Assembly (NCBI GenBank): GCA_963739845.1
Contig: CAVUBQ010000002.1
Span: 1,129,843-1,193,842, forward strand
From: Vulcanimicrobiota bacterium
Lineage (GTDB): Bacteria > Vulcanimicrobiota > Vulcanimicrobiia > Vulcanimicrobiales > Vulcanimicrobiaceae
Length of the DNA: 64,000 bases
Reading direction: 5' to 3'
The translations under genes were made by a program, and so were the position numbers. Below, one piece after another: positions 1-64,000 of this stretch. The notes below the pieces were generated by a model, which was not told the origin of the DNA, ran no database searches, and worked only from the letters and a program-made list of their open reading frames with translations. How positions within the stretch are numbered: position 1 is the stretch's first letter; each line of letters starts with the position of its first letter.

Positions 1-1344
1 GCGAGATGAGCAGCATCGGCACGCGCTGGCCGTTGCCGCAGGGATGGCCGTCGGGGCAGACGAGCCACTTCGGCGGCGGCACGTGATCCCAAAAGCCGCC
101 GGGATCGTCCCACGTGATCACGATCGCCGATTGGCTCCAGTACTTGCTGCGCGCGATCTCGTTGACCAGCGCCGCGACGTCGGCCTCGGCGATCTGCGAA
201 TCGGACTCGCCCGGATGGTCGTCGTCGCCGGTGAACGTAAACGGCGCGGCGTTGGCCGGATGCAGATCCTGATTGCTTCCGAATCCGCCCTTTAGGTAGA
301 AGAGGCCGCCGTCGCCGAGCTTTCCGCCTTCGACGTCGGAGGCGAACTGCGTGATGTCGGCTACGTGGCGATCCATCGTCTGGTTGTTCGCGACGTAGCC
401 GAAGTAGTGCGGCGCGAGGTGGTGCGTCACCAGCGTGACGCGCCCGGGATCTTTCGGGTTGGCGTAGCCTTGCTGATACCACGTCCAGCCGACCGGCGCG
501 CTGCCTTGCGTGCGCAGGAAGGCGATGTCGTCGCCGATGTCTTGCGTGTACTTGGTCAGCTGGCCCGCTTCGGCGCCCTCGAGGTTGAGCAGCACGTTCG
601 CGTAGGTCTGGTCGACCTGGTGTTCCTTGCTGTAATCGGCGGTGTTGTACGGCCCCCACGCCGGATCGAGATCGACGAACATCGGCACGCCGCGGCCGCC
701 GGCGCCTTTCGGCTCGGCCGTGTAGGGCGGCCCGGCCGCGCCGTAGCGCGCGTACTCGGTCTCGCCGTTTTGCGCCGCGATGATCTCGACGTTGCTCGGC
801 GCCGACGGTGCGCGCGCGCCTTGGAAGAACGAGTCGTAGAGCGCGAAGCGGCTCGCGTACATCCAGAGGTAGGGAATCGTGTCGCAATCGACGTGCGCCA
901 TCGACTCGTCGCCGACCGATGCTGCTTCGGCGTCGTCGGTCATGCCGAGCGCGGCTTTCGCTTTGGCCGGGAGACTTTGCGCCCATTTGCCTTCCGCGCC
1001 GACGAAGCCGTCCATCGTGTCGCCGTGGATGCCGGCGTCCATGAAGTCGCGCGCGTTGTTTAGCAGGCCGACGTCGGGCGCGACGATGCGAAACGCGTGT
1101 GTCTGGCGCTTGCGCGATCGGGTTATACTGCGTGAAGCCGTGCGCGGCGGCGTCGGGCGTGTAGATGCCGTTGGCTCCGGGGAACGTGCCGAAGTAGTGA
1201 TCGAACGACCGGTTCTCCTGATAGATCACGAAGACGTAGCGCACGCGATCGTGGATCAGGCTCTGCAGCGACGGCGGCCGGAGGCGGGCTCGGGCCCACC
1301 GCGACGAGCGTGAAGAGAGCACCCAAGAGAACGAGAGGTCGCAT
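1..1344 (-). CDS. phosphoesterase family protein (phospholipase C / AcpA acid phosphatase-like); C-terminus cut by window edge; apparent frameshifts
   Basis: My own minus-strand translation gives signal peptide MRPLVLLGALFTLVAV, then LIHDRVRYVFVIYQENRSFDHYFGTFPGANG, CDTIPYLWMYASRFALYDSFF and HPGESDSQIAEADVAALVNEIARSKYWSQSAIVITWDDPGGFWDHV. Paralogous to 37273-39191 and 61796-63241. The frame changes near ~1290 and ~1100 (acacac run). Confidence 0.8.
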
Positions 1345-1396
1345 GCCTGCGCTAGTTCGCGTTTTAACGCGCCGAAAGCCTGGGTAGTAGGCGAGA

Positions 1397-1771
1397 ATGC
1401 GACACCTTTTATTCACTGGGCTGGCGGTTGCCGCACTCCTCGTGCCGAGCGGTGCCTCGGCGAAGACGGCCTCCGCGTTTGGGATCGTCCTGCAACGTTG
1501 CGTCGTGAATGAAACGGGAACTCACGCGAACACCGACGGCGTCAACGTTGTCTATTACAACTCCCATCAAACCCCCGCGACCGAAGTGGACTTCTACGTC
1601 AAGTATCACGGCAAGGTCTACACGATGATCGATCACGGGTCGTTTACGCACTACGCGCAGATCAACCACAATCTCGGGAACATGCTCGTTGGAAATGTTT
1701 GGCAAGGTCAAGATCCGGAGCTCTGCATACCGTCGCGGGTCGTCTTTGCGACCGGGAGAGTGCTCGAGTAG
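1397..1771 (+). CDS. hypothetical secreted protein
   Basis: 124-aa ORF with signal peptide MRHLLFTGLAVAALLVPSGASA. No family recognised. Confidence 0.5.
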   Translation: MRHLLFTGLAVAALLVPSGASAKTASAFGIVLQRCVVNETGTHANTDGVNVVYYNSHQTPATEVDFYVKYHGKVYTMIDHGSFTHYAQINHNLGNMLVGNVWQGQDPELCIPSRVVFATGRVLE

Positions 1772-1781
1772 CGCTGCGGCG

Positions 1782-2060
1782 CTAAGGGTCTAGATACGGA
1801 TCGCGGCCGGGATCACCGCCCTCGGCCGCGCTCTTCAAGCGCGCCAAGTAGTGCTGCCAGCCTTCGTTATGCGAAGTCCGTGATTCGTCGGTCGGCAGGC
1901 GATGATGCACCAGACGCACGAGCGTTCCGGGCGTTCGCTCTTCGAGCGTAATTTCGACCAGCGTCGATCCAGGCTCGATGCCCATCATCTCGTTCTCATA
2001 ACCCCAGGTAAAGGCGACTTTGCGGTTCGGAACGACCTCAACGTAGCTTCCGCGCGCCAC
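1782..2060 (-). CDS. SRPBCC / AHSA1-like domain protein, probably N-terminally truncated or frameshifted
   Basis: VAFTWGYENEMMGIEPGSTLVEITLEERTPGTLVRLVHHRLP..HNEGWQHYLARL resembles the C-terminal half of AHSA1/SRPBCC proteins. Only ~114 codons fit before the upstream gene, and the ATG at 2123 is in another frame. Confidence 0.5.
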   Translation of the reverse strand: MARGSYVEVVPNRKVAFTWGYENEMMGIEPGSTLVEITLEERTPGTLVRLVHHRLPTDESRTSHNEGWQHYLARLKSAAEGGDPGRDPYLDP

Positions 2061-2120
2061 CGTTCTACCGGTCGGCGAGACGCGGTATATCCCATCGGGC
2101 CGCGTCGAGTACGGCCTCGT

Positions 2121-2348
2121 TCATCGTTCGTCGCGCTCAGCCCGGATGTCCGTCGTCGCCGCGCCGGCGGGTGAACGCGCAAAGAGTCGATCCAGGCGAG
2201 CCAACGATCGCTGCGCCCTCGAGGTTCCGCCCGCCGTGTCGCGCTGCACGCTTTGGGCAAGGTAGGCGCTACGCGAGAGGCCCAGCGCGCGCGCCTTTTC
2301 GTCGATCCGCCGCAGCACGAGCTTGTCGATCGAAATCAACACCTTCAT
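2121..2348 (-). CDS. ribbon-helix-helix (CopG-like) protein
   Basis: Internal Met of ORF 2121..2423: MKVLISIDKLVLRRIDEKARALGLSRSAYLAQSV is an RHH-type N-terminus. Confidence 0.6.
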   Translation of the reverse strand: MKVLISIDKLVLRRIDEKARALGLSRSAYLAQSVQRDTAGGTSRAQRSLARLDRLFARSPAGAATTDIRAERDER

Positions 2349-2438
2349 GTCTGCGAGTATATCCCAGGTATATCCCACCTGGCCAAGGCGGCCGCGATTG
2401 AATAAGGGCTCATTCGGCGGCATGCGGAAGAGCCGGCG

Positions 2439-3495
2439 ATGACCGACCGCCTTACGCTCGTGCTCAAGTGGCTGCTGGTCATCGTCCTTGCCTTCTACGC
2501 AGGGCAGGTCGTGCTCGAGTTCCTCAACCGAATTCGCCCCGTCATCTACATCTTGATCGCGGCGATCTTTCTCGCGTACCTGATCTATCCCGTCGTCCAG
2601 CGGCTGCGGCGCAGAATGCCGCTGGTTGCGGCGATCGCCCTCGTCTATGCGGCGATTCTCGTCGTGATCGTCGTCGGTGGGTACTTCATCGTTCCGCGCA
2701 TCATGGACGATGTCACCATGCTCGTGCAGCGCTATCCGGATCTGATCGCGCGCCTGAACTCAATCGTCTACGATCCAAACGATCCGCTGACCGCGCGCCT
2801 GCCGCAGTGGATGCGAAACGAGCTTGCGGCGGTGCCGGCCGAGCTCGCGGCGTGGGTGAAACTCCACGGCTTCGAGTCGTTCGGCCATATCGTCGTCGTG
2901 CTGGCCGGAACCTTCGCCGCCGTGGCGATCTTCATCATCGTGCCGCTGGTCGCGGCGTATCTGTTGCTCGATCTGGAGAATCTGCGACGCGGTCTTGCTG
3001 CGATCGTTCCGAAGGAGCGCTTGCAGGTCACGTTCGATGTGCTCGCGGAGATCGACGGCGTGATCGGCGGCTTCATCCGAGGCCAGCTGCTCGTGGCGCT
3101 TCATCGTCGGCGTGCTGATCACGATCGCGCTGCTGCTGCTCCACGTGCGCTATGCATTCTTGCTCGGTCTGCTGGCCGCGGTCGGCGATTTGATTCCCTA
3201 CGTCGGAGCGGTCCTCGCATTCGTTCCCGCGTTCATCTCTTCGCTGCTCAACAACGGCTGGGTCAACGCGCTGCTGGTTACCGGCGCAATCGTCATTATC
3301 TACGAGGTCGAAGGGCATCTCATCGCGCCCAACATCGTCGGCAGCCAGGTTCGGCTCAGCCCGTTCATCGTGCTGCTGGCGCTGTTGATCGGAGCCGAAC
3401 TGGGCGGCATCTTCGGAATGCTGATCGCCGTGCCGGTGGCCGGCGTGCTGCGGGTTGTGGGGCGGCGCGTTCTCGCCCGCTCGCGGGCGAACTAG
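2439..3495 (+). CDS. AI-2E (PerM) family transporter, 1-nt frame change near 3100
   Basis: ORFs 2439..3527 (first ~220 aa) and 3112..3495 join as ..FIRGQLLVAL/IVGVLITIALLLLHVRYAFLLGLLAAVGDLIPYVGA..YEVEGHLIAPNIVGSQVRLSPF. Multi-TM protein. Confidence 0.8.
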
Positions 3496-3496
3496 G

Positions 3497-4334
3497 TTAC
3501 GACGCCAACACCCCGGTCAGGAGTTGAAGCTTGCGTTCGGTCTCGGATCCGGGCGCGGCGGTAAGCACGACCATGCGCATGTCGCCGTCGCCGGGGATAT
3601 CGAGGGCGGTGTGATCGAGGATCAGCTCGCCGACCTCGGGATGGTTGAAGCGCTTGAGGCCCTCGGTCGTGCCGAGCACGTCGTGCTCCGCCCAGAGCCT
3701 GCGGAAGTCGGCCGAGTTCGTGCGCAGCTCTTCGATCAGCTCGATGAAGCCCGGATCGCTGGGATACTTGGCGGCGACGGCGCGAAATTGCGCGGCTGCT
3801 CGGCGCATCGTGCTCTCCGGATCGCCGTAGCGGCAGCGCGAGGCCGGATCGCAGAAGAGGCGCCACACCATATTGCGGGGCTCGCCCGGTCGCGCTGGAG
3901 ATGTCGATCACCGCGTCGGCGCTGGCGTTCCAGGCGAGAATGTCAAAGCGACGGCCGCGGATATATGCCGGCAGCGGGTTCAATCCGTCGAGGACGCGGC
4001 GCACCAGGTCGCTCACGTGCTCCTCTTCTTGCGGGGCGAACGTCAAAGCGAGCCCGGCCAGGAGGTAGAGGTGCCGGCGCTCATCGGAGGTGAGCTGCAG
4101 CGCGCGGGCGATGGCGTCGAGCACGTCGGCCGAGACGTTGATCGGCAGCCCTTGCTCGAGGCGGGTATACCAGGTCGCGCCGATGCTGGCCAGCAGCGCT
4201 ACCTCTTCACGGCGTAGGCCCGGGGTCCGGCGGCGCGGGCCGTCGGGCAGGCCGACGTCTGAGGGCATGATCTTCGCGCGGCGCGTCTTCAGAAAATCGC
4301 TGAGCTCGAGGCGGCGCTCGGGGGTTGAGTTCAT
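3497..4334 (-). CDS. XRE-type HTH regulator with MmyB-like C-terminal domain, frame change near 3880
   Basis: MNSTPERRLELSDFLKTRRAKIMPSDVGLPDGPRRRTPGLRREEVALLASIGATWYTRLEQG.., then ORF 3497..3871 (MVWRLFCDP..FIELIEELRTNSADFRRLWAEHDV) continues the same protein. Confidence 0.75.
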
Positions 4335-4449
4335 CGGGAGAACCTCTAAGGTAGGCGGGCCAGTACTAGGATAAACACGGGTCTGGTCATAGTATCTCAT
4401 CCGCGGTAGCCTAAGCGCAAGCCTTACCCTCCAGAACCACAGGACTCAC

Positions 4450-6020
4450 ATGCCGGTTGCCGAGAGAGCCGCCGTCACGGTCGGCCTCGTTCCCCCTCGT
4501 GCCATGAAGGCCGCCCCGCGGCCGGCGCCGCCGAGCGCGTCGCTGGTCGAGTACGGTGCGCGCCGGTATCTCGTCGTGGTCGGCGTTATGCTCGCGGCGC
4601 TGTTGCAGACGGTAGATCTCACGATCGTCAACGTCGCGCTTCCGACCGTTCAGGGCAATCTCGGTGCCACCACCGATGAGGCGACGTGGGTGTTGACCGC
4701 GTACGTGATCGCCAACGTCGTTGTGATTCCGCTCGCGCCCTGGCTGCAGCTGCGCTTCGGGCGCAAGAACTACTTTCTCGCGTCGATTGCGGGATTCACG
4801 ATCGCGTCGTTGCTCTGCGGCTTCGCCACCTCGCTGACCGCACTGATTTTTTTCCGCGTGGTGCAGGGCGCGTTCGGCGGCGGCCTGCTCGCGACGGCAC
4901 AAGTCGTGCTGCGCGACACGTTTCCGCCTGCGCAGCTGGGCATGAGCCAATCGATCTTCGCGCTGGGAACGATCGTCGGTCCATCGGTCGGCCCGACGTT
5001 GGGCGGTATCCTGGTCGACAACTTTTCCTGGCCGTGGATCTTCGACGTGAACCTCGTTCCCGGGATACTGGCCTTCGTGATCTTATTGCGCTACATGCGC
5101 GAGGATGGGCGGCGCGTGCGCGCGCCGATCGATCGTCACCGGCATCGGTTTGTTGATCGTCGCCGTCAGCTGCATGCAGTTCGTGCTCGATCAGGGGCAG
5201 CATAACGACTGGTTCTCAGACCCGTCGATCGTCGTTTCTACGTGGCTCGCGATCGCCGCCGGCGTGGCCTTCGTGTGGTGGGAGCTGCGCGTGGATCAGC
5301 CGGTCGTGGACATACGCGTACTGCGCAGCCCCGCCGTCGCTGCGGCACTCGCGATCGCCGCCGCCTACGCCGCCGTCATCTTTCCGAGCCTCTTGCTCTT
5401 GCCGCAGTTCACCATCGACAACCTGGGCTTGACCAGCACGCTGGCCGGGAGTGCTGATCGGGATTCGCGCCCTGCCCGTGCTGCTGTTGACCATTCCGGT
5501 CGCTCGGATCACCGGCATTCCGCGCTTCGACTTGCGCTGGGCGATCGGCGGCGGCTTGGCGGTTGCCGGGCTCGGCACGCTGTGGCTCGCGAGCGCAGTT
5601 ACGACGACGAGCGACTTCCACTCCTTCGTCGGTCCGCTCTTGGTCATCGGCGCCGGCTCGGCGTTCGTCTATACGCCGTTGCTCGTCGCGACGATGCGCG
5701 CGGTCGCGCCCGACGCGGGCGCGAAGGCGGCATCATTTATCGTCCTGTTCTTCCAGCTCGGCGGTTCGATCTCGTCGGCCGGGATGGTCGCCTTCTTCGA
5801 CCGCCGCCTGCAGTTCCATCAAACGATTCTCGCCGCGCAAACGACGCTCTCTAGGCTGCCGATAACCGAGTTCTTGAAACACGGCAGCCTCAGCCAGCTT
5901 GCCGCGGCCGTCGAAGCCCAAGCGGCTGCGCTCTCCTACGCGGACGCGTTCCTCGTCACCGGCGCCGCCGCGATCCTTATCGTCCCCAGCGTGCTGCTCT
6001 TGGCACGCAGAACCACATAG
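4450..6020 (+). CDS. MFS transporter, DHA2 (EmrB/QacA-like, 14 TM); two frame changes (~5105, ~5450); start may be the Met at 4504
   Basis: LLQTVDLTIVNVALPTVQGNLGAT, FFRVVQGAFGGGLLATAQVVLRDTFPP and GPSVGPTLGGILVDNFSWPWIF. Three overlapping ORFs (4450, 5105, 5451) concatenate into one transporter. Confidence 0.8.
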
Positions 6021-6034
6021 GAGTCTCTCAAACG

Positions 6035-6316
6035 ATGCAAACCGAAGCTGCGTGCGATCGGCTCTGCGACGATATCGCCACGCTTCTGCTCCTCGTGCAG
6101 CCGGCGACGCCGGTGGCGGCATTTGCGGCAGCGCGCGCAACGCGCGACGTCGCCTCCGCCCTGCACCACGCCGCCGGCGATCCTGCGAATCCTCGCTGGC
6201 ACGACGCGATCGAAAGCCTGGAGCATTTTCTCAACTACCCCGCGCGCTCTCCCGAAGCGAGGGCCTCTTCTCAACTGCTCGAGCTGCGCGCGTTCGTCGA
6301 GGAGAACGCCGCCTAA
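6035..6316 (+). CDS. hypothetical protein
   Basis: 93-aa ORF directly after the MFS gene. No family recognised. Confidence 0.35.
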   Translation: MQTEAACDRLCDDIATLLLLVQPATPVAAFAAARATRDVASALHHAAGDPANPRWHDAIESLEHFLNYPARSPEARASSQLLELRAFVEENAA

Positions 6317-6328
6317 AGCGCGGTCAAC

Positions 6329-7249
6329 CTAGCCGGACCCGATCCACTTCACTACGACCTTGTCATCCGAAAGAATGGCTGACACGGTGTCATTTCCGCC
6401 CGATCCGGTGATCTCAACGGTGATGGCGCCATTCGCATTCACGTTGAAGGCGTGGTCCTTGGTGCCGGCCGAACAGTTCTGAAAGACCACCGTCGAGAAG
6501 ACCGGCAGGATGGATGAGATACCTTCCACGATCCATTCTGCGGAGGCGCCGATGCTCGTGACGTTATTAGGCGGCGTGATGCCGATGCTGGTCGCCACGT
6601 TGCTTGTCTTGTTCAACATCGAACAAAAGCCATGGTCGGGTTGGGGCGCGCAGACGAGCACCGTAATATAGTCGCCCGGGTTGATCGGAAAGTTGGTAAC
6701 CTGAATTGGTGGCAGAGTATACCACTCCGTCCATACCCAGTTGACAGTGCTGCTGCCGGTAACCGTGGCGGCAGTGCCCGCCTGCAACACTTGCCCGTTG
6801 TTATATCCATCAATTCCCACCCAGAAGCCCACGGTTTGGCCGCCCGGCGGTTCGTTGGGAATCGGCGTCACGTTTGGAATAAACCACTCACCATACACGG
6901 TGTTCACCGGTTCGGGAGGGTTATAGTTTAAGACGGTTCCTAGCACGACCGCGCCTGCCCAACCGCTTGGGCTGAAATCTTTGACCTCGATTCTTTTATC
7001 GAGTACCGGCCGTTTCCGTTTGGCCATTACGGGATCGATCGCTATCTCTGCTTTAATGAACCGCGGCTTTGAAGCTAAGGCCCTGTCCCAGATGGCGCGC
7101 AGGTGCGGTTCCCGTGCCGCATCCGGCCGGCGCGGAAATCCGTGCTTTCGCAGCAGCCGTTCCTCGGCTACGTTGGGGTCGAAGCCCTCGGGCGGTGCAT
7201 CGTAAGCGATAAAGTGGCTCAATGCCTCTTGGTCAGTCATTTTTTGCAT
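6329..7249 (-). CDS. peptidase G1 (eqolisin / scytalidoglutamic peptidase-like) domain protein
   Basis: SPSGWAGAVV..WFIPNVTP..FWVGIDGYNNGQVLQAGTAATV..VNWVWTEWYTLPP carries the Gln (LQAG) and Glu (TEWY) contexts typical of G1 peptidases. About 90-aa N-terminal leader. Confidence 0.65.
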   Translation of the reverse strand: MQKMTDQEALSHFIAYDAPPEGFDPNVAEERLLRKHGFPRRPDAAREPHLRAIWDRALASKPRFIKAEIAIDPVMAKRKRPVLDKRIEVKDFSPSGWAGAVVLGTVLNYNPPEPVNTVYGEWFIPNVTPIPNEPPGGQTVGFWVGIDGYNNGQVLQAGTAATVTGSSTVNWVWTEWYTLPPIQVTNFPINPGDYITVLVCAPQPDHGFCSMLNKTSNVATSIGITPPNNVTSIGASAEWIVEGISSILPVFSTVVFQNCSAGTKDHAFNVNANGAITVEITGSGGNDTVSAILSDDKVVVKWIGSG

Positions 7250-7487
7250 GCTTTGGTTCCTTTCTCGGCTTTAGCACGGCAGACTTACGTTCGGCCATTG
7301 CCCGATCGATGGCGAGCACGGGTTTTATGAATGCCGGCTTTGAGGTCAGAGATTCGTCCACCAGCTCTCGTGCAAGCGCAGACATGTCCGCATCGGTAGC
7401 AGTTTCCGACGAAGGTAAAAGCCCTCCGCCGGCGGTGTAATGCTTTAGCGCTTCCCGATCGGTCATTTTACGCTTACGCTTGGCCAT
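7233..7487 (-). CDS. small ORF paralogous to the N-terminal leader of the adjacent G1 peptidase
   Basis: KMTDREALKHY..SKPAFIKPVLAIDRAMAERKSAVL compares with KMTDQEALSHF..SKPRFIKAEIAIDPVMAKRKRPVL in the downstream gene. Overlaps its start by 17 nt. Confidence 0.45.
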   Translation of the reverse strand: MAKRKRKMTDREALKHYTAGGGLLPSSETATDADMSALARELVDESLTSKPAFIKPVLAIDRAMAERKSAVLKPRKEPKHAKND

Positions 7488-8311
7488 GGCTGCAGCTTAT
7501 CTCCCGGCGTTCGATCTTCTTTAACAGCGCTTTGAGGGTCTTAGCGTTATGGTTGCCGGCCATCCCTTGCAACTGATGCTCGGGCGTCGGCAACGATTGT
7601 TCCCTGCTTACCTCGAACAGCGAAATAAATCGCTGCGTTGTCGTAACTTCCAAAGGTTTGGCGCTTCGATTAGCGTGCTGCCGTCGAGGATCGGAGACGC
7701 TTATTATGGACTGGCATTCCCGGTTAAATGAATCCTGAAAGGCTGCGGAGCAGGCGAAGGCAGCTTCTCGCCCAACGCGTTCCAATAGCAACTTCTGCAG
7801 GAAGGACCAGGCACCGGTATCGCTATGAATCGATTGTTCCGCGACCACCGTGTTTTCAGCCAGTGAATTTACTTGCGAATATTGTTGCCTGAAAGTGCCG
7901 TCGACATACCAATGCCGCGAGCAGTGATTTGCATTTATCAGTCCGGAGTCAATGATGAAAAAGGAGCCGGTACACAGGCCCGCTATCTCCGCACCGGCTC
8001 GATACTGTTTTCGGATCCAAGGAATCAAAGCAGAATTTCAGCTGAATCGTTTCGGAGATATTGCCGGCCATCGCTGGTATGATGGCTACGTCGGTTGCGG
8101 CAACCTCCTCGAGCAGAAGGTCCGGCTTTACAGCGAAATGTGCACCGTACAAATCAGCGCTACCGGCACTGCCAACCAAATGCACGTCGAAAGCTGCTCC
8201 GGCGGCTCCCTTAGCGAGATGGTGATTCGCCAGGTCGAAGATCTTGAACAGACCGACGACGCTGCTCAGCAACACACCGCTGCGCGGCAGCAAAATGGAG
8301 ACATGGGTCAC
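7474..8311 (-). CDS. GlxA-like regulator (DJ-1/PfpI domain, short or degenerate C-terminus), frame change near 8020
   Basis: ORF 7949..8311 (MTHVSILLPRSGVLLSSVVGLFKIFD..VAIIPAMAGN) plus ORF 7474..8028 (IPWIRKQYRAGAEIAGLCTGSFFIIDSGLI). Lower GC than the flanks. Confidence 0.55.
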
Positions 8312-8458
8312 GGCGTAATCGTAGCGTGCATGCTCGCCTCCGCTCTTCCGAGGAGACTCTCGACTCGGGAGGGTGGTGATTCTTCAGGAGGGGCGCGTAG
8401 CCTTTTGTCCGTGCCCCAGGCGCAAGAAAGGGGTCGTCGCGAATCGAACGATGCCGAA

Positions 8459-8980
8459 ATGAACGTGATGCGGTTCATTCGCTGCATCGCCCTGGTCGCG
8501 GTCGCGAGCGTCGGTTCGCCCGTCGCCGGCGTAGCGGCGCCGATCGACGAGCTCGAGCGCTTTGCAGGAACCTGGCAGAGCCAGGGGACGTTCGTCGAAA
8601 CACCCTACAGCAAGGCCGGGCCTGCGACGGCAACGACGACCTGCGCGTGGTCGGGGGATCGCCTCTTCATGATCTGCCAGCAGGTCGTGACGATGGCGGG
8701 CAAACGCGACGACGATCTCGGTATCTACAGCTACGATGAGACTTCTGGCAGCTACCGGTTCTACAACGTCCATCCGGGTCGCACGACGGACACGACGATA
8801 ACCGTACACGGCGACACGATTACTTATCCGTTCTCGTTCACCGACAACGGCAAGAACGTTACGATCCGGACGCTCAACGTTTGGAAGAGCGCCGACCTCT
8901 ATACGTGGCGCACGGAATACTCGACCGACGCGGGCGCGAACTGGGCGCTGATGGCGTCAGGAACGTCTCGTAAGCAATGA
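8459..8980 (+). CDS. hypothetical secreted protein
   Basis: Internal Met of ORF 7952..8980: MNVMRFIRCIALVAVASVGSPVAGVAA signal peptide. The upstream part of that ORF is antisense to the GlxA-like gene. Confidence 0.6.
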   Translation: MNVMRFIRCIALVAVASVGSPVAGVAAPIDELERFAGTWQSQGTFVETPYSKAGPATATTTCAWSGDRLFMICQQVVTMAGKRDDDLGIYSYDETSGSYRFYNVHPGRTTDTTITVHGDTITYPFSFTDNGKNVTIRTLNVWKSADLYTWRTEYSTDAGANWALMASGTSRKQ

Positions 8981-11902
8981 TAACGTTACCTCCGCTCGAC
9001 AATAACGTCGTCGTTATCCGAGTGGATCCCGGCGACATTCACGTGACCGGAGACATCAACAACGGCTGTCTCGTCTTCCTCGAGAGCACCGGCGGCAACA
9101 TTACGATCGACGGCAACATCAATGGAGGCTGTCGGCTTACGCTCAAGGCTGCTAGGAACGTGTTCATCGGCGCGAGCAGCGACTCCGGCACGATCAACGG
9201 TAGCAGTCAGCTGCAGGCCGTAGCCGGCGGGTCCATCGCGATGGGCAATTCCAATGGCTCATGCACCGTCGACTTGAGCGCACACGGAGACATCACCGTG
9301 CGCGGAGATCTCAACGGCAGCTCGACTGCGCGCTACATCGCCGACGGCGACGTTACGATTACGGGCAAGATCGACGGATCGAGCCGAGCCGACCTCGTGA
9401 GCAACCACGGATCGGTGCTCATCGAAGGCAAAGTAGACGGCAGCAGTAAGGTCTGGCTCACCGCTGCCGGCGCCGTGCGAATCGGCACGACGGGCGGCGA
9501 CGACGACCGTAAGATCGCCGGCGACAGCTTCGTTTCGGCCACTTCTGGGGGCTTCATCGAGCTTGGCACGTATATCTCTAACGGTAATACGGTCGTCGAC
9601 TTTATGGCCTGCGGCAACGTCACCGTCGGAAAAGACATCTCCGGTGGCGCCACCGTGCGGCTCCTCTCCGCCACGGGCACGATCGCCGTCAGCGGTATCA
9701 TCACCGACTCAGGCACGAGCGTGCAATCGTTTCCCGCGCTCACCAACCCCAATGTCCAAAACGGCGCCAGCGCTGTCACCAAGGAGTGGGCCTCGCCCGA
9801 TCCGCTTTGCCTGGCGGAGCAACAGAACGGCTCGTGGTGGGAGAACTGGTCGCAAACGTTCGGCTACGTCGTCCCCGAGCGCGTCGTGCCGCGATCGCTC
9901 GAGGAACTCGTAGCTGTTGTCGTCGGCGCCGGAACCCCCGACATGCCCGACACGACGCCGGTGAAAGCGGTCGGCGGCGGCTGGTCGTTCACCGATGCCT
10001 CGCTACCGATCGTGCAATCCTCGGATGTCAACCGCATATCGCTTCTCTTAAAGGGCCGTCCCGCGCAGCAGGATCTCCACGACGTCTTGGACGGCCTCTC
10101 CGATGTGGCTGCCGTCCCGATGGATTTACTGCCGGGCGCCGTTATGCGTAACGTCGCGTTTTCAACCGCGTACGACCAGCAGTCGCTGCGACAGATCACG
10201 ACGAGCGGCGCCCAGTTGCCGTCGCTCGCGACGAAGGCGCGACTCATCGACACGAGGGGCCTTGCGTCCAGCCTGCAATGCGAATTTCCAAACATCCGGG
10301 CATCCATACCCGGCACCGTCGGCGTTGTTCCGCGTCCGGACCTTCTCTTTCACGTCGAGGCCGGAATTACGATGGCCGACCTGCAGCAGTTGCTCGATCA
10401 TCAGTTCCCGCGCCTGGCCTTGCGCGCCACAGGCGGATCGCCGGGCGCCACGCTGGCCGGGACGTTGTCCACGGCGACGCACGGCGGTGAGTTCAAATGG
10501 ACGTTGCTCGTCGACAGCGTGCGCGCAATCCATCTCGTTGGGCCGGGCGGCGAGCAGTGGTGGATCGAAGGGGACGAGCCGGTTGCCGACCCGGTGAAGC
10601 TGCAGCAGCGCTACCCGAAGATCGACGCGGCGCATTTTATCGGCGGAGCGTGGAGCGGCATTCCCGGGCTCAACGCGCAGGACGTGCTCAATGCCGTCAC
10701 CGTTTCGATGGGGACGATGGGCGTCATCTATTCGGTGGTCTTCGAAGTTGTGCCGCAGTTCGGAATGCGCCAAATCGTGCATCCGACTACGTGGAGCGAT
10801 CTGCTGACGACTGCCGGTATAACGGAGGACCAGCTTCGAGCTAACGATTCTGTCGCAAACACAACGCTGCTCAAGACGCTGTTAAATGGGAGCGCGAACG
10901 GTACGGGAATTCCGTTTCCCGACAACGTCTATGCGGACCTCGCGATCAACCCGATCAACAAAGACTGCTGGATACTGAATCGTCACCCTACCCCTCATAT
11001 TCCCATTGACGCAAACGCTTCGCCGGCGGCGATGAATGATTATCTGACCGCGCTCGGGCTGGCGCTGGCGCAGCACGACGATTTCCTAGGCGATAAGCTC
11101 ATGGGCCGGCATATTCGACTTTTTGCAGTGGCACACCGATCTCGGCGGTTTCATTACGCATCAGATTATCCCCGGAGACCCGCAGAAACTCTTGTCGTTC
11201 ATCACGCGCTTGCCCGACGCGCAAGTCGCAGCTGTCGCGCTAGGCGTCGTTCAGACGATGGCCAACATGGCCAACGATCCGGGCAATCCGGAGCGCGGGC
11301 TCGCCTTCTTCGGCGACCTGCTCAGCGGCTTCTTTCACGCGCTCGAAGGGACGCTACCCGGCATCAACTCCGACGCCACCGCGGTCTCCATCAAGCTGGG
11401 TGCAATAGGCTGGCCCGACACCGGCGTACCGGGGCGCGGGTTAGAGGTCGCTCTCGACGCGACTAATGCATTTAGCTTCTTGCAGACGGCGCTGTTTGAC
11501 GATGTCCTGGAAAACGTGATGCGCAACGGTAACAATCCGCTCGTAGGTTACATCTCGATCAGAGTATGTCCGCCGACCAAGACGCTCATGGGTATGCAGC
11601 AGTACTCGCCGCTCTCGGTCATGCTCGAGGTGGTAGCGTATCGTTCGCCGGAAGCCAATACGGTGATGGACGCGATCCAAGACCGCGCCGTGAATTTCCC
11701 GGGACCGGGTCCTAAACCGATGCTGCACTGGGGGTTGGAGAACGACTTGGTCACCGCGGCGCACCTCGCCGCGACGCCTTTGGGCCAAATTTACAAAGGG
11801 ACGATGACCAAACTCGACGCCTTTCGCGCGGTGCGCACGTTCCTTCGCCACGGGCACGCCCCGGTGTTCGATAACGCGTTCTCGGCCCGAATGGGCCTGT
11901 AA
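8977..11902 (+). CDS. fusion protein: N-terminal beta-helix-like repeat region plus FAD-linked oxidase (PCMH FAD-binding and ALO-like C-terminus); frame change near 11105
   Basis: About 260 aa of ~18-20 aa repeats (GDINNGCLVFLESTGGNITIDGNINGGCRLTL..). Then VKAVGGGWSFTDA, ATGGSPGATLAGTLSTATHGGEF, and the C-terminal ORF 11123..11902 (..ISIRVCPPTK..MLHWGLEN..). ATGA overlap with the upstream gene. Confidence 0.7.
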
Positions 11903-11907
11903 ACCAG

Positions 11908-13514
11908 CTAGTAATCCCGCCAGAGCATCGCCGCAATGGCGCCTTGATCTTGAAAGACGCTAACGAGATCGAGGAGTTTTGCGATCGGCACGTGGTTGAC
12001 CACGAGTTGGAACGTGAGATGGTGCCCGTTCTTGGTGGTGATGAAGCCGCCCAGCGCTTGCGCCTTGAGCTCCGGCGCTCCCGCCGCGTTGGGGCCGACG
12101 TACGTCCCCGTCTTGGCGCGGACGTTGCCGGCGGCACCCGCTAGCGTCGGGTCCGATGCGAAATCCTTGACGAATGCCAGCGAACCATCGACCCCTAACA
12201 CCGGCAGCGCATCGATGAACGCCTTGGAGGCCGGGCTCTTCGCGAGTTCGTCGAGCATTTTCGTAACGGCTACGCTTGTCGCGGTCGTTTCTCCGCCGCC
12301 GCTGCCGTCGATGAAGTGATATTGATCGGTCGCAATCCCCCAATGAGCTTGTAGGTTCTTCCGTTCGAACGCCAGCGCAGCGTCCATCGAAGGGGCGCTG
12401 TTTTTGACCCCGAGCAGCACGAGGCTGGTGTCGGCGCCGATGTTGTAGCTGATCTTCAAGATGAACTTGGCGTCTTGGCCGTAGCGCATGCCGGTAAGTT
12501 TGGCGACCTTGTTCGCCGGAGCGTACGCGCTTCGCAGCGGTAGGAGCGCGACGGGATTCTGCTGCACGACGGGCGCGGTCACGCTGACGCCGGCGGCGCG
12601 CAGCGCTTCGATAAAGACGGTGCGGGCGTAGTTCGTGGGCTGGACGATGCGCACGGTTTGCACGAGGGTCGGCTCACCGGTCAGCGGCGGCTTGAAGTCG
12701 CTCGGCAACGAACCGCGGATCGTTGCGGTGCAGCCGGGCTTGCCGATGCAGGCCGGGAGCTCCGGGTCGACCTTCAGCGTGTCCTTCGAGCCTGCGGCGC
12801 CTACGCGCAGCGCGTTGTCGACGCGCAGCGCCGCCGAGATCGGGCGCGTCGTCATGTTCGCAAGCGACCCGGGCGTCCCGCCGGGTACGATCGATGCGTC
12901 CACGACGTCGTCGTTGACGAAGATCGGCCGAACGTAAAACTGCTCGCGGAAGAAGAACGGCTGAAACAGGCGGTCGTCGATGACCACGTTTCCGGCGACG
13001 CGCCTGATTCCGGCGGCTCTGACCGAGCGCGCGAGCGCGGCGTAGCCGGCGAGCGGATTCGGCTTGGTCAAAATGGCGTTGCCCAAACCGTTGGCTTCGT
13101 TATGATCCCAGTTGCTGACGGCGATCGTTCCATCGGGATTGGTGCGGCCGCCCATCGTCAAGTCCCCTGAAGCGACCACGACCAAATTCCCGCGCAGCAG
13201 GCCGTTCGCATCGACGCTGCCCGTGCGGTAGACCGGCGTATCGTAGGTGTGATTTGGGCCGACCGCGTTGAGCAGTTGTCCGACGCTGAAGACCTTGCGA
13301 ACCGAGCCGATATAGAACTGCCGCTGAGAGTTAATATTGAAGATGACTTTATCGCCGTCGAGAACGCGCAGCCCCCAGATGCTGTTCTTGTACTTCGGTT
13401 TGTCGAAGACCGCGCGGATATCGGAAGGGACGGCTGCCGCGCGTTGCCCGGCGGGCGGCCGACCGATGCCGACGACGTGGCAAAGGTCGACAGGATCGCG
13501 GCTGCGACCAACAT
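11908..13514 (-). CDS. dacB: D-alanyl-D-alanine carboxypeptidase/endopeptidase (PBP4, peptidase S13), frame change near 13440
   Basis: IGSVRKVF (SxxK), ASGDLTMGG and VRAKTGTY (KTG). The signal peptide MLVAAAILSTFATSSA is in a different frame from the mature part (my own translation). Confidence 0.8.
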
Positions 13515-13663
13515 GGAGATGCCGCGGATGTTACGATGCGAGCGTTTGTACAATTGGATACGCCTCCGTCGCACGGCCGTTCGGCTGCTCCGTTGCGCCG
13601 GCCTTCCGCTCGCGGTCGCTCGCAACGGCAGGTGGCCGGTCGGCGGCACAAAAAGGGTTCGCA

Positions 13664-14827
13664 GTGCGGAAATATTTGCTCGCGCTCAGCGCGCTAATTC
13701 TCGGTTGTTTCGTGGTTGCGCCGAAGGCCGGAGTCGCCCAGGCGCCGGCATCGGTCTCGAGCCCTACCGTTCAGTCGGCGATCGTTGCCGCAATCGAAAA
13801 GGATCGTAAGCGCTTCGGTGGACGGACGCCGCTGCCGGCGGTCCTGATCGGCGTCTGGGATGGCAAAGGCGCCGGTTTCGTTCACGCCTTCGGGTACGCC
13901 GATCTACAGCATCGCGTTGCGCTGACGACCGCCGATCACTTTCGCGTCGGCAGCAACACGAAGACGTTTGTAATCAGCGTTCTGCTGCAGCTGGTCGGCG
14001 AGAAGAAGCTCGGCCTCGACGATCCGCTGAGCCGCTTCAATCTCGGCGTCACGATCCCGAATGCCGAAAACATTACCGTGCGCGAGCTCGCCGACATGCG
14101 AAGCGGCCTCTTTGAAGCCTACGACACGCCGCAGTTCGACCAGCTGAACTGGAAGGTGCCGAAGGATTTCGATCCGCGCATGCTCGTCCGGTGGGCGGTG
14201 GCGCAGAAGCCGTACTTCGCGCCCAATAAGGGCTACCGTTACAGCAACACCAACTATCTGCTCCTGGGCCTGATCATCGAGAACCTTACGCACGACACGG
14301 TAGGAAACGAGATTCGCAAGCGGCTGCTGGTGCCGTTTGGATTGACGCAGACGTCGTTCCCGGCTACCGAGGAGATGCCGAGCCCCTGGGCACGCGGTTA
14401 CGAACTCGACAAGCAGCGCAACTGGCAAGACGTGAGCAACACCGTTCCCGTCGCGTTCATGTGGTCGGCCGGCGCGATGATCTCGGATATGGCCGACATC
14501 CGGCGCTGGATCAAGCTCTATGCGACCGGCCAGGCGAGCGGTGCGGCGACGTATCGCGACCTGATCAACTGCATCCCGTTCCTGGGGAACACCTCGTTCG
14601 GCTTAGGGATTACGTGCAGCGAGGGCTGGTACGGCTACACCGGCGCGCTCCCGGGCTACAACACGGCCGACTACTACTCGCCCAAGACCGGCATCACGAT
14701 CCTCGCGTGGACGACCTATCAAGCGCCGGAGCCGGTAGAAGGCGTGGCGAGCGTGATGGTCCGCGACATCGCTCGAATCCTAACTCCGACACACGTCCCG
14801 TTCGTATACGGCTCGATCAAACCGTAG
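13664..14827 (+). CDS. serine hydrolase (beta-lactamase / DD-peptidase family)
   Basis: GTG start with signal peptide VRKYLLALSALILGCFVVAPKAGVAQA. GSNTKTF (SxxK) and YRYSNTNY (YxN). The upstream part of ORF 13337.. is antisense to dacB. Confidence 0.8.
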   Translation: MRKYLLALSALILGCFVVAPKAGVAQAPASVSSPTVQSAIVAAIEKDRKRFGGRTPLPAVLIGVWDGKGAGFVHAFGYADLQHRVALTTADHFRVGSNTKTFVISVLLQLVGEKKLGLDDPLSRFNLGVTIPNAENITVRELADMRSGLFEAYDTPQFDQLNWKVPKDFDPRMLVRWAVAQKPYFAPNKGYRYSNTNYLLLGLIIENLTHDTVGNEIRKRLLVPFGLTQTSFPATEEMPSPWARGYELDKQRNWQDVSNTVPVAFMWSAGAMISDMADIRRWIKLYATGQASGAATYRDLINCIPFLGNTSFGLGITCSEGWYGYTGALPGYNTADYYSPKTGITILAWTTYQAPEPVEGVASVMVRDIARILTPTHVPFVYGSIKP

Positions 14828-14864
14828 TCACGGCGGGCGCCCTTCGGGCGTTTTTGCCGGTAAC

Positions 14865-15350
14865 GTGGGAGCATCTCGATTCATCCGCGCGGCGCTTGCC
14901 GGCGCGATCGTGGGACTGGTTACGATTACGCTCTACCTCATCGTGGAGCGCGCCATCGCGGAGCACCTTCCGGTCACGCTTACATTAAAGCAGCTGATGC
15001 TCTGGGACGCATCGAACGCCTATGGTGCCGCAGCATTCGAGGGCGGATGGCCGATGTCACTGATCGGACTGGCGATGGATTTCGCCGTCTCGCTGGTGTG
15101 GGCAGTCGTTTTTACATTTCTCTACCTTCGCATCCCCGGCGTACGGCGCAGCGTGGTTGTTTCAGGCCTCGCCTTCGGGGCCGTGGTGATGCTCGTTATG
15201 CTCTACGCCGTTGTGCCGATCGGACACGCGATGCGGATGTCGAGTACGCCGGCGCATATCCTCAACGTTCTTATTGCGCATACCGTCTTCTTCGGGTTAC
15301 CGCTTGCCTTGACGGTCCGTACTGTGGTTGGCTCCCAGCTAACGGCGTAG
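14865..15350 (+). CDS. hypothetical membrane protein (about 4 TM)
   Basis: 161-aa ORF with hydrophobic segments. No family recognised. Confidence 0.5.
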   Translation: MGASRFIRAALAGAIVGLVTITLYLIVERAIAEHLPVTLTLKQLMLWDASNAYGAAAFEGGWPMSLIGLAMDFAVSLVWAVVFTFLYLRIPGVRRSVVVSGLAFGAVVMLVMLYAVVPIGHAMRMSSTPAHILNVLIAHTVFFGLPLALTVRTVVGSQLTA

Positions 15351-15552
15351 GCAACGCGAACCATTGCTTCACGGAGCCTGAACCTGAGCGACCGGGCCGG
15401 GCTGGCCGGCTGTTCCGGAAGCGATTACCAGATGTCCGCAATGCAAGGCGCGTTAAGCACCGCGATCAGGGCTGAAGCGTCCTCGGGCTAAGCCGAAGCT
15501 AAGTCAAAAAAGCACGTCTGGGAACGGTGCCCCGGAAAAGTGAGCGGAAATT

Positions 15553-15712
15553 TGGTAACGGCAACGGGAATCGAACCCGCGAATCGGGGCCCCGGCCGCG
15601 ACCGTCGACTACCGAATGGTCCTTTCGTGTATGGGCTTTCGCGGTTTCGAGTCCCGGCGAGTCTTGCGTAGTCCGTTAGATCGGCATTACAAGGAGCCGG
15701 CGCTGCCACCGT
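15553..15712 (-). ncRNA. tmRNA (ssrA)-like 3' portion with a tRNA-like end; intact or fragment is unresolved
   Basis: The minus strand ends ..GAUUCGCGGGUUCGAUUCCCGUUGCCGUUACCA, which is T arm GCGGG-UUCGAUU-CCCGU, a 7-nt acceptor strand, A, then CCA. GGUAGUCGACGGU lies before it, as in the E. coli tmRNA 3' region. At 15656-15685, GCC GAU CUA ACG GAC UAC GCA AGA CUC GCC resembles the mycobacterial tag ADSHQRDYALAA, but has no in-frame stop. Confidence 0.4.
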
Positions 15713-15778
15713 CGCTCTCGGAAAGGTTCCGACTCATTCCTGCAGAAGTGATTTTCATTCCCATGCTTTAGTGAGGAG

Positions 15779-16027
15779 ATGCCTTCAATGGACGCTAAAT
15801 CGCCTGAAGTTATGGCTCTAATAGAGAAGCTGAAATCGAATCACACGCCGCTAAAAGATAGTACGACAGTTCACGAGGACTGGAGCATCATCTTTAGCAG
15901 CAAGCACTATGTCCTTATTATAAAAACCGATCCACCCATTGAACCAACCAAGAGCTTCGAGATTCGCGGCAAACACCTTACTGCAGACAGCACGGTTGCT
16001 GATGTCGTTGCCGCTCTGAAACTCTAA
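15779..16027 (+). CDS. hypothetical small protein (lower-GC cassette)
   Basis: 82-aa ORF in a visibly lower-GC block. No family recognised. Its 5' end overlaps the possible tmRNA-like 5' segment. Confidence 0.4.
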   Translation: MPSMDAKSPEVMALIEKLKSNHTPLKDSTTVHEDWSIIFSSKHYVLIIKTDPPIEPTKSFEIRGKHLTADSTVADVVAALKL

Positions 16028-16033
16028 CGTCTA

Positions 16034-16060
16034 GCGGAGGGCGAACTTCCGCCCTCCCGC
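16034..16060 (+). terminator. GC-rich hairpin between the two cassette ORFs (attenuator or terminator candidate)
   Basis: GGAGGGCG-aacttc-CGCCCTCC is an 8-bp perfect stem. It is followed by atatat rather than a clean T-run. Confidence 0.3.
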
Positions 16061-16105
16061 CATATATCGAAAGTCACCTGACCTTTAGATCGAGCTGCGC
16101 CATTT

Positions 16106-17233
16106 ATGAACAGCACTTCCGCCCTCGAAGACACCTTGGCTTCAGCGACTCGAAATCTCGATAAGTGGATAGCACAGAACCTGGATCATTTCTCCCCTCT
16201 CGGCGGAGAAGAGGGAGACAAGCTCTGTTACAAGTTGAAAGCATTTGACGAGCTTTGTATGTACCTGTCTATCGGCGACGAGCGCACGAGCGCGCCCGTT
16301 CCACGAGAGATTCGTGACTTCGCCAGCTCCGTGTGTGTAAACCCCCGTTATCTATCAACCGTTGTCTCGTCGCCTCGAGAACTTCTCCTTTACATCTATC
16401 CAATCATATACATGGTCCGGAATCGCTTACCGTCGTGGCGCGAAATGAGGGCGTATGCGATATCGGTAATTTCCAGCGACTTGTTCTTTTCGACGGAACG
16501 TCTTCCGTGTCGACTATTGGACGCTTTGTTCTGCCTTTGGCAACTCGATCCAGGAAATGAGCGGCTGAGTCTTTTTGGAAATGCATGGTCTGTCGGGAGC
16601 GGCGCGCATCCTCCCCATGCCGGTTGGAGTACGGCTTCTGAGTATTATACGTACACGCACAGTATATTTTTTGGGACTAAGCTTGGGCTGGATTCACACG
16701 GCTATGACCTTAGCGGCAAAAATGCGCAAAGCGAGGACGCGGTCGAATTCGGGATCCTCAGGTTTCTTTCCGAATCAAACATCGATATAGCCTTAGAGCT
16801 AGTGTTGTGCCAGATGTTGCTAAAGCATAAAGATACGATCGGGGGGTCGGCCCTGTGTCTCTCCCATTTGTTTGCAGATATAGACCTCCATGGATATGCG
16901 GTTGGTCCGACGCCTGCGGGCGTTGATCTTTTTAGCGACTCCGAGAAGACCTGGTTTTGCAATTACCATACATCCCTGGTCGCGGCGATAGCGCTTCGTT
17001 ACGCCCAAGGGCGGTATCTGCCGGATTTTATTCATTCTTTGGAACGGCGGGGGGCTTCAAATATGAAGCTCTCTACGCTTTTCGAGGTAGGCTCGATATT
17101 TAAGCGGATGGCGTCCGGCGAAATGACGCTGAGCGGCGCGCAAGACACGCTTGCCGATCTTCACCATGCTTTTGGCCTGGAGTTCGCTGGACGAATCCAA
17201 CGCTACTTACATATGCTTTCGGAGTTTATCTGA
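16106..17233 (+). CDS. hypothetical protein, 375 aa, mostly helical; unknown function (lower-GC cassette)
   Basis: Long uninterrupted ORF in roughly 50 percent GC DNA. No motif I can assign with confidence. Confidence 0.7.
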   Translation: MNSTSALEDTLASATRNLDKWIAQNLDHFSPLGGEEGDKLCYKLKAFDELCMYLSIGDERTSAPVPREIRDFASSVCVNPRYLSTVVSSPRELLLYIYPIIYMVRNRLPSWREMRAYAISVISSDLFFSTERLPCRLLDALFCLWQLDPGNERLSLFGNAWSVGSGAHPPHAGWSTASEYYTYTHSIFFGTKLGLDSHGYDLSGKNAQSEDAVEFGILRFLSESNIDIALELVLCQMLLKHKDTIGGSALCLSHLFADIDLHGYAVGPTPAGVDLFSDSEKTWFCNYHTSLVAAIALRYAQGRYLPDFIHSLERRGASNMKLSTLFEVGSIFKRMASGEMTLSGAQDTLADLHHAFGLEFAGRIQRYLHMLSEFI

Positions 17234-17239
17234 ACGCGT

Positions 17240-17670
17240 TTCCCGGTTGCCACTTGAGACGTAAATCTCGTCGATGCCGAGCAACCGAGGCGTCTCCAAC
17301 TGTGTCCGCACCCAACGCGCGGCGATCGCGGCCGAGAAACTTCACGCGCCACGGGGCATGTACAGCGAAGCGCACGATCTGGTCTTTCCCGATCCGACCG
17401 GACGGCCGACGCCGGCTGCACGCCTTTCGCGACGTCTTCATCAGCGCGGCTTGTCGTGCTGGGATCCAGAGTGCATCGTTCCACACGCGGCGCCATTCAA
17501 GCGCGACGTGGATGCTGGCTCAGGGCGCAGCCGTACATTCTGTTCAAGCAGTACTCGGCCATAGCGTGCCGTCGACGACCTTAAACGTTTATGGCCACGT
17601 TGTTGCGGATCTTCAAGCCCGCGCCGTTGCGACGCTCGACGCCGGGTTCGGCAAGCAAAAAGGAGCCTAG
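17240..17670 (+). pseudogene. tyrosine recombinase (phage-type integrase), C-terminal catalytic fragment with frameshifts
   Basis: DLVFPDPTGRP in ORF 17274.., then AGIQSASFHTRRHSSATWMLAQGAAVHSVQAVLGHSVPSTTLNVYGHV in ORF 17254.. (HxxR, LGH and Y contexts). No N-terminal domain is present. Confidence 0.75.
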
Positions 17671-17765
17671 CAGCCAACTATGGCTACCATTGATAACGTC
17701 AAGCGCTCTGGCGCAGAGTGCAGGTGCGACGGAAACCCGTGAAATATATGCGTTTCCTTACTCGT

Positions 17766-17859
17766 GGGAGTGTACGGGTCTGGTGGCCCGCACGGTCTTC
17801 AAAATCGCTGAGGTCGCCGCAAGGCGACTGGTAGGTTCGATTCCTACACGCTCCCGCCA
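17766..17859 (+). tRNA. selC: tRNA-Sec (anticodon UCA)
   Basis: Hand fold: 8-bp acceptor GGGAGUGU/ACGCUCCC; 6-bp D stem CGGGUC/GGCCCG with 4-nt loop UGGU; anticodon loop CUUCAAA; long variable arm GUCGCC-GCAA-GGCGAC; T arm GUAGG-UUCGAUU-CCUAC; discriminator G; encoded CCA. Confidence 0.85.
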
Positions 17860-18095
17860 GATTTGAGCGCAAATCGCCCTGTAGAATGGCCCCATTGGTC
17901 ACGAATGGGTCACGAAGGTGGCGAGCTGGGAGTCTCCGCGCGCAGCGACGAGGGGCCGGCGATGTGGCCACTGGGGCCTTGGATCAAGCGAATAAGAAGC
18001 ATTTGTGCGAGACCTCTTGGCCTTCCCGAGATTTTCTTAGTGTTCGCCTACGGTAGGTACGGGCGGTCCCCGAACCGCAGGAAAGGATCCTGACC

Positions 18096-19142
18096 ATGTT
18101 TCTACCACACCTTAAATATACGGTCGCTGCGGTGACAGTGATCTTGCTGTTTACGAGCTGTGCGGGCGGATCATCGACAACACCGCTCGCGTCCCAACAG
18201 AATCAGTCGCACGCTGGAAAGCGCGCTACGTCGCCATGCCCCTGCCTCTACGTTGCGAACACCAGAGTCTCGACCGTAACCGTCTATGCGGAAGGCGCAA
18301 CCGGCGATGCGACGCCGATCCAGGATATCAGCGGCCGCGACACCGGACTGCAGGGGCCAAGCGATGTTGCCGTAGACGCCAGTGGCAACATCTACGTCGC
18401 GAACGGCGCAGGTAACTCGGTAACGGTCTATGCCGCGGGTGCTACCGGCAACGTCGCACCGATACAGGACATCAGCGGCTCTATGACCGGGCTGCACAAT
18501 CCGGCTGGCCTCGCCTTGGATCCTCTAAATGGCGACATCTATGTCGCTTCGGAGACGAGCAACCTGCACGGCGGCAAGATCACAATCTACCCCTCCGGTT
18601 CGACCGGCAACATCCCCCCGACCGGAGTCATCGAGGGCAGTCGCACCGCGATGGACTTGCCGGCCGCACTCACATTCAACGCAACCGGCAAAATCTACGT
18701 TCCGAACGCTAACGGCAACTCCGTGACGATTTACGGGGCGAGTGCGCACGGCGACTCTGCGCCAATAAGGTCCATCAGCGGCTCTAACACCGGATTGGAG
18801 TTTCCCCAACAAATCGCTCTGGATACCCAGAGAAGAATCTACGTGGCGAACCACCCCAACGGCACATTCCTTGGGTCCGTAACTGTCTACGCCGTGCTCG
18901 CAAACGGCAATGTCGCGCCGATCCGAACCATTGCCGGAAGGAGGACGAACCTGTACAACGACGAGGGCATCGCCGTGGACGGCAGTGGCCACATCTATGT
19001 AGCGAACGGGGGGAACCTGGGTTCGATAGCCAGCAGCGTGACCGTCTATATCGCGCACGCAAACGGCAACGTCGCGCCGATCAATACCATCAGCGGCCCG
19101 AATACCGGACTGGTTGTACCGGTCGGAATCGCCATTCGCTAA
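18096..19142 (+). CDS. lipoprotein with NHL-like beta-propeller repeats
   Basis: Signal and lipobox (..LLFTSCAGG). About 6 repeats of the type IYVAN..GNSVTVYA.GATGNVAPI..ISG..TGL..P.G.A.D. Confidence 0.7.
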   Translation: MFLPHLKYTVAAVTVILLFTSCAGGSSTTPLASQQNQSHAGKRATSPCPCLYVANTRVSTVTVYAEGATGDATPIQDISGRDTGLQGPSDVAVDASGNIYVANGAGNSVTVYAAGATGNVAPIQDISGSMTGLHNPAGLALDPLNGDIYVASETSNLHGGKITIYPSGSTGNIPPTGVIEGSRTAMDLPAALTFNATGKIYVPNANGNSVTIYGASAHGDSAPIRSISGSNTGLEFPQQIALDTQRRIYVANHPNGTFLGSVTVYAVLANGNVAPIRTIAGRRTNLYNDEGIAVDGSGHIYVANGGNLGSIASSVTVYIAHANGNVAPINTISGPNTGLVVPVGIAIR

Positions 19143-19637
19143 ACCCTAAGATCGGAGACGTGCCAAAAAGCCAGCAAGGGCGGAGGGGGCCTCGCTTTGA
19201 AACGGCTTAGCTCCTTCCCATCGTGACGGTTCCGGGCGGGAGCAGCATAGCCGCTACGCTGCCGCTGATTCCGTAGGCGAAGCTCGCGCTAAGTCTCGCG
19301 GCCGAAATCGCTTAAGGGGTCGAGTGCAATCGCACTCGGCCTCTTCAAACTACGTGCGTATGAACTGCAGTTTTACCATGTGAGCCTTTTTACGCATTCC
19401 CAAACGCTCCACCAAACCTTGGGATGCTTTGCGTACCTGTTCGAAGCCTTTCATCTGACTCTTGTATGGTTCTAACCCGTCAAGAACCTTCGGGAAATCG
19501 GGCGCAGCGGCCCACCGCTGCACTCAGCATGCGTTCTAACGAACATCTCTTTCGCTAAAGGGCCCCCGTCTTCGTAGTAGCGAAGGGGGCAAGCTATCTC
19601 GTTGTATTTCTATAGGTTTTCGATGAAAGGATAGTCT

Positions 19638-20084
19638 ATGAAACTCTTCTCGTGGCTCGTTTTGGGGCTGCTCGTGACTTCCGGCGCTACGTTCGCCGCG
19701 ATCCAGTCAGCTCCGGTCTTTTTTACGTCCGATAGCCTCCACTGGGTAGCCGCCACCGGTCCTGCGAAGGGCTCTTGGAATGCGGTGATGGTCGGCAATC
19801 CGAACTCATCCGGCACTGCAGTCATTCGCGTCAAGATGCCCGACGGCTACACAAACAAGCCGCATTACCATTCGCACGCCGAATATATCACCGTGATCCA
19901 AGGAACGCTTTTGTTCGGGACGGGCGATACCATCGACAAGTCTAACGCGCGGGTGCTACCGGCGGGGTCGTTCATTGCAGTCCCAGCAGGCGTCCATCAC
20001 TGGTCGGTCGCACAGGGCGATACCATCGAGCAGGTCGGCGGAGAAGGGCCACTGACGAACATTCCAGTCAAGCAAAGCATGTAG
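19638..20084 (+). CDS. secreted cupin-domain protein (copy A)
   Basis: 148 aa. Signal peptide, then HYHSHAEYITVIQGTLLFG..AGVHHW, a cupin His pattern. Confidence 0.75.
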   Translation: MKLFSWLVLGLLVTSGATFAAIQSAPVFFTSDSLHWVAATGPAKGSWNAVMVGNPNSSGTAVIRVKMPDGYTNKPHYHSHAEYITVIQGTLLFGTGDTIDKSNARVLPAGSFIAVPAGVHHWSVAQGDTIEQVGGEGPLTNIPVKQSM

Positions 20085-20092
20085 TAGGCGGA

Positions 20093-20266
20093 TTAGGAGG
20101 TCCGCGAAACTTTCTCGAGCGCTTCGGCGGCGTAGCGCCTGCGCCGCGGTCCTCCCTCCGACGCATGAAGGAACTCGATTTCGACCTGTGAGTCGGGATG
20201 CACGGCGGTAACGATCGCTTCCTCGTCCGCGCCTTTCACGATGACGTGATCACCGAGTCGAATCAC
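20093..20266 (-). CDS. small conserved ORF (57 aa, GTG start), copy A
   Basis: My own translation: VIRLGDHVIVKGADEEAIVTAVHPDSQVEIEFLHASEGGPRRRRYAAEALEKVSRTS. Open in both repeat copies. Below the ORF-track size cut-off. Confidence 0.35.
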   Translation of the reverse strand: MIRLGDHVIVKGADEEAIVTAVHPDSQVEIEFLHASEGGPRRRRYAAEALEKVSRTS

Positions 20267-20537
20267 GATGCAACTCTCTAACGTCGTCTAGGGCAAAGCG
20301 TGCTGGTTCCATGCTTGGCACTTGACCCTAACTACGACGGGTTCCCCCCGCGCGAGCTCGAGGCTAGTGCAGACGATTGTCTCCTAAAGGCGAAGCGGCT
20401 CACTACACCGTTCACTACACAGAATCGGCCCAAAGCGGCCAGCGATTTCATTGGCCTTCGTAGCCTTATGCGCAAGACGGCAGTATTATCAGGGACTTTC
20501 GAGACCCAGAGGGTAGCGGCGGTGACGCAGTAGTACC

Positions 20538-20557
20538 TTCCTACACGCACCCGCCAG
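20538..20557 (+). repeat. att-like copy of the selC 3' end
   Basis: ttcctacacgcacccgccag matches selC 17841-17860 (ttcctacacgctcccgccag) at 19/20. Confidence 0.6.
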
Positions 20558-20616
20558 GTTTGTACATTCAAATGGATCTGGTTAAGTTCAAATTCATCTG
20601 GTGGATACGGGCTAAG

Positions 20617-21144
20617 TTAGGTACAAGCGGAGAGTGCATCACCGACCTTGGGTCCTGGCGGGATCACGGTCTCGTGCAGCAGTACCGATTGCCAGCCGCC
20701 ATTCTTCCACACCAGCACGTCGGTTTGGCGCTCTTTGACGGCGAAGCATTTGCGAACGAGCTTTCCGTTGACTTCCTTAACGAAAGGCCCTGCGGCGTCC
20801 AGGTGCGTCGTTACGAGAGCGGTCTCTCCGTAAAGCCGAACACGCGGTTCCGAAAGAATCATCCTTCTCCGCGCACCGGATTTCCGAATAAAGTCGATGA
20901 AGCCGTTCTTGTCGGCAACGCTGCCAAAGCCGCTGACGACGATCCAATCGTCGGCGAGCAGGGCTTTTAATGCGTCGGCATTGCCGGTTAATAGCGCTTG
21001 ATTGATTGCCTCATCCGTGCTCGAGGCACTCGCAGCCGTTGGACCCGTCGTTGTTTGTGCTCGCACCTGCGTTTGGGTAGCTAGGGTAACGAACGCTAAC
21101 ATTAGGGCTGAAAGGCCGCTCATCATCCAAGCAGTACGTGTCAC
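20617..21144 (-). CDS. secreted SnoaL/DUF4440-like (NTF2 fold) protein
   Basis: Signal peptide. ..LLADDWIVVSGFGSVADKNGFIDFI..RLYGETALVTTHL..VLVWKNGGWQSVLLHET. Confidence 0.6.
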   Translation of the reverse strand: MTRTAWMMSGLSALMLAFVTLATQTQVRAQTTTGPTAASASSTDEAINQALLTGNADALKALLADDWIVVSGFGSVADKNGFIDFIRKSGARRRMILSEPRVRLYGETALVTTHLDAAGPFVKEVNGKLVRKCFAVKERQTDVLVWKNGGWQSVLLHETVIPPGPKVGDALSACT

Positions 21145-21196
21145 GTTATACCTCCGAGCCAGCCGATGGCTTGGTCTTCCCTTAACTTAGTGCACG

Positions 21197-21901
21197 TCAC
21201 TTTGGAGCGGGCGAACCGTCGGACCAGTGGGACACCGGAATAGCGAGCGTCACCGGCTGGTACGGGCGAAACCCAGCCGATGGAGGAGGCGCTAGGATCG
21301 GCGACCCCTTGAAGCTCGCGGCCCACGTGGCCAGTTGGTCGTACGCGATGAACGGCATGACATGCGGACGCCACGGTCCGTCGGCGCCGAGCAGGTAGCC
21401 GTTTTTCGATAGCATGAACGCAAACGAGGCGGGTGCGGGATCGGTGAATTGGTGGTCGGCATACCCGGCTTTCGCTTTCGCCGCAATCTCTTCACGAGTA
21501 TCGCCGGCGATCGCCCATTTCGTCAGTGAAAGGTAAAACGGGAGTACGCTTCGCACGGCCGGCGGATTGAGGCATGCTGGCCCGAGACCGTGCCAGTTCC
21601 AGAACTCGGGATCATCGAAACCCGCCGTCCACGAGCGTCCGACAACGCAGACCCAGCCGTTGGTGCCCTTGACCCCGACGACGTAGCCTTGCTTCGTGAG
21701 GACGAGCACTTCGGCATGAGCGGAGATCGATGACGGCCCTGCCGATCGAGCCAAGGCGATTTCGGCGGCAGCGCTGGGCATCAGGTACTTCGCGATCGGC
21801 GCCATCGTCGGGTAGGGGTTTGGCGAGGGGACCTGTCCGAACGCTACGGTGGAGGACGCAAGCGAGAGCGCAATGGCCACGCAAGCAAAGGCGATCTTCA
21901 T
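21197..21901 (-). CDS. hypothetical secreted protein
   Basis: 234 aa. Signal peptide MKIAFACVAIALSLASSTVAFG. No family recognised. Confidence 0.6.
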   Translation of the reverse strand: MKIAFACVAIALSLASSTVAFGQVPSPNPYPTMAPIAKYLMPSAAAEIALARSAGPSSISAHAEVLVLTKQGYVVGVKGTNGWVCVVGRSWTAGFDDPEFWNWHGLGPACLNPPAVRSVLPFYLSLTKWAIAGDTREEIAAKAKAGYADHQFTDPAPASFAFMLSKNGYLLGADGPWRPHVMPFIAYDQLATWAASFKGSPILAPPPSAGFRPYQPVTLAIPVSHWSDGSPAPK

Positions 21902-22224
21902 GGGGCCTCCTTAAGTAAGACGAGCGTTGCAGAGATTGGCGCGGCCGCAGGCAGTTGCGGAATGCTGCGCGCAGCAAGAAACGAGTTGTGCAATCATCAG
22001 CGTCAGTGGCTCACCCCTCGCGTTGTTCGACGCAACTAAGACCGTTGGAGCACCGGGCATGAACTTACTTTGCACAACGCCGCTTCGCAATGAAATGTGA
22101 CAGGGAGTACATGCTAAGCTAAAGGCAGGCCGGCTCACTACATAAAGGGCCCCCGTCTTCGTAGTAGCGAAGGGAGCAAGCAATCTCGTTGTATTTCTTT
22201 AGGTTTTCGATGAAAGGATAGTCT

Positions 22225-22671
22225 ATGAAACTCTTCTCGTGGCTCGTTTTGGGGCTGCTCGTGACTTCCGGCGCTACGCTCGCCGCGATGCAGTCAGCTC
22301 CGGTCTTTTTTACGTCCGATAGCCTCCACTGGGTAGCCGCCACCGGTCCTGCGAAGGGCTCTTGGAATGCGGTGATGGTCGGCCATCCGAACTCATCCGG
22401 CACCGCAGTCATTCGCGTCAAGATGCCCGACGGCTACACAAACAAGCCGCATTACCATTCGCACGCCGAATATATCACCGTGATCCAAGGAACGCTTTTG
22501 TTCGGGACGGGCGATACCATCGACAAGTCTAACGCGCGGGTGCTACCGGCGGGGTCGTTCATTGCAGTCCCAGCGGGCGTCCATCACTGGTCGGTCGCAC
22601 AGGGCGATACCATCGAGCAGGTCGGCGGAGAAGGGCCACTGACGAACCTTCCAGTCAAGCAAAGCATGTAG
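22225..22671 (+). CDS. secreted cupin-domain protein (copy B)
   Basis: 148 aa, 4 substitutions relative to 19638..20084. Confidence 0.75.
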   Translation: MKLFSWLVLGLLVTSGATLAAMQSAPVFFTSDSLHWVAATGPAKGSWNAVMVGHPNSSGTAVIRVKMPDGYTNKPHYHSHAEYITVIQGTLLFGTGDTIDKSNARVLPAGSFIAVPAGVHHWSVAQGDTIEQVGGEGPLTNLPVKQSM

Positions 22672-22679
22672 TAGGCGGA

Positions 22680-22853
22680 TTAGGAGGTCCGCGAAACTTT
22701 CTCGAGCGCTTCGGCGGCGTAGCGCCTGCGCCGCGGTCCTCCCTCCGACGCATGAAGGAACTCGATTTCGACCTGTGAGTCGGGATGGACGGCGGTAACG
22801 ATCGCTTCCTCGTCCTCGCCTTTCACGATGACGTGATCACCGAGTCGAATCAC
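22680..22853 (-). CDS. small conserved ORF (57 aa), copy B
   Basis: Same frame and length as 20093..20266, with one substitution (A to E). Confidence 0.35.
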   Translation of the reverse strand: MIRLGDHVIVKGEDEEAIVTAVHPDSQVEIEFLHASEGGPRRRRYAAEALEKVSRTS

Positions 22854-23202
22854 GGTGCAACTCCCTAACGTCGTCTAGGGCAAAGCGTGCTGGTTCCATG
22901 CTTGGAACTTGACCCTAACTGCGATGGGTTCCCCCCAGCGATGGCCGCGTGTTGTGCTTGCCCTTTCGCAGATTCGACGAATCTTCGTCTAACGACCGTA
23001 TAACAGTATATCGAAAGACCGCGCGAGCTCGAGGCTAATGCAGACGATTTTCTCCTAAAGGCGAAGCGGCTCACTACACCGTTCACTACACAGAATCGGC
23101 CAAAAGCGGCCCGCGATTTCATTGGCCTTCGTAGCCCTATGCGCAAGACGGCAGTTTATCAGGGTCTTTCGAGACCCATAGGTCGCACCCACACCGCCAA
23201 GG

Positions 23203-23946
23203 CTACGTCAACTCAAGGACGAGTCCGGAATGATCGGAAAGCCCATCGAGCCGAAAAACATGGTCGTACTCCGCCGAGGCTAGGTCAGGGAGCAGCGTTG
23301 GTGAGACCAAAGCCTTATCGATTCGCCAGCCGCCACGGCTTGGCGTGCCATCGCGGCGTGCCGGATACCAACTAAACTCGAACTCGCCCGGATGCAAATA
23401 TGCCCATGCCTCTGTCCATTCACGTTCGAGTTCGATGTACAAGTCGGCCGTACTGAACCGGTCAAGAAATCGTCCAGATCGCGCGTTGACCTCGATGTCG
23501 GTCTCATTGCGTCCCGAGTTGAGGTCGCCGATACACATCGCGCGATCGCCGGCGTCGTTGTGGCGCTTGGCCGCAGCAATCAAGTAGCGCAGGTGAGGGC
23601 GCTTGCGGTCCTGGCCCGGCAGGTAGACGCCATAGATTTTGAGCTCTCCGAAGTGCGCTCTGAGAATCGCGTGAGGGTACTGATCTCCCTCCAAGCCGAA
23701 CGGGTTCTCGAGGCCTTCAAAGCGCTGCACCGATGCGATCAGCACGCCGTTCCCGCGACTTTCGGTGAACGAGTGATGTTTCAGCCCGATTCGCTCGAGG
23801 TTCGATCGCAGCAGCGCGCCCGCTTTATTATTGCGGAACTCCGAGAATACGGCGGTATCCACGTCGAGGTATGCCGCACGACGAGCGATCTGGGGAATCG
23901 TCACGGTATTCCCGCCGGCGCGCAGATTGAGGGCGAGGATCCGCAT
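23203..23946 (-). CDS. endonuclease/exonuclease/phosphatase (EEP, Xth-like) family protein
   Basis: MRILALNLRAGG..VFSEF..GVLIAS..IGDLNSGRNETD..RIDKALVSP..SDHSGLVLEL. Confidence 0.75.
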   Translation of the reverse strand: MRILALNLRAGGNTVTIPQIARRAAYLDVDTAVFSEFRNNKAGALLRSNLERIGLKHHSFTESRGNGVLIASVQRFEGLENPFGLEGDQYPHAILRAHFGELKIYGVYLPGQDRKRPHLRYLIAAAKRHNDAGDRAMCIGDLNSGRNETDIEVNARSGRFLDRFSTADLYIELEREWTEAWAYLHPGEFEFSWYPARRDGTPSRGGWRIDKALVSPTLLPDLASAEYDHVFRLDGLSDHSGLVLELT

Positions 23947-23952
23947 TCCGAA

Positions 23953-24729
23953 TCAGATCGTGACGTCGACTCCAAGTACGATCTTGGAGGTGCCCGGTAC
24001 GCCCCGCGTCCCGTACACGGAAATCCGCCCATAAAGTTCGAGCCACCGCGTCGGGTTTCGAATCGCGCCAAGATCGAAACGATTCGAAGGAGTCAGGACG
24101 GTGCTGCTCCCGCTGAATCGCAACTCCCGTGCATAGGCGGCATACATGCGCGACGAGCCATCGCTGTTAACTGGCATTGTATAGGTCGTTACGAACTGAT
24201 TGAGATCCTGGGGCAGGCGGGTTGCCGTGGCGAAGCGGTCTTGCGAAATCTTCATCAGAACATCCCACCGGCGCGACAGGCCGCCCCAACCCGATGGTAT
24301 GGGTGGTCCGAAGTAATAGTCCCCGGAAACGTAAGGGGTGTGATAGCCATCGGAAGTGCTCGGATCGGAGTGCTGATACGCGTAACCGGCGCGAACCTCG
24401 AGATGGTCGCGCCCGTCTGGGGCACTGAAACGCATTTTTACGTCAATAACGTCAAAGGGCGGATCGAAGATGCTCGCCGCCTGTTCCTCGCTCGATCCGT
24501 CGTCCTTATCGTCATCGAGCCCCGCCTGATAAGCTCGCAAAATCCTGAACCGGAGGGAGAACCCGCGCCGCGCGATCGGCCTATACTGGAGGCGAAAATT
24601 TGTTCGCACCACGCTGCGGCACCCCGACGGAGCGCTAAGGCAGGCCGTGTATGCGGGCTCGATGCCGCCAGTTAGTTTTGCTCCATCTCCCAGACACGCG
24701 CCGCTAGCACCAGCCCAAAAAAGCAGCAT
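23953..24729 (-). CDS. hypothetical beta-rich protein (possible outer-membrane beta-barrel)
   Basis: Alternating-polarity strands, e.g. LEVRAGYAYQH and RWLELYGRISVYG. I chose the Met at 24729 to avoid overlap with the divergent channel gene. Confidence 0.5.
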   Translation of the reverse strand: MLLFWAGASGACLGDGAKLTGGIEPAYTACLSAPSGCRSVVRTNFRLQYRPIARRGFSLRFRILRAYQAGLDDDKDDGSSEEQAASIFDPPFDVIDVKMRFSAPDGRDHLEVRAGYAYQHSDPSTSDGYHTPYVSGDYYFGPPIPSGWGGLSRRWDVLMKISQDRFATATRLPQDLNQFVTTYTMPVNSDGSSRMYAAYARELRFSGSSTVLTPSNRFDLGAIRNPTRWLELYGRISVYGTRGVPGTSKIVLGVDVTI

Positions 24730-24798
24730 CCCCGACGGCCAGACGACGCATCTACGCCCTCTTACCACAACGCATCGATAAATAAGGCGAACGTACCG

Positions 24799-25884
24799 AT
24801 GTTCCTGCGGGGCATCCTCGCCCATAGCGACGAATGCGACAATGTGCTGCCTGTATTCAAGCGTTATCTGACTGTTCTGACATTGCTTCCCGCTCTAGCC
24901 TTCGCCGCATCCGAGACCTCCGCGCGCGCATCCGTAGTGGGGACTCCAACTCAGTCGCACCCAATGGTCGTTCGTGTCGGGCTTGTGATCCGCAACATCA
25001 TCGCTATCGACGAGGTGAAGGAAACCTGGCAAGCTACCGGCTTACTCGTCGCAAAATGGACCGATCGAAGCCTTCGCTACCGGCCGCGCGGACGAGGGCA
25101 GCTTTTCCGCGAGCTGCCGGCCAATATGTGGAAGCCGGACTTTGAATTCACAAATGAAGCATCCCCGACACACTTCCGCTTCCTCGATCTCTACGCCGAG
25201 CCGGACGGAACGCTGACATATACTCAAGCGTTCAGCTCAACCCTATCGACCAGCTCAGATTTGCGCCGTTTTCCGTTCGACTCTCAACTCTTGCCGCTCG
25301 TCGTTCAAGCCAGCGGAGACGACCTCGACCGCACGATTCTGAAGCCGGATCGCAAGGAGTCGGCGCTGTTTAGCCGAGGCTACGTTGGTCTCGCGCACTG
25401 GGAGTCGCTTTCCCTTTCCGAACGTTTGGGGACCGTCGAAGGAACTGCCGGCCGCGCGAAGGACGTCGAGTTTGACCTCAAAGTGCGGCGCAACTCCAAG
25501 TCTTACATTTTGAAATTCATCGTGCCGCTTCTGCTGCTAGTTATTATCTCTTGGATAACGTTCTGGCTGTCGCACGAGGAGTTCAAAACTAAAGACCAGC
25601 TTCAATCGGCCGTTGCCACACTCCTGATCGTCGTCGCTTTCAATATCACCGCCTCTAACGTCTTACCGCGGACCGAATATGTCACCTATATCGACGCGCT
25701 CTTGTTCACATGTTTCATTTTCGTTATCATTTCCATCGCATCGATCGTCGGAATCCATCTCCTACAGATTAATTACTCAGCGCAGCGCGCGTTAGCCGTA
25801 CGTCGCCTCACTGGCGTCGTTCTCCCTATTGCATTTCTGATCACTCAAGTGATCTTGTTCTTCGCGTTCCACATCGCAGGATAG
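24799..25884 (+). CDS. prokaryotic pentameric ligand-gated ion channel (Cys-loop receptor superfamily homologue); alternative GTG start at 24844
   Basis: VRVGLVIRNIIAIDEVKETWQATGLLVAKWTDRSLRY, WKPDFEFTN and RRFPFDSQLLPLVV (FPFDxQ). Four TM segments (YILKFIVPLLLLVIISWITFWL ..) with a very short M3-M4 loop. Confidence 0.8.
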   Translation: MFLRGILAHSDECDNVLPVFKRYLTVLTLLPALAFAASETSARASVVGTPTQSHPMVVRVGLVIRNIIAIDEVKETWQATGLLVAKWTDRSLRYRPRGRGQLFRELPANMWKPDFEFTNEASPTHFRFLDLYAEPDGTLTYTQAFSSTLSTSSDLRRFPFDSQLLPLVVQASGDDLDRTILKPDRKESALFSRGYVGLAHWESLSLSERLGTVEGTAGRAKDVEFDLKVRRNSKSYILKFIVPLLLLVIISWITFWLSHEEFKTKDQLQSAVATLLIVVAFNITASNVLPRTEYVTYIDALLFTCFIFVIISIASIVGIHLLQINYSAQRALAVRRLTGVVLPIAFLITQVILFFAFHIAG

Positions 25885-25922
25885 GCGCGATGCTACCGCC
25901 TATCGCAGAATCAGGGTTTCGC

Positions 25923-26357
25923 TCAATCCTCTGTAGGCTTTAGAGCTTCATGCGCGGCCAAAAATGCCTGGCGGCCCGCGGGCGTCCCGCAGTAGACGGT
26001 TATCTGAACCAAAGCTTCTGTAATCTCGTCGATCGTTACACCGCTCGCAACCGCAGCATTCGTGTAAATGCCTAATTCTTGGAAGCGCCCCAGTCCTGCT
26101 AGAATTCCAAGAGTCAGGATGCTCCGAGCCTTCCGGTCAAGTCCGGGACGGCTCCAGGCATAGCCCCACGCTAATTCCGTAACGGCGCGTTGAAACGTCA
26201 TCATGAAGGCATCGGAGCCTGCAAGGTTTTCGTCCACATAATTCGCGCCGAGCACCTGTCTCCGCGTTTCCAAACCCTTCTCGAATAATTCGCTTTCCAC
26301 GATCGCTTGATCTCCTCTCTCCTCCAGCTTGATCCCACATGAAGTAAGCCGTTGCAA
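25923..26357 (-). CDS. carboxymuconolactone decarboxylase (CMD) family protein
   Basis: FEKGLETRRQVLGANYVD..TELAWGYAWSRPGLDRKARSILTLGILA..EITEALVQITVYCGTPAG. Confidence 0.7.
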   Translation of the reverse strand: MQRLTSCGIKLEERGDQAIVESELFEKGLETRRQVLGANYVDENLAGSDAFMMTFQRAVTELAWGYAWSRPGLDRKARSILTLGILAGLGRFQELGIYTNAAVASGVTIDEITEALVQITVYCGTPAGRQAFLAAHEALKPTED

Positions 26358-26445
26358 AACGTTTGCATTCGAATGTCGAGCAATTGTCTCGTAGTTCGCG
26401 CCGTTTCACACTTTCGCTACCCCTGTAAAACCGTCGCTAGGCTTC

Positions 26446-26471
26446 TTCGATTCCTACACGCTCCCCCCAGA
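26446..26471 (+). repeat. att-like copy of the selC 3' end (best distal copy)
   Basis: ttcgattcctacacgctccccccaga matches selC 17836-17861 (ttcgattcctacacgctcccgccaga) at 25/26. Confidence 0.7.
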
Positions 26472-26647
26472 ACCGATCGGTTTTACGCGCAAACGCGCGC
26501 GTCGGTCGCCCTGTTTGCTAGCGTGGTTGAGGCATATCGCGCTCGGAGGAGGTGGAGCCGCCGCTTCAAGAGTACCCCAGGGATGACAATGGGCTCTCAA
26601 TAGCAGGCCCGCTATCGCATTTGCTTTGGCGCAAGGGGAGTAGTTTT

Positions 26648-27700
26648 ATGGCGAAGATCGTGGCTCTACCCGCCGTGCTTGGCGCAGCCATGGCGTTCTT
26701 TTTTCTCGCCGGTTGCGGCGCCCGAATTCAGTCTTTCGCGCCGGCCGCCGTGTCAGGGATTGCGCCGAACGGCACCCCCGCCCGCCGCGCTAGCGCAGCC
26801 TTCCTGACGAACCAAGCTCCATCATGGATGTCGTCTGACGCCGCCAAATCGAAGGCGCTGCTTTATGTCTCCGATTACTCGTATTTCAAAAACGAGGTCG
26901 ATGTTTTTTCGTATCCCGCGGGTAAGCTCGTGGGTAACCTGACGACCGATATGCTCAACCCCGATGGCCTTTGTGTTGACAAGAAGAATGACGTTTGGGT
27001 CGTCAATAATACGCCCAACCAAGCTGACGTTGTAGAATTCAAACATGGTGGAACGACGCCGATCGCAACGCTCGGTGATCCAGGTGAATCCGCCATTTCG
27101 TGCGCGGTGAATCCGACCACTGGCAACCTTGCCGTTACTAGCGGGGGAAATCTCAGCAGCGGTACCGGCGCGGTCGCCGTCTATGCCCACGCAAAGGGAA
27201 CGCCTCAAATGTACACCGACCCCAAAATCTTCGAAGTATTTTGGTGCGGATACGACGATAAGGGAAACCTTTTCGTGGACGGTCAGCCGTCAAACAACGG
27301 TTACGGATTCCAGTTTGCCGAGCTTCCAAAAGGCAAGAAAACACTTACCAATATCACGCTCAAGGGGGGCACTATCAACTTCCCGGGACATATCCAATGG
27401 GACGGCAAATACGTGCTTGTCGGCGATCAGGAAGCGCAGGGGCAAGGGATGTCGGAGACGTCGGCCGTCTACGAAACCACCGGCGCCGGCGGAAAGATCG
27501 TCAAGAAAATAGCGCTAAAGAATTCCAGCGATGTTGCGCAATATCTGGTGCAGGGCGCCACGCTCGTTGGCCCCAACTCGCTTGGAGGTTCGCTGGACGG
27601 CGGAAACGTCTTATTCTATAAGTACCCGGCTGGCGGCGCACCTACGAAAAAGCTCACATACGGTTTTGACTACCCGATTGGCTTGGCAATCAGCAAATAG
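26648..27700 (+). CDS. lipoprotein, beta-propeller-like
   Basis: MAKIVALPAVLGAAMAFFFLAGCG lipobox. The upstream part of ORF 26552.. is unlikely to be coding. Confidence 0.6.
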   Translation: MAKIVALPAVLGAAMAFFFLAGCGARIQSFAPAAVSGIAPNGTPARRASAAFLTNQAPSWMSSDAAKSKALLYVSDYSYFKNEVDVFSYPAGKLVGNLTTDMLNPDGLCVDKKNDVWVVNNTPNQADVVEFKHGGTTPIATLGDPGESAISCAVNPTTGNLAVTSGGNLSSGTGAVAVYAHAKGTPQMYTDPKIFEVFWCGYDDKGNLFVDGQPSNNGYGFQFAELPKGKKTLTNITLKGGTINFPGHIQWDGKYVLVGDQEAQGQGMSETSAVYETTGAGGKIVKKIALKNSSDVAQYLVQGATLVGPNSLGGSLDGGNVLFYKYPAGGAPTKKLTYGFDYPIGLAISK

Positions 27701-27908
27701 GGGAAGAATTCGCCCGTTGTCAAACCGCCCCCTCATCTATCTGGAGAATCTCAGCTTACTTGCAACGCGCTTCTAGGATAGCCAAGCTGCTCAGCGCTGC
27801 CGTTCGCGTTGCCAGCATGCCCGTGGCAGCTGCGAACCATGCCGGCCACGCCCACTAAGTTGCCTTCTCCACCGTCACATTCCACCTCGCCGCTGCGCTT
27901 CTAACGCC

Positions 27909-28667
27909 ATGGGGCGTTACGTTTTTGGAGGCGCGGCGCTGCTCTTGGGCGTCGCCAGCCTCGTCTTACACGATCAGCTGATATCGAACTGGCAGCTGCC
28001 GGGCACCGCAGCGTTCATTGTCGTGACGTCGGTCGCGCAGATAATCGGCGGGGCGGCGCTGTTCTTCCGCAAGACCAATGTGCTAGGCGCCATCGTCTTG
28101 GGCGTCGTGTATCTCGCCATTTCGCTCACCTTCGTGCCGGGTGTCGTTGCCCATCCGGGGGTTTATGAGAGTTGGGGAAACGTCTTCTATCAACTGGCTC
28201 TCGTCGTGGGAGCGGTGGTTGCGTATGGATTGGCGTCGCCCTCCCTGCCCGGTGCCGCGACGCTGTGCAAGGCCGCGGTGATCCTGTTTGGCCTGTGCAA
28301 CATCTCGTTTGCGATCGAGCAAGTCGAGTTTCTTGCCAGAACGGTCAGCTTAGTTCCAAAATGGATTCCGCCGAATGGGATGTTTTGGGCCATCGCTACG
28401 GCGATTGCGTTTGGGCTTGCCGGCATTGCGCTTGTCGTAGGTTACAAGTCGCTGCTCGCCTCGCGCCTTCTGGCTTTGATGCTCGCGGTGTTCGGAGTTA
28501 CGATATGGATTCCGATTCTGATCGCGGATCCGAAAACGCACCAGAACTGGAGTGAAGGCATCGAGACGTTTGCGATAGCCGGAGTCGCGTGGATCGTTGC
28601 AGACTTTCTCGCGCGTGAAAATCTCATAAGGGCTACCTCCAGCGCGGAGCCTAAAGGACAGTCTTAA
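27909..28667 (+). CDS. hypothetical polytopic membrane protein (~8 TM)
   Basis: 252-aa hydrophobic ORF. No family assigned. Confidence 0.6.
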   Translation: MGRYVFGGAALLLGVASLVLHDQLISNWQLPGTAAFIVVTSVAQIIGGAALFFRKTNVLGAIVLGVVYLAISLTFVPGVVAHPGVYESWGNVFYQLALVVGAVVAYGLASPSLPGAATLCKAAVILFGLCNISFAIEQVEFLARTVSLVPKWIPPNGMFWAIATAIAFGLAGIALVVGYKSLLASRLLALMLAVFGVTIWIPILIADPKTHQNWSEGIETFAIAGVAWIVADFLARENLIRATSSAEPKGQS

Positions 28668-29166
28668 ACGTACGTGTCAGAGTCAGGTCGAATTCTGCGT
28701 CGACCTTGCCACCGCCAACGGCACTATCGTCGACGTGCAGATCGCCCGTGAGATGGTCGGGCCGGTTCGTCGAAAGTGTATATGCCTGCGCGTTGGTATC
28801 ACCGGAATACTGGACCAGTTCGCCGTTAAGCCTAAGTGCGTAGCCAAGATGCGTTGCGTCGCCGAAATCGATCATGGCCCCATCGTCCAGCGCGCCGTCT
28901 GCACAAGACAAGGTACTACACGCCCTGATCTTGGCGCCGATGTCGACGCTCGACAAGTAAATGCGAAGAACGGTCTTGTTCGGATCCATTTCGTCTGGAC
29001 CACGAACGAGCCACCCGTACTTGACCGCGGTCGAGTAACTCTTGAAACTAACCCTCCCGCTAGCCTGGTCGGCCGCAAGCGCGCCGGCCGACGCCGCGAA
29101 CACCATAGATGCGAGCAGTAGCGCGCACCGCGCGGCACTACGAGGAGCCGAGGAGCGAATTTTCAT
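28651..29166 (-). CDS. hypothetical secreted protein
   Basis: MKIRSSAPRSAARCALLLASMVFAASAGALA signal peptide. Confidence 0.55.
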   Translation of the reverse strand: MKIRSSAPRSAARCALLLASMVFAASAGALAADQASGRVSFKSYSTAVKYGWLVRGPDEMDPNKTVLRIYLSSVDIGAKIRACSTLSCADGALDDGAMIDFGDATHLGYALRLNGELVQYSGDTNAQAYTLSTNRPDHLTGDLHVDDSAVGGGKVDAEFDLTLTRTFKTVL

Positions 29167-29307
29167 CGTGGGCCTCCGATACAAGCATTGCGGCGCCAGC
29201 GCCCGGAACGCGCGCTTGTTGTCCCGCGCGTTTGGGTTAAGATTCAGACTTTTCTTACAGGCTGGGCGTAATCTTTAATGCGCTCCCAGACTCGGAGACG
29301 GCTGGCA

Positions 29308-30513
29308 ATGAGAACTCGATTCCTGGTCTCGATATCGTTTGCGCTCGGCCTCGCCCTGGCCGGATGCTCGTCCAACGGCAGCGGCTTCGCCGCAAATCTA
29401 GAACAGCCCACACAGGCCGCTGCGACACGAGCAACGGCCGGAACCAGCCGTTCGGTGAACTGGTCCGAGTTCGGCTTTATCCCTTCCGGCGGCAGGTTCA
29501 ACCCTCACGAGCGGATGCTCTCGACACGCAACGTGCACCGGCTGCACAAGCGGTGGTCGAGCTTTACCGGCTGCTCCGGGTCGATCTGCGGCGGCTCGTC
29601 GCCGGCGGTGGTGAACGGGGTGGTCTACGTCGGCTCCTACGACGGCAACGTGTACGCCTTCAACGCCGTCACTGGGGCCAAGCTGTGGTCTTTCCCCACC
29701 GGCGGCGAAGTGTTCTCGACGCCCGCGGTGGCGAACGGGGTGGTCTACGTCGGCTCCAACGACCAAAACGTGTACGCGCTCAACGCCGCCACAGGGGCCA
29801 AACTCTGGTCCTACGCCACCACCTACGATGTGACCTCATCGCCGGCTGTGGCCAACGGGATGGTCTACATCGGTTCTGAGGACGGCAAGCGTGTACGCGC
29901 TCAAAGCCGCCAGCGGGGCAAAGGTGTGGTCCTACGCCACCCGCCTCGTCATGATTCGTCGCCGGCTGTTGGCCAAAGGGACGGTCTACGTCGGTTCCGA
30001 GGATGGCAACGTGTACGCTCTGAACGCCGCTACGGGCGCTAAGCTCTGGTCCTACACCACACCGGAACGAGGTGTACTCGTCGCCGGCGGTGGCCAACGG
30101 CGTGGTCTACGTCGGCTCCGAGGACAGCAACGTTTACGCGCTCAACGCCGCTACCGGGGCAAAGCTCTGGTCCTACACCACCGGCGACCTGGTGAACTCG
30201 TCACCGGCGGTGGCCAACGGCGTGGTCTACGTCGGTTCGATCGACGACAACGTGTACGCCCTCAACGCCGCCAGTGGTGCCAAGCTGTGGTCTTACGCCA
30301 CCGGCAACCTCGTGCTCTCGTCGCCGGCGGTCGCCAACCACGTGGTTTACGTCGGCTCGGAAGACGGCAACGTCTACGCCCTCAACGCCGCGACGCGGCG
30401 CCAAGCTGTGGTCCTATAGCACCGGCAACCAAGTGTTCTCGTCGCCGGCGGTAGCGAACGGGGTGGTATACGTCGGCTCTGGGGACGGCAACGTGTACGC
30501 GTTCGGGCTATGA
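29308..30513 (+). CDS. PQQ-like beta-propeller repeat lipoprotein; at least 4 frame changes
   Basis: MRTRFLVSISFALGLALAGCSS, then about 8 repeats of SSPAVANGVVYVGS.DGNVYALNAATGAKLWSY.T spread over ORFs 29278, 29891, 30072 and 30274. One shift is at ggccaaaggg. Confidence 0.75.
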
Positions 30514-30905
30514 TGCCATGCCTTCTCACGCTGGTCCGCGGCTGCGTCCAACGACGATCTATCGCAGTTGCGTACGCTCGAGAGAACATTCGTGACGGCC
30601 ATGAACACAAGATTCTCGACGCAGTCATGGCCATATGTGGGCCCGAAAAATCCCTGTTCGTCTTCGACTTCATCGGACCGCCGGGCGTTCACTTTGGCTG
30701 GGACGAACATCGCGAAGGGTTCAAGCAGATGTTTGGGCCGATCGGCGGACCGCTACGCCTCGCCATGAGTGATCTGGACGTCGAAGTAAGCGGAATATTG
30801 GCTATGGCCGCAGCCTGCAGCGTGTTTCCGGAGTCCGCGCTAAAAATGGCTGATCGCGCAGGAGCATGTATCGCTCCCGACTTCACCTCGAACGTCAGGG
30901 GGTGA
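30510..30905 (+). CDS. hypothetical protein (possibly NTF2-like), C-terminus uncertain
   Basis: 131-aa ORF, ATGA-coupled to the PQQ gene. Weak resemblance only. Confidence 0.35.
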   Translation: MMPCLLTLVRGCVQRRSIAVAYARENIRDGHEHKILDAVMAICGPEKSLFVFDFIGPPGVHFGWDEHREGFKQMFGPIGGPLRLAMSDLDVEVSGILAMAAACSVFPESALKMADRAGACIAPDFTSNVRG

Positions 30906-31073
30906 TCGACCGGCTGGCGCCGCCGGAAAGCTCCGACCGCGCCTAAGACCCTCATTCGGGGCCAATTTCTCGATATCGATATTTGCCGGCACGACGACGC
31001 CCGTCCCGACGGGGGCGAATGAATCACGTGCAGAACGTAGAGAGGGTACAGCCGTCCTTTGAAGGAGGTGGCA

Positions 31074-32230
31074 ATGCGTTATTCGCTCGCTCAGCCCATT
31101 CTGCTGATCGGAGTTTGTGCAGTCCTCTCGGCCTGTACCATGAGCGTAGATCCAAACGCTTCTCCAGCGAAGAGTGCGTCCGTACCGCGCCTGTCGAGCA
31201 GCAGCGGACAGTTTCTCTACGTGTCAAACATTTCCAACAACTCCGTCACAGTGTACGACCGAGGGGCCAGACTCGTCCGCCAAATAACGCAGGGCGTCAG
31301 CTTCCCCATTGCGCTCGCTTTTGATCGCTCCGGCAATTTGTACGTGGCCGACTCTGAAGGCGGCGCGGGCGGAACTACCGGAACCATTGCCGTCTACGGT
31401 TCGGGCCAAGATACTCCGACGCTGAATATTACCAACGGGATAAACCAGCCGACGTTGCTCGGTGTTGGGCCAAGCGAAGACCTCTACGTCGCAAACAGCT
31501 ATCTGGACGCCGTCAATGCGACCATAACGGTATACTCTCTGAATGACGGCAGCCTGCTGCGCACGATTCGCAGCGGGATCCACGATCCGCGGTCGATCGC
31601 GTTCGATTCCCAGGGAGACCTTTACGTCGCTAACGGATTTAGAGTCAAAAACAAGACGAGGGTCTGCGGCTGGATCACGGTCTATGCGCCTGGAGGCACC
31701 AAGATCCTTCGCACGATAAAAAAGGGACTGGATTGTCCCAGCGCGCTAGCCGTCGATCCATCAAACAGACTTTACGTGCTGAATATCAACAATCCGCCCG
31801 ATGGCCCACGTAACGGCGTGGGGAGCTGCGGCCGACAAACCATACCGCTGGGCCCTTCGTGCGCATTTATCGCCATGGTAGCGACGCGCCGTACCGCAAA
31901 CTTGACCTTCGGAGCCTTAACTACCCCGTCGCGATAGCGCTCGACAGCGACGACGATCTCTACGCGGCAAACGCTGGAAACAATACGGTAACAGTTTATA
32001 AGGCATCTCGATACAAACTCTGGTATACGATCTCGGACCAGGTCTACGCTCCGCAGGTTTTGGCGCTCAGTGATTCGGGGCAGCTCTACGTTGGAAACGA
32101 GCCGGATTCGGGAGGCTCGTATCCGCAAGGGTCCGTTACCGTCTACGGGCTCCGCAGCCAAAAGCTAGAAACGGCAATTAGCGAAGAGATCGACTATCCT
32201 GTTGCGCTGGCACTCGGCCACCACGAATAG
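31074..32230 (+). CDS. NHL-repeat beta-propeller lipoprotein, frame change near 31880
   Basis: Strong RBS gaaggaggtggca-ATG. MRYSLAQPILLIGVCAVLSAC. Repeats of LYVAN..NSVTVY / P.alAfD..GnLYVA. ORFs 31059 and 31859 join. Confidence 0.75.
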
Positions 32231-32257
32231 ACGCTTGGCCGGGGCAGGTTGCGAACG

Positions 32258-34823
32258 TTACGGGCCCAGGGCTTCGGCGATCGCTTCAGGTGTCGTAAGC
32301 CTGCCAGGATCATGCTCTGCCTGCAGTCGGCCGCTCGCAGCAACGTAATCATTGACCAGGACGTCTAAATGTCGACGTGCTTCGAGCTCCGTGTGTTCGC
32401 GGTTGAACGATAGTTTCCCAATGCGCTCGTCGGCGTAGGCATGCAGGCGAGCCGCTTTTGTGAATCCCCGCACAACGCCAAGCCTAAGGCGATGTGTTCT
32501 ATGGTGACCGCCGCAAAAACACCTTCGGGATCGTGCTCCCATAGTACTCGAGGGCTCGGCGCCCTGTCGCGATCGCGGCGTCAGGCTGCCCGACGGCCCC
32601 GAGATAGGCAGATTTGTTGCGCAATAAGTAGGCGAGGGGAGCGCCGTCAGGCAGCGCTTCTGCTTTCGCCAGCACTTGGTCGACGTTGGCGATCGCGCGA
32701 TCCGTCATTCCCCGCTCGTGATCCACTTCGGCGAGATTCGTAGCCGCCATGACCTCTCCAAGAGTGTTATGCATACTGCGAAAGAGCCCGCGGCTTTTTT
32801 CATACATACTCGACGCCGCCTCCAGGTCGCCGGCCAAACAACTGATAAACGCGCGCGAGTCCAGTATCTGCAGCTCTCGGCGTGTCGTGGGGGGCGACGT
32901 GCTTTCAGCCTCATCGAGCGCTTGCACGGCCGCATCGATTCGTCGCAGTCTCGCTAGACTATCGCCATAGCGCGCCAAACAATCGGCCAGCACGGACTTT
33001 GATGCTCCTCGGCGCGCATTGGCGACGGCTCGTTCGGCAGCTGCGTGGCCGTCTACGTATGATCCCGTCCGAATGAAGGCTAAAGCGGCGCGCTCGTATA
33101 CGCGCCCCACATATTCGGGTTCATCACCGAGGGCGTCGACGAAGCGCCGAACGACGTCGACTACCTCTCGATGCAGCCCTAGGTAATCCCACAAGCGCGT
33201 CGAGAGGAATATCTTTGCTGCCACGATCGACCTTTGACTCGAGAGGGCGAATTCGATCGCAGCGCGGGCGTCTTCCAGCAAGTAGGCAATCTCGGCAATG
33301 GCTTTTATCTGAAGGGTCGACTCGTAGTCCGCACCGGCCGCTTCGAAGCGCTCGCCGACATATGCTAGGTGCCTCTCGTGCAGCGCCCCATACTCTTCGG
33401 ACCGAACGGCCTTCTCTCGGGCGTAAGCGCGGAGCGATTCTAAGAGCCGGTAACGGCTCTCTGCGCCACCCGCCTCTACGACGACTAACGATTTGCTTTC
33501 GAGCGAGCCGAGGATATCCAAAACTTCGAAAACGTCGCGCTTTCGCTCGTAGCACACCGCAGCCGCCGCCTCGAGTGTAAATGCCGCGGCAAACACTTCA
33601 AGCCTACCAAATAACTCTTTATCGCGACCATCCAGTAAGTTATAGCTCCAGTCGATCGTAGCGTGAAGCGTCTGGTGCTCTGCGCGTGGGCCGCTGCTGA
33701 GGAGTTTGAAGCGCTCATTGAGCATCGCGCGTAGCTGGTTAACGCTGAGGGTCGCGGTACGCGAGGCGGCGAGTTCGATCGCGAGCGGAAGTCCGTCTAG
33801 GTGCCCACAGACCTCGGCCAACGTCGATTCATCCGCCTGAGAGAGCGTAAATCCGAAGTTCGCGGCGCGTGCACGTTCGATAAAGAGGGACCTCGCCTCG
33901 ATCGTGCTCAGCGACGGCAGCCTGTACGCTGTTTCGCCCTGAATTCCGAGCCGCGCGCGGCTAGAAGCGAGAATCGTCACTCGCGGGCACGAATCTAGCA
34001 TGCGAGACGCTATCGTGGCGCAAATATCGAGAAGATGTTCGCAGTTATCCAAAATCAGCAGGGTATTCTTGGCAACCAGGGCGTCGACCAATATCGAGAC
34101 GGCGTCGCCCGAAGTTCCGATTGCCACGCCTATCGATTGGGCAACGCGGCCCGGAACCAGGCTTTCGTCGGATATGGAGCCGAGCTCCACCAGCCAAACG
34201 CCGTCGAGATAGTTCTGCTGCAGGCTTCGCGCCACTTCGATGGCGGTACGCGTCTTGCCAACCCCTCCGGGGCCGACGATCGTTACGAGGCGCCGCGAAA
34301 TTGCTAACTCCTGGAGCGCTACGCACTCGGCCGTACGGCCGACAAAGGCGTTTCGAGCCCAGGGCAGATTATTCGCGAGCGCGGCAGCCCGGGGCGGCGC
34401 CGATAGGGAGCGGGGTTCGAGCTCTGCGAGGTTGCGTCGAATCTGCACTATCAGGTTCTCAATCGTCGCGCTGCGCGAAGCGCTGAACCCGTCGATTCGC
34501 TGTAACCCCGCAAGCAGATAGCGCAGGGCGCCGTCAGGCTGCGCCTCATCAATTCGGAGAGGAAGGATTATTTTCCGGGCGTTCTGCGCGATGTGAATCT
34601 CGTGCGCGATCTGCGCCGAACGCGCGGAGCTTGCTGATAGAATTAGAAGCACGAGTCGCGAGGCGTCAATGGCCGAAGGGATTGCTGCCGACCAATCGTG
34701 CCCCGCAAGAATATCTCTGGGGGCAATCCAGCACGAAATCCCGCTCTCTTCGAGCGCCTTACACGCTTCCTGCGCGAACTCGTGATCTGCCGAACCGTAA
34801 CTTATGAAGACCGCGCGTTGCAA
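32258..34823 (-). CDS. TIR domain / NB-ARC (STAND NTPase) / TPR protein, ~855 aa, TTG start; two frame changes near the 3' end (~32540, ~32460)
   Basis: TIR: AVFISYGSADHEFAQEACKALEESGISCWIAPRDI..LVLLILSASSARSAQIAHEIHIA. Walker A: VGPGGVGKTRTA. Walker B: LLILDNCEHL. GLPL motif: LDGLPLAIELAA. Helical TPR-like C-terminus. ORF 32258..32542 (..AARLHAYADERIGKLSF..GRLTTPEAIAEAL) reads as the usual C-terminal tail, reached through the third frame (EHDPEGVFAAVTIEHIALGLALCGDSQK). Confidence 0.8.
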
Positions 34824-35074
34824 CTTTACGTCCCTGCGGAGTCGCCTCCCATCGTGGTCACTTTTTGGCGTGACAGCGGAACCGAACTTTGGCGCTGATG
34901 TTTCGAATACCCTACCTGGAGCGGCACGGAGACACGATTCGGGCGCCGAAGCCGCACCGGAAACATCCGAAGGAATGGGCGGGTAGCGTATATTGATGGA
35001 GCCCGATTACGACCTGCTTTTCGATTGTGCTGGGCATGCCCGCGGAAAAGTCGTGATAACCCCGTGATCAGACG

Positions 35075-36052
35075 ATGCCGCTCGCGCTAGCCGTACTCGC
35101 TTTGTGCCTTTCGATCTGGATTGTGATTCCGGGCCCCGTCCTTCCGTTGTTTGTGCTGACCGTCGGCGGCACGGAACTGTGGCCGTTTCTGGCCGGTTTC
35201 AACGCCGTCGTACTGTTGATCGCGCTGCGCTCACGTAGCTCCCAGCGGCTTGGGGCCATCATCGTCGCGCTTGCGGCGCTGTTGTGTACGCTGGCTCCGC
35301 CGATCGCCTATGCGGCACGGGGTCCCTATGTCCCGTTATCGGCGCTGCTCACGCCCCTTCCCGAACATGCCGGGATCGCTGTTCGTCCAGGCGCCCCTGT
35401 CGTGCTCGACATCTATGGCGGCGCGTGGGAGCATGGTTCGCCGCAAAGTGATGCGCTGCTCAACGAGATCGTCGCTTCTTGGGGGTATCGCGTCATCGCC
35501 CTGGACTACCCGCACGCCCCTCGCTCGCGCTGGCCCGCGCAGCGTGACGCCGTTCTTCGTCAAATAGATTCCCTGCCGGCCGGCCCTATAGCAGTGCTCG
35601 GGCACTCGTCGGGCGCACAATTGGCAATCATCGCCGCAGCCTTGCGGCCGCATCGCATTAGCGCCGTGATCACCTACGAGAGCCCGGTCGATCTTCGGCT
35701 CGGTTACGAATATCCGTCCCTCCCCGACATTATCAACGTGCGTCGCGTCCTAAGCGACCTTTGCGGCGGCACTCCGGAACAGCAGCCCGTTTGCTATCGA
35801 GACGGATCTCCGCGATACGTCGTCCGGGCCGGTATGCCGCCAATCCTGATGATCGCGGCAGGGCGCGATCACGTGGTTCAGCTTGGTTTCGAGCATCTCT
35901 TGCGCGACGAGCTGCGTAGCGATGGGATCAGCGTTACCTACCTTGAGCTGCCCTGGGCCGACCATGCCTTCGAGGATGTGGCCACTGGTTTTCACAACCG
36001 AATCGCGCTGTGGTACCTCCGTCGGTTCCTGGATTCTCGCTTGAAACCGTAA
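35075..36052 (+). CDS. alpha/beta hydrolase (esterase/lipase-like) with N-terminal TM segments
   Basis: IYGGAWEHGS and LGHSSGAQL (GxSxG). Confidence 0.7.
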   Translation: MPLALAVLALCLSIWIVIPGPVLPLFVLTVGGTELWPFLAGFNAVVLLIALRSRSSQRLGAIIVALAALLCTLAPPIAYAARGPYVPLSALLTPLPEHAGIAVRPGAPVVLDIYGGAWEHGSPQSDALLNEIVASWGYRVIALDYPHAPRSRWPAQRDAVLRQIDSLPAGPIAVLGHSSGAQLAIIAAALRPHRISAVITYESPVDLRLGYEYPSLPDIINVRRVLSDLCGGTPEQQPVCYRDGSPRYVVRAGMPPILMIAAGRDHVVQLGFEHLLRDELRSDGISVTYLELPWADHAFEDVATGFHNRIALWYLRRFLDSRLKP

Positions 36053-36064
36053 CGAAGGCATTTA

Positions 36065-37207
36065 ATGCACGTTAACCCCCAAGCGATGTATGCTGGGCGA
36101 ATGCAGCAATCGCCCTTCAAAATCAAACGGCTCGGAATCGTCATGCGGCCCGACCCATCGCGCGAAGATGAAGTCGAAGGTGTGCTCAATCCCGGGGCGG
36201 CCCGCGGCCCCGATGGCGAGCTCTACCTATTTCCTCGTCTGGTCGGGAAGAACAACTACTCGCGCATCGGAATCGCGCGGGTGCTCTTCGACGACGAAGG
36301 AAATCCGGCCGGCGTCGAGCGCATCGGATACGCGCTCGAACCCGAGGAGCCGTACGAACTGCGCCCGGCGGAGGGAACCGGCGGCTGCGAGGATCCGCGC
36401 GTAACCTACGTCGATCCGCTCGGCCTCTACGTCATGAGCTACGTCGCATGGGGCCCCAAAGGCCCACGGATCGCGCTCGCCATTTCCGAGGACTTGCTGA
36501 AGTGGGAACGACTGGGGCTAGTCAGCTTTCAACCCGACGTGCAAGCTAAGTACAACGTCATTTTCAACAACTATCACAACAAGGATGCGGCGTTCTTTCC
36601 GGCCGCGATAACGTTGCAGGACGGGACCGACGTGCTCGGAATGCTGCACCGTCCGTTTTACGACACGGTGAAGACTGCGCCCAAGGGCATCCGCGAGCCG
36701 GTGCCGAGTATTTGGGTCTCCGGGTGCGAGCTCGATGCGGCTTTGCGCGACGTTCGCAACCTGTGCGTCATGCGCAAGCACGCGCTATTGGTCGATCCGG
36801 AACAAGCGTGGGAGAAGCTGCGCATCGGTGTTGGAACGCCGCCCGTGCAAACGCCGCTCGGCTTTCTCATGATCTATCACGGCGTCAGCGGCGTCCTCGC
36901 CCACAATGCTTCGGAACGCAATCGCGTTGAGTACGTTGCCGGAGTCCTCGTCGTTCACCGCGAGGGCGAGCAGCTGATGGAGTATCGCTCTTCGGCGCCG
37001 ATCTTGATTCCCGAGGTCGAGGAAGAGGTCCTCGGGACCGTCGATCACGTGGTTTTCCCCACCGGCGTGGACGATCGGGGGGATGGCACGCTCGACATCT
37101 ACTACGGGATGGCCGACAGGTATATCGGCGTGGCTCGCTTGCAGCTTCCGGAAGAACTCCCGCTGCACGTACAAGAGTTGATCGAGACGCGACGTCTCGA
37201 ACGGTGA
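36065..37207 (+). CDS. glycoside hydrolase family 130-like (beta-mannoside phosphorylase/glycosidase fold)
   Basis: GVLNPGAARGPDGELYLFPRLVGKNNYSRIGIARV..GGCEDPRVTYVDPLGLYVMSYVAW..IYYGMADRYIGVA. Confidence 0.7.
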   Translation: MHVNPQAMYAGRMQQSPFKIKRLGIVMRPDPSREDEVEGVLNPGAARGPDGELYLFPRLVGKNNYSRIGIARVLFDDEGNPAGVERIGYALEPEEPYELRPAEGTGGCEDPRVTYVDPLGLYVMSYVAWGPKGPRIALAISEDLLKWERLGLVSFQPDVQAKYNVIFNNYHNKDAAFFPAAITLQDGTDVLGMLHRPFYDTVKTAPKGIREPVPSIWVSGCELDAALRDVRNLCVMRKHALLVDPEQAWEKLRIGVGTPPVQTPLGFLMIYHGVSGVLAHNASERNRVEYVAGVLVVHREGEQLMEYRSSAPILIPEVEEEVLGTVDHVVFPTGVDDRGDGTLDIYYGMADRYIGVARLQLPEELPLHVQELIETRRLER

Positions 37208-37272
37208 CCCGCAAAATCGAGCGAGCCCGGCGGTAAACGCGCCGGGCTCGCATCGGGGCCTATTCCAGGATA

Positions 37273-39191
37273 CTAGTCGTTGTCGTCCCGGGGCTGTGGA
37301 AGCCGCACGGCTTTGTGCGACCCCGAGAGCTGCTGGTGCAAGTAATAGCCAGCGGTCTGGTAACCCGCCGGTAGAGATGTGGGCGACGGAATCGGACTGA
37401 TTCCGAGCGTCGCACAACTCATTTTCGGCGGGGAGGAGGGCGAGGGAATCTCGGCGAGCGACGGCAGGGTTTCCGCCGCCGCCACGGAGCTTGCCTTCGT
37501 CGAGCGCGTCGAACAAATCGGAGGTCGAGCGATCGGCGTCGGCCGGCGAGAGGCCGACCGCAACGCCCTTGGCTTCGTCCGGGAGCGACGCGAACTTCGG
37601 CAGTCCGAAGACCGCTTCGATGAGCTTCGATACCGAACCGTGATCGGCGTTGTCATGAACGACGACGCCGGTCTTGGAGAACGGCGAGATCACCAATGCC
37701 GGGATGCGAACGCCGCCGCCACACGTGTAGCCTTGCTCGGGCCCGGAACGATCCTGCGGGCAGGTCGATCCCCATTCCGGAGGATTCAGATGGTCGTAGA
37801 AACCGCCGCTGTCGTCCCACGTCACGACGATGATCGAGTCTTTCCAGTATTTGCTCTTGGCAATCGCGTTGATCACTTCAGCGAGATAGGCTTCGGCTAC
37901 CTGATGATCGGAGCTCCCGCTTCCCGGGTGATCGTCGTCGCCGACGAAGTACTTCTGGCCCGACGGGTTGTTGGTAAAGATCGGGTCGGCGGGCACCAGT
38001 CCGTACGAATTCTCGTTTCCGCCCTTCACCCAGAAGACGCCCGAGGACGGCAGCTTCCCGCCTTTGATGTCGGAGATCAAACCGTTGCCCGCGACGTTGT
38101 CGCGCAGGGTCCTCTTGCTCGCGAAGCCGGACTGCGGATTATTGATGTAGTCGAAGTAGAGCGGGGCGGTATGATGCGCGGAGAAGCCCGCGTTGGCCGT
38201 GTAAAGCCCTTCTTCGTACCAAGCCCACTTGTAGGACTGACGGTTGGTTCTGCCTTCCTTGGTGATGTCGCGACCGATGAAGCCGACGACGCGCGACTCC
38301 TTGGCCGCGCGATCCATGGCGGGGTTAAGCAGAACCGGCATCGTTGCGTAACTTTGCGCCGCGGCGCCGTCTCCGCCATACGACGTAACCGGGAACTTCA
38401 GCTGCGCCGGCGGCGGATTGTCGTCGTTGGAGATCGGTACGCCGTCGCTATAGCCGCCACTGGGAACCGGCTGCGAGAGTACGCCCTCGCCCGCGGCGGC
38501 TTCGGTCTGCCCGGTTTGACCCGCGAAGAGCTGAATGTTGCTCGGCGTCGAGTCTCCGGTGTTCGCCTGGAAGTAGTGATCGAAGAGCGTGAAGTTCTTC
38601 GCATAGTACCAGAGGTACGGGACGGTGTCGCAATCGTACACGCCCTCGATAGCGATGTTCTCATTGTGCGCTTCGATCTGCTGCGGGCTCGGGGTCGGCC
38701 CGAGCACCGGTTGTCCGGCTTCATCGTCGACTAAGAAATCGTCCATGCGGCCGCGGTCCATGGCGAACTCTTGATCGAAGCGGCCGTTGCCGCCGCCGTT
38801 GATATCGGGTGCATCTTGAACGTAGTTCGGGCTATTCGGATTCGCCGAGATCAAGAACGGACGCTGACAACCGCCGGTTTGGGGATCGGACTGGCAATCC
38901 GTCTGCTGGGCGAGGTAGGTCCCAAGGTTTTCGACGTACTGGCCGTCCATGCCGGGATAGAGCCCGTAGATTTGATCGAACGTGTGGTTCTCTTGAACGA
39001 GGACGAAAACGTGCTTGACCTTGCCGCGCACTAATTGTGCGATCCTGCCACGGGTTGCAGCATCGGCGATTTGCTGGGCGGATCCGGCCTGCGACGTCAG
39101 CGGCGCGATCAGGATACCCGCCCGCCCCTCCGCATGCCGCTAGCGCGCACGATGCCGTCAGGATTAGGATGTGTGAAGCTAATCGACGCAT
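37273..39191 (-). CDS. phosphoesterase family lipoprotein (PLC/AcpA-like); frame changes near 39110 and ~37400-37500
   Basis: Lipoprotein signal MRRLASHILILTASCALAACGG (ORF 38832..39191), then GILIAPLTSQ..LVRGKVKHVFVLVQENHTFDQIYG.. (ORF 36785..39031). The likely true C-terminus ..LPAGYQTAGYYLHQQLSGSHKAVRLPQPRDDND is in ORF 37273..37656. Confidence 0.8.
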
Positions 39192-39507
39192 TGTACTCCC
39201 ACCTTACAGTGTGTTTAAAAAGCGAGGTGTCTACTCTAAAAGTTAACAAAACGCAAGCTCGCTATGCTACAAGGGGGAAGCGCGACTTTGATAATATCGA
39301 TAATCGCTTCTTAAGCTTTTATCAGTGGACGCGCACAATACGGCGCAGCGGTTGCGAATGTAGCGTGCGGATTTGCAGGCCGTCGCCGGCGCCGGCGCGA
39401 TCGCGGGGCACGGGGTTGTCAGCGCCCGATCTGGTCGCGATAGAGGTATTTTCCACTACTGGACCTAAGTGCAACGGTTAACACGAAATTGGGGTTCTAT
39501 TAGCCGT

Positions 39508-39852
39508 ATGCCAACCGTTAGTTCGCCTGTCGCCACCCTCGCGATAAGGATTGCAGGGAAAGGACCGAGTTCCCCAGCCCTGTCGGAGCCCGTGTATGGG
39601 GGCTATGCCAATAGCCGGGGCGAGGTCGTCTTGTTCGGGAAAGACCAGGCCTATCGCGTCGACTTCAAGAGGCAGTCGCTGCAGCTACGGCCGCAGTTGA
39701 ACTTTGGAGCGCAAGCTCGCTACGATGAGGCCCAGGCCGGCGAGCCATTTCAGTTCGCGAACAGGACGTTTCAACGCCTCAGCGAGCAGCAGATCGCCGA
39801 GATCTGCGAATCCGGCGATTTTAAGGTTACGCCGAGACAGCTTCCTTTTTAA
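39508..39852 (+). CDS. hypothetical protein
   Basis: Internal ATG of ORF 39469..39852. No family recognised. Confidence 0.4.
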   Translation: MPTVSSPVATLAIRIAGKGPSSPALSEPVYGGYANSRGEVVLFGKDQAYRVDFKRQSLQLRPQLNFGAQARYDEAQAGEPFQFANRTFQRLSEQQIAEICESGDFKVTPRQLPF

Positions 39853-40672
39853 CTCGTAAGAGCGCTCGGCTCGAGGGAAGCCGGACGCCGTCCGCAAGCC
39901 GGACGATCGAGAGCGCTTTGACGATCCACCACGTGGGATCGATTTCGAACCAGCGAAGACCATGCCGCGCCGAGTATGGAAATGCGTGGTGATTGTTGTG
40001 CCAGCCCTCTCCCCAGGAAACCAGCGCAACCCACCAACAGTTCGTGGATAGGTCGCGCGTGCGGTAGGTGCGGTAGCCGATCGAGTGGGCGGCGCTATTG
40101 ACCAGCCACGTCGCGTGGTACGAGACGACGAGGCGCACGGCCATTCCCCAAATCACCCAGCTCCAGCCGCCGAGCGCAAAGAGGATGGCTGCGAGCGCAA
40201 GGTGCAGCGGCCACTGAGCGTAGGGCAGGGCTCGGTAGAAGCGGCTGGCATATAAGTCGGGCGCAAAATGCCGCAGATCCGCCTCGGTCGGCAGCGCATC
40301 GTTGCGCTGATAGAGCCAGTTCATATGGGCCCAGCGGAAGCCGCGGTCGCGCCCGTGTGGATCGCCTTGCATGTCGGAGCGCGCGTGATGTATGCGGTGC
40401 GTGGCTACCCAGCGAATCGGATCGCTCTGCAGGGCGAGCGTACCGAAAACGCTGAGCACGTACTCGAGCGGTTTGCGCAGCCGCAAACCGCGGTGGGTGA
40501 GGGTGCGATGGAAGCAGAGAGCGATCCCGAGCCCACCGGTGATGTAAAGGACGACGGCGGCCGCTGCCACCGCAGTCCATTCAAACGTCCCGGGTATAAA
40601 GGCCGCCAGCGCCGCGACGTGGATAATGCCCAGGCCGAGGCCGTTCAGGCGGCGCTGAGCGCGCGAGCTCAT
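39827..40672 (-). CDS. acyl-CoA (delta-9-type) fatty acid desaturase
   Basis: Three His boxes: HRTLTHR, HRIHHARSD and HNNHHAFP. Four TM segments. Confidence 0.85.
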   Translation of the reverse strand: MSSRAQRRLNGLGLGIIHVAALAAFIPGTFEWTAVAAAAVVLYITGGLGIALCFHRTLTHRGLRLRKPLEYVLSVFGTLALQSDPIRWVATHRIHHARSDMQGDPHGRDRGFRWAHMNWLYQRNDALPTEADLRHFAPDLYASRFYRALPYAQWPLHLALAAILFALGGWSWVIWGMAVRLVVSYHATWLVNSAAHSIGYRTYRTRDLSTNCWWVALVSWGEGWHNNHHAFPYSARHGLRWFEIDPTWWIVKALSIVRLADGVRLPSSRALLRVKKEAVSA

Positions 40673-40675
40673 GTC

Positions 40676-40978
40676 CTAACGGTAGGATTGCTGCGATGCG
40701 AAGCAGTCGCGGCAGTAGACCGGCCGGCCGGTGCGCGGCTGGAACGGAACCTCGGCGACGCCGCCACACTGGCTGCACGTTGCTTTGAAGAGCTCTCGGG
40801 TGCTGTGAGCGGACGTGCCACGTTGGCCGCCATTGGCCGCCTTGCGAGCAGCGCGGCAGTCGCCGCAGCGTCCGGGTTTGTTGGTGAAGCCTTTAGCGGC
40901 AAAAAAATCTTGTTCGCTGGCGCTAAACGTAAATGAGCGACCGCAGTCGAGGCAGGTTAACGTTTCATCTGTGTACAT
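40676..40978 (-). CDS. zinc-ribbon protein with duplicated CxxC pairs
   Basis: CLDCGRSFTF..GRCGDCR and CSQCGGVAEVPF..VYCRDCF. Confidence 0.65.
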   Translation of the reverse strand: MYTDETLTCLDCGRSFTFSASEQDFFAAKGFTNKPGRCGDCRAARKAANGGQRGTSAHSTRELFKATCSQCGGVAEVPFQPRTGRPVYCRDCFASQQSYR

Positions 40979-41004
40979 GAGTATTATGGGTCTCCTAATA
41001 ATTT

Positions 41005-41292
41005 CTAAGGTGATTGCTCGGATCGCGGCCGCCGCTCTTCTCCGGCGCGATAGCGATAAACTATGCGCCCCTTCGTTAAGTCGTAAGGCGAGATTTCCAA
41101 ATCCACACGATCGCCGGGAAGAATTCGGATACGATGCCGACGCAACCGTCCGGCGATCTGTCCCAGGATGACGTGTCCGTTATCGAGCTCGACCGAGAAG
41201 GTCGCGCTCGGGAAAACTTGCTTGATGCTGCCCATCACTTCAAGCGGGGCTTCCTTAAGGTTTTGTGGCGTAGTCGCTTTGGGCACACGCAC
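41005..41292 (-). CDS. infA: translation initiation factor IF-1, extended at both ends; start codon uncertain
   Basis: EVMGSIKQVFPSATFSVELDNGHVILGQIAGRLRRHRIRILPGDRVDLEISPYDLTKGRIVYRY matches the IF-1 S1-like fold. A GAAAGGAGAG RBS lies further upstream, ahead of an ATC codon at ~41333. Confidence 0.8.
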   Translation of the reverse strand: MRVPKATTPQNLKEAPLEVMGSIKQVFPSATFSVELDNGHVILGQIAGRLRRHRIRILPGDRVDLEISPYDLTKGRIVYRYRAGEERRPRSEQSP

Positions 41293-41598
41293 ACGGTTTC
41301 TGCTTTTTCTATTGCGAACAGCGATGGTTAGCTCTCCTTTCGCTGGCGTCGGTCTGACGGTCGTCCCACAAGCGGGCCCTCAGCAACGGACCAACCGAGC
41401 ACATCCGAAGATGAACCCGGCGGAGGGTTGCTGCTCGACAGGTAAGCGAAGAAGCTTAAAATCGGACCGATCTTTCAGTGGCGCAATTTTATCGACCGCT
41501 CGAAAGATCGCGCTTAGGTGTGACAAGGGGGATTCTCTCACAAATCCCGGCCGTCCGCAAGCGATACCTGGCTCCGAGGCAGCTCGAGTCCCGGCTGC

Positions 41599-41775
41599 CT
41601 ACGGCAGGCGCTCGATCTTCGAGATCGCTTTCCTGGGGACATCGTAGCCGAACCCCCGAACGAGGATGCGGCCCGTGTCGTCGCTCCGCTTGAGCACACC
41701 TTCCCGAACCCGCCCGCTCTGCATTGTGACTTTTACGCGCTCGCCGATAAGACTGTCGATCTCTTCGTTTTTCAC
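41599..41775 (-). CDS. small hypothetical protein (58 aa, GTG start)
   Basis: My own translation: VKNEEIDSLIGERVKVTMQSGRVREGVLKRSDDTGRILVRGFGYDVPRKAISKIERLP. Below the ORF-track cut-off. Confidence 0.35.
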   Translation of the reverse strand: MKNEEIDSLIGERVKVTMQSGRVREGVLKRSDDTGRILVRGFGYDVPRKAISKIERLP

Positions 41776-41833
41776 CGGAATACCTGCCTTCGATTAACTC
41801 GGTTCGCTACCGGGATGATGGAAGCCCGCAGCG

Positions 41834-44068
<2,235 letters not shown>

Positions 44069-44093
44069 TTAAGAAGGGGGCTTCAATCTGAAA

Positions 44094-44549
44094 GTGAATA
44101 TCACTTGCATGGGCAGAATACCGCCGCAAGCGGGCGCCGTCAATAGGGGAGCGGCCTCCCCACCGGCGCCGCTGCCGAAGAACTACCGGCTCATCTACGA
44201 GATCGTCGCACAGAGCGGCATCGGGCGGCATCTCACGTCCTCGCAGATCTACGCAAAGGCGCTCAAGCGGCGCCCCGGGATCGGATTCACGACCGTCTAT
44301 CGTGGTCTCGAGCGGTTACGCGATCTGGGCTTGGTCTCCGAGCTCCACATGCCGGGCGTCGACGCGGCGACCTACGAGCCGTCCGGGCCGCGGCACGCCC
44401 ACTTTCGCTGCAGCAAGTGCGGCAAGATCGAAGACGTCGCCTATGCAGTTCCGGCGCGCACGATCAACACGCTCGTGCAGCACCATGGGTTCACGATCGA
44501 AAGCGAACGCGTGACGTTCGCAGGTCTCTGCGCAACCTGCGCTCGATGA
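44094..44549 (+). CDS. Fur-family transcriptional regulator (FurA/PerR-like), divergent from katG
   Basis: YRLIYEIV..TVYRGLERLRDLGLV..HAHFRCSKCGKIEDV..CATCAR. The start may be the ATG at 44109. Confidence 0.8.
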   Translation: MNITCMGRIPPQAGAVNRGAASPPAPLPKNYRLIYEIVAQSGIGRHLTSSQIYAKALKRRPGIGFTTVYRGLERLRDLGLVSELHMPGVDAATYEPSGPRHAHFRCSKCGKIEDVAYAVPARTINTLVQHHGFTIESERVTFAGLCATCAR

Positions 44550-45422
44550 CCGGTTCTCTCGATCTTTTCCCGCTGGAGTTTGGCCCGGGCTTCGCGACGA
44601 AGCGAATCGACGTCGAAGGGGCGACGATAAGCGTTACCATCGGCGGGAGCGGACCGGCGGTCTTGCTGCTCCATGGTTACGCCGAGGACTCGCGCATGTG
44701 GAGGCCGCTGGCTCAGCTCGCTTCTCGCTTCACCGTTATCGCACCGGACCTGCCGGGGATCGGAAACTCTTCGATACCGTCGTCGGGCATCGACATGGTA
44801 ACGTCGGCCCATCGGGTGCACGAAACAATGCACGCTCTTGGCTATCGCAACGACCTTCGCGTCGTCGGCCACGACATCGGGTTGATGGTCGCCTACGCGT
44901 ACGCAGCGATCTATCCGGCCGAGACGAACCGCCTCGCGATCATGGACGCCTTTCTTCCCGGAATCGAGGGATGGGAGCCGATCTACGACGGGCCCGGCAC
45001 CTGGCACTTTCGGTTCTACGGCCCGACGCCGCTCGCGCTCGTAGATGGTCGCGAACGCACGTACTTCGAACACTTTTGGAACGACTTTGCCGCCGATAAG
45101 ACGCGGTCTATCCCAGAGAAAGCTCGAGAAGAATACGCCTCGGCGTACGCTCGCCCAGGCCGGATGGCGGCCGGCTTCGCGTACTTCGCATCGTTTCTAA
45201 ACACTGCGTCGGCATTTGCAGCGTTGGCGAAGAACCGTCTGCCGATGCCGGTCATGTCGATCGGCGGAGAGAAGTCGCTCGGCGTGGCGTTGGGCGAGCA
45301 GGCCAAGGTCATCTCCCGCCAATGCCCGAGTCGTTGTGATTAAGGATTCCGGTCACTGGCTGATGGAAGAGCAGCCCCAGGCGACGATGGCGGCGCTTAC
45401 CCAGTTCCTCGACGCTCCCTAG
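44546..45422 (+). CDS. alpha/beta hydrolase (epoxide hydrolase / haloalkane dehalogenase-like), frame change near 45310
   Basis: MTGSLDLFP..AVLLLHGYAEDSRMW..VVGHDIGLMVAY (Asp nucleophile context). C-terminus VVIKDSGHWLMEEQPQ is in ORF 45216..45422. ATGA overlap with the fur-like gene. Confidence 0.75.
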
Positions 45423-45635
45423 TCCTGCGGCACGGCACATCCAGAGTGGGCGATGGCCCGTTTTAATGGCATGAGGCTCTCCACGCCCGCCCTGCTCGCA
45501 AGCGTTCTGGCGTTCGTCTTCGTAGCAGTGCTTCAACTCTCGAACGCTCTGCCCGGGGCCGAACGGGGCTTGCTGCTCTTCGAAAAGGCCTGCCCGATCT
45601 ACAGCAGCGCCCGGTAACCCAGCTCGCCGGCGACG

Positions 45636-46583
45636 CTATTGCACGTCGTTCGGTCCGTCGACGGCCGCCATCGGGATGCCGAAGCCCCCGTGGCTGGAGC
45701 CGAGGCGCCGGATCACCTTCCCGGTTGTATAGTCGAGCACGTAAACGAACTGACGCATAGACTCGTCGGATACGAATACCTTCCGTTCGTTTGCGTTGAT
45801 CGAAACGAAGATCGGCGAGCCGAAGTCGAGTTTTAGCCGCCTGGTCACCTTTGAATACGGCGGCGCGATCACGTCGACGCGCTGCGATATGCCGTTGGCG
45901 AGGATCAAGTTGCCGTGGCTGTCGAGGGCGATGCCGCCCGCATTGGCGACATGCGTGCCAAGCTCGGTGGGGGAGCAGCCGGCGAGTCCGCTTTCATACT
46001 CGGCGATGCGCGCGCCTTGGCTTTTGATGTTGTAGTCGACGAAGACGTCGCCCGCCTTGTCCACGCTGACGCCGAATACGCCCGGAACCGGACACGTGTA
46101 GAGCACGGTGTTGCTCCGCTGGTCGTACTCGTTCACGGTATCCGTTCCGCCGAAGACTGGACTGTCGGTTTCAAAAAGGTGCCCTTGGCGATCGACGGCT
46201 ATCGAGAGCGGCTGCATCATCCCCGCTGAGTATACGAACGAAGGCTGCGTGCTGCCGGGAGCGTACTCCGTGACATTTCCTCCGTTTCTATTTGCGACGT
46301 AGAGATTGCCGCCGCGGTCGAGGGTGACGTCGAAGGGGCCGTTTATCCCGGTATTGATCGTCCCATCCGGCACGTAGTGGTCGTTTTTTAGCAGCACGAT
46401 CTGGCCCTCGCCGTAGTCGGCAACGTAGAGATCGTGCAGTCCGGCGTAGCTGTCCGGAGCAAAGCTCTGTGTGGACGGCAAAGTGTTGCCGGCGGGCGTT
46501 GGACTCGACGCCGATCCCGAGCATCCGGCGAGGAGAGCGAAAAGGATGACGATGACGTGCGACCGCGGTGACGGCGTTTTCAT
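45636..46583 (-). CDS. NHL-like beta-propeller lipoprotein
   Basis: MKTPSPRSHVIVILFALLAGCSG. Repeats of the type LYVAN..G.V.EY. Confidence 0.7.
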   Translation of the reverse strand: MKTPSPRSHVIVILFALLAGCSGSASSPTPAGNTLPSTQSFAPDSYAGLHDLYVADYGEGQIVLLKNDHYVPDGTINTGINGPFDVTLDRGGNLYVANRNGGNVTEYAPGSTQPSFVYSAGMMQPLSIAVDRQGHLFETDSPVFGGTDTVNEYDQRSNTVLYTCPVPGVFGVSVDKAGDVFVDYNIKSQGARIAEYESGLAGCSPTELGTHVANAGGIALDSHGNLILANGISQRVDVIAPPYSKVTRRLKLDFGSPIFVSINANERKVFVSDESMRQFVYVLDYTTGKVIRRLGSSHGGFGIPMAAVDGPNDVQ

Positions 46584-46588
46584 GAGGC

Positions 46589-47251
46589 TTAGCGTCCGGT
46601 GGGGCCGAAGCGCTCGGTCCGCACGCGCGACTGGTCGTGGCCGGCTTGCGTCAGGAGGCCGGCCACCGTTTCGACAAAACCGGTCGGCCCGCAGACGTAG
46701 CACAGCGGGCTTTGCGACGCCCCGAACGTCGCTGCGCCGATCAGCTCGGCGTTGACACGCTGCGGCTTTGCCGGCCAGTTCGCCGGCGCTTCGCGCGTGT
46801 ATGAAAGGGTAACGCCGACCCGATCGCCATCGATTGAATACTTCTGCAGCTCGTCAGCGTAGATCACCGCTGCGGGCGTGCGAACCGAATAGATCAACCG
46901 AAACGGAGCGGGAGATCCCGCCTTGGCGCGCGTGCGAAGCATAGCCATGAGCGGCACGACGCCCGAGCCGCCGGCGATCAGCTGAACCGGTTCGCTCTGC
47001 TCCGGACGCCAGACGAACCACCCGCCGATGGGGCCGAGAATCTCGAGCGGACTGCCCGGCTCGACCGTTTGCACGAGGTAAGGAGAGACTTCACCATCGG
47101 GCATCAGCTCGATCGTAAGTTCGAGCCGCTCTCCGTCGGGCGCGCTGGCGATCGAGTAGGTGCGCACGGCGGTGTAGCCGTCATCGGCGCGCAGCCGTAC
47201 GTCGACGTGTTGGCCGGCCGCGTGACCGGGCCAACCCGGTGCGTCGAGCAC
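46589..47251 (-). CDS. ferredoxin-NADP reductase-like FAD/NAD(P)-binding oxidoreductase; N-terminus extends to ~47300 in another frame
   Basis: GQHVDVRL..RTYSIAS..GPIGGWF..IAGGSGVVPLMAML..CGPTGFVE. An upstream SWYAATVVERRKETQTASTL segment is in a shifted frame. Confidence 0.75.
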   Translation of the reverse strand: MLDAPGWPGHAAGQHVDVRLRADDGYTAVRTYSIASAPDGERLELTIELMPDGEVSPYLVQTVEPGSPLEILGPIGGWFVWRPEQSEPVQLIAGGSGVVPLMAMLRTRAKAGSPAPFRLIYSVRTPAAVIYADELQKYSIDGDRVGVTLSYTREAPANWPAKPQRVNAELIGAATFGASQSPLCYVCGPTGFVETVAGLLTQAGHDQSRVRTERFGPTGR

Positions 47252-47311
47252 GCAGCGTGCTCGCCGTCTGCGTCTCTTTGCGCCGCTCGACGACCGTAGC
47301 CGCGTACCAGC

Positions 47312-47920
47312 TCAGTCGCCCGTGTACCGCTGTTCCCGCCATGGATCTCCGTACATATTATAACCGAGCCGCTCCCAGAAGCCGGGTTCGTCGGCACGCA
47401 TGAGCGTCAATCCGCGCACCCACTTTGCGCTCTTCCAAAAATAGAGATGCGGCACGAGCAGACGCGCCGGCCCTCCGTGCTCGGGCTCGAGATCTTTGCC
47501 GTCGAAGCGAAATGCAACCCACGCTTTGCCGTCACGCAGATCGGAGAGCGGAACGTTCGTGCTGTACCCGCCGTACGAGTGGGCCATCACAAATCCCGCT
47601 TCGGTCTGGACGTCCTTCAGCAGCGTATCGATCGAGATGCCCTCCCAATGCGTTCCCAGCTTCGACCAGCGCGTGACGCAGTGAATATCCGTGGCGATCT
47701 GTTCGCTGGGCAATGCGCGAAACTGCTCCCAGCTCCACGTTTGAGTGCCGCCGGTTTCGCTCACGATCGAAAACTCCCAATCCGCCAGCCGCACCGAAGG
47801 CGTTGGGCCTGCGGAAAGGACGGGAAAGTCCGTGGTCACGTACTGACCCGGCGGAAGGCTGCTGCTACTTTGGCGTCGCTTCCCGACGAATCCAGGAGTC
47901 GATGGATGCTGCTCGCTCAT
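47312..47920 (-). CDS. sulfite-oxidase-like molybdopterin oxidoreductase (YedY/MsrP-type catalytic domain)
   Basis: Internal Met at 47920: MSEQHPS..DIHCVTRWSKLGTHWEGISI..GGPARLLVPHLYFWKSAKWVRGL. The longer ORF-track N-terminus is Arg-rich junk. Confidence 0.75.
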   Translation of the reverse strand: MSEQHPSTPGFVGKRRQSSSSLPPGQYVTTDFPVLSAGPTPSVRLADWEFSIVSETGGTQTWSWEQFRALPSEQIATDIHCVTRWSKLGTHWEGISIDTLLKDVQTEAGFVMAHSYGGYSTNVPLSDLRDGKAWVAFRFDGKDLEPEHGGPARLLVPHLYFWKSAKWVRGLTLMRADEPGFWERLGYNMYGDPWREQRYTGD

Positions 47921-47958
47921 TGTGGTCACGCTTCGCGTTTCGCGGCGAGACCTCCATC

Positions 47959-49134
47959 CTAGATCAGTTGGCTGATCGAAACCGTGCGCGAGACGCTTTG
48001 GCCGGAGTGCGGTCCCACGAGCAGCGTCACCTGGCTGCCGAAGGGCTGGGCGTCGAGCCAGGCGCGGAGACGAGTGGGGGGCCACGTTCGCGTCGGAATC
48101 CCGTTGACCGCTAGGATCGTATCTCCGGCCTGAATTCCGGCCTTTTCGGCCGGCCCGCCGGCCAAAACCGACGAGACGACCGGGCCGCGCCCGCCGGTTG
48201 CGATCCACATGCCCACCGGATCGTAGCGCTCGAGCAGCGCAAATTTGCCGCTCGGCCAGAGCACGAGCCGCTGATGCGGCAAGTCGTAGATCGCGTTGAA
48301 CCGCGTCATGAATCCGTTCCCGATGCTCGCGATCCAACCGGTGGAATCGAACGCGCCCGCCTTACCGAGCGGAACCCGCGTCAGAACGTCCTTGACGGTA
48401 TAGCCGAAGGCGTTCACTTGGGTGCGAATGACGTCGGAGTCGATGCGGCCGCCGACACCGTAACCGGTGACCGCACCGTGCACGGCCGGTTCGAACGAAT
48501 AGAAGCCGTGATCGCGCGCGAAGGGCCCGAAGATCGTGAGTGACGAGCGATCGCCGGTGTCGAGTAAGACCGAGCCGGCGATGGAGTCGATCTGAGCCGG
48601 GAACGTGATGAAGCCCTGCTGCATCGTGTAGGGAACGGACCGGGCCGTAGCCGGAGCGTCAAACGCGCCGTTCCAGAGCGTTAATACGCCCCGATCCGGG
48701 TCGACCTGAAACGCATACTTTCCGAAGACGTTGGAGCCGATGATCCCGTCGACGTGTTCGAATCCGATGGCGCGCTGGATTGGGCCGAGGTCGATGACGA
48801 TTGCGGACATCGCCGGGAACGCGACGCCGGCTACGGTCATCCCGTTAATGTGCGTCGACGAAACGGCGACTCTCCCCGCGCCCGCGCCACCGACGGATCC
48901 GGCCGGCTTTAACGAGAGGTCAAGCCGCCGTGCGGCTTGCGGCGTGAGCGATACTCCGGGCGCACCCGTATCGAGGATCATGTGAAAACCCGCGGTCCCG
49001 TTTATCGTCACCGGAATCACGATGCGGTTGTCGATCAGGTCGAACGGCGTCTGCGCTGAGTCCGGCAACGCCGCAATCGGCCAGAGCGCTAGCGCCGCGA
49101 GCAGCGTTCCTCGAAGCATCGTTGCCGGACTCAT
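47959..49134 (-). CDS. secreted retropepsin-like aspartyl protease (two DTG lobes) with C-terminal PDZ domain
   Basis: FHMILDTGAPGVSL and VLLDTGDRSSL. PDZ: GGPAEKAGIQAGDTILAVNG. Confidence 0.75.
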   Translation of the reverse strand: MSPATMLRGTLLAALALWPIAALPDSAQTPFDLIDNRIVIPVTINGTAGFHMILDTGAPGVSLTPQAARRLDLSLKPAGSVGGAGAGRVAVSSTHINGMTVAGVAFPAMSAIVIDLGPIQRAIGFEHVDGIIGSNVFGKYAFQVDPDRGVLTLWNGAFDAPATARSVPYTMQQGFITFPAQIDSIAGSVLLDTGDRSSLTIFGPFARDHGFYSFEPAVHGAVTGYGVGGRIDSDVIRTQVNAFGYTVKDVLTRVPLGKAGAFDSTGWIASIGNGFMTRFNAIYDLPHQRLVLWPSGKFALLERYDPVGMWIATGGRGPVVSSVLAGGPAEKAGIQAGDTILAVNGIPTRTWPPTRLRAWLDAQPFGSQVTLLVGPHSGQSVSRTVSISQLI

Positions 49135-49311
49135 GAGCAGAGCTTAGCACCCTTGCGGCAACGTAGTAATCAAACGAGAGTCTGCCAGCCCGCAATGCGC
49201 GATGAAAAAATCATCAAATAAAAAAGTATAAAGCGAGGAACCGGCGACGAACGCGGCCAATCAGCCCGGCTCGTCCACGCCCGCACATTAGCCTACATTA
49301 AGGGAGAAACC

Positions 49312-49737
49312 ATGGCGATCGAACTCGAGCCGTATCTGTTCTTTACCGGAAAATGCGAAGAGGCGCTCAACTTCTACAAAGGCGTCTTCGGCGGCGCGAT
49401 CAGCGAGGTATCGCGCTGGAAGGATATGCCGGCCGATGCCGGTGGTCCACCGGTGACGCCGGAAACCGAGAACCGGGTGATGCACGCGAGCTTCAAGGCG
49501 GATGCGGTTTCGTTCATGGCGTCGGATGCGACGCCCGGAAAGAGCTACGGTGAGGGGCCTATCTCGCTTTCGCTCGGCACGAACGACGCGGCCGAGGCGC
49601 AGCGCATCTTCGACGGCCTCGCACAAGGCGGCACGGTCGAGATGCCGATGCAAGATATGTTTTGGGGCGCAAAGTTCGGCATGCTCACCGACAAGTTTGG
49701 AATCGACTGGATGATTAACTGCCGGACCGGCAGCTAG
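49312..49737 (+). CDS. VOC/glyoxalase superfamily protein (PhnB-like)
   Basis: LEPYLFFTGKCEEALNFYKGVFGG..VMHASF..MFWGAKFGMLTDKFGIDWMIN. Confidence 0.8.
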   Translation: MAIELEPYLFFTGKCEEALNFYKGVFGGAISEVSRWKDMPADAGGPPVTPETENRVMHASFKADAVSFMASDATPGKSYGEGPISLSLGTNDAAEAQRIFDGLAQGGTVEMPMQDMFWGAKFGMLTDKFGIDWMINCRTGS

Positions 49738-50303
49738 CCTCGGATCGCGCGGGCGCGCACGTACGCCGTGCGCGCCAAGGCGATCAGGGCGATCGTAAAG
49801 CAGATCGCGAGTAGCGCCGCAACGAACGGCGCAACGAACGAAACTACTAGCGAACCGATCGAGCCGGCATCTTCGGCGGTGCTCACTACCGGGTTGCCGG
49901 CGCCGCCGGTCGTCACCGTCGAGGCGCCGCGAACCGCAGCGATTGCGGCGTGTACGCCCAGCGCGTTCAGAGCGCCGAGCACCATCAGCGTGATCAGCGC
50001 CTCGTGCGAGGGCGGGTTCAGCGTGCCGCCGACGAGGACCGCCGCGGCTGCGGGCTTGAGCGCAACCTGCCCGACGTGCAGCAGGTGATCGAGCAGCGGA
50101 ACTTTGTCGGCGAGAATCTCGACAACGGCGAGGCCGCCGAGCAGCCACATCGCCAGCGGCGCCGCGAGCCACGCAAACGCCTCGGGTGGATGGATCACAT
50201 GGAAGTGGGCGGCGATCGAGACGGCGGCCAGCGCCAGCAGCGCACGCACTCCGGCGGTCGTGGTCAGCGCGTACGCTAGCGCGTACTCACTCGCTGCGTC
50301 CAT
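49734..50303 (-). CDS. DUF4126-like membrane protein
   Basis: ALLALAAVSIAAHF..LAVVEILADKVPLLDHLLH. About 5 TM. Confidence 0.6.
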   Translation of the reverse strand: MDAASEYALAYALTTTAGVRALLALAAVSIAAHFHVIHPPEAFAWLAAPLAMWLLGGLAVVEILADKVPLLDHLLHVGQVALKPAAAAVLVGGTLNPPSHEALITLMVLGALNALGVHAAIAAVRGASTVTTGGAGNPVVSTAEDAGSIGSLVVSFVAPFVAALLAICFTIALIALARTAYVRARAIRG

Positions 50304-50320
50304 ACCCTAGCCTCGTTCGG

Positions 50321-51526
50321 CTAGTAGGAAAATTCCTGCAGCTGATTGACCCTGGCGCCATCGACCCAGCCGATGCGCTTGGTGGGATTGATCGCGATCC
50401 TGATCGGAAGCACCAAGAAGCCCGCGTCGGTGAAGTTGAAACCGTTGATCGATTCCTGGAGCGTTCCGCTCTCGTTGAAAACCTGGATGCTGCTCCCCGA
50501 CGGGGAAGTACCCGAAAACGGCTGCGCGATCAGGAAGAGCTTGTGGATCGGATCGTTGATGACGTACGCGCCGGCGATGAACTGCCCGCCGCCATTGGGC
50601 ATCAGCGCGTGCGTTCCAGTCTGCTTGGCAACGTCGTAGAACTCGACGCCGCCGTCCAGTTCGGTCGTAGTGCACGCAATGCCGGTCGCCGAGTCGTACG
50701 CGATTCCGTTTGCGTAGCCGCATCCTTCGATCCCCGGACAGGAGACGCCGTTAAACTTCGTGACGTGCCCCGAGCTAAGGTCGACCGTCGCAATCACTGG
50801 TGGCGGGCCGCCGGCTCCGCCGAAGCTCGGCGAGGTGGCCATGACGGCGAGATTGTTGACGGTGTCCTGCGCCAGTTGCGGCTGCATCGAGAGGAAGAAG
50901 GTCTGCGGATCGAGCGTGATTACTTTGCTCGTGTGCATGGGGATGTCGGAGACGACCAGCTCGGTGGGATCCGATCCGGTCCGTTCGTAGCCGAACACGA
51001 CGCTCGTGGTGGTGCTTTGATTCACCGCGTTCTGCAGGACGTTGAAATGCTTGCTCGTGATGCCCCATTTGCCCGCGAACTTCATTTTGGTGACGGGATT
51101 GACCAGCTCGTACACGTCCGTTGTCGGGGTCTGGCCTGGTATGCCGGCCTTTTGATAGTCGATCAGGGCGACGTCTCCCGCGAAGATCCCGTCGCCGACG
51201 TAGTCGTTGCCGCGACGCGCACCACGGCCCTTGCGAACGCCGAAGGTGCGGGTGATCTTTCCGGTCGTCTGGTTGAACGTCTGCACCGAGAGCTCCGCGC
51301 CGGTTGCCGATGCGAGGATTCCGTCGTTGCCGTTCTGGTCGATGTCGAATCCAAAAATCTGACCGCCGTCGGAGGTCGAGAGCACCGGGCCGAGTGAGCC
51401 GCCGTCGCGTTGCACGACCGCGCGGGTCGCGCTGCCAATCCCGTTCGGGACCGAACCAGAACCGCTGCCGGCGCTGCTGCACGCGGCGAGCGGGATGAGT
51501 GCGAATACAGCGAGTGCGCGCTTCAT
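50321..51526 (-). CDS. lipoprotein, beta-propeller-like
   Basis: MKRALAVFALIPLAACSS lipobox, from the internal Met of ORF 50321..51556. Confidence 0.65.
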   Translation of the reverse strand: MKRALAVFALIPLAACSSAGSGSGSVPNGIGSATRAVVQRDGGSLGPVLSTSDGGQIFGFDIDQNGNDGILASATGAELSVQTFNQTTGKITRTFGVRKGRGARRGNDYVGDGIFAGDVALIDYQKAGIPGQTPTTDVYELVNPVTKMKFAGKWGITSKHFNVLQNAVNQSTTTSVVFGYERTGSDPTELVVSDIPMHTSKVITLDPQTFFLSMQPQLAQDTVNNLAVMATSPSFGGAGGPPPVIATVDLSSGHVTKFNGVSCPGIEGCGYANGIAYDSATGIACTTTELDGGVEFYDVAKQTGTHALMPNGGGQFIAGAYVINDPIHKLFLIAQPFSGTSPSGSSIQVFNESGTLQESINGFNFTDAGFLVLPIRIAINPTKRIGWVDGARVNQLQEFSY

Positions 51527-51600
51527 AAGCATGAAGCAAGCCTGCACGGCACTCATGAAAAAAGTATGAAGCGTACTGCGACCGCAGTACCCTCGCGCGC

Positions 51601-51939
51601 TCAGGCCCTGCGAGCGATCACGATCAGTGTCTTACAGCAGAGCGGTGACGTGGTTATCGTGACGTTGAGCACGTGGTCGCCGCTGCCGATCGAGAACAGG
51701 GCGGCTTCCGCCGGTGACGTAACGCGCGACTCGTGCGAATCGCTGGGCAAGTTTTTCTTGTACCAGGTGTAGACGGTGGCGAACGAGTCGCTCGTCGAGA
51801 AGGCCCCGCTGGCGGCTTCCACTTTGACGCCCGGATAGACCGGTACGGCGGTGGCGTCACTCGTCAAAGCCGCGTGCGAGCAGGCCGCCGCGAACGTCGC
51901 GACCAGCAAGGCGAGGGCCGAGATGGCGAGCCGCGTCAT
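51601..51939 (-). CDS. small lipoprotein, unknown function
   Basis: MTRLAISALALLVATFAAACS, from the internal Met of ORF 51601..52164. Confidence 0.55.
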   Translation of the reverse strand: MTRLAISALALLVATFAAACSHAALTSDATAVPVYPGVKVEAASGAFSTSDSFATVYTWYKKNLPSDSHESRVTSPAEAALFSIGSGDHVLNVTITTSPLCCKTLIVIARRA

Positions 51940-52270
51940 TAGAGGCGCGGCCCCCAGCCGGGGAAAATCGGCGTCATCGCTTCGGTGAACCGCTCCGAGC
52001 GGCCGGTCATCGCCGCGCCGTAGTGGCGCCGGTGGCGGCGCTCCGGGGTCGCCGATTCGGGCGCGCTCGTCTTTTTGAAGTAGAGGGCTTTCAGGCGGGG
52101 CTGGGCCGGTGCGGGCGTAGACACGTGTGATCTCCTCTGTGAAGCGTTGTGCTGAGGGGATCATCGTAGCGACGGGGGCGTACCGAATCGTACGGGGTCG
52201 CGGAGGGGCCCGGGCGGCCCCCGAAGCGGCGCCCTCTCTCCCGGCGCAAGTGCCAGGTGAGGGCCCCCTC

Positions 52271-53998
52271 TCAGTGCGGCGACTCGGCCGGCTGCGGAAC
52301 CGTCTTCTCGATCGGCGGAGCCAAATAGATTACCGTCCAAGGTGTATCCCAACTAACTTTGACTGGATTTGCCAACAAGCCGGGCCAGCTAGCCTTAGCT
52401 ATTGTTGGAGCGAAGCCCGTAATCTCAAGTTTCAGCGCTAACTGCCCTGACATAACGTCGTTAACCGTCGCACTACCGTGCGCATACGCTATTAAGACCG
52501 TAGGTGTGGACGTGAACTTCGTGCTGTTCCACTGAGGCGCGGTGGCATCCGGTACGACCGCCGCGATTGCGCCCATGTCACCGTTGACGTCGGCCGCGGT
52601 TAAAGTGCCGGTCAGAAGCGCGCCGAGGATCCGATTCCCGACGCCGAATATCCCGGTAACATATACTTTCGTGTTTGGCTTGAGGTCGAGGTATCCGCCA
52701 TTAGCCTCTGTGTGCACGTGCCCATCGACGTCGATCTCCCCGAAGAGGTGAACGTCAAACGTAAGGGCGCCGTAGCTGGCCGAAAATGGTGGGGCCAGAT
52801 CCACATCTTTCCGCGGCGTCACGGAAAAGTCGTAGTCCGGGTTTACGTGAGAAGAGAGGCTGACGAGCGGCTTCGATGTAGCGTCGATCGGTCCTAAGTA
52901 AATGGATGTTGCACCCCCTAGGTAACCTTTGGCCTCAGGTGCCGGTGAGGCGCTCTCTTGCGGTGGAGACGCGCTGTGCCGGGCATCGCAAGCGTGTTGC
53001 GGTTTTGGTGTCGCAATGCCGTTAGGCGAAGCGCCGGAGCTCGCCGACGACTCGATTGTCAGAACGGTGCTGGGGTGGCTAAACGCAGTGGCAGTTAGGC
53101 AGGACCCCATGATGACGCCGTATCGAATGGCGCTCCCAGGTTTAGCAGTGACGAATTGAAGCGTGTTCGTCAGATTTGCGCCAAAGTTCCGTTGTAACCA
53201 CGGCTGTGCCTTGAACGGTGCAATCGGAATCGTCAAGACTATTAATGGGACGTCGAGTCCTTGAATGGTCGGGTTGCCGCTCTCCGCGGTCGCCAACTGA
53301 CTTTCGAACGGTAACGTGCAACGGTCTACGTTCCCTCCGGCATCGTTCTTACCAGTTGAAAGCTCTGAGACGTCTTTCCATGCTTCCTCTACGGAAGGTG
53401 CCGGTGTCGCCGAAGCCGCGCAGGGGGTCGGAGTTGGCGCCGAGGCCGCGAGTGGGGCGCTCGGCGGCGACGATGGCGACGGAGAGATGCTCGGTGCCAA
53501 CGTGGGCGGTGCAGCCGGGGTGGGCGGTGGGGGAGGAGGCGCTTCACGAACCAGCCGTGGACGATACGACGGCGTGATGTGCCCGACGTTGATAGCCTGG
53601 GTCTTGTACTTGGGATTGGTTACCGAATCGCCACGCTCAACGAGCAGTTGCTGGATCGCATTTGCGTAGACAAATATGTCGCGTGCATCAACCTGATTTT
53701 GAAGCCTATCGTAGACCTTTACCGGCGGGAGCCATGCGGCGCTTATCTTGTTTCCATGCGCCTTGGTGATCGCTAGGTACTTCTTGAAGGCCGCTTGCAA
53801 AATGGCGGCCTGCTGCGGATCAAAATCCCGCTTGATCCGGCTCGCCGGTACGTTGGATGGGTCGATCGGCGTAAAGGTGGCCGCTGCGACCGCCGCGTGC
53901 ATGGAGTAAAGGACGAGTACGGTTATGAGGGCAGCAACCAACTGCGAACGAAGTCGGTTCACGGGCGCCTCGTTGTTGAGCCGATCAAGGTAGAGCAT
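52271..53998 (-). CDS. large secreted or anchored protein with a proline-rich linker; unknown function
   Basis: Met at 53998, then an N-terminal TM (LVAALITVLVLYSMHAAVAAA). Linker PPPPPPTPAAPPTLAPSISPSPSSPPSAP. Beta-rich C-terminus. Lower GC than neighbours. Confidence 0.6.
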   Translation of the reverse strand: MLYLDRLNNEAPVNRLRSQLVAALITVLVLYSMHAAVAAATFTPIDPSNVPASRIKRDFDPQQAAILQAAFKKYLAITKAHGNKISAAWLPPVKVYDRLQNQVDARDIFVYANAIQQLLVERGDSVTNPKYKTQAINVGHITPSYRPRLVREAPPPPPPTPAAPPTLAPSISPSPSSPPSAPLAASAPTPTPCAASATPAPSVEEAWKDVSELSTGKNDAGGNVDRCTLPFESQLATAESGNPTIQGLDVPLIVLTIPIAPFKAQPWLQRNFGANLTNTLQFVTAKPGSAIRYGVIMGSCLTATAFSHPSTVLTIESSASSGASPNGIATPKPQHACDARHSASPPQESASPAPEAKGYLGGATSIYLGPIDATSKPLVSLSSHVNPDYDFSVTPRKDVDLAPPFSASYGALTFDVHLFGEIDVDGHVHTEANGGYLDLKPNTKVYVTGIFGVGNRILGALLTGTLTAADVNGDMGAIAAVVPDATAPQWNSTKFTSTPTVLIAYAHGSATVNDVMSGQLALKLEITGFAPTIAKASWPGLLANPVKVSWDTPWTVIYLAPPIEKTVPQPAESPH

Positions 53999-54110
53999 GG
54001 TTGCTTCTGCCTTTGACGATTTGACCTCCTGGCTGCGTGAAATAAGGCGCAGCGGCGAGACGGGTTGAAATCCGTTACTATCGATCTCCTGAACGACTGA
54101 AAGGAAACCG

Positions 54111-54452
54111 ATGAAACTCTTTGCAGCCAGCATCGTGGTAATCGCTACCATACTCTCTACTACGCTCATTGCGCGTGCCGATCTGGCCTTTCTGAGGTAT
54201 GAACTATCCTCCGGTGTCACACTCACCGTTCTCCCGAACTACACCGCGGCGATAACTTCGGTAGTAAATGGTGAGAACTGCGAGCTGCGAATCAACAGGA
54301 AAGACGGTTCCCAGTTCTTCGGCGGACCCGGGTCGCGCTTCATTGGCATCTCGCTAGAACCGCAGGAAACGCTTACCGCTCAGTCGGGGAGGTGTTGGGT
54401 GAGCCTAAGCGTTTCGGGTCCTCCAGGTTCGCCAGGCGTTACGAAAACTTAA
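54111..54452 (+). CDS. small secreted hypothetical protein
   Basis: MKLFAASIVVIATILSTTLIARA signal peptide. Confidence 0.45.
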   Translation: MKLFAASIVVIATILSTTLIARADLAFLRYELSSGVTLTVLPNYTAAITSVVNGENCELRINRKDGSQFFGGPGSRFIGISLEPQETLTAQSGRCWVSLSVSGPPGSPGVTKT

Positions 54453-54547
54453 CGAATCATTTTCAAAACGAAAGCGGTTTTCATAACGCTGATCGCTGTC
54501 GGTCGCGCAGGAGGCGCGCTGCAGTGCAGAGGAACTTTTGGCAGCCG

Positions 54548-55681
54548 ATGATTAAGCGGAAAGAGTTGATCGCGGGCATGGTAGCCGCAGTGGCCGCGCC
54601 GGCAATCGGCGCCACCGTTCTGGAGGGCAGCACGACACTGCAAGCAGCTGCCGCGCACAACGGGCGCTTCTTCGGATCGGCCGTACAGATCGCTCAGATC
54701 GACACCGAAAAGGATCTTCGGGAGACGGTGCTGCGCGAGTGTTTGATGCTCGTACCCGAATTCGAAATGAACTGGAACCAGCTCGAGGGCGAGCGCGGAC
54801 GACTAAACTTCGATGGTATTGATCGCCTGGCGGCCTTCGCCGAGAGCAACGGTAAGAAGGTACGCGGGCACACGCTGCTCTGGCACCTTGGCACGCCGCA
54901 ATGGGTGATCGACGAGCTTCGTACTCAGCAAGACTGGAACATAATAGCGCGGTACTTCGGATCGGTTATCCCGCGATACGGAGACGTTATCTCCCAGTGG
55001 GAGGTTGTCAACGAGCCGATGGACCCAGGGTATCGCGCCGACGGCTTGCGCGGAAATGCCTTCCTAAATGCGTTCGGTCCGGATTACATCCAGCGCGCTC
55101 TCGAGCAAGCCCGCGCATTTGCGCCGCACGGGCAACTTCTGATTAACGAATATGGCCTCGAGTACGACCTGCCCGATGAACGTACTCGCCGCTACCTGCT
55201 CCTTAAGCTCTTGGAGCGTTTGAAGCAGGCTAAGGCCCCGATCGACGCCCTCGGCGTGCAGGCGCATCTCGATCTACGAAAGGGGCACGTATCCGCGACG
55301 TCTATCGCGGGCTTCTTCCGATCGGTCGCCGATCTCGGGCTGCCCATCTATATTACGGAGCTCGATGTTAAAGAGGCCGATTACGTAGCCTCGGTTGAGG
55401 AACGCGATCGCCTCGTAGCCGATGAAGTGCGCCGCTATCTCGACGTCGCGCTCCGGCAGCGCCGCGTAAACGGCGTCACGACGTGGGGCTTGAGCGACCG
55501 CCATTCATGGCTGCTGGTTACCCCCGAAGATTACGCCCGGTTTGCCGGCGCGTGGGCCAACGGCGGTGGGCCCGGTTTCAACCGTGGATTACCGTTCGAT
55601 TCGTCGATGCGCCCAAAGCCGATGTACTACGCGCTCCGTGACGCGCTCTGGAGCGTGCGACCGCCGGGTCAGATACGCTGA
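54548..55681 (+). CDS. glycoside hydrolase family 10 (endo-1,4-beta-xylanase-like), secreted
   Basis: MIKRKELIAGMVAAVAAPAIGA. GHTLLWH, WEVVNEP (acid/base) and ITELDV (nucleophile). Confidence 0.85.
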   Translation: MIKRKELIAGMVAAVAAPAIGATVLEGSTTLQAAAAHNGRFFGSAVQIAQIDTEKDLRETVLRECLMLVPEFEMNWNQLEGERGRLNFDGIDRLAAFAESNGKKVRGHTLLWHLGTPQWVIDELRTQQDWNIIARYFGSVIPRYGDVISQWEVVNEPMDPGYRADGLRGNAFLNAFGPDYIQRALEQARAFAPHGQLLINEYGLEYDLPDERTRRYLLLKLLERLKQAKAPIDALGVQAHLDLRKGHVSATSIAGFFRSVADLGLPIYITELDVKEADYVASVEERDRLVADEVRRYLDVALRQRRVNGVTTWGLSDRHSWLLVTPEDYARFAGAWANGGGPGFNRGLPFDSSMRPKPMYYALRDALWSVRPPGQIR

Positions 55682-56403
55682 TAGATCAGCGCCTTGAAAT
55701 AGGCGCGCCCTCGAAACCCCGACTGCATGGCGAGACCCGTCGAGAACTCAAGCTCCGAGTTCTTCGCAATCGTCACCCCGGCGTACGGGCCAACTTGATA
55801 GAGGCTGTAGCTCGGATTGCCTTCGCTATAGATTTGCGCGCCGAGCCGCCACGTGGGCGAGAGCTGGTGCGTGGCGCCGATCAGCGCCTCGTAGTCCGAG
55901 AGCCGCAGGCCGTAATAGCCTCCCCAGTCGATACGCAGGGGTCCGCTGACGCTGCCCCCCTCGAGCCCGATGCGTCCTTCGACTTGCGTTCCGCGCAGCC
56001 GATTGTTCGGATCGTCGGGCGTAAGCCCGGTGTAGGTCGAGTTTGCACCCAGAGAGACGTCGGCCCAGGAGTGCTGATGCATGATCTGATAGACGGCGTC
56101 GATTTCGGCTCCGCCGAACTTCGCCGAAACGACGCCCAGATCGCCGCCATCATAGTTGTAGCCGCCTGCGGTCGCTAAAGCGCGCACGGCGAATCCTTTG
56201 CCGATGGTCGCCCCGGGCAGGGCGAACGTCACGCCGGCGAAGACGTAGTTAGCAAAGTCGAGCTGGCCGCCGGCAAAGACGGCGATATGGCTGTCGTCGG
56301 CTCGCGCGGCCGCCGGAACGAATATCGAGAGCGCGGCCAAAATGGCCGCTGCCGACCCGGCCACGAAGCGCTGTCGGGCTTTCGCGCTAAAGAACGTTTG
56401 CAT
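55669..56403 (-). CDS. small outer-membrane-type beta-barrel protein (244 aa)
   Basis: MQTFFSAKARQRFVAGSAAAILAALSIFVPAAARA signal peptide, then alternating strands. Last gene of the polysaccharide operon. Its 3' end overlaps the GH10 gene by 13 nt. Confidence 0.55.
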   Translation of the reverse strand: MQTFFSAKARQRFVAGSAAAILAALSIFVPAAARADDSHIAVFAGGQLDFANYVFAGVTFALPGATIGKGFAVRALATAGGYNYDGGDLGVVSAKFGGAEIDAVYQIMHQHSWADVSLGANSTYTGLTPDDPNNRLRGTQVEGRIGLEGGSVSGPLRIDWGGYYGLRLSDYEALIGATHQLSPTWRLGAQIYSEGNPSYSLYQVGPYAGVTIAKNSELEFSTGLAMQSGFRGRAYFKALIYQRI

Positions 56404-56410
56404 TCGCTGC

Positions 56411-57547
56411 CTACACCAGCAGCTTCGATTTTTCGAGCTCGGCCACGATCGCCTGGCTACGATCGACCGGAGCCTTCGCCTCTTGCACCCATGCGATGAG
56501 CTCTTCCATGCCCGCATCAAACGATCGCTGCGGTTTGAATCCGAACGCTTTGTCGATTTTGGAGACATCCGGGAAGCAATGGCGGATGTCACCGACGCGA
56601 TACTTGCCCAGGAATTGGGGCTGAATACTCTTGCCGAGCTTTCGCGCCAGCGTTTCCGCTATCTGCGCGACGGTGATCGGCCTCCCGCTTCCGACGTTGA
56701 ACGCATCCCAAACGACTCGGTCGCTATCCAGAACCGTAGCGAAAGCGTTAGCAACGTCGTGTACGTGCACGAAGTCGCGCTGCTGCGCGCCATCTTCGAA
56801 GACCAGGGGCGGTTGATCGTTGAGAAGGCGAGAAATGAAGATCGCCGCCACCCCGGTGTAAGGATTGCTGAGGGCTTGGCGCGATCCGTAGGCATTGAAC
56901 AAGCGTAGTGCTACGGTCGGGATCTGCAGCGCTCGGCCGACGGCAAGAAACATCTCCTCGTGGTCTCGCTTGTTGATCGCGTAGATCGAGGCCGGCTTGA
57001 GCGGCTTCTCTTCGGTCGTCGCGACCGGCGTCAACACCTGTCCGTCCAAAGAAAGGTCCCACTGCCTTTCCGCGAGCTGCTCGTGCGTACGCAACTCCGG
57101 GGCGACGACTGCACCGGTCGACGGCAGGCGATACGCCCCCTCGCCGTAGATCGACATCGAGGAGGCGACGACGACGCGCTCGACAGTGTGCGGACGCCGC
57201 GAGAGCGTCTCGAGCATTACGGCGGCGGTCATCACATTGTTGCGGGTGTAGTCGACGATGTTCGTCATGCTCTGGCCGACGCCGACCGAAGCCCCAAGGT
57301 GAACGAGATGCGTGATGCCCTGAAGGCTTGCCTCAAAGGCACCCTCGTCGATCAGGTCGCCCTTGATGCGTTTCGCCCGAGGATCGAGATACGTCGGCCA
57401 GCCAGCGGCATCGCGTTCGGCATCGCCGTGCACTTGCGGTAGTAGGGCGTCGATAACGGTTACCTCGTCTCCGCGAGCCAGGAGCAAGTCTACGACGTGC
57501 GAGCCGATGAAGCCGGCTCCGCCGGTAACGAGGACGCGTTTACTCAC
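56411..57547 (-). CDS. NAD-dependent nucleotide-sugar epimerase/dehydratase (extended SDR)
   Basis: VLVTGGAGFIGSHV and YAINKRDHE (YxxxK). Confidence 0.85.
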   Translation of the reverse strand: MSKRVLVTGGAGFIGSHVVDLLLARGDEVTVIDALLPQVHGDAERDAAGWPTYLDPRAKRIKGDLIDEGAFEASLQGITHLVHLGASVGVGQSMTNIVDYTRNNVMTAAVMLETLSRRPHTVERVVVASSMSIYGEGAYRLPSTGAVVAPELRTHEQLAERQWDLSLDGQVLTPVATTEEKPLKPASIYAINKRDHEEMFLAVGRALQIPTVALRLFNAYGSRQALSNPYTGVAAIFISRLLNDQPPLVFEDGAQQRDFVHVHDVANAFATVLDSDRVVWDAFNVGSGRPITVAQIAETLARKLGKSIQPQFLGKYRVGDIRHCFPDVSKIDKAFGFKPQRSFDAGMEELIAWVQEAKAPVDRSQAIVAELEKSKLLV

Positions 57548-59003
57548 GATTGGTTACTCCGCTTCCGTTGGCGAGTGCTTGTTCTTTGATCTTATTACGA
57601 ATCAACAATTTGTTCGCATCGATCTTCTCGGTGCGTTGCCATACCAGCCCTTCGTCCAAAAGGAACATACGAAATCCGATAAAGAGCGGCACGACCCACA
57701 AAAACCACCACGCGAGCGCGAAGAGCGGATTGACGCGCAGCATGTACCACGCACGCTCGTGCCAGCGCTTCAGGACCAGACTCGTTCGGCGCCACACGTT
57801 CGCGTACAGCATCGCCATCAAGATCACGAATAAGGTTATGTTTATAGCGGCCAGCCAGAGCGTCCAGGCCGGCAGCCAACCCGGACGCTCGTAGTAGAGC
57901 GTCAGATCGACGATCCCTAGCGGCAGTCCGACTACATTGACGGCAAGGGTGAGACACGGCATGAAGACCAGCCAGGCCTTAAATCGATTCCACGGACTCA
58001 TGCCTAGATAGTGCAGCGGCTGTGCCAACGACTGGAAGAACCCGCAGACCCAGCGCTTTCGCTGAGTGACGCCTTGCCACCACGTCTTCGGGACTTCTTC
58101 GATTAGCGGGCTCGCCAGAATTCCGAGCCGTTTACCGTTCGCCCAGAAGCGGAGCCCGACCTCAGGATCCTCGATCGTAATCCAGGGATGAAAGCCACCC
58201 AGGGCGACCAGGTCGGACATTCGGTAGAAGAGCCCCTTACCCAGCATCCAAAATGGCTGCGTCCCGTTCGCCGTTAGATGGGGGTACATATAGCCGTCCC
58301 AGCTCATGTGGTCGAAGGCGTGAAACGAAGTCGGCAGCGTTGCGTTGAGGTTCCCGACGATGTTCTGTGCCTGCAGCACGTCGTAGTGCTTGAGACCAAT
58401 GACGGCTCCCTTGAAGTGATCTACGGGCGGGCAACTGTCGGCGTCAATGTAGTTGACGACGAGGTTCGGCTCGTGCTTGAGCTCCTCAGCCATGTGATAC
58501 ATCGCGTAGATCAGCTGGCGCGTCTTTTTCGGGGGCAAGTCTTTGACGCCGGCACGCTTACCGTCATGCCACCAGTATACTTTTGGATTAGCCTCCCAGG
58601 CGTCCCAGACGATCTGCCAAGATGCGTCGCTCGTCGGCGGTATCTCGAGGATTTGCAGGAATGAAAACTCTTGCGCAAGGCGGTAAAGGCTGGCCAAGGT
58701 TTCGTGGTCGTTGTAGTTTGGAATCGCGACGACGCGGTATCGCTCGCGCGGGTAGTCGAGCTTCGTGAGCGAGAGAAATGTCGTTCGCATGGTCGTTTCA
58801 AGCTCTCGCAGCACCGGATAGAAGAGCACGATGTACGGCCATTCCTGCTCCGGCTCCGAAATCGGCTCGCTCATATCGACCCAGTTCACGGGTCGCGACA
58901 AGAAATACAGGCTAACGGCACACGAGAACGCGTAGAGCGGTTGCAGCACCACGAAGAGGCCGGTGAGCAAGACAAAAACGATGTGAGGTTCTGGGTGGGC
59001 CAT
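57540..59003 (-). CDS. processive family-2 glycosyltransferase (membrane-embedded synthase, QxxRW type)
   Basis: Start at MAHPEPH. IDADS, TIEDPEVG and QRKRWVCG. Two N-terminal and four or more C-terminal TM segments. Confidence 0.8.
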   Translation of the reverse strand: MAHPEPHIVFVLLTGLFVVLQPLYAFSCAVSLYFLSRPVNWVDMSEPISEPEQEWPYIVLFYPVLRELETTMRTTFLSLTKLDYPRERYRVVAIPNYNDHETLASLYRLAQEFSFLQILEIPPTSDASWQIVWDAWEANPKVYWWHDGKRAGVKDLPPKKTRQLIYAMYHMAEELKHEPNLVVNYIDADSCPPVDHFKGAVIGLKHYDVLQAQNIVGNLNATLPTSFHAFDHMSWDGYMYPHLTANGTQPFWMLGKGLFYRMSDLVALGGFHPWITIEDPEVGLRFWANGKRLGILASPLIEEVPKTWWQGVTQRKRWVCGFFQSLAQPLHYLGMSPWNRFKAWLVFMPCLTLAVNVVGLPLGIVDLTLYYERPGWLPAWTLWLAAINITLFVILMAMLYANVWRRTSLVLKRWHERAWYMLRVNPLFALAWWFLWVVPLFIGFRMFLLDEGLVWQRTEKIDANKLLIRNKIKEQALANGSGVTNRE

Positions 59004-59023
59004 AGTAAGAATCGTCCGGCTGA

Positions 59024-59995
59024 TCAGTGTGACGTCGCGACTTCGTGGCTCCGGGAATTCGTGCGGAAATAGTCGAGCGTCGGTGGTAATCCGTCGCGCA
59101 ACGCGACTTGCGGTTCCCAGCCCAAAAGCGCCCGCGCGAGCGAAATGTCGGGGCGGCGCCGCGTCGGGTCGTCCGGCGGAAGGGTGCAAGTAACGACGTT
59201 GAGCGGCACTTTCGCAATATCCGAGACGATTTTTGCCAACTCCGCGATCGTGAACTCCTCCGGATTTCCGATGTTAACGACTTTGCCGGCGAGCGCCGGC
59301 TTTCGGGCCATCCTGACTATACCCTCGATGAGGTCGGTAACAAAGCAGAAGCTCCGGGTCTGCGATCCGTCGCCGTAAACGGTCAATGGTTCGTCTCGTA
59401 TCGCCGAAAGACAGAAGTTGGGGATGACCCGGCCGTCGTCGGGCTGCATGCGCGGCCCGTACGTGTTGAAAATGCGAACGATTCGGCCGTCTATGCCGAG
59501 CTTGCGCACCGCGGATGTAACGTAAGCCTCCGCGTAGCGTTTCGATTCGTCGTAGCACGCGCGCGCGCCGACGGGATTGACGTTTCCCCAGTAGCTCTCC
59601 GCCTGGGGGTGTTCGGCTGGGTCACCGTACGCTTCGGACGTCGAAGCGAAGAGAAGCCGCGCGTCCGTGCGGTGCGCGAGCGCCGCTCCGTACATCGCGC
59701 CGAGAGCATTCACGGCCATTGTAGCTAGCGGTTCTGCACCGTAGTCGACCGGGCTCGCGGGCGAGGCAAAGTGCATGATGACGTCTGGCCGCGGCACCCT
59801 CTCGGCCCAGGTCCAGGGCTGGGATACATCGGCCTCAACGAACGTAAAGGCACTGCTGAGATTCGCCGGTGCGAGGTTGGCGCTGGATCCGGTTACGAAG
59901 TTGTCGACCCCGACGACCTCGTCGCCGTCCTTGAGCAAACGGTCGACAAGATGAGAACCAAGAAAACCGGCCGCTCCGGTAACGAGGAATCTCAC
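59024..59995 (-). CDS. uxs: UDP-glucuronate decarboxylase (UDP-xylose synthase)-like SDR
   Basis: FLVTGAAGFLGSHLVDRLLKDGDEVVGVDNFVTGS and YDESKRYAE. Confidence 0.8.
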   Translation of the reverse strand: MRFLVTGAAGFLGSHLVDRLLKDGDEVVGVDNFVTGSSANLAPANLSSAFTFVEADVSQPWTWAERVPRPDVIMHFASPASPVDYGAEPLATMAVNALGAMYGAALAHRTDARLLFASTSEAYGDPAEHPQAESYWGNVNPVGARACYDESKRYAEAYVTSAVRKLGIDGRIVRIFNTYGPRMQPDDGRVIPNFCLSAIRDEPLTVYGDGSQTRSFCFVTDLIEGIVRMARKPALAGKVVNIGNPEEFTIAELAKIVSDIAKVPLNVVTCTLPPDDPTRRRPDISLARALLGWEPQVALRDGLPPTLDYFRTNSRSHEVATSH

Positions 59996-61428
59996 ACCGG
60001 CACCTCGCCGAGGTGGCCTAACTCACCCCGCTCGACGGTGGCGGGCACTTTCGGCTCCTTGGAGCGCCCAACGCCGAGATAGTGCAGTCCGGCCAACGCG
60101 ATCTTCTCGCTGTCGAAAAAATTCCGGCCATCGACGACGACGTTGCCCCGCATCAGTTTGCGCACGGCTTGGAAGTCGAGTCCGAGATATTGGCTCCATT
60201 CGGTCCCCAAGACCAGCGCGTCGCATCCCTCGATCGCCTCATACATATTTGAACAGAACGCGACGCTTGAGCCGAGCTCCGCGCGAGCGTTGTCGATCGC
60301 GACCGGGTCGTGTGCTGCTACTGCGGCGCCCGAGCGGACGAGCGACTCGATGATGCGTAACGGCGGTGCTTCGCGAACGTCTGAGGTGTTGGGCTTAAAG
60401 GCCAACCCGAGCATACAGACGTTCTTGCCTGCAAGCTCTCCGCCCAATGCACGTTTGATCTTGTCGACCGTTCGACGAACCTGTGCCCGATTGATCGCAT
60501 CGACCGAACGCAGCAGCGTCGCTTGGTACGATTTTCTATCGGCGAATCGCTCGAGTGCCAAGACGTCTTTGGGAAAGCACGAGCCGCCATAGCCTATTCC
60601 CGGACTCATGAACGACCCGCCGATGCGAGGATCGAGCGCAATTGCGGCACGCACCGCCGTAACGTCGACGCCCACCAGTTCGCAAATATTGGCGATTTCA
60701 TTGATAAATGAGACCTTTGTTGCCAGGAAAGCATTTGCGGCATACTTGATTAGCTCGCTCGTACGCAGGTCGGTGACGAATACCGGCGCGTTCAACGGCG
60801 CGTATAGGTCGCGAATGGTCGCCGCGGCGCGGGCATTATTAGCCCCGATGACAACGCGATCGGGATGCATGAAATCGGAGACCGCCGACCCTTCGCGCAG
60901 GAACTCCGGATTGGATACGACGTCGACGCGATGCGGCTCGGCAGCGCTCTCGGTGACGATCGCCGAGAAGAACTCGCCGGTCTCCACGGGAACCGTGGAT
61001 TTCAAAACGGCGATTTTCGGCCCGTTGAGGACCCGCGCGATCGTCGCCGCGACATCGAAGATCGCGGAAAGATCCGCGCTCTCGTCGCTGCGCATGGGCG
61101 TTCCCACGGCGATAAAGATAATGGTGGCTTCGCGAATGCCCGCTTCGACGTCGTCCGAAAACGAAAGCCGGCCTGCGCGCACATTGCGGAGTATGATCTC
61201 CTCGAGATTTGGTTCGAAGAACGGTAATTCGCGGCGTTGTAGGGTCGCGATCTTCTCAGCGTCCTTGTCGAGACAAACGACGGAGTTCCCAATATCGGCC
61301 AGGCACGCTCCCGTGACGAGTCCCACGTAGCCGCTGCCAATTACTGCAAGTCGGTGCCGTCCGTTGTGTGATCCGTTCTTTGTGACAAATGTAGATGTCC
61401 GTTGGGGACCAGACATTCGCATTTGCAT
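59992..61428 (-). CDS. ugd: UDP-glucose 6-dehydrogenase
   Basis: LAVIGSGYVGLVTGACLA, and GYGGSCFPKD (catalytic Cys). Confidence 0.9.
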   Translation of the reverse strand: MQMRMSGPQRTSTFVTKNGSHNGRHRLAVIGSGYVGLVTGACLADIGNSVVCLDKDAEKIATLQRRELPFFEPNLEEIILRNVRAGRLSFSDDVEAGIREATIIFIAVGTPMRSDESADLSAIFDVAATIARVLNGPKIAVLKSTVPVETGEFFSAIVTESAAEPHRVDVVSNPEFLREGSAVSDFMHPDRVVIGANNARAAATIRDLYAPLNAPVFVTDLRTSELIKYAANAFLATKVSFINEIANICELVGVDVTAVRAAIALDPRIGGSFMSPGIGYGGSCFPKDVLALERFADRKSYQATLLRSVDAINRAQVRRTVDKIKRALGGELAGKNVCMLGLAFKPNTSDVREAPPLRIIESLVRSGAAVAAHDPVAIDNARAELGSSVAFCSNMYEAIEGCDALVLGTEWSQYLGLDFQAVRKLMRGNVVVDGRNFFDSEKIALAGLHYLGVGRSKEPKVPATVERGELGHLGEVPV

Positions 61429-61514
61429 CTCCTTGCCGTGGGGTTCCGAGAAAGTGTGCGGGTGGTAAGGAAACTGAGTAGCTAAGCGAAGTGAGTTACG
61501 CGGAGTTCTTAGCG

Positions 61515-61755
61515 GCGTTGCGGTCCTCCTTTCCGGAGTATTCTGCTACCGCCGTTGATCGTTTCGCCGTTTGCGAAGAAGGGCTTTGTCTCGCACGTCC
61601 GCTACGAGCACGGCAGCATGCTGAAATTCATCGAATATCTTTTCGGACTCCGCTTCAAAGAGTCTCCGCGACCGTTCGAGCCTATCGCCGCGCCTTATAA
61701 TCGAGATTTCTTCAAGCGTCAAGCTGCCGATCTCGAGCGGCCGGAATCGAATTAA
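61515..61755 (+). pseudogene. C-terminal remnant of a phosphoesterase paralogue
   Basis: PEY.. / LPPLIVSPFAKKGFVSHVRYEHGSMLKFIEYLFGL..PRPFEPIAAPYNRDFF aligns to EPPEYADYDGLGFRLPLLVISPYAKKGAVSHTHYEHGSMLKFVEDHFDL..PRKFVPIHAPHGHDYF of the next gene. It spans two frames and has no N-terminal ~400 aa. Confidence 0.75.
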
Positions 61756-61795
61756 CCCTCATGAAATTGACTTTAGTCAATATTCTGACCACCCA

Positions 61796-63241
61796 ATGTA
61801 TCAGGACCACCCCTTGCTGAAAGCGAAAGAGGCCGCCCTTATGTGCCGTCCCTGGTTGAAGGTCCACTCTGGAATCCTAGCGACCGTGCTTCTTCTAACG
61901 GCTTGCAAAGGGGCTAGCGAGACGGCCTCGCAGCCTTTCGTGCCTGGCATCAGAGGGGCGTTTGGCAATCCCTCGGCCAGCCTCGCAACGCGCGATACGG
62001 CGAATGGCAAGATTAAGCACGTCGTCATCATTATTCAAGAAAATCGCAGTCTTAATAACCTATTCTACGCGTTTCCCGGGGCCCGCACCGTAAAATACGG
62101 CTACGATTCCCACGACCAAAAAATCGCGCTGAGGCCGATCGGGTTAGAAACGACCTGGGATCTCGCTCACTACGCGAACGGTGCGCTTACTGCGTGCAAT
62201 GGGGTGGGGAGCGTACCGGGCACCGATTGTCGGATGAACGGATTTGACAAAGAGCGAGTGCAGCTTTGCGGCGGATCTAGACCGCCCTGTCCGAAGCGCG
62301 ACCCGGAGTATGCCTACGTCCCGCACTCCGAGAGTAAGCCTTACTTCGAAATGGGACGGCAGTACGTTCTAGCCGACGAGATGTACGCTTCCGACTTCGA
62401 CGCGAGCAGCTTCGTCTCGCACCAATACATCATCGCCGCCCAGGCTCAGTCGTCGGTGGACTATCCCAACGTTGCCGGAGCCTGGGGCTGCTCTGGGGGC
62501 CGTCACGACGTTGTGGGCAGGGTCGACCAGAACCGTCATTTTCCTGCGGGTCACCAAGTCGTTTGTTGGGACACGACGACCATAGGCGACGAGCTCGACC
62601 AGGCAGGCCTTTCGTGGGCGTTCTACACTTCGCGCATCGGCGCTAACGGTGGGATTTGGAGTGCGTACCAGACTATCAAACATATCTACAAGGGGCCCGA
62701 TTGGGCTGACGATGTCATCACGCCCCAAACACAGTTTTATGACGACGTCGCCGACGGCGCGCTCAGGACGGTTACGTGGATAACCCCAACCTACCAAAAC
62801 TCGGACCACGCCGGCGCGGGGAGCAGCACTGGGCCCTCGTGGGTAGCTTCCCTCGTAAATGCCATAGGGAAATCCAAGTCTTGGAACTCCACAGCGATCT
62901 TCATCTTCTGGGACGATTATGGTGGTTGGTACGACCCCGAGCCGCCGGAGTACGCCGACTATGACGGCCTGGGGTTCCGGCTCCCGCTGCTCGTCATATC
63001 GCCGTACGCGAAAAAAGGCGCCGTTTCTCATACGCACTACGAGCACGGTAGCATGTTGAAGTTCGTCGAGGATCACTTCGACCTAGGGAGACTTTCGGCT
63101 AGCGACACGCGCGCCAACTCCCTCGACGATTGCTTCAACTTTCACCAGGCGCCGCGAAAATTCGTGCCGATTCACGCGCCTCACGGCCACGACTATTTTA
63201 GAAGCCAGCCCCTCGACCTGAGACCCCCTGACACCGAATAG
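61796..63241 (+). CDS. phosphoesterase family lipoprotein (PLC/AcpA-like); likely start at Met 61841
   Basis: MCRPWLKVHSGILATVLLLTACKG and IKHVVIIIQENRSLNNLFYAFPGA. Confidence 0.85.
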   Translation: MYQDHPLLKAKEAALMCRPWLKVHSGILATVLLLTACKGASETASQPFVPGIRGAFGNPSASLATRDTANGKIKHVVIIIQENRSLNNLFYAFPGARTVKYGYDSHDQKIALRPIGLETTWDLAHYANGALTACNGVGSVPGTDCRMNGFDKERVQLCGGSRPPCPKRDPEYAYVPHSESKPYFEMGRQYVLADEMYASDFDASSFVSHQYIIAAQAQSSVDYPNVAGAWGCSGGRHDVVGRVDQNRHFPAGHQVVCWDTTTIGDELDQAGLSWAFYTSRIGANGGIWSAYQTIKHIYKGPDWADDVITPQTQFYDDVADGALRTVTWITPTYQNSDHAGAGSSTGPSWVASLVNAIGKSKSWNSTAIFIFWDDYGGWYDPEPPEYADYDGLGFRLPLLVISPYAKKGAVSHTHYEHGSMLKFVEDHFDLGRLSASDTRANSLDDCFNFHQAPRKFVPIHAPHGHDYFRSQPLDLRPPDTE

Positions 63242-63388
63242 TTCCATGAGGCGACGGGGCGGCTGTAATGCCGAGCGGGGCGACGTTCCCCAAAGTGCGA
63301 ACCGAGCGTTCGCTCAATCGAACAGCTAGGCGCGGGAGCGCGTCGAGCAGAAACCGGACTACCTCTTCCCTTGTCTGGAGAACCGAGA

Positions 63389-64000
63389 ATGCGTCATCGG
63401 TGTTGCGCGGCTGGTCGGAGGTTTTTACCGCGCATCGGAGCTCTGCTCGCAGCAGTTGTCCTTGTTGCGGGCTGTTCGCATCGCGCGGAGCCGTCGCTGC
63501 TGCCGAGCACGACGACCTTTTCTAGCGACCCGATGTTAAGCCCATTCTCGGTTTCGAGGGACGCCACGGTCTTTCGGGTGATTCACGCCTTTAAGGGACC
63601 CAGTGGCGATGGCGCGGCAGCATATGGCACACTGATCGATGTTGGCGGAAAGTTTACTGGTACGACGAGCGTCGGCGGTGCAGGGTCGAAGTGCAGTTCG
63701 GGTTGCGGCACGGTCTTTAGCGTTGGCAAAAACGGGGCGGAGCGCGTCGTCTACAACTTCGGAAGCTATAAGAGCGACGGGGCTTTTCCGTACGCCATGC
63801 TGCTTCGGTTTCAAGACTCGTCGTATGGGACGACGAGCGCGGGCGGCGCGGCCTCTGGCTGCACAGGCGGCTGCGGGACGGTCTTCAAGATCGACGCGCG
63901 CGGTAACGAGCAGGTTGTCTACAGCTTTGGTTCTTACACGCACGACGGGCTGAGTCCAGCGGCCGGTCTGACGAATGTTGGAGGCACGCTCTACGGCACG
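63389..64000 (+). CDS. lipoprotein with GloVer-type tandem repeats, 3' end outside the window
   Basis: My own translation: MRHRCCAAGRRFLPRIGALLAAVVLVAGCS..FKGPSGDGAAAYGTLIDVGGKFTGTTSVGGAGSKCSSGCGTVFSVGKNGAERVVYNFGS..GCGTVFKIDARGNEQVVYSFGS. Confidence 0.7.
   Translation, partial: MRHRCCAAGRRFLPRIGALLAAVVLVAGCSHRAEPSLLPSTTTFSSDPMLSPFSVSRDATVFRVIHAFKGPSGDGAAAYGTLIDVGGKFTGTTSVGGAGSKCSSGCGTVFSVGKNGAERVVYNFGSYKSDGAFPYAMLLRFQDSSYGTTSAGGAASGCTGGCGTVFKIDARGNEQVVYSFGSYTHDGLSPAAGLTNVGGTLYGT

What the first reader, a model, noticed from the sequence alone, without database searches (positions are those of the whole stretch)
32258..34823. Stand-alone TIR / NB-ARC / TPR protein with plant-TNL-like architecture: candidate NAD-consuming immune sensor
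Seen in sequence:
- The N-terminal ~130 aa have the TIR pattern (VFISYGSADHE.., ..SCWIAPRDI.., ..LVLLILSASSARSAQIAHEIHIA). The Glu in AHEIH is where catalytic TIR NADases carry theirs.
- A P-loop NTPase follows, with Walker A GPGGVGKTRTA, Walker B LLILDNCEHL and the NB-ARC hallmark GLPLAIELAA.
- After that come ~350 aa of TPR-like helices.
- The gene has its own ~250-bp upstream intergenic region and no obvious partner gene.

Established knowledge: bacterial TIR domains act as NADase or signal-generating effectors in Thoeris, CBASS-associated and Avs/NACHT-type defences. STAND NTPases act as oligomerising sensors.

Inference: this could be a one-gene sensor-effector. TIR fused to this AfsR/COG3903-like NB-ARC-TPR module is, to my knowledge, not experimentally characterised. 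Two apparent frame changes near the 3' end must be resolved before deciding whether the gene is intact.
Basis: partly seen in the sequence, partly recalled or inferred. Interest (0 to 1): 0.7.

Follow-up and report, generated by a model that had tools for sequence, protein, structure and literature searches.

The report
Bacterial TIR–NB-ARC–TPR switch protein
This is a real gene for a large bacterial switch protein that joins an NAD-cleaving TIR domain to an ATP-driven sensor, like a plant immune receptor; the design is already known from genome surveys, nothing here shows it is an immune gene, and its broken 3' end is probably a sequencing artefact.

Summary
On the minus strand, 34823→32258 encodes a TIR_2 domain (E=2.9e-23), an NB-ARC-type ATPase with all its motifs, a winged helix and about 350 aa of TPR helices. 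The AlphaFold model is confident (pLDDT 90). Its best structural matches are the plant TIR-NLR RPP1, the archaeal STAND-TPR protein PH0952 and Apaf-1. Glu75 (AHEIH) is invariant in 36 homologues.

Two 1-nt deletions in short homopolymers (~32538, ~32463) break the last 90 codons. Adding one base at each gives an 855-aa protein that matches intact 859–889-aa homologues. At least four other genes in the window also change frame, so assembly error is more likely than decay.

The immune reading is only partly supported:
- The ATPase–TPR module belongs to the AfsR/COG3903-like clade. Its N-terminus is interchangeably TIR, class III cyclase, GGDEF or HTH.
- No defence or mobile genes flank this gene. 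None flank ten homologous loci either.
- PADLOC matches only the TIR domain.
- In some relatives a SLOG–membrane protein is adjacent. This suggests the TIR may make a signal rather than only consume NAD.

Verdict: a new member of a known kind, of modest interest.

The parts
32258..34823 (-). Whole TIR-NB-ARC-wHTH-TPR gene. It is 774 aa as it stands (stop at 32499-32501) and 855 aa after two 1-nt repairs (stop at 32258-32260).
   Evidence: Intact homologues are 859-889 aa.
34452..34811 (-). TIR domain (residues 5-124). It includes the invariant CWIAPRD motif (34713-34733) at the start of the BB-loop region.
   Evidence: Pfam TIR_2 E=2.9e-23. Profile hits to TIR-STING, Cat1, ROQ1, SPARTA TIR-APAZ, AbTir and SARM1 structures.
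34599..34601 (-). Codon of Glu75 (AHEIH), the predicted catalytic glutamate of the TIR NADase site.
   Evidence: Invariant in 36/36 TIR-type homologues. It aligns with the conserved Glu of TIR-STING and TLR TIR domains.
34377..34418 (-). Flexible linker (residues 136-149) between the TIR and the ATPase.
   Evidence: pLDDT < 50 in the AF2 model.
33642..34295 (-). NB-ARC-type nucleotide-binding domain (residues 177-394). It holds Walker A (34248-34274), Walker B LLILDNCEH (34035-34061), the S-R sensor motif (33957-33968) and DGLPLAIELAA (33765-33797).
   Evidence: Pfam NB-ARC 26.9 bits, above the cut-off of 23.5. The motifs are invariant. Foldseek hits RPP1, Apaf-1, ZAR1, NRC and CED-4.
33399..33629 (-). 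Winged-helix domain (residues 399-475). RYRLLE sits where NB-ARC proteins carry MHD, and there is no His.
   Evidence: PF25872 HTH_77 is precomputed for this same gene product, P0001. Secondary structure. The motif was read by eye.
32261..33398 (-). C-terminal TPR-like helical sensor (residues 476-855 of the repaired protein).
   Evidence: TPR_12 E=1.7e-9. All-helical hairpins in the model. PH0952 6mfv TM 0.50/0.59.
32536..32538 (-). Frameshift 1. A GGG run where homologues imply GGGG, so one base is missing.
   Evidence: alignment with P0002.
32462..32464 (-). Frameshift 2. GATTCA where GATTTCA restores ...CGDFTKAARL..., so one base is missing.
34824..35074 (.). 251-bp divergent intergenic region, with a weak AGGGA 7 nt upstream of the TTG start. 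The consensus scan found no promoter-like site here.

Best explanation
What it is: a TIR-output member of the AfsR/COG3903-like branch of STAND (AP-ATPase/NB-ARC) NTPases. It most likely comes from an Eremiobacterota genome.

Shown:
- The order of domains is a complete TIR domain, a flexible linker, NBD-HD-winged helix, then a TPR solenoid.
- All catalytic and nucleotide-binding residues are intact.

Inferred mechanism:
1. In the resting, ADP-bound state the TPR arm packs on the ATPase, and the TIR domains stay apart.
2. An unknown ligand bound by the TPR sensor allows nucleotide exchange and oligomerisation.
3. Oligomerisation brings TIR domains together, and composite NAD+-cleaving sites form around Glu75.
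4. The product either drains NAD+ or, as I think slightly more likely from related loci, is an ADP-ribose-derived signal. That signal would be read by a SLOG-membrane effector encoded elsewhere in the genome.

The trigger could be a phage protein or an endogenous or stress cue; this is undetermined.

The two 3' frameshifts are most likely assembly indels, so the gene is probably intact in the organism.
For: - Domains and motifs.
- Model: pLDDT 89.9, pTM 0.77. Foldseek gives RPP1 E=8e-14, PH0952 E=1e-13 with TM 0.5-0.59, then Apaf-1, ZAR1, NRC, CED-4 and ROQ1.
- AfsR E~2e-32 over the NOD-TPR; NCBIfam AfsR 1e-16.
- Purifying selection: only 6 of 101 columns that are at least 90% conserved deviate, within the range of 0-9 seen in intact homologues.
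- Repair: one base added at each of two short homopolymers gives 855 aa, collinear with P0002.
- Other frame-broken genes in the window: PQQ propeller with at least 5 shifts, NHL, phosphoesterase, and one at ~17.4 kb.
- SLOG-membrane link to TIR proteins in four different gene arrangements. The window's TIR is most similar (49-53% identity) to the TIRs of the operonic group.
- Precedent: Thoeris type VII (TIR plus SLATT effector) and type III (TIR plus SLOG effector), preprint 10.64898/2025.12.03.692087.
Against: - There are no biochemical data for any member of this clade.
- No SLOG-membrane gene, nor any other candidate receptor, lies in the 64-kb window.
- No defence genes flank this or the homologous loci.
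- The NOD-TPR module is otherwise attached to regulatory outputs.
- The frameshifts are present in the public assembly as well. P0001 has the same truncated C-terminus, so they could be real.
- The NOD branch of this protein is long.
Confidence: 0.55

Rival explanations
1. Self-contained abortive-infection sensor-effector. The TPR recognises a phage protein, and the oligomerised TIR depletes NAD+ and stops the infected cell. No partner is needed, as is assumed for TIR-bearing Avs and bNACHT proteins.
For: - It stands alone in the window.
- The catalytic Glu is invariant.
- The best PADLOC matches are NAD-depleting TIRs, namely pAgo-associated TIR and SAVED-TIR.
- In one syntenic group the TPR diverges faster than the NOD, for example P0007 against P0008 at 72% and 93% identity.
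- The field treats stand-alone and Avs TIRs as NAD-depleting effectors.
Against: - No Avs or NACHT model matches.
- It is not in a defence island here, nor in ten homologous loci.
- Some orthologues hold a conserved position next to trmD-rplS-lepB-rnhB across genomes.
- Relatives have an adjacent SLOG-membrane gene, which argues for signalling.
Confidence: 0.25
2. Non-immune signal-transduction STAND. The TIR is simply one more output module of a regulatory ATPase family, alongside cyclase, GGDEF and HTH. It would make or consume an NAD-derived metabolite in response to an endogenous or environmental cue.
For: - The NOD tree interleaves TIR, cyclase, XRE, LuxR, OmpR and GGDEF types. The window's nearest NODs are a GGDEF protein (P0009) and a TIR protein (P0002).
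- Single chains combine TIR with cyclase (P0012, P0108) or TIR with XRE (P0103).
- Neighbourhoods are housekeeping and synteny is conserved.
- AfsR is the closest solved relative.
- STAND surveys place AfsR, MalT and GutR in non-immune clades that are intermingled with defence clades (PMC12803255).
Against: - As far as I know, all enzymatically characterised bacterial TIR domains act in conflict systems.
- The SLOG-membrane partner in relatives looks like a cell-killing effector.
- No downstream regulatory target is evident.
Confidence: 0.15
3. Decaying pseudogene. The two frameshifts are genuine, and the protein lacks its last ~90 residues or is not made.
For: - The frameshifts are in the public assembly too.
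- The branch is long.
- There is no close orthologue: the next hit is 44% identical among 5.8 billion proteins.
Against: - Conserved columns are retained as well as in intact homologues.
- There are no stops in the 92 corrected codons, and they clearly resemble P0002.
- Both lesions are single-base losses in homopolymers.
- Several unrelated neighbouring genes show the same kind of lesion.
- Related contigs are long-read MAG assemblies, judging from the record names. That the window comes from such an assembly is an inference.
Confidence: 0.3

Closest known systems
AfsR of Streptomyces coelicolor (PDB 8JKE/8K60) and the wider COG3903 'predicted ATPase' family, with LuxR, XRE, OmpR or class III cyclase N- or C-terminal outputs
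   Same: - The NOD-winged helix-TPR module is homologous: profile E~2e-32 over positions 129-720 and NCBIfam AfsR 1e-16.
- The conserved motifs are the same (GxGGxGKTR, LDNCEH, GxPLAIELAA, RYRLLE).
   Different: - It has no SARP or other DNA-binding domain. The N-terminus is a TIR domain.
- Its score is far below the AfsR equivalog cut-off (60 bits against 1430).
- The output is presumably enzymatic, not transcriptional.
Plant TIR-NLRs (RPP1, ROQ1) and plant TNPs (TIR-NB-ARC-TPR)
   Same: - The domain order is the same, and for TNPs the repeat type (TPR) is also the same.
- RPP1 is the top structural match over TIR plus NB-ARC.
- The catalytic Glu is conserved.
- Bacterial TIR-NB-TPR proteins are already noted as look-alikes of TNPs (PMC9806590).
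   Different: - It has TPR, not LRR, so it differs from TNLs.
- No MHD histidine was seen.
- By sequence the NOD is closer to AfsR than to plant NB-ARC.
- PMC9806590 reports that the similarity between bacterial proteins and TNPs lies in the NB domain only, not in the TIR or the TPR.
PH0952 of Pyrococcus horikoshii (PDB 6MFV), a STAND ATPase with a TPR sensor
   Same: It is the best full-length structural superposition of NOD plus TPR (TM 0.50/0.59 over 632 columns). That structure is of a closed, autoinhibited form.
   Different: It has no TIR domain, identity is only 14%, and its function is also unknown.
Antiviral STAND NTPases with TIR effectors (Avs/AVAST, bNACHT)
   Same: The logic is the same: a STAND sensor with an N-terminal effector that acts after oligomerisation. 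TIR N-termini are reported in these families.
   Different: - No PADLOC Avs model matches.
- The NACHT hit is insignificant (E=0.033).
- The gene is not defence-island associated.
Thoeris type VII (TIR plus SLATT effector, cADPR signal) and type III (TIRs plus SLOG effector)
   Same: In related loci the TIR-STAND is operonic with, or close to, a SLOG-fold protein with a SLATT/DUF4231-like membrane domain. This is the same producer-receptor logic.
   Different: - Here the TIR is fused to a STAND sensor, rather than being a small ThsB-like protein.
- No partner lies in this window.
- ThsB models hit only weakly (E=0.01-0.05).

Membership tests
TIR domain NADases | TIR fold or profile match | tested here: met
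   TIR_2 E=2.9e-23. Profile hits to more than 40 TIR structures.
TIR domain NADases | Catalytic glutamate in the helix after strand C | tested here: met
   Glu75 is invariant in 36 homologues and aligns with the conserved Glu of TIR-STING and TLR TIRs. I did not obtain a residue-level overlay on SARM1, RPP1 or SPARTA.
TIR domain NADases | NAD+ cleavage activity | not testable with these tools
   Needs an enzyme assay.
STAND / NB-ARC (AP-ATPase) NTPases | P-loop, Walker B, GLPL-type motif, and NBD-HD-WHD fold | tested here: met
   NB-ARC scores above the gathering cut-off. The motifs are invariant. Foldseek hits RPP1, Apaf-1, CED-4, ZAR1 and NRC.
STAND / NB-ARC (AP-ATPase) NTPases | MHD motif in the winged helix | tested here: not met
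   The equivalent position reads RYRLLE with no His. This was read by eye. It is typical of the AfsR-like bacterial branch.
Plant TNL | C-terminal LRR sensor | tested here: not met
   TPR_12 and TPR_2 hits, no LRR hit, and an all-helical C-terminus.
Plant TNP (TIR-NB-ARC-TPR) | TIR, NB-ARC and TPR domains in that order | tested here: met
Plant TNP (TIR-NB-ARC-TPR) | Phylogenetic membership in the plant TNP clade | not tested
   No plant sequences were compared. By sequence the nearest solved NOD is AfsR. PMC9806590 says the bacterial TIRs and TPRs are not TNP-like.
AfsR / SARP regulators | N-terminal SARP (OmpR-type plus BTA) DNA-binding domain | tested here: not met
   The AfsR match covers only profile positions 265-883. 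The score is 60 bits against a cut-off of 1430. The N-terminus is a TIR domain.
AfsR / SARP regulators | Homologous NOD-TPR module | tested here: met
Avs (AVAST) 1-5 / bNACHT | Match to a family STAND model | tested here: not met
   No Avs model reaches E<=0.1 in PADLOC. NACHT E=0.033, below the cut-off.
Avs (AVAST) 1-5 / bNACHT | Enrichment in defence islands | tested here: not met
   No defence or mobile genes occur within about 10 kb here, nor in L001-L009, L016-L019 and L097/98. The sample is small, and defence models were not run on every neighbour.
Thoeris-like TIR signalling system | Adjacent effector with a signal-binding domain (SLOG, Macro or SLATT) | tested here: not met
   None is found in the window (hmmsearch at E<=10). 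The feature is met in the related loci L005-L007.
Thoeris-like TIR signalling system | TIR produces a discrete signalling nucleotide | not testable with these tools
   Needs LC-MS of the reaction products.

The most novel reading that the evidence does not exclude
The protein is the receptor and signal-generator half of a split pathway that resembles plant TNL signalling. A STAND sensor would gate a TIR that makes a cADPR-type messenger. The executor would be a separately encoded SLOG-membrane protein. That protein is adjacent in some Eremiobacterota and Acidobacteriota relatives and elsewhere in the genome in others. This would be a bacterial counterpart of the plant route from NLR-TIR through a small molecule to a membrane executor, placed in a STAND clade so far regarded as regulatory.
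Probability: 0.2. Interest if true: 0.65.

Novelty: new member of a known kind. Interest (0 to 1): 0.3.

Why it matters
On its own it adds one more uncharacterised TIR-STAND protein from an uncultured soil phylum.

Its value is as an entry point. This STAND clade uses one ATPase-TPR switch with interchangeable outputs: TIR, cyclase, GGDEF and HTH. In relatives the TIR version is linked to a SLOG-membrane protein.

If the TIR proves to be a gated signal generator, the family would connect bacterial regulatory STANDs, Thoeris-type signalling and plant TNL/TNP receptors. It would also offer a simple bacterial model for how NLR oligomerisation switches on a TIR enzyme.

Tried and rejected
- Source contig: looking up P0001 found no record. 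Cluster look-up gave no name or accession. The source genome is not among the GTDB representatives.
- TIR-only protein search: one hit only, because the word index is weak for short queries. This was not informative.
- PDB entry 9m0n: an 824-aa 'tetratricopeptide repeat protein' with an N-terminal TIR. I found no paper. It was not among the top 50 Foldseek hits of the full model, so it is probably not an NB-ARC protein. Left open.
- Suspected frame-broken ORF pairs elsewhere: five pairs were tested with Pfam and turned out to be separate genes.
- Homology-based frameshift scan with local blastx: low power, one extra event at ~17.4 kb.
- NHL-repeat gene as a conserved partner: rejected. NHL genes are abundant (at least 5 in the window). 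The conserved convergent ~700-aa lipoprotein of related loci is not homologous to the window's NHL gene.
- Programmed frameshifting: rejected. Both shifts go in the same direction, there is no slippery site, and homologues are collinear in one frame.
- Promoter and terminator scan: nothing meaningful.
Full report
**1. What is in the sequence**

The minus strand carries an ORF from TTG 34823 to a stop at 32499-32501, 774 aa long. Pfam gives these hits:
- TIR_2, residues 5-124, E=2.9e-23.
- TIR, E=2.5e-8.
- NB-ARC, residues 177-394, 26.9 bits against a gathering cut-off of 23.5.
- AAA_22 and AAA_16.
- TPR_12, residues 693-761, E=1.7e-9.

TTG 34823 is the first possible start after the upstream stop. 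It is also the only start that keeps strand A of the TIR (VFISY), and homologues begin at the same point. The public assembly's own gene call, P0001, is 99% identical. It starts at an internal Val58 and therefore loses half the TIR domain. That looks like an annotation artefact.

Upstream lies a 251-bp gap and then a divergent alpha/beta-hydrolase gene.

**2. The 3' end**

Three-frame translation shows the reading frame moving twice. It runs ...ALEYYG, then EHDPEGVFAAVTIEHIALGLALCGD, then FTKAARLHAYADERIGKLSFNREHTE...EALGP*.

- Adding one G to a GGG run (~32538) and one T to a TT (~32463) yields an 855-aa ORF that ends at 32258-32260.
- The restored tail is collinear with intact homologues. 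For example, P0002 reads ...FYEHVDPGGVFAAVTVEHLALIAALEGDFERAVFLEGYADKAL..LGFEREYTE.
- Intact TIR-type homologues are 859-889 aa long.
- The protein departs from columns that are at least 90% conserved at 6 of 101 positions. Intact homologues depart at 0 to 9. There is therefore no sign of relaxed selection.

Other genes in the window are also frame-broken:
- a PQQ beta-propeller gene, split over four ORFs with at least five frame changes at 29.85-30.45 kb;
- the adjacent NHL gene, at ~31.8 kb;
- a phosphoesterase gene, which loses its stop near a G-run at ~37.44 kb and runs into the antisense strand of the GH130 gene;
- one more gene, at ~17.4 kb.

Many other genes are intact. Related contigs come from long-read soil MAG projects, judging by their record names. 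I infer that the frameshifts are more likely assembly indels (about 0.65-0.7) than real lesions. Only reads can decide.

**3. Structure**

An AlphaFold2 model built on 36 homologues is confident, with pLDDT 89.9 and pTM 0.77. Only the linker 136-149 and the artificial C-terminus are disordered.

Foldseek against the PDB returns:
- the plant TIR-NLR RPP1 first, E=7.9e-14 over 540 columns, spanning TIR plus NB-ARC;
- the archaeal STAND-TPR protein PH0952 (6MFV), E=1.1e-13, TM 0.50/0.59 over 632 columns;
- then Apaf-1, ZAR1, NRC2/3/4, CED-4, ROQ1 and WRR4A.

By sequence the only solved relative of the NOD-TPR is AfsR, with profile E~2e-32. NCBIfam AfsR gives 1e-16, far below its cut-off.

The TIR profile matches TIR-STING, Cat1, PdTIR, ROQ1, SPARTA TIR-APAZ, AbTir, SARM1 and RUN1.

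In 36 TIR-type homologues the following are invariant: D13, CWIAPR (31-36), G41, S63, S69, Glu75, the P-loop G184-R192, D259/C261, and D343-G344...E350-L351-A352.

**4. Family and evolution**

The full-length search returned more than 7,000 relatives.
- Apart from the gene's own record, the best hit is only 44% identical. No close orthologue is known.
- By my count, among the top 120 hits about 40 carry TIR_2 and about 45 carry a class III cyclase. About 14 carry an XRE HTH, 12 an OmpR-type HTH, 3 LuxR and 1 GGDEF.
- A neighbour-joining tree of the NOD region interleaves these types. The window protein sits on a long branch with a GGDEF protein (P0009) and a TIR protein (P0002).
- Single chains combine TIR with cyclase (P0012, P0108) or TIR with XRE (P0103).
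- The window protein is itself a mosaic. Its TIR is 49-53% identical to 'group B' TIRs (P0018/38/41/43), but its NOD and TPR are closest to P0002 and 'group A'.
- Named relatives come from Eremiobacterota (Cybelea, Baltobacteraceae), Armatimonadota, Chloroflexota, Eisenbacteria and others. Only 4 of the best 80 GTDB loci are of the TIR type.

**5. Genomic context**

Within about 12 kb of the gene the window encodes:
- a cupin, a pentameric ligand-gated channel and a CMD protein;
- NHL and PQQ propellers;
- an alpha/beta hydrolase, GH130 and a phosphoesterase;
- a fatty-acid desaturase and KatG.

Further out are oxidoreductases, an Asp-protease-PDZ protein and polysaccharide genes. No defence or mobile genes were seen, and there is no second family member. 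PADLOC matches only TIR-level models.

Homologous TIR-type loci:
- Group A (P0003/4/5/7) holds a conserved position after trmD-rplS-lepB-ylqF-rnhB...Usp.
- Group A and the closest homologue, P0002/P0242, share a convergent ~700-aa lipoprotein gene.
- The Armatimonadota and Eremiobacterota loci L016, L017 and L019 lie next to rpsB-tsf, pilin/T2SSE, TolC and glycine-cleavage genes.

None of this looks like a defence island.

**6. A lead from relatives**

In group B (P0018, P0043) a 521-554-aa gene lies immediately upstream of the TIR-STAND gene and overlaps it by 4 nt.
- A homologue of this gene lies 3.5 kb from the TIR-STAND gene P0007.
- This family has weak but consistent hits to SLOG-type models (YAcAr, DprA, PADLOC ShosA) and to DUF4231/SLATT.
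- Its model (pLDDT 87) has an N-terminal SLOG fold. The best matches are YpsA 2NX2 at E=1.3e-4 and TMt 0.64, then ShosA, DprA and LOG. Long helices follow.
- Members also sit beside other TIR proteins. One arrangement has a 564-aa TIR protein plus a cyclase-NOD-TPR in Cybelea. Another has a TIR-TIR-AAA protein plus an AAA_35 protein in Bryobacteraceae.
- In P0003's genome the member lies ~1.3 Mb from the TIR-STAND gene.

This matches the producer-receptor logic of Thoeris type VII (TIR plus SLATT, cADPR signal) and type III (TIR plus SLOG) (preprint 10.64898/2025.12.03.692087). The window has no such gene.

**7. Mechanism and verdict**

The best-supported model is a nucleotide-switch STAND. 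Ligand-driven oligomerisation would assemble TIR domains into an NAD+-cleaving site around Glu75. The steps that are shown are the domains, the residues and the fold. The steps that are inferred are autoinhibition, oligomerisation, NADase activity, the nature of the product and the trigger.

Three outcomes remain open: a signal for a distant SLOG-membrane effector, bulk NAD+ depletion, or a non-immune regulatory role.

The architecture is already known. Bacterial TIR-NB-TPR proteins are noted in PMC9806590, and TIR N-termini in bacterial NLR-like proteins are noted in PMC10952240 and in the Thoeris preprint. No member of this clade has been tested, as far as the searched literature shows.

I rate the finding as a new member of a known kind, with an interest of about 0.3.

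Noticed in passing
L005:8412-9977, L006:5607-7271, L008:16233-17828, L092:8001-9740, L095:8001-9737 (not in the window): A widespread family of ~520-630-aa proteins annotated as hypothetical: 436 hits at E<=1e-5, of which some carry DUF4231/SLATT Pfam hits. They have an N-terminal SLOG fold and a long helical, presumably membrane, C-terminus. They sit next to TIR-domain proteins in four different gene arrangements. In one they form an operon with TIR-NOD-TPR proteins whose TIR is the closest relative of the window's TIR. This looks like a Thoeris-like producer-effector pair in which the TIR is fused to a STAND sensor.
   Followed up: partly
window 29278-30513 (+): A PQQ-type beta-propeller lipoprotein gene is split over four ORFs in three frames, with at least five frame changes in ~600 nt. 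The repeat consensus is perfectly preserved throughout. This is most simply explained by assembly or polishing errors in tandem repeats.
   Followed up: partly
window 31059-32230 (+): An NHL-repeat lipoprotein gene, convergent with the TIR-STAND gene with a 27-nt gap between the stops, is broken by at least one frameshift near 31.8 kb. NHL-repeat genes are very abundant in this window (also at ~18.2-19.0, 26.5-27.7 and 45.6-46.9 kb).
   Followed up: partly
window 36785-39031 (-), around 37440: A phosphoesterase (PLC/AcpA-type) gene loses its reading frame near a G-run coding GGGG. Its ORF then runs 422 nt into the antisense strand of the GH130 gene. Another frame gives a plausible C-terminus that stops at about 37270.
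   Followed up: partly
window ~17400 (+), ORFs 16082-17233 and 17104-17670: Two blastx matches to one ORF of a related locus (L081) lie in different frames. This is another candidate frameshift.
   Followed up: no
L001:12637-14901, L002:12643-14883, L003:12621-14657, L008:12665-14791, L097:12489-14483: A ~680-750-aa lipoprotein gene with no Pfam family is conserved (34-65% identity). It is convergent with TIR-NOD-TPR genes and touches or overlaps their 3' ends, in loci whose other flanks differ. Its meaning is unknown. The window has a non-homologous NHL lipoprotein in the same position.
   Followed up: partly
P0012, P0108, P0103 (homologues, not in the window): Single polypeptides combine TIR, class III cyclase, NOD and TPR, or TIR, XRE HTH and NOD. 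These are unusual double-output STAND proteins.
   Followed up: partly
window 24676-25884 (+): A prokaryotic pentameric ligand-gated ion channel homologue (Neur_chan_LBD E=1.2e-16 plus Neur_chan_memb).
   Followed up: no
PDB 9m0n/9umd (external): A solved 824-aa 'tetratricopeptide repeat protein' with an N-terminal TIR matched the TIR profile weakly (E=0.08). I found no paper for it. It could be a relevant TIR-TPR protein.
   Followed up: partly
L048, L065, L069 (related loci): The 61-aa ORF and the convergent kumamolisin/S8-like peptidase gene that follow group-B TIR-STAND genes also follow family members in which my TIR profile found no TIR. The same locus may therefore carry different N-terminal outputs.
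   Followed up: no
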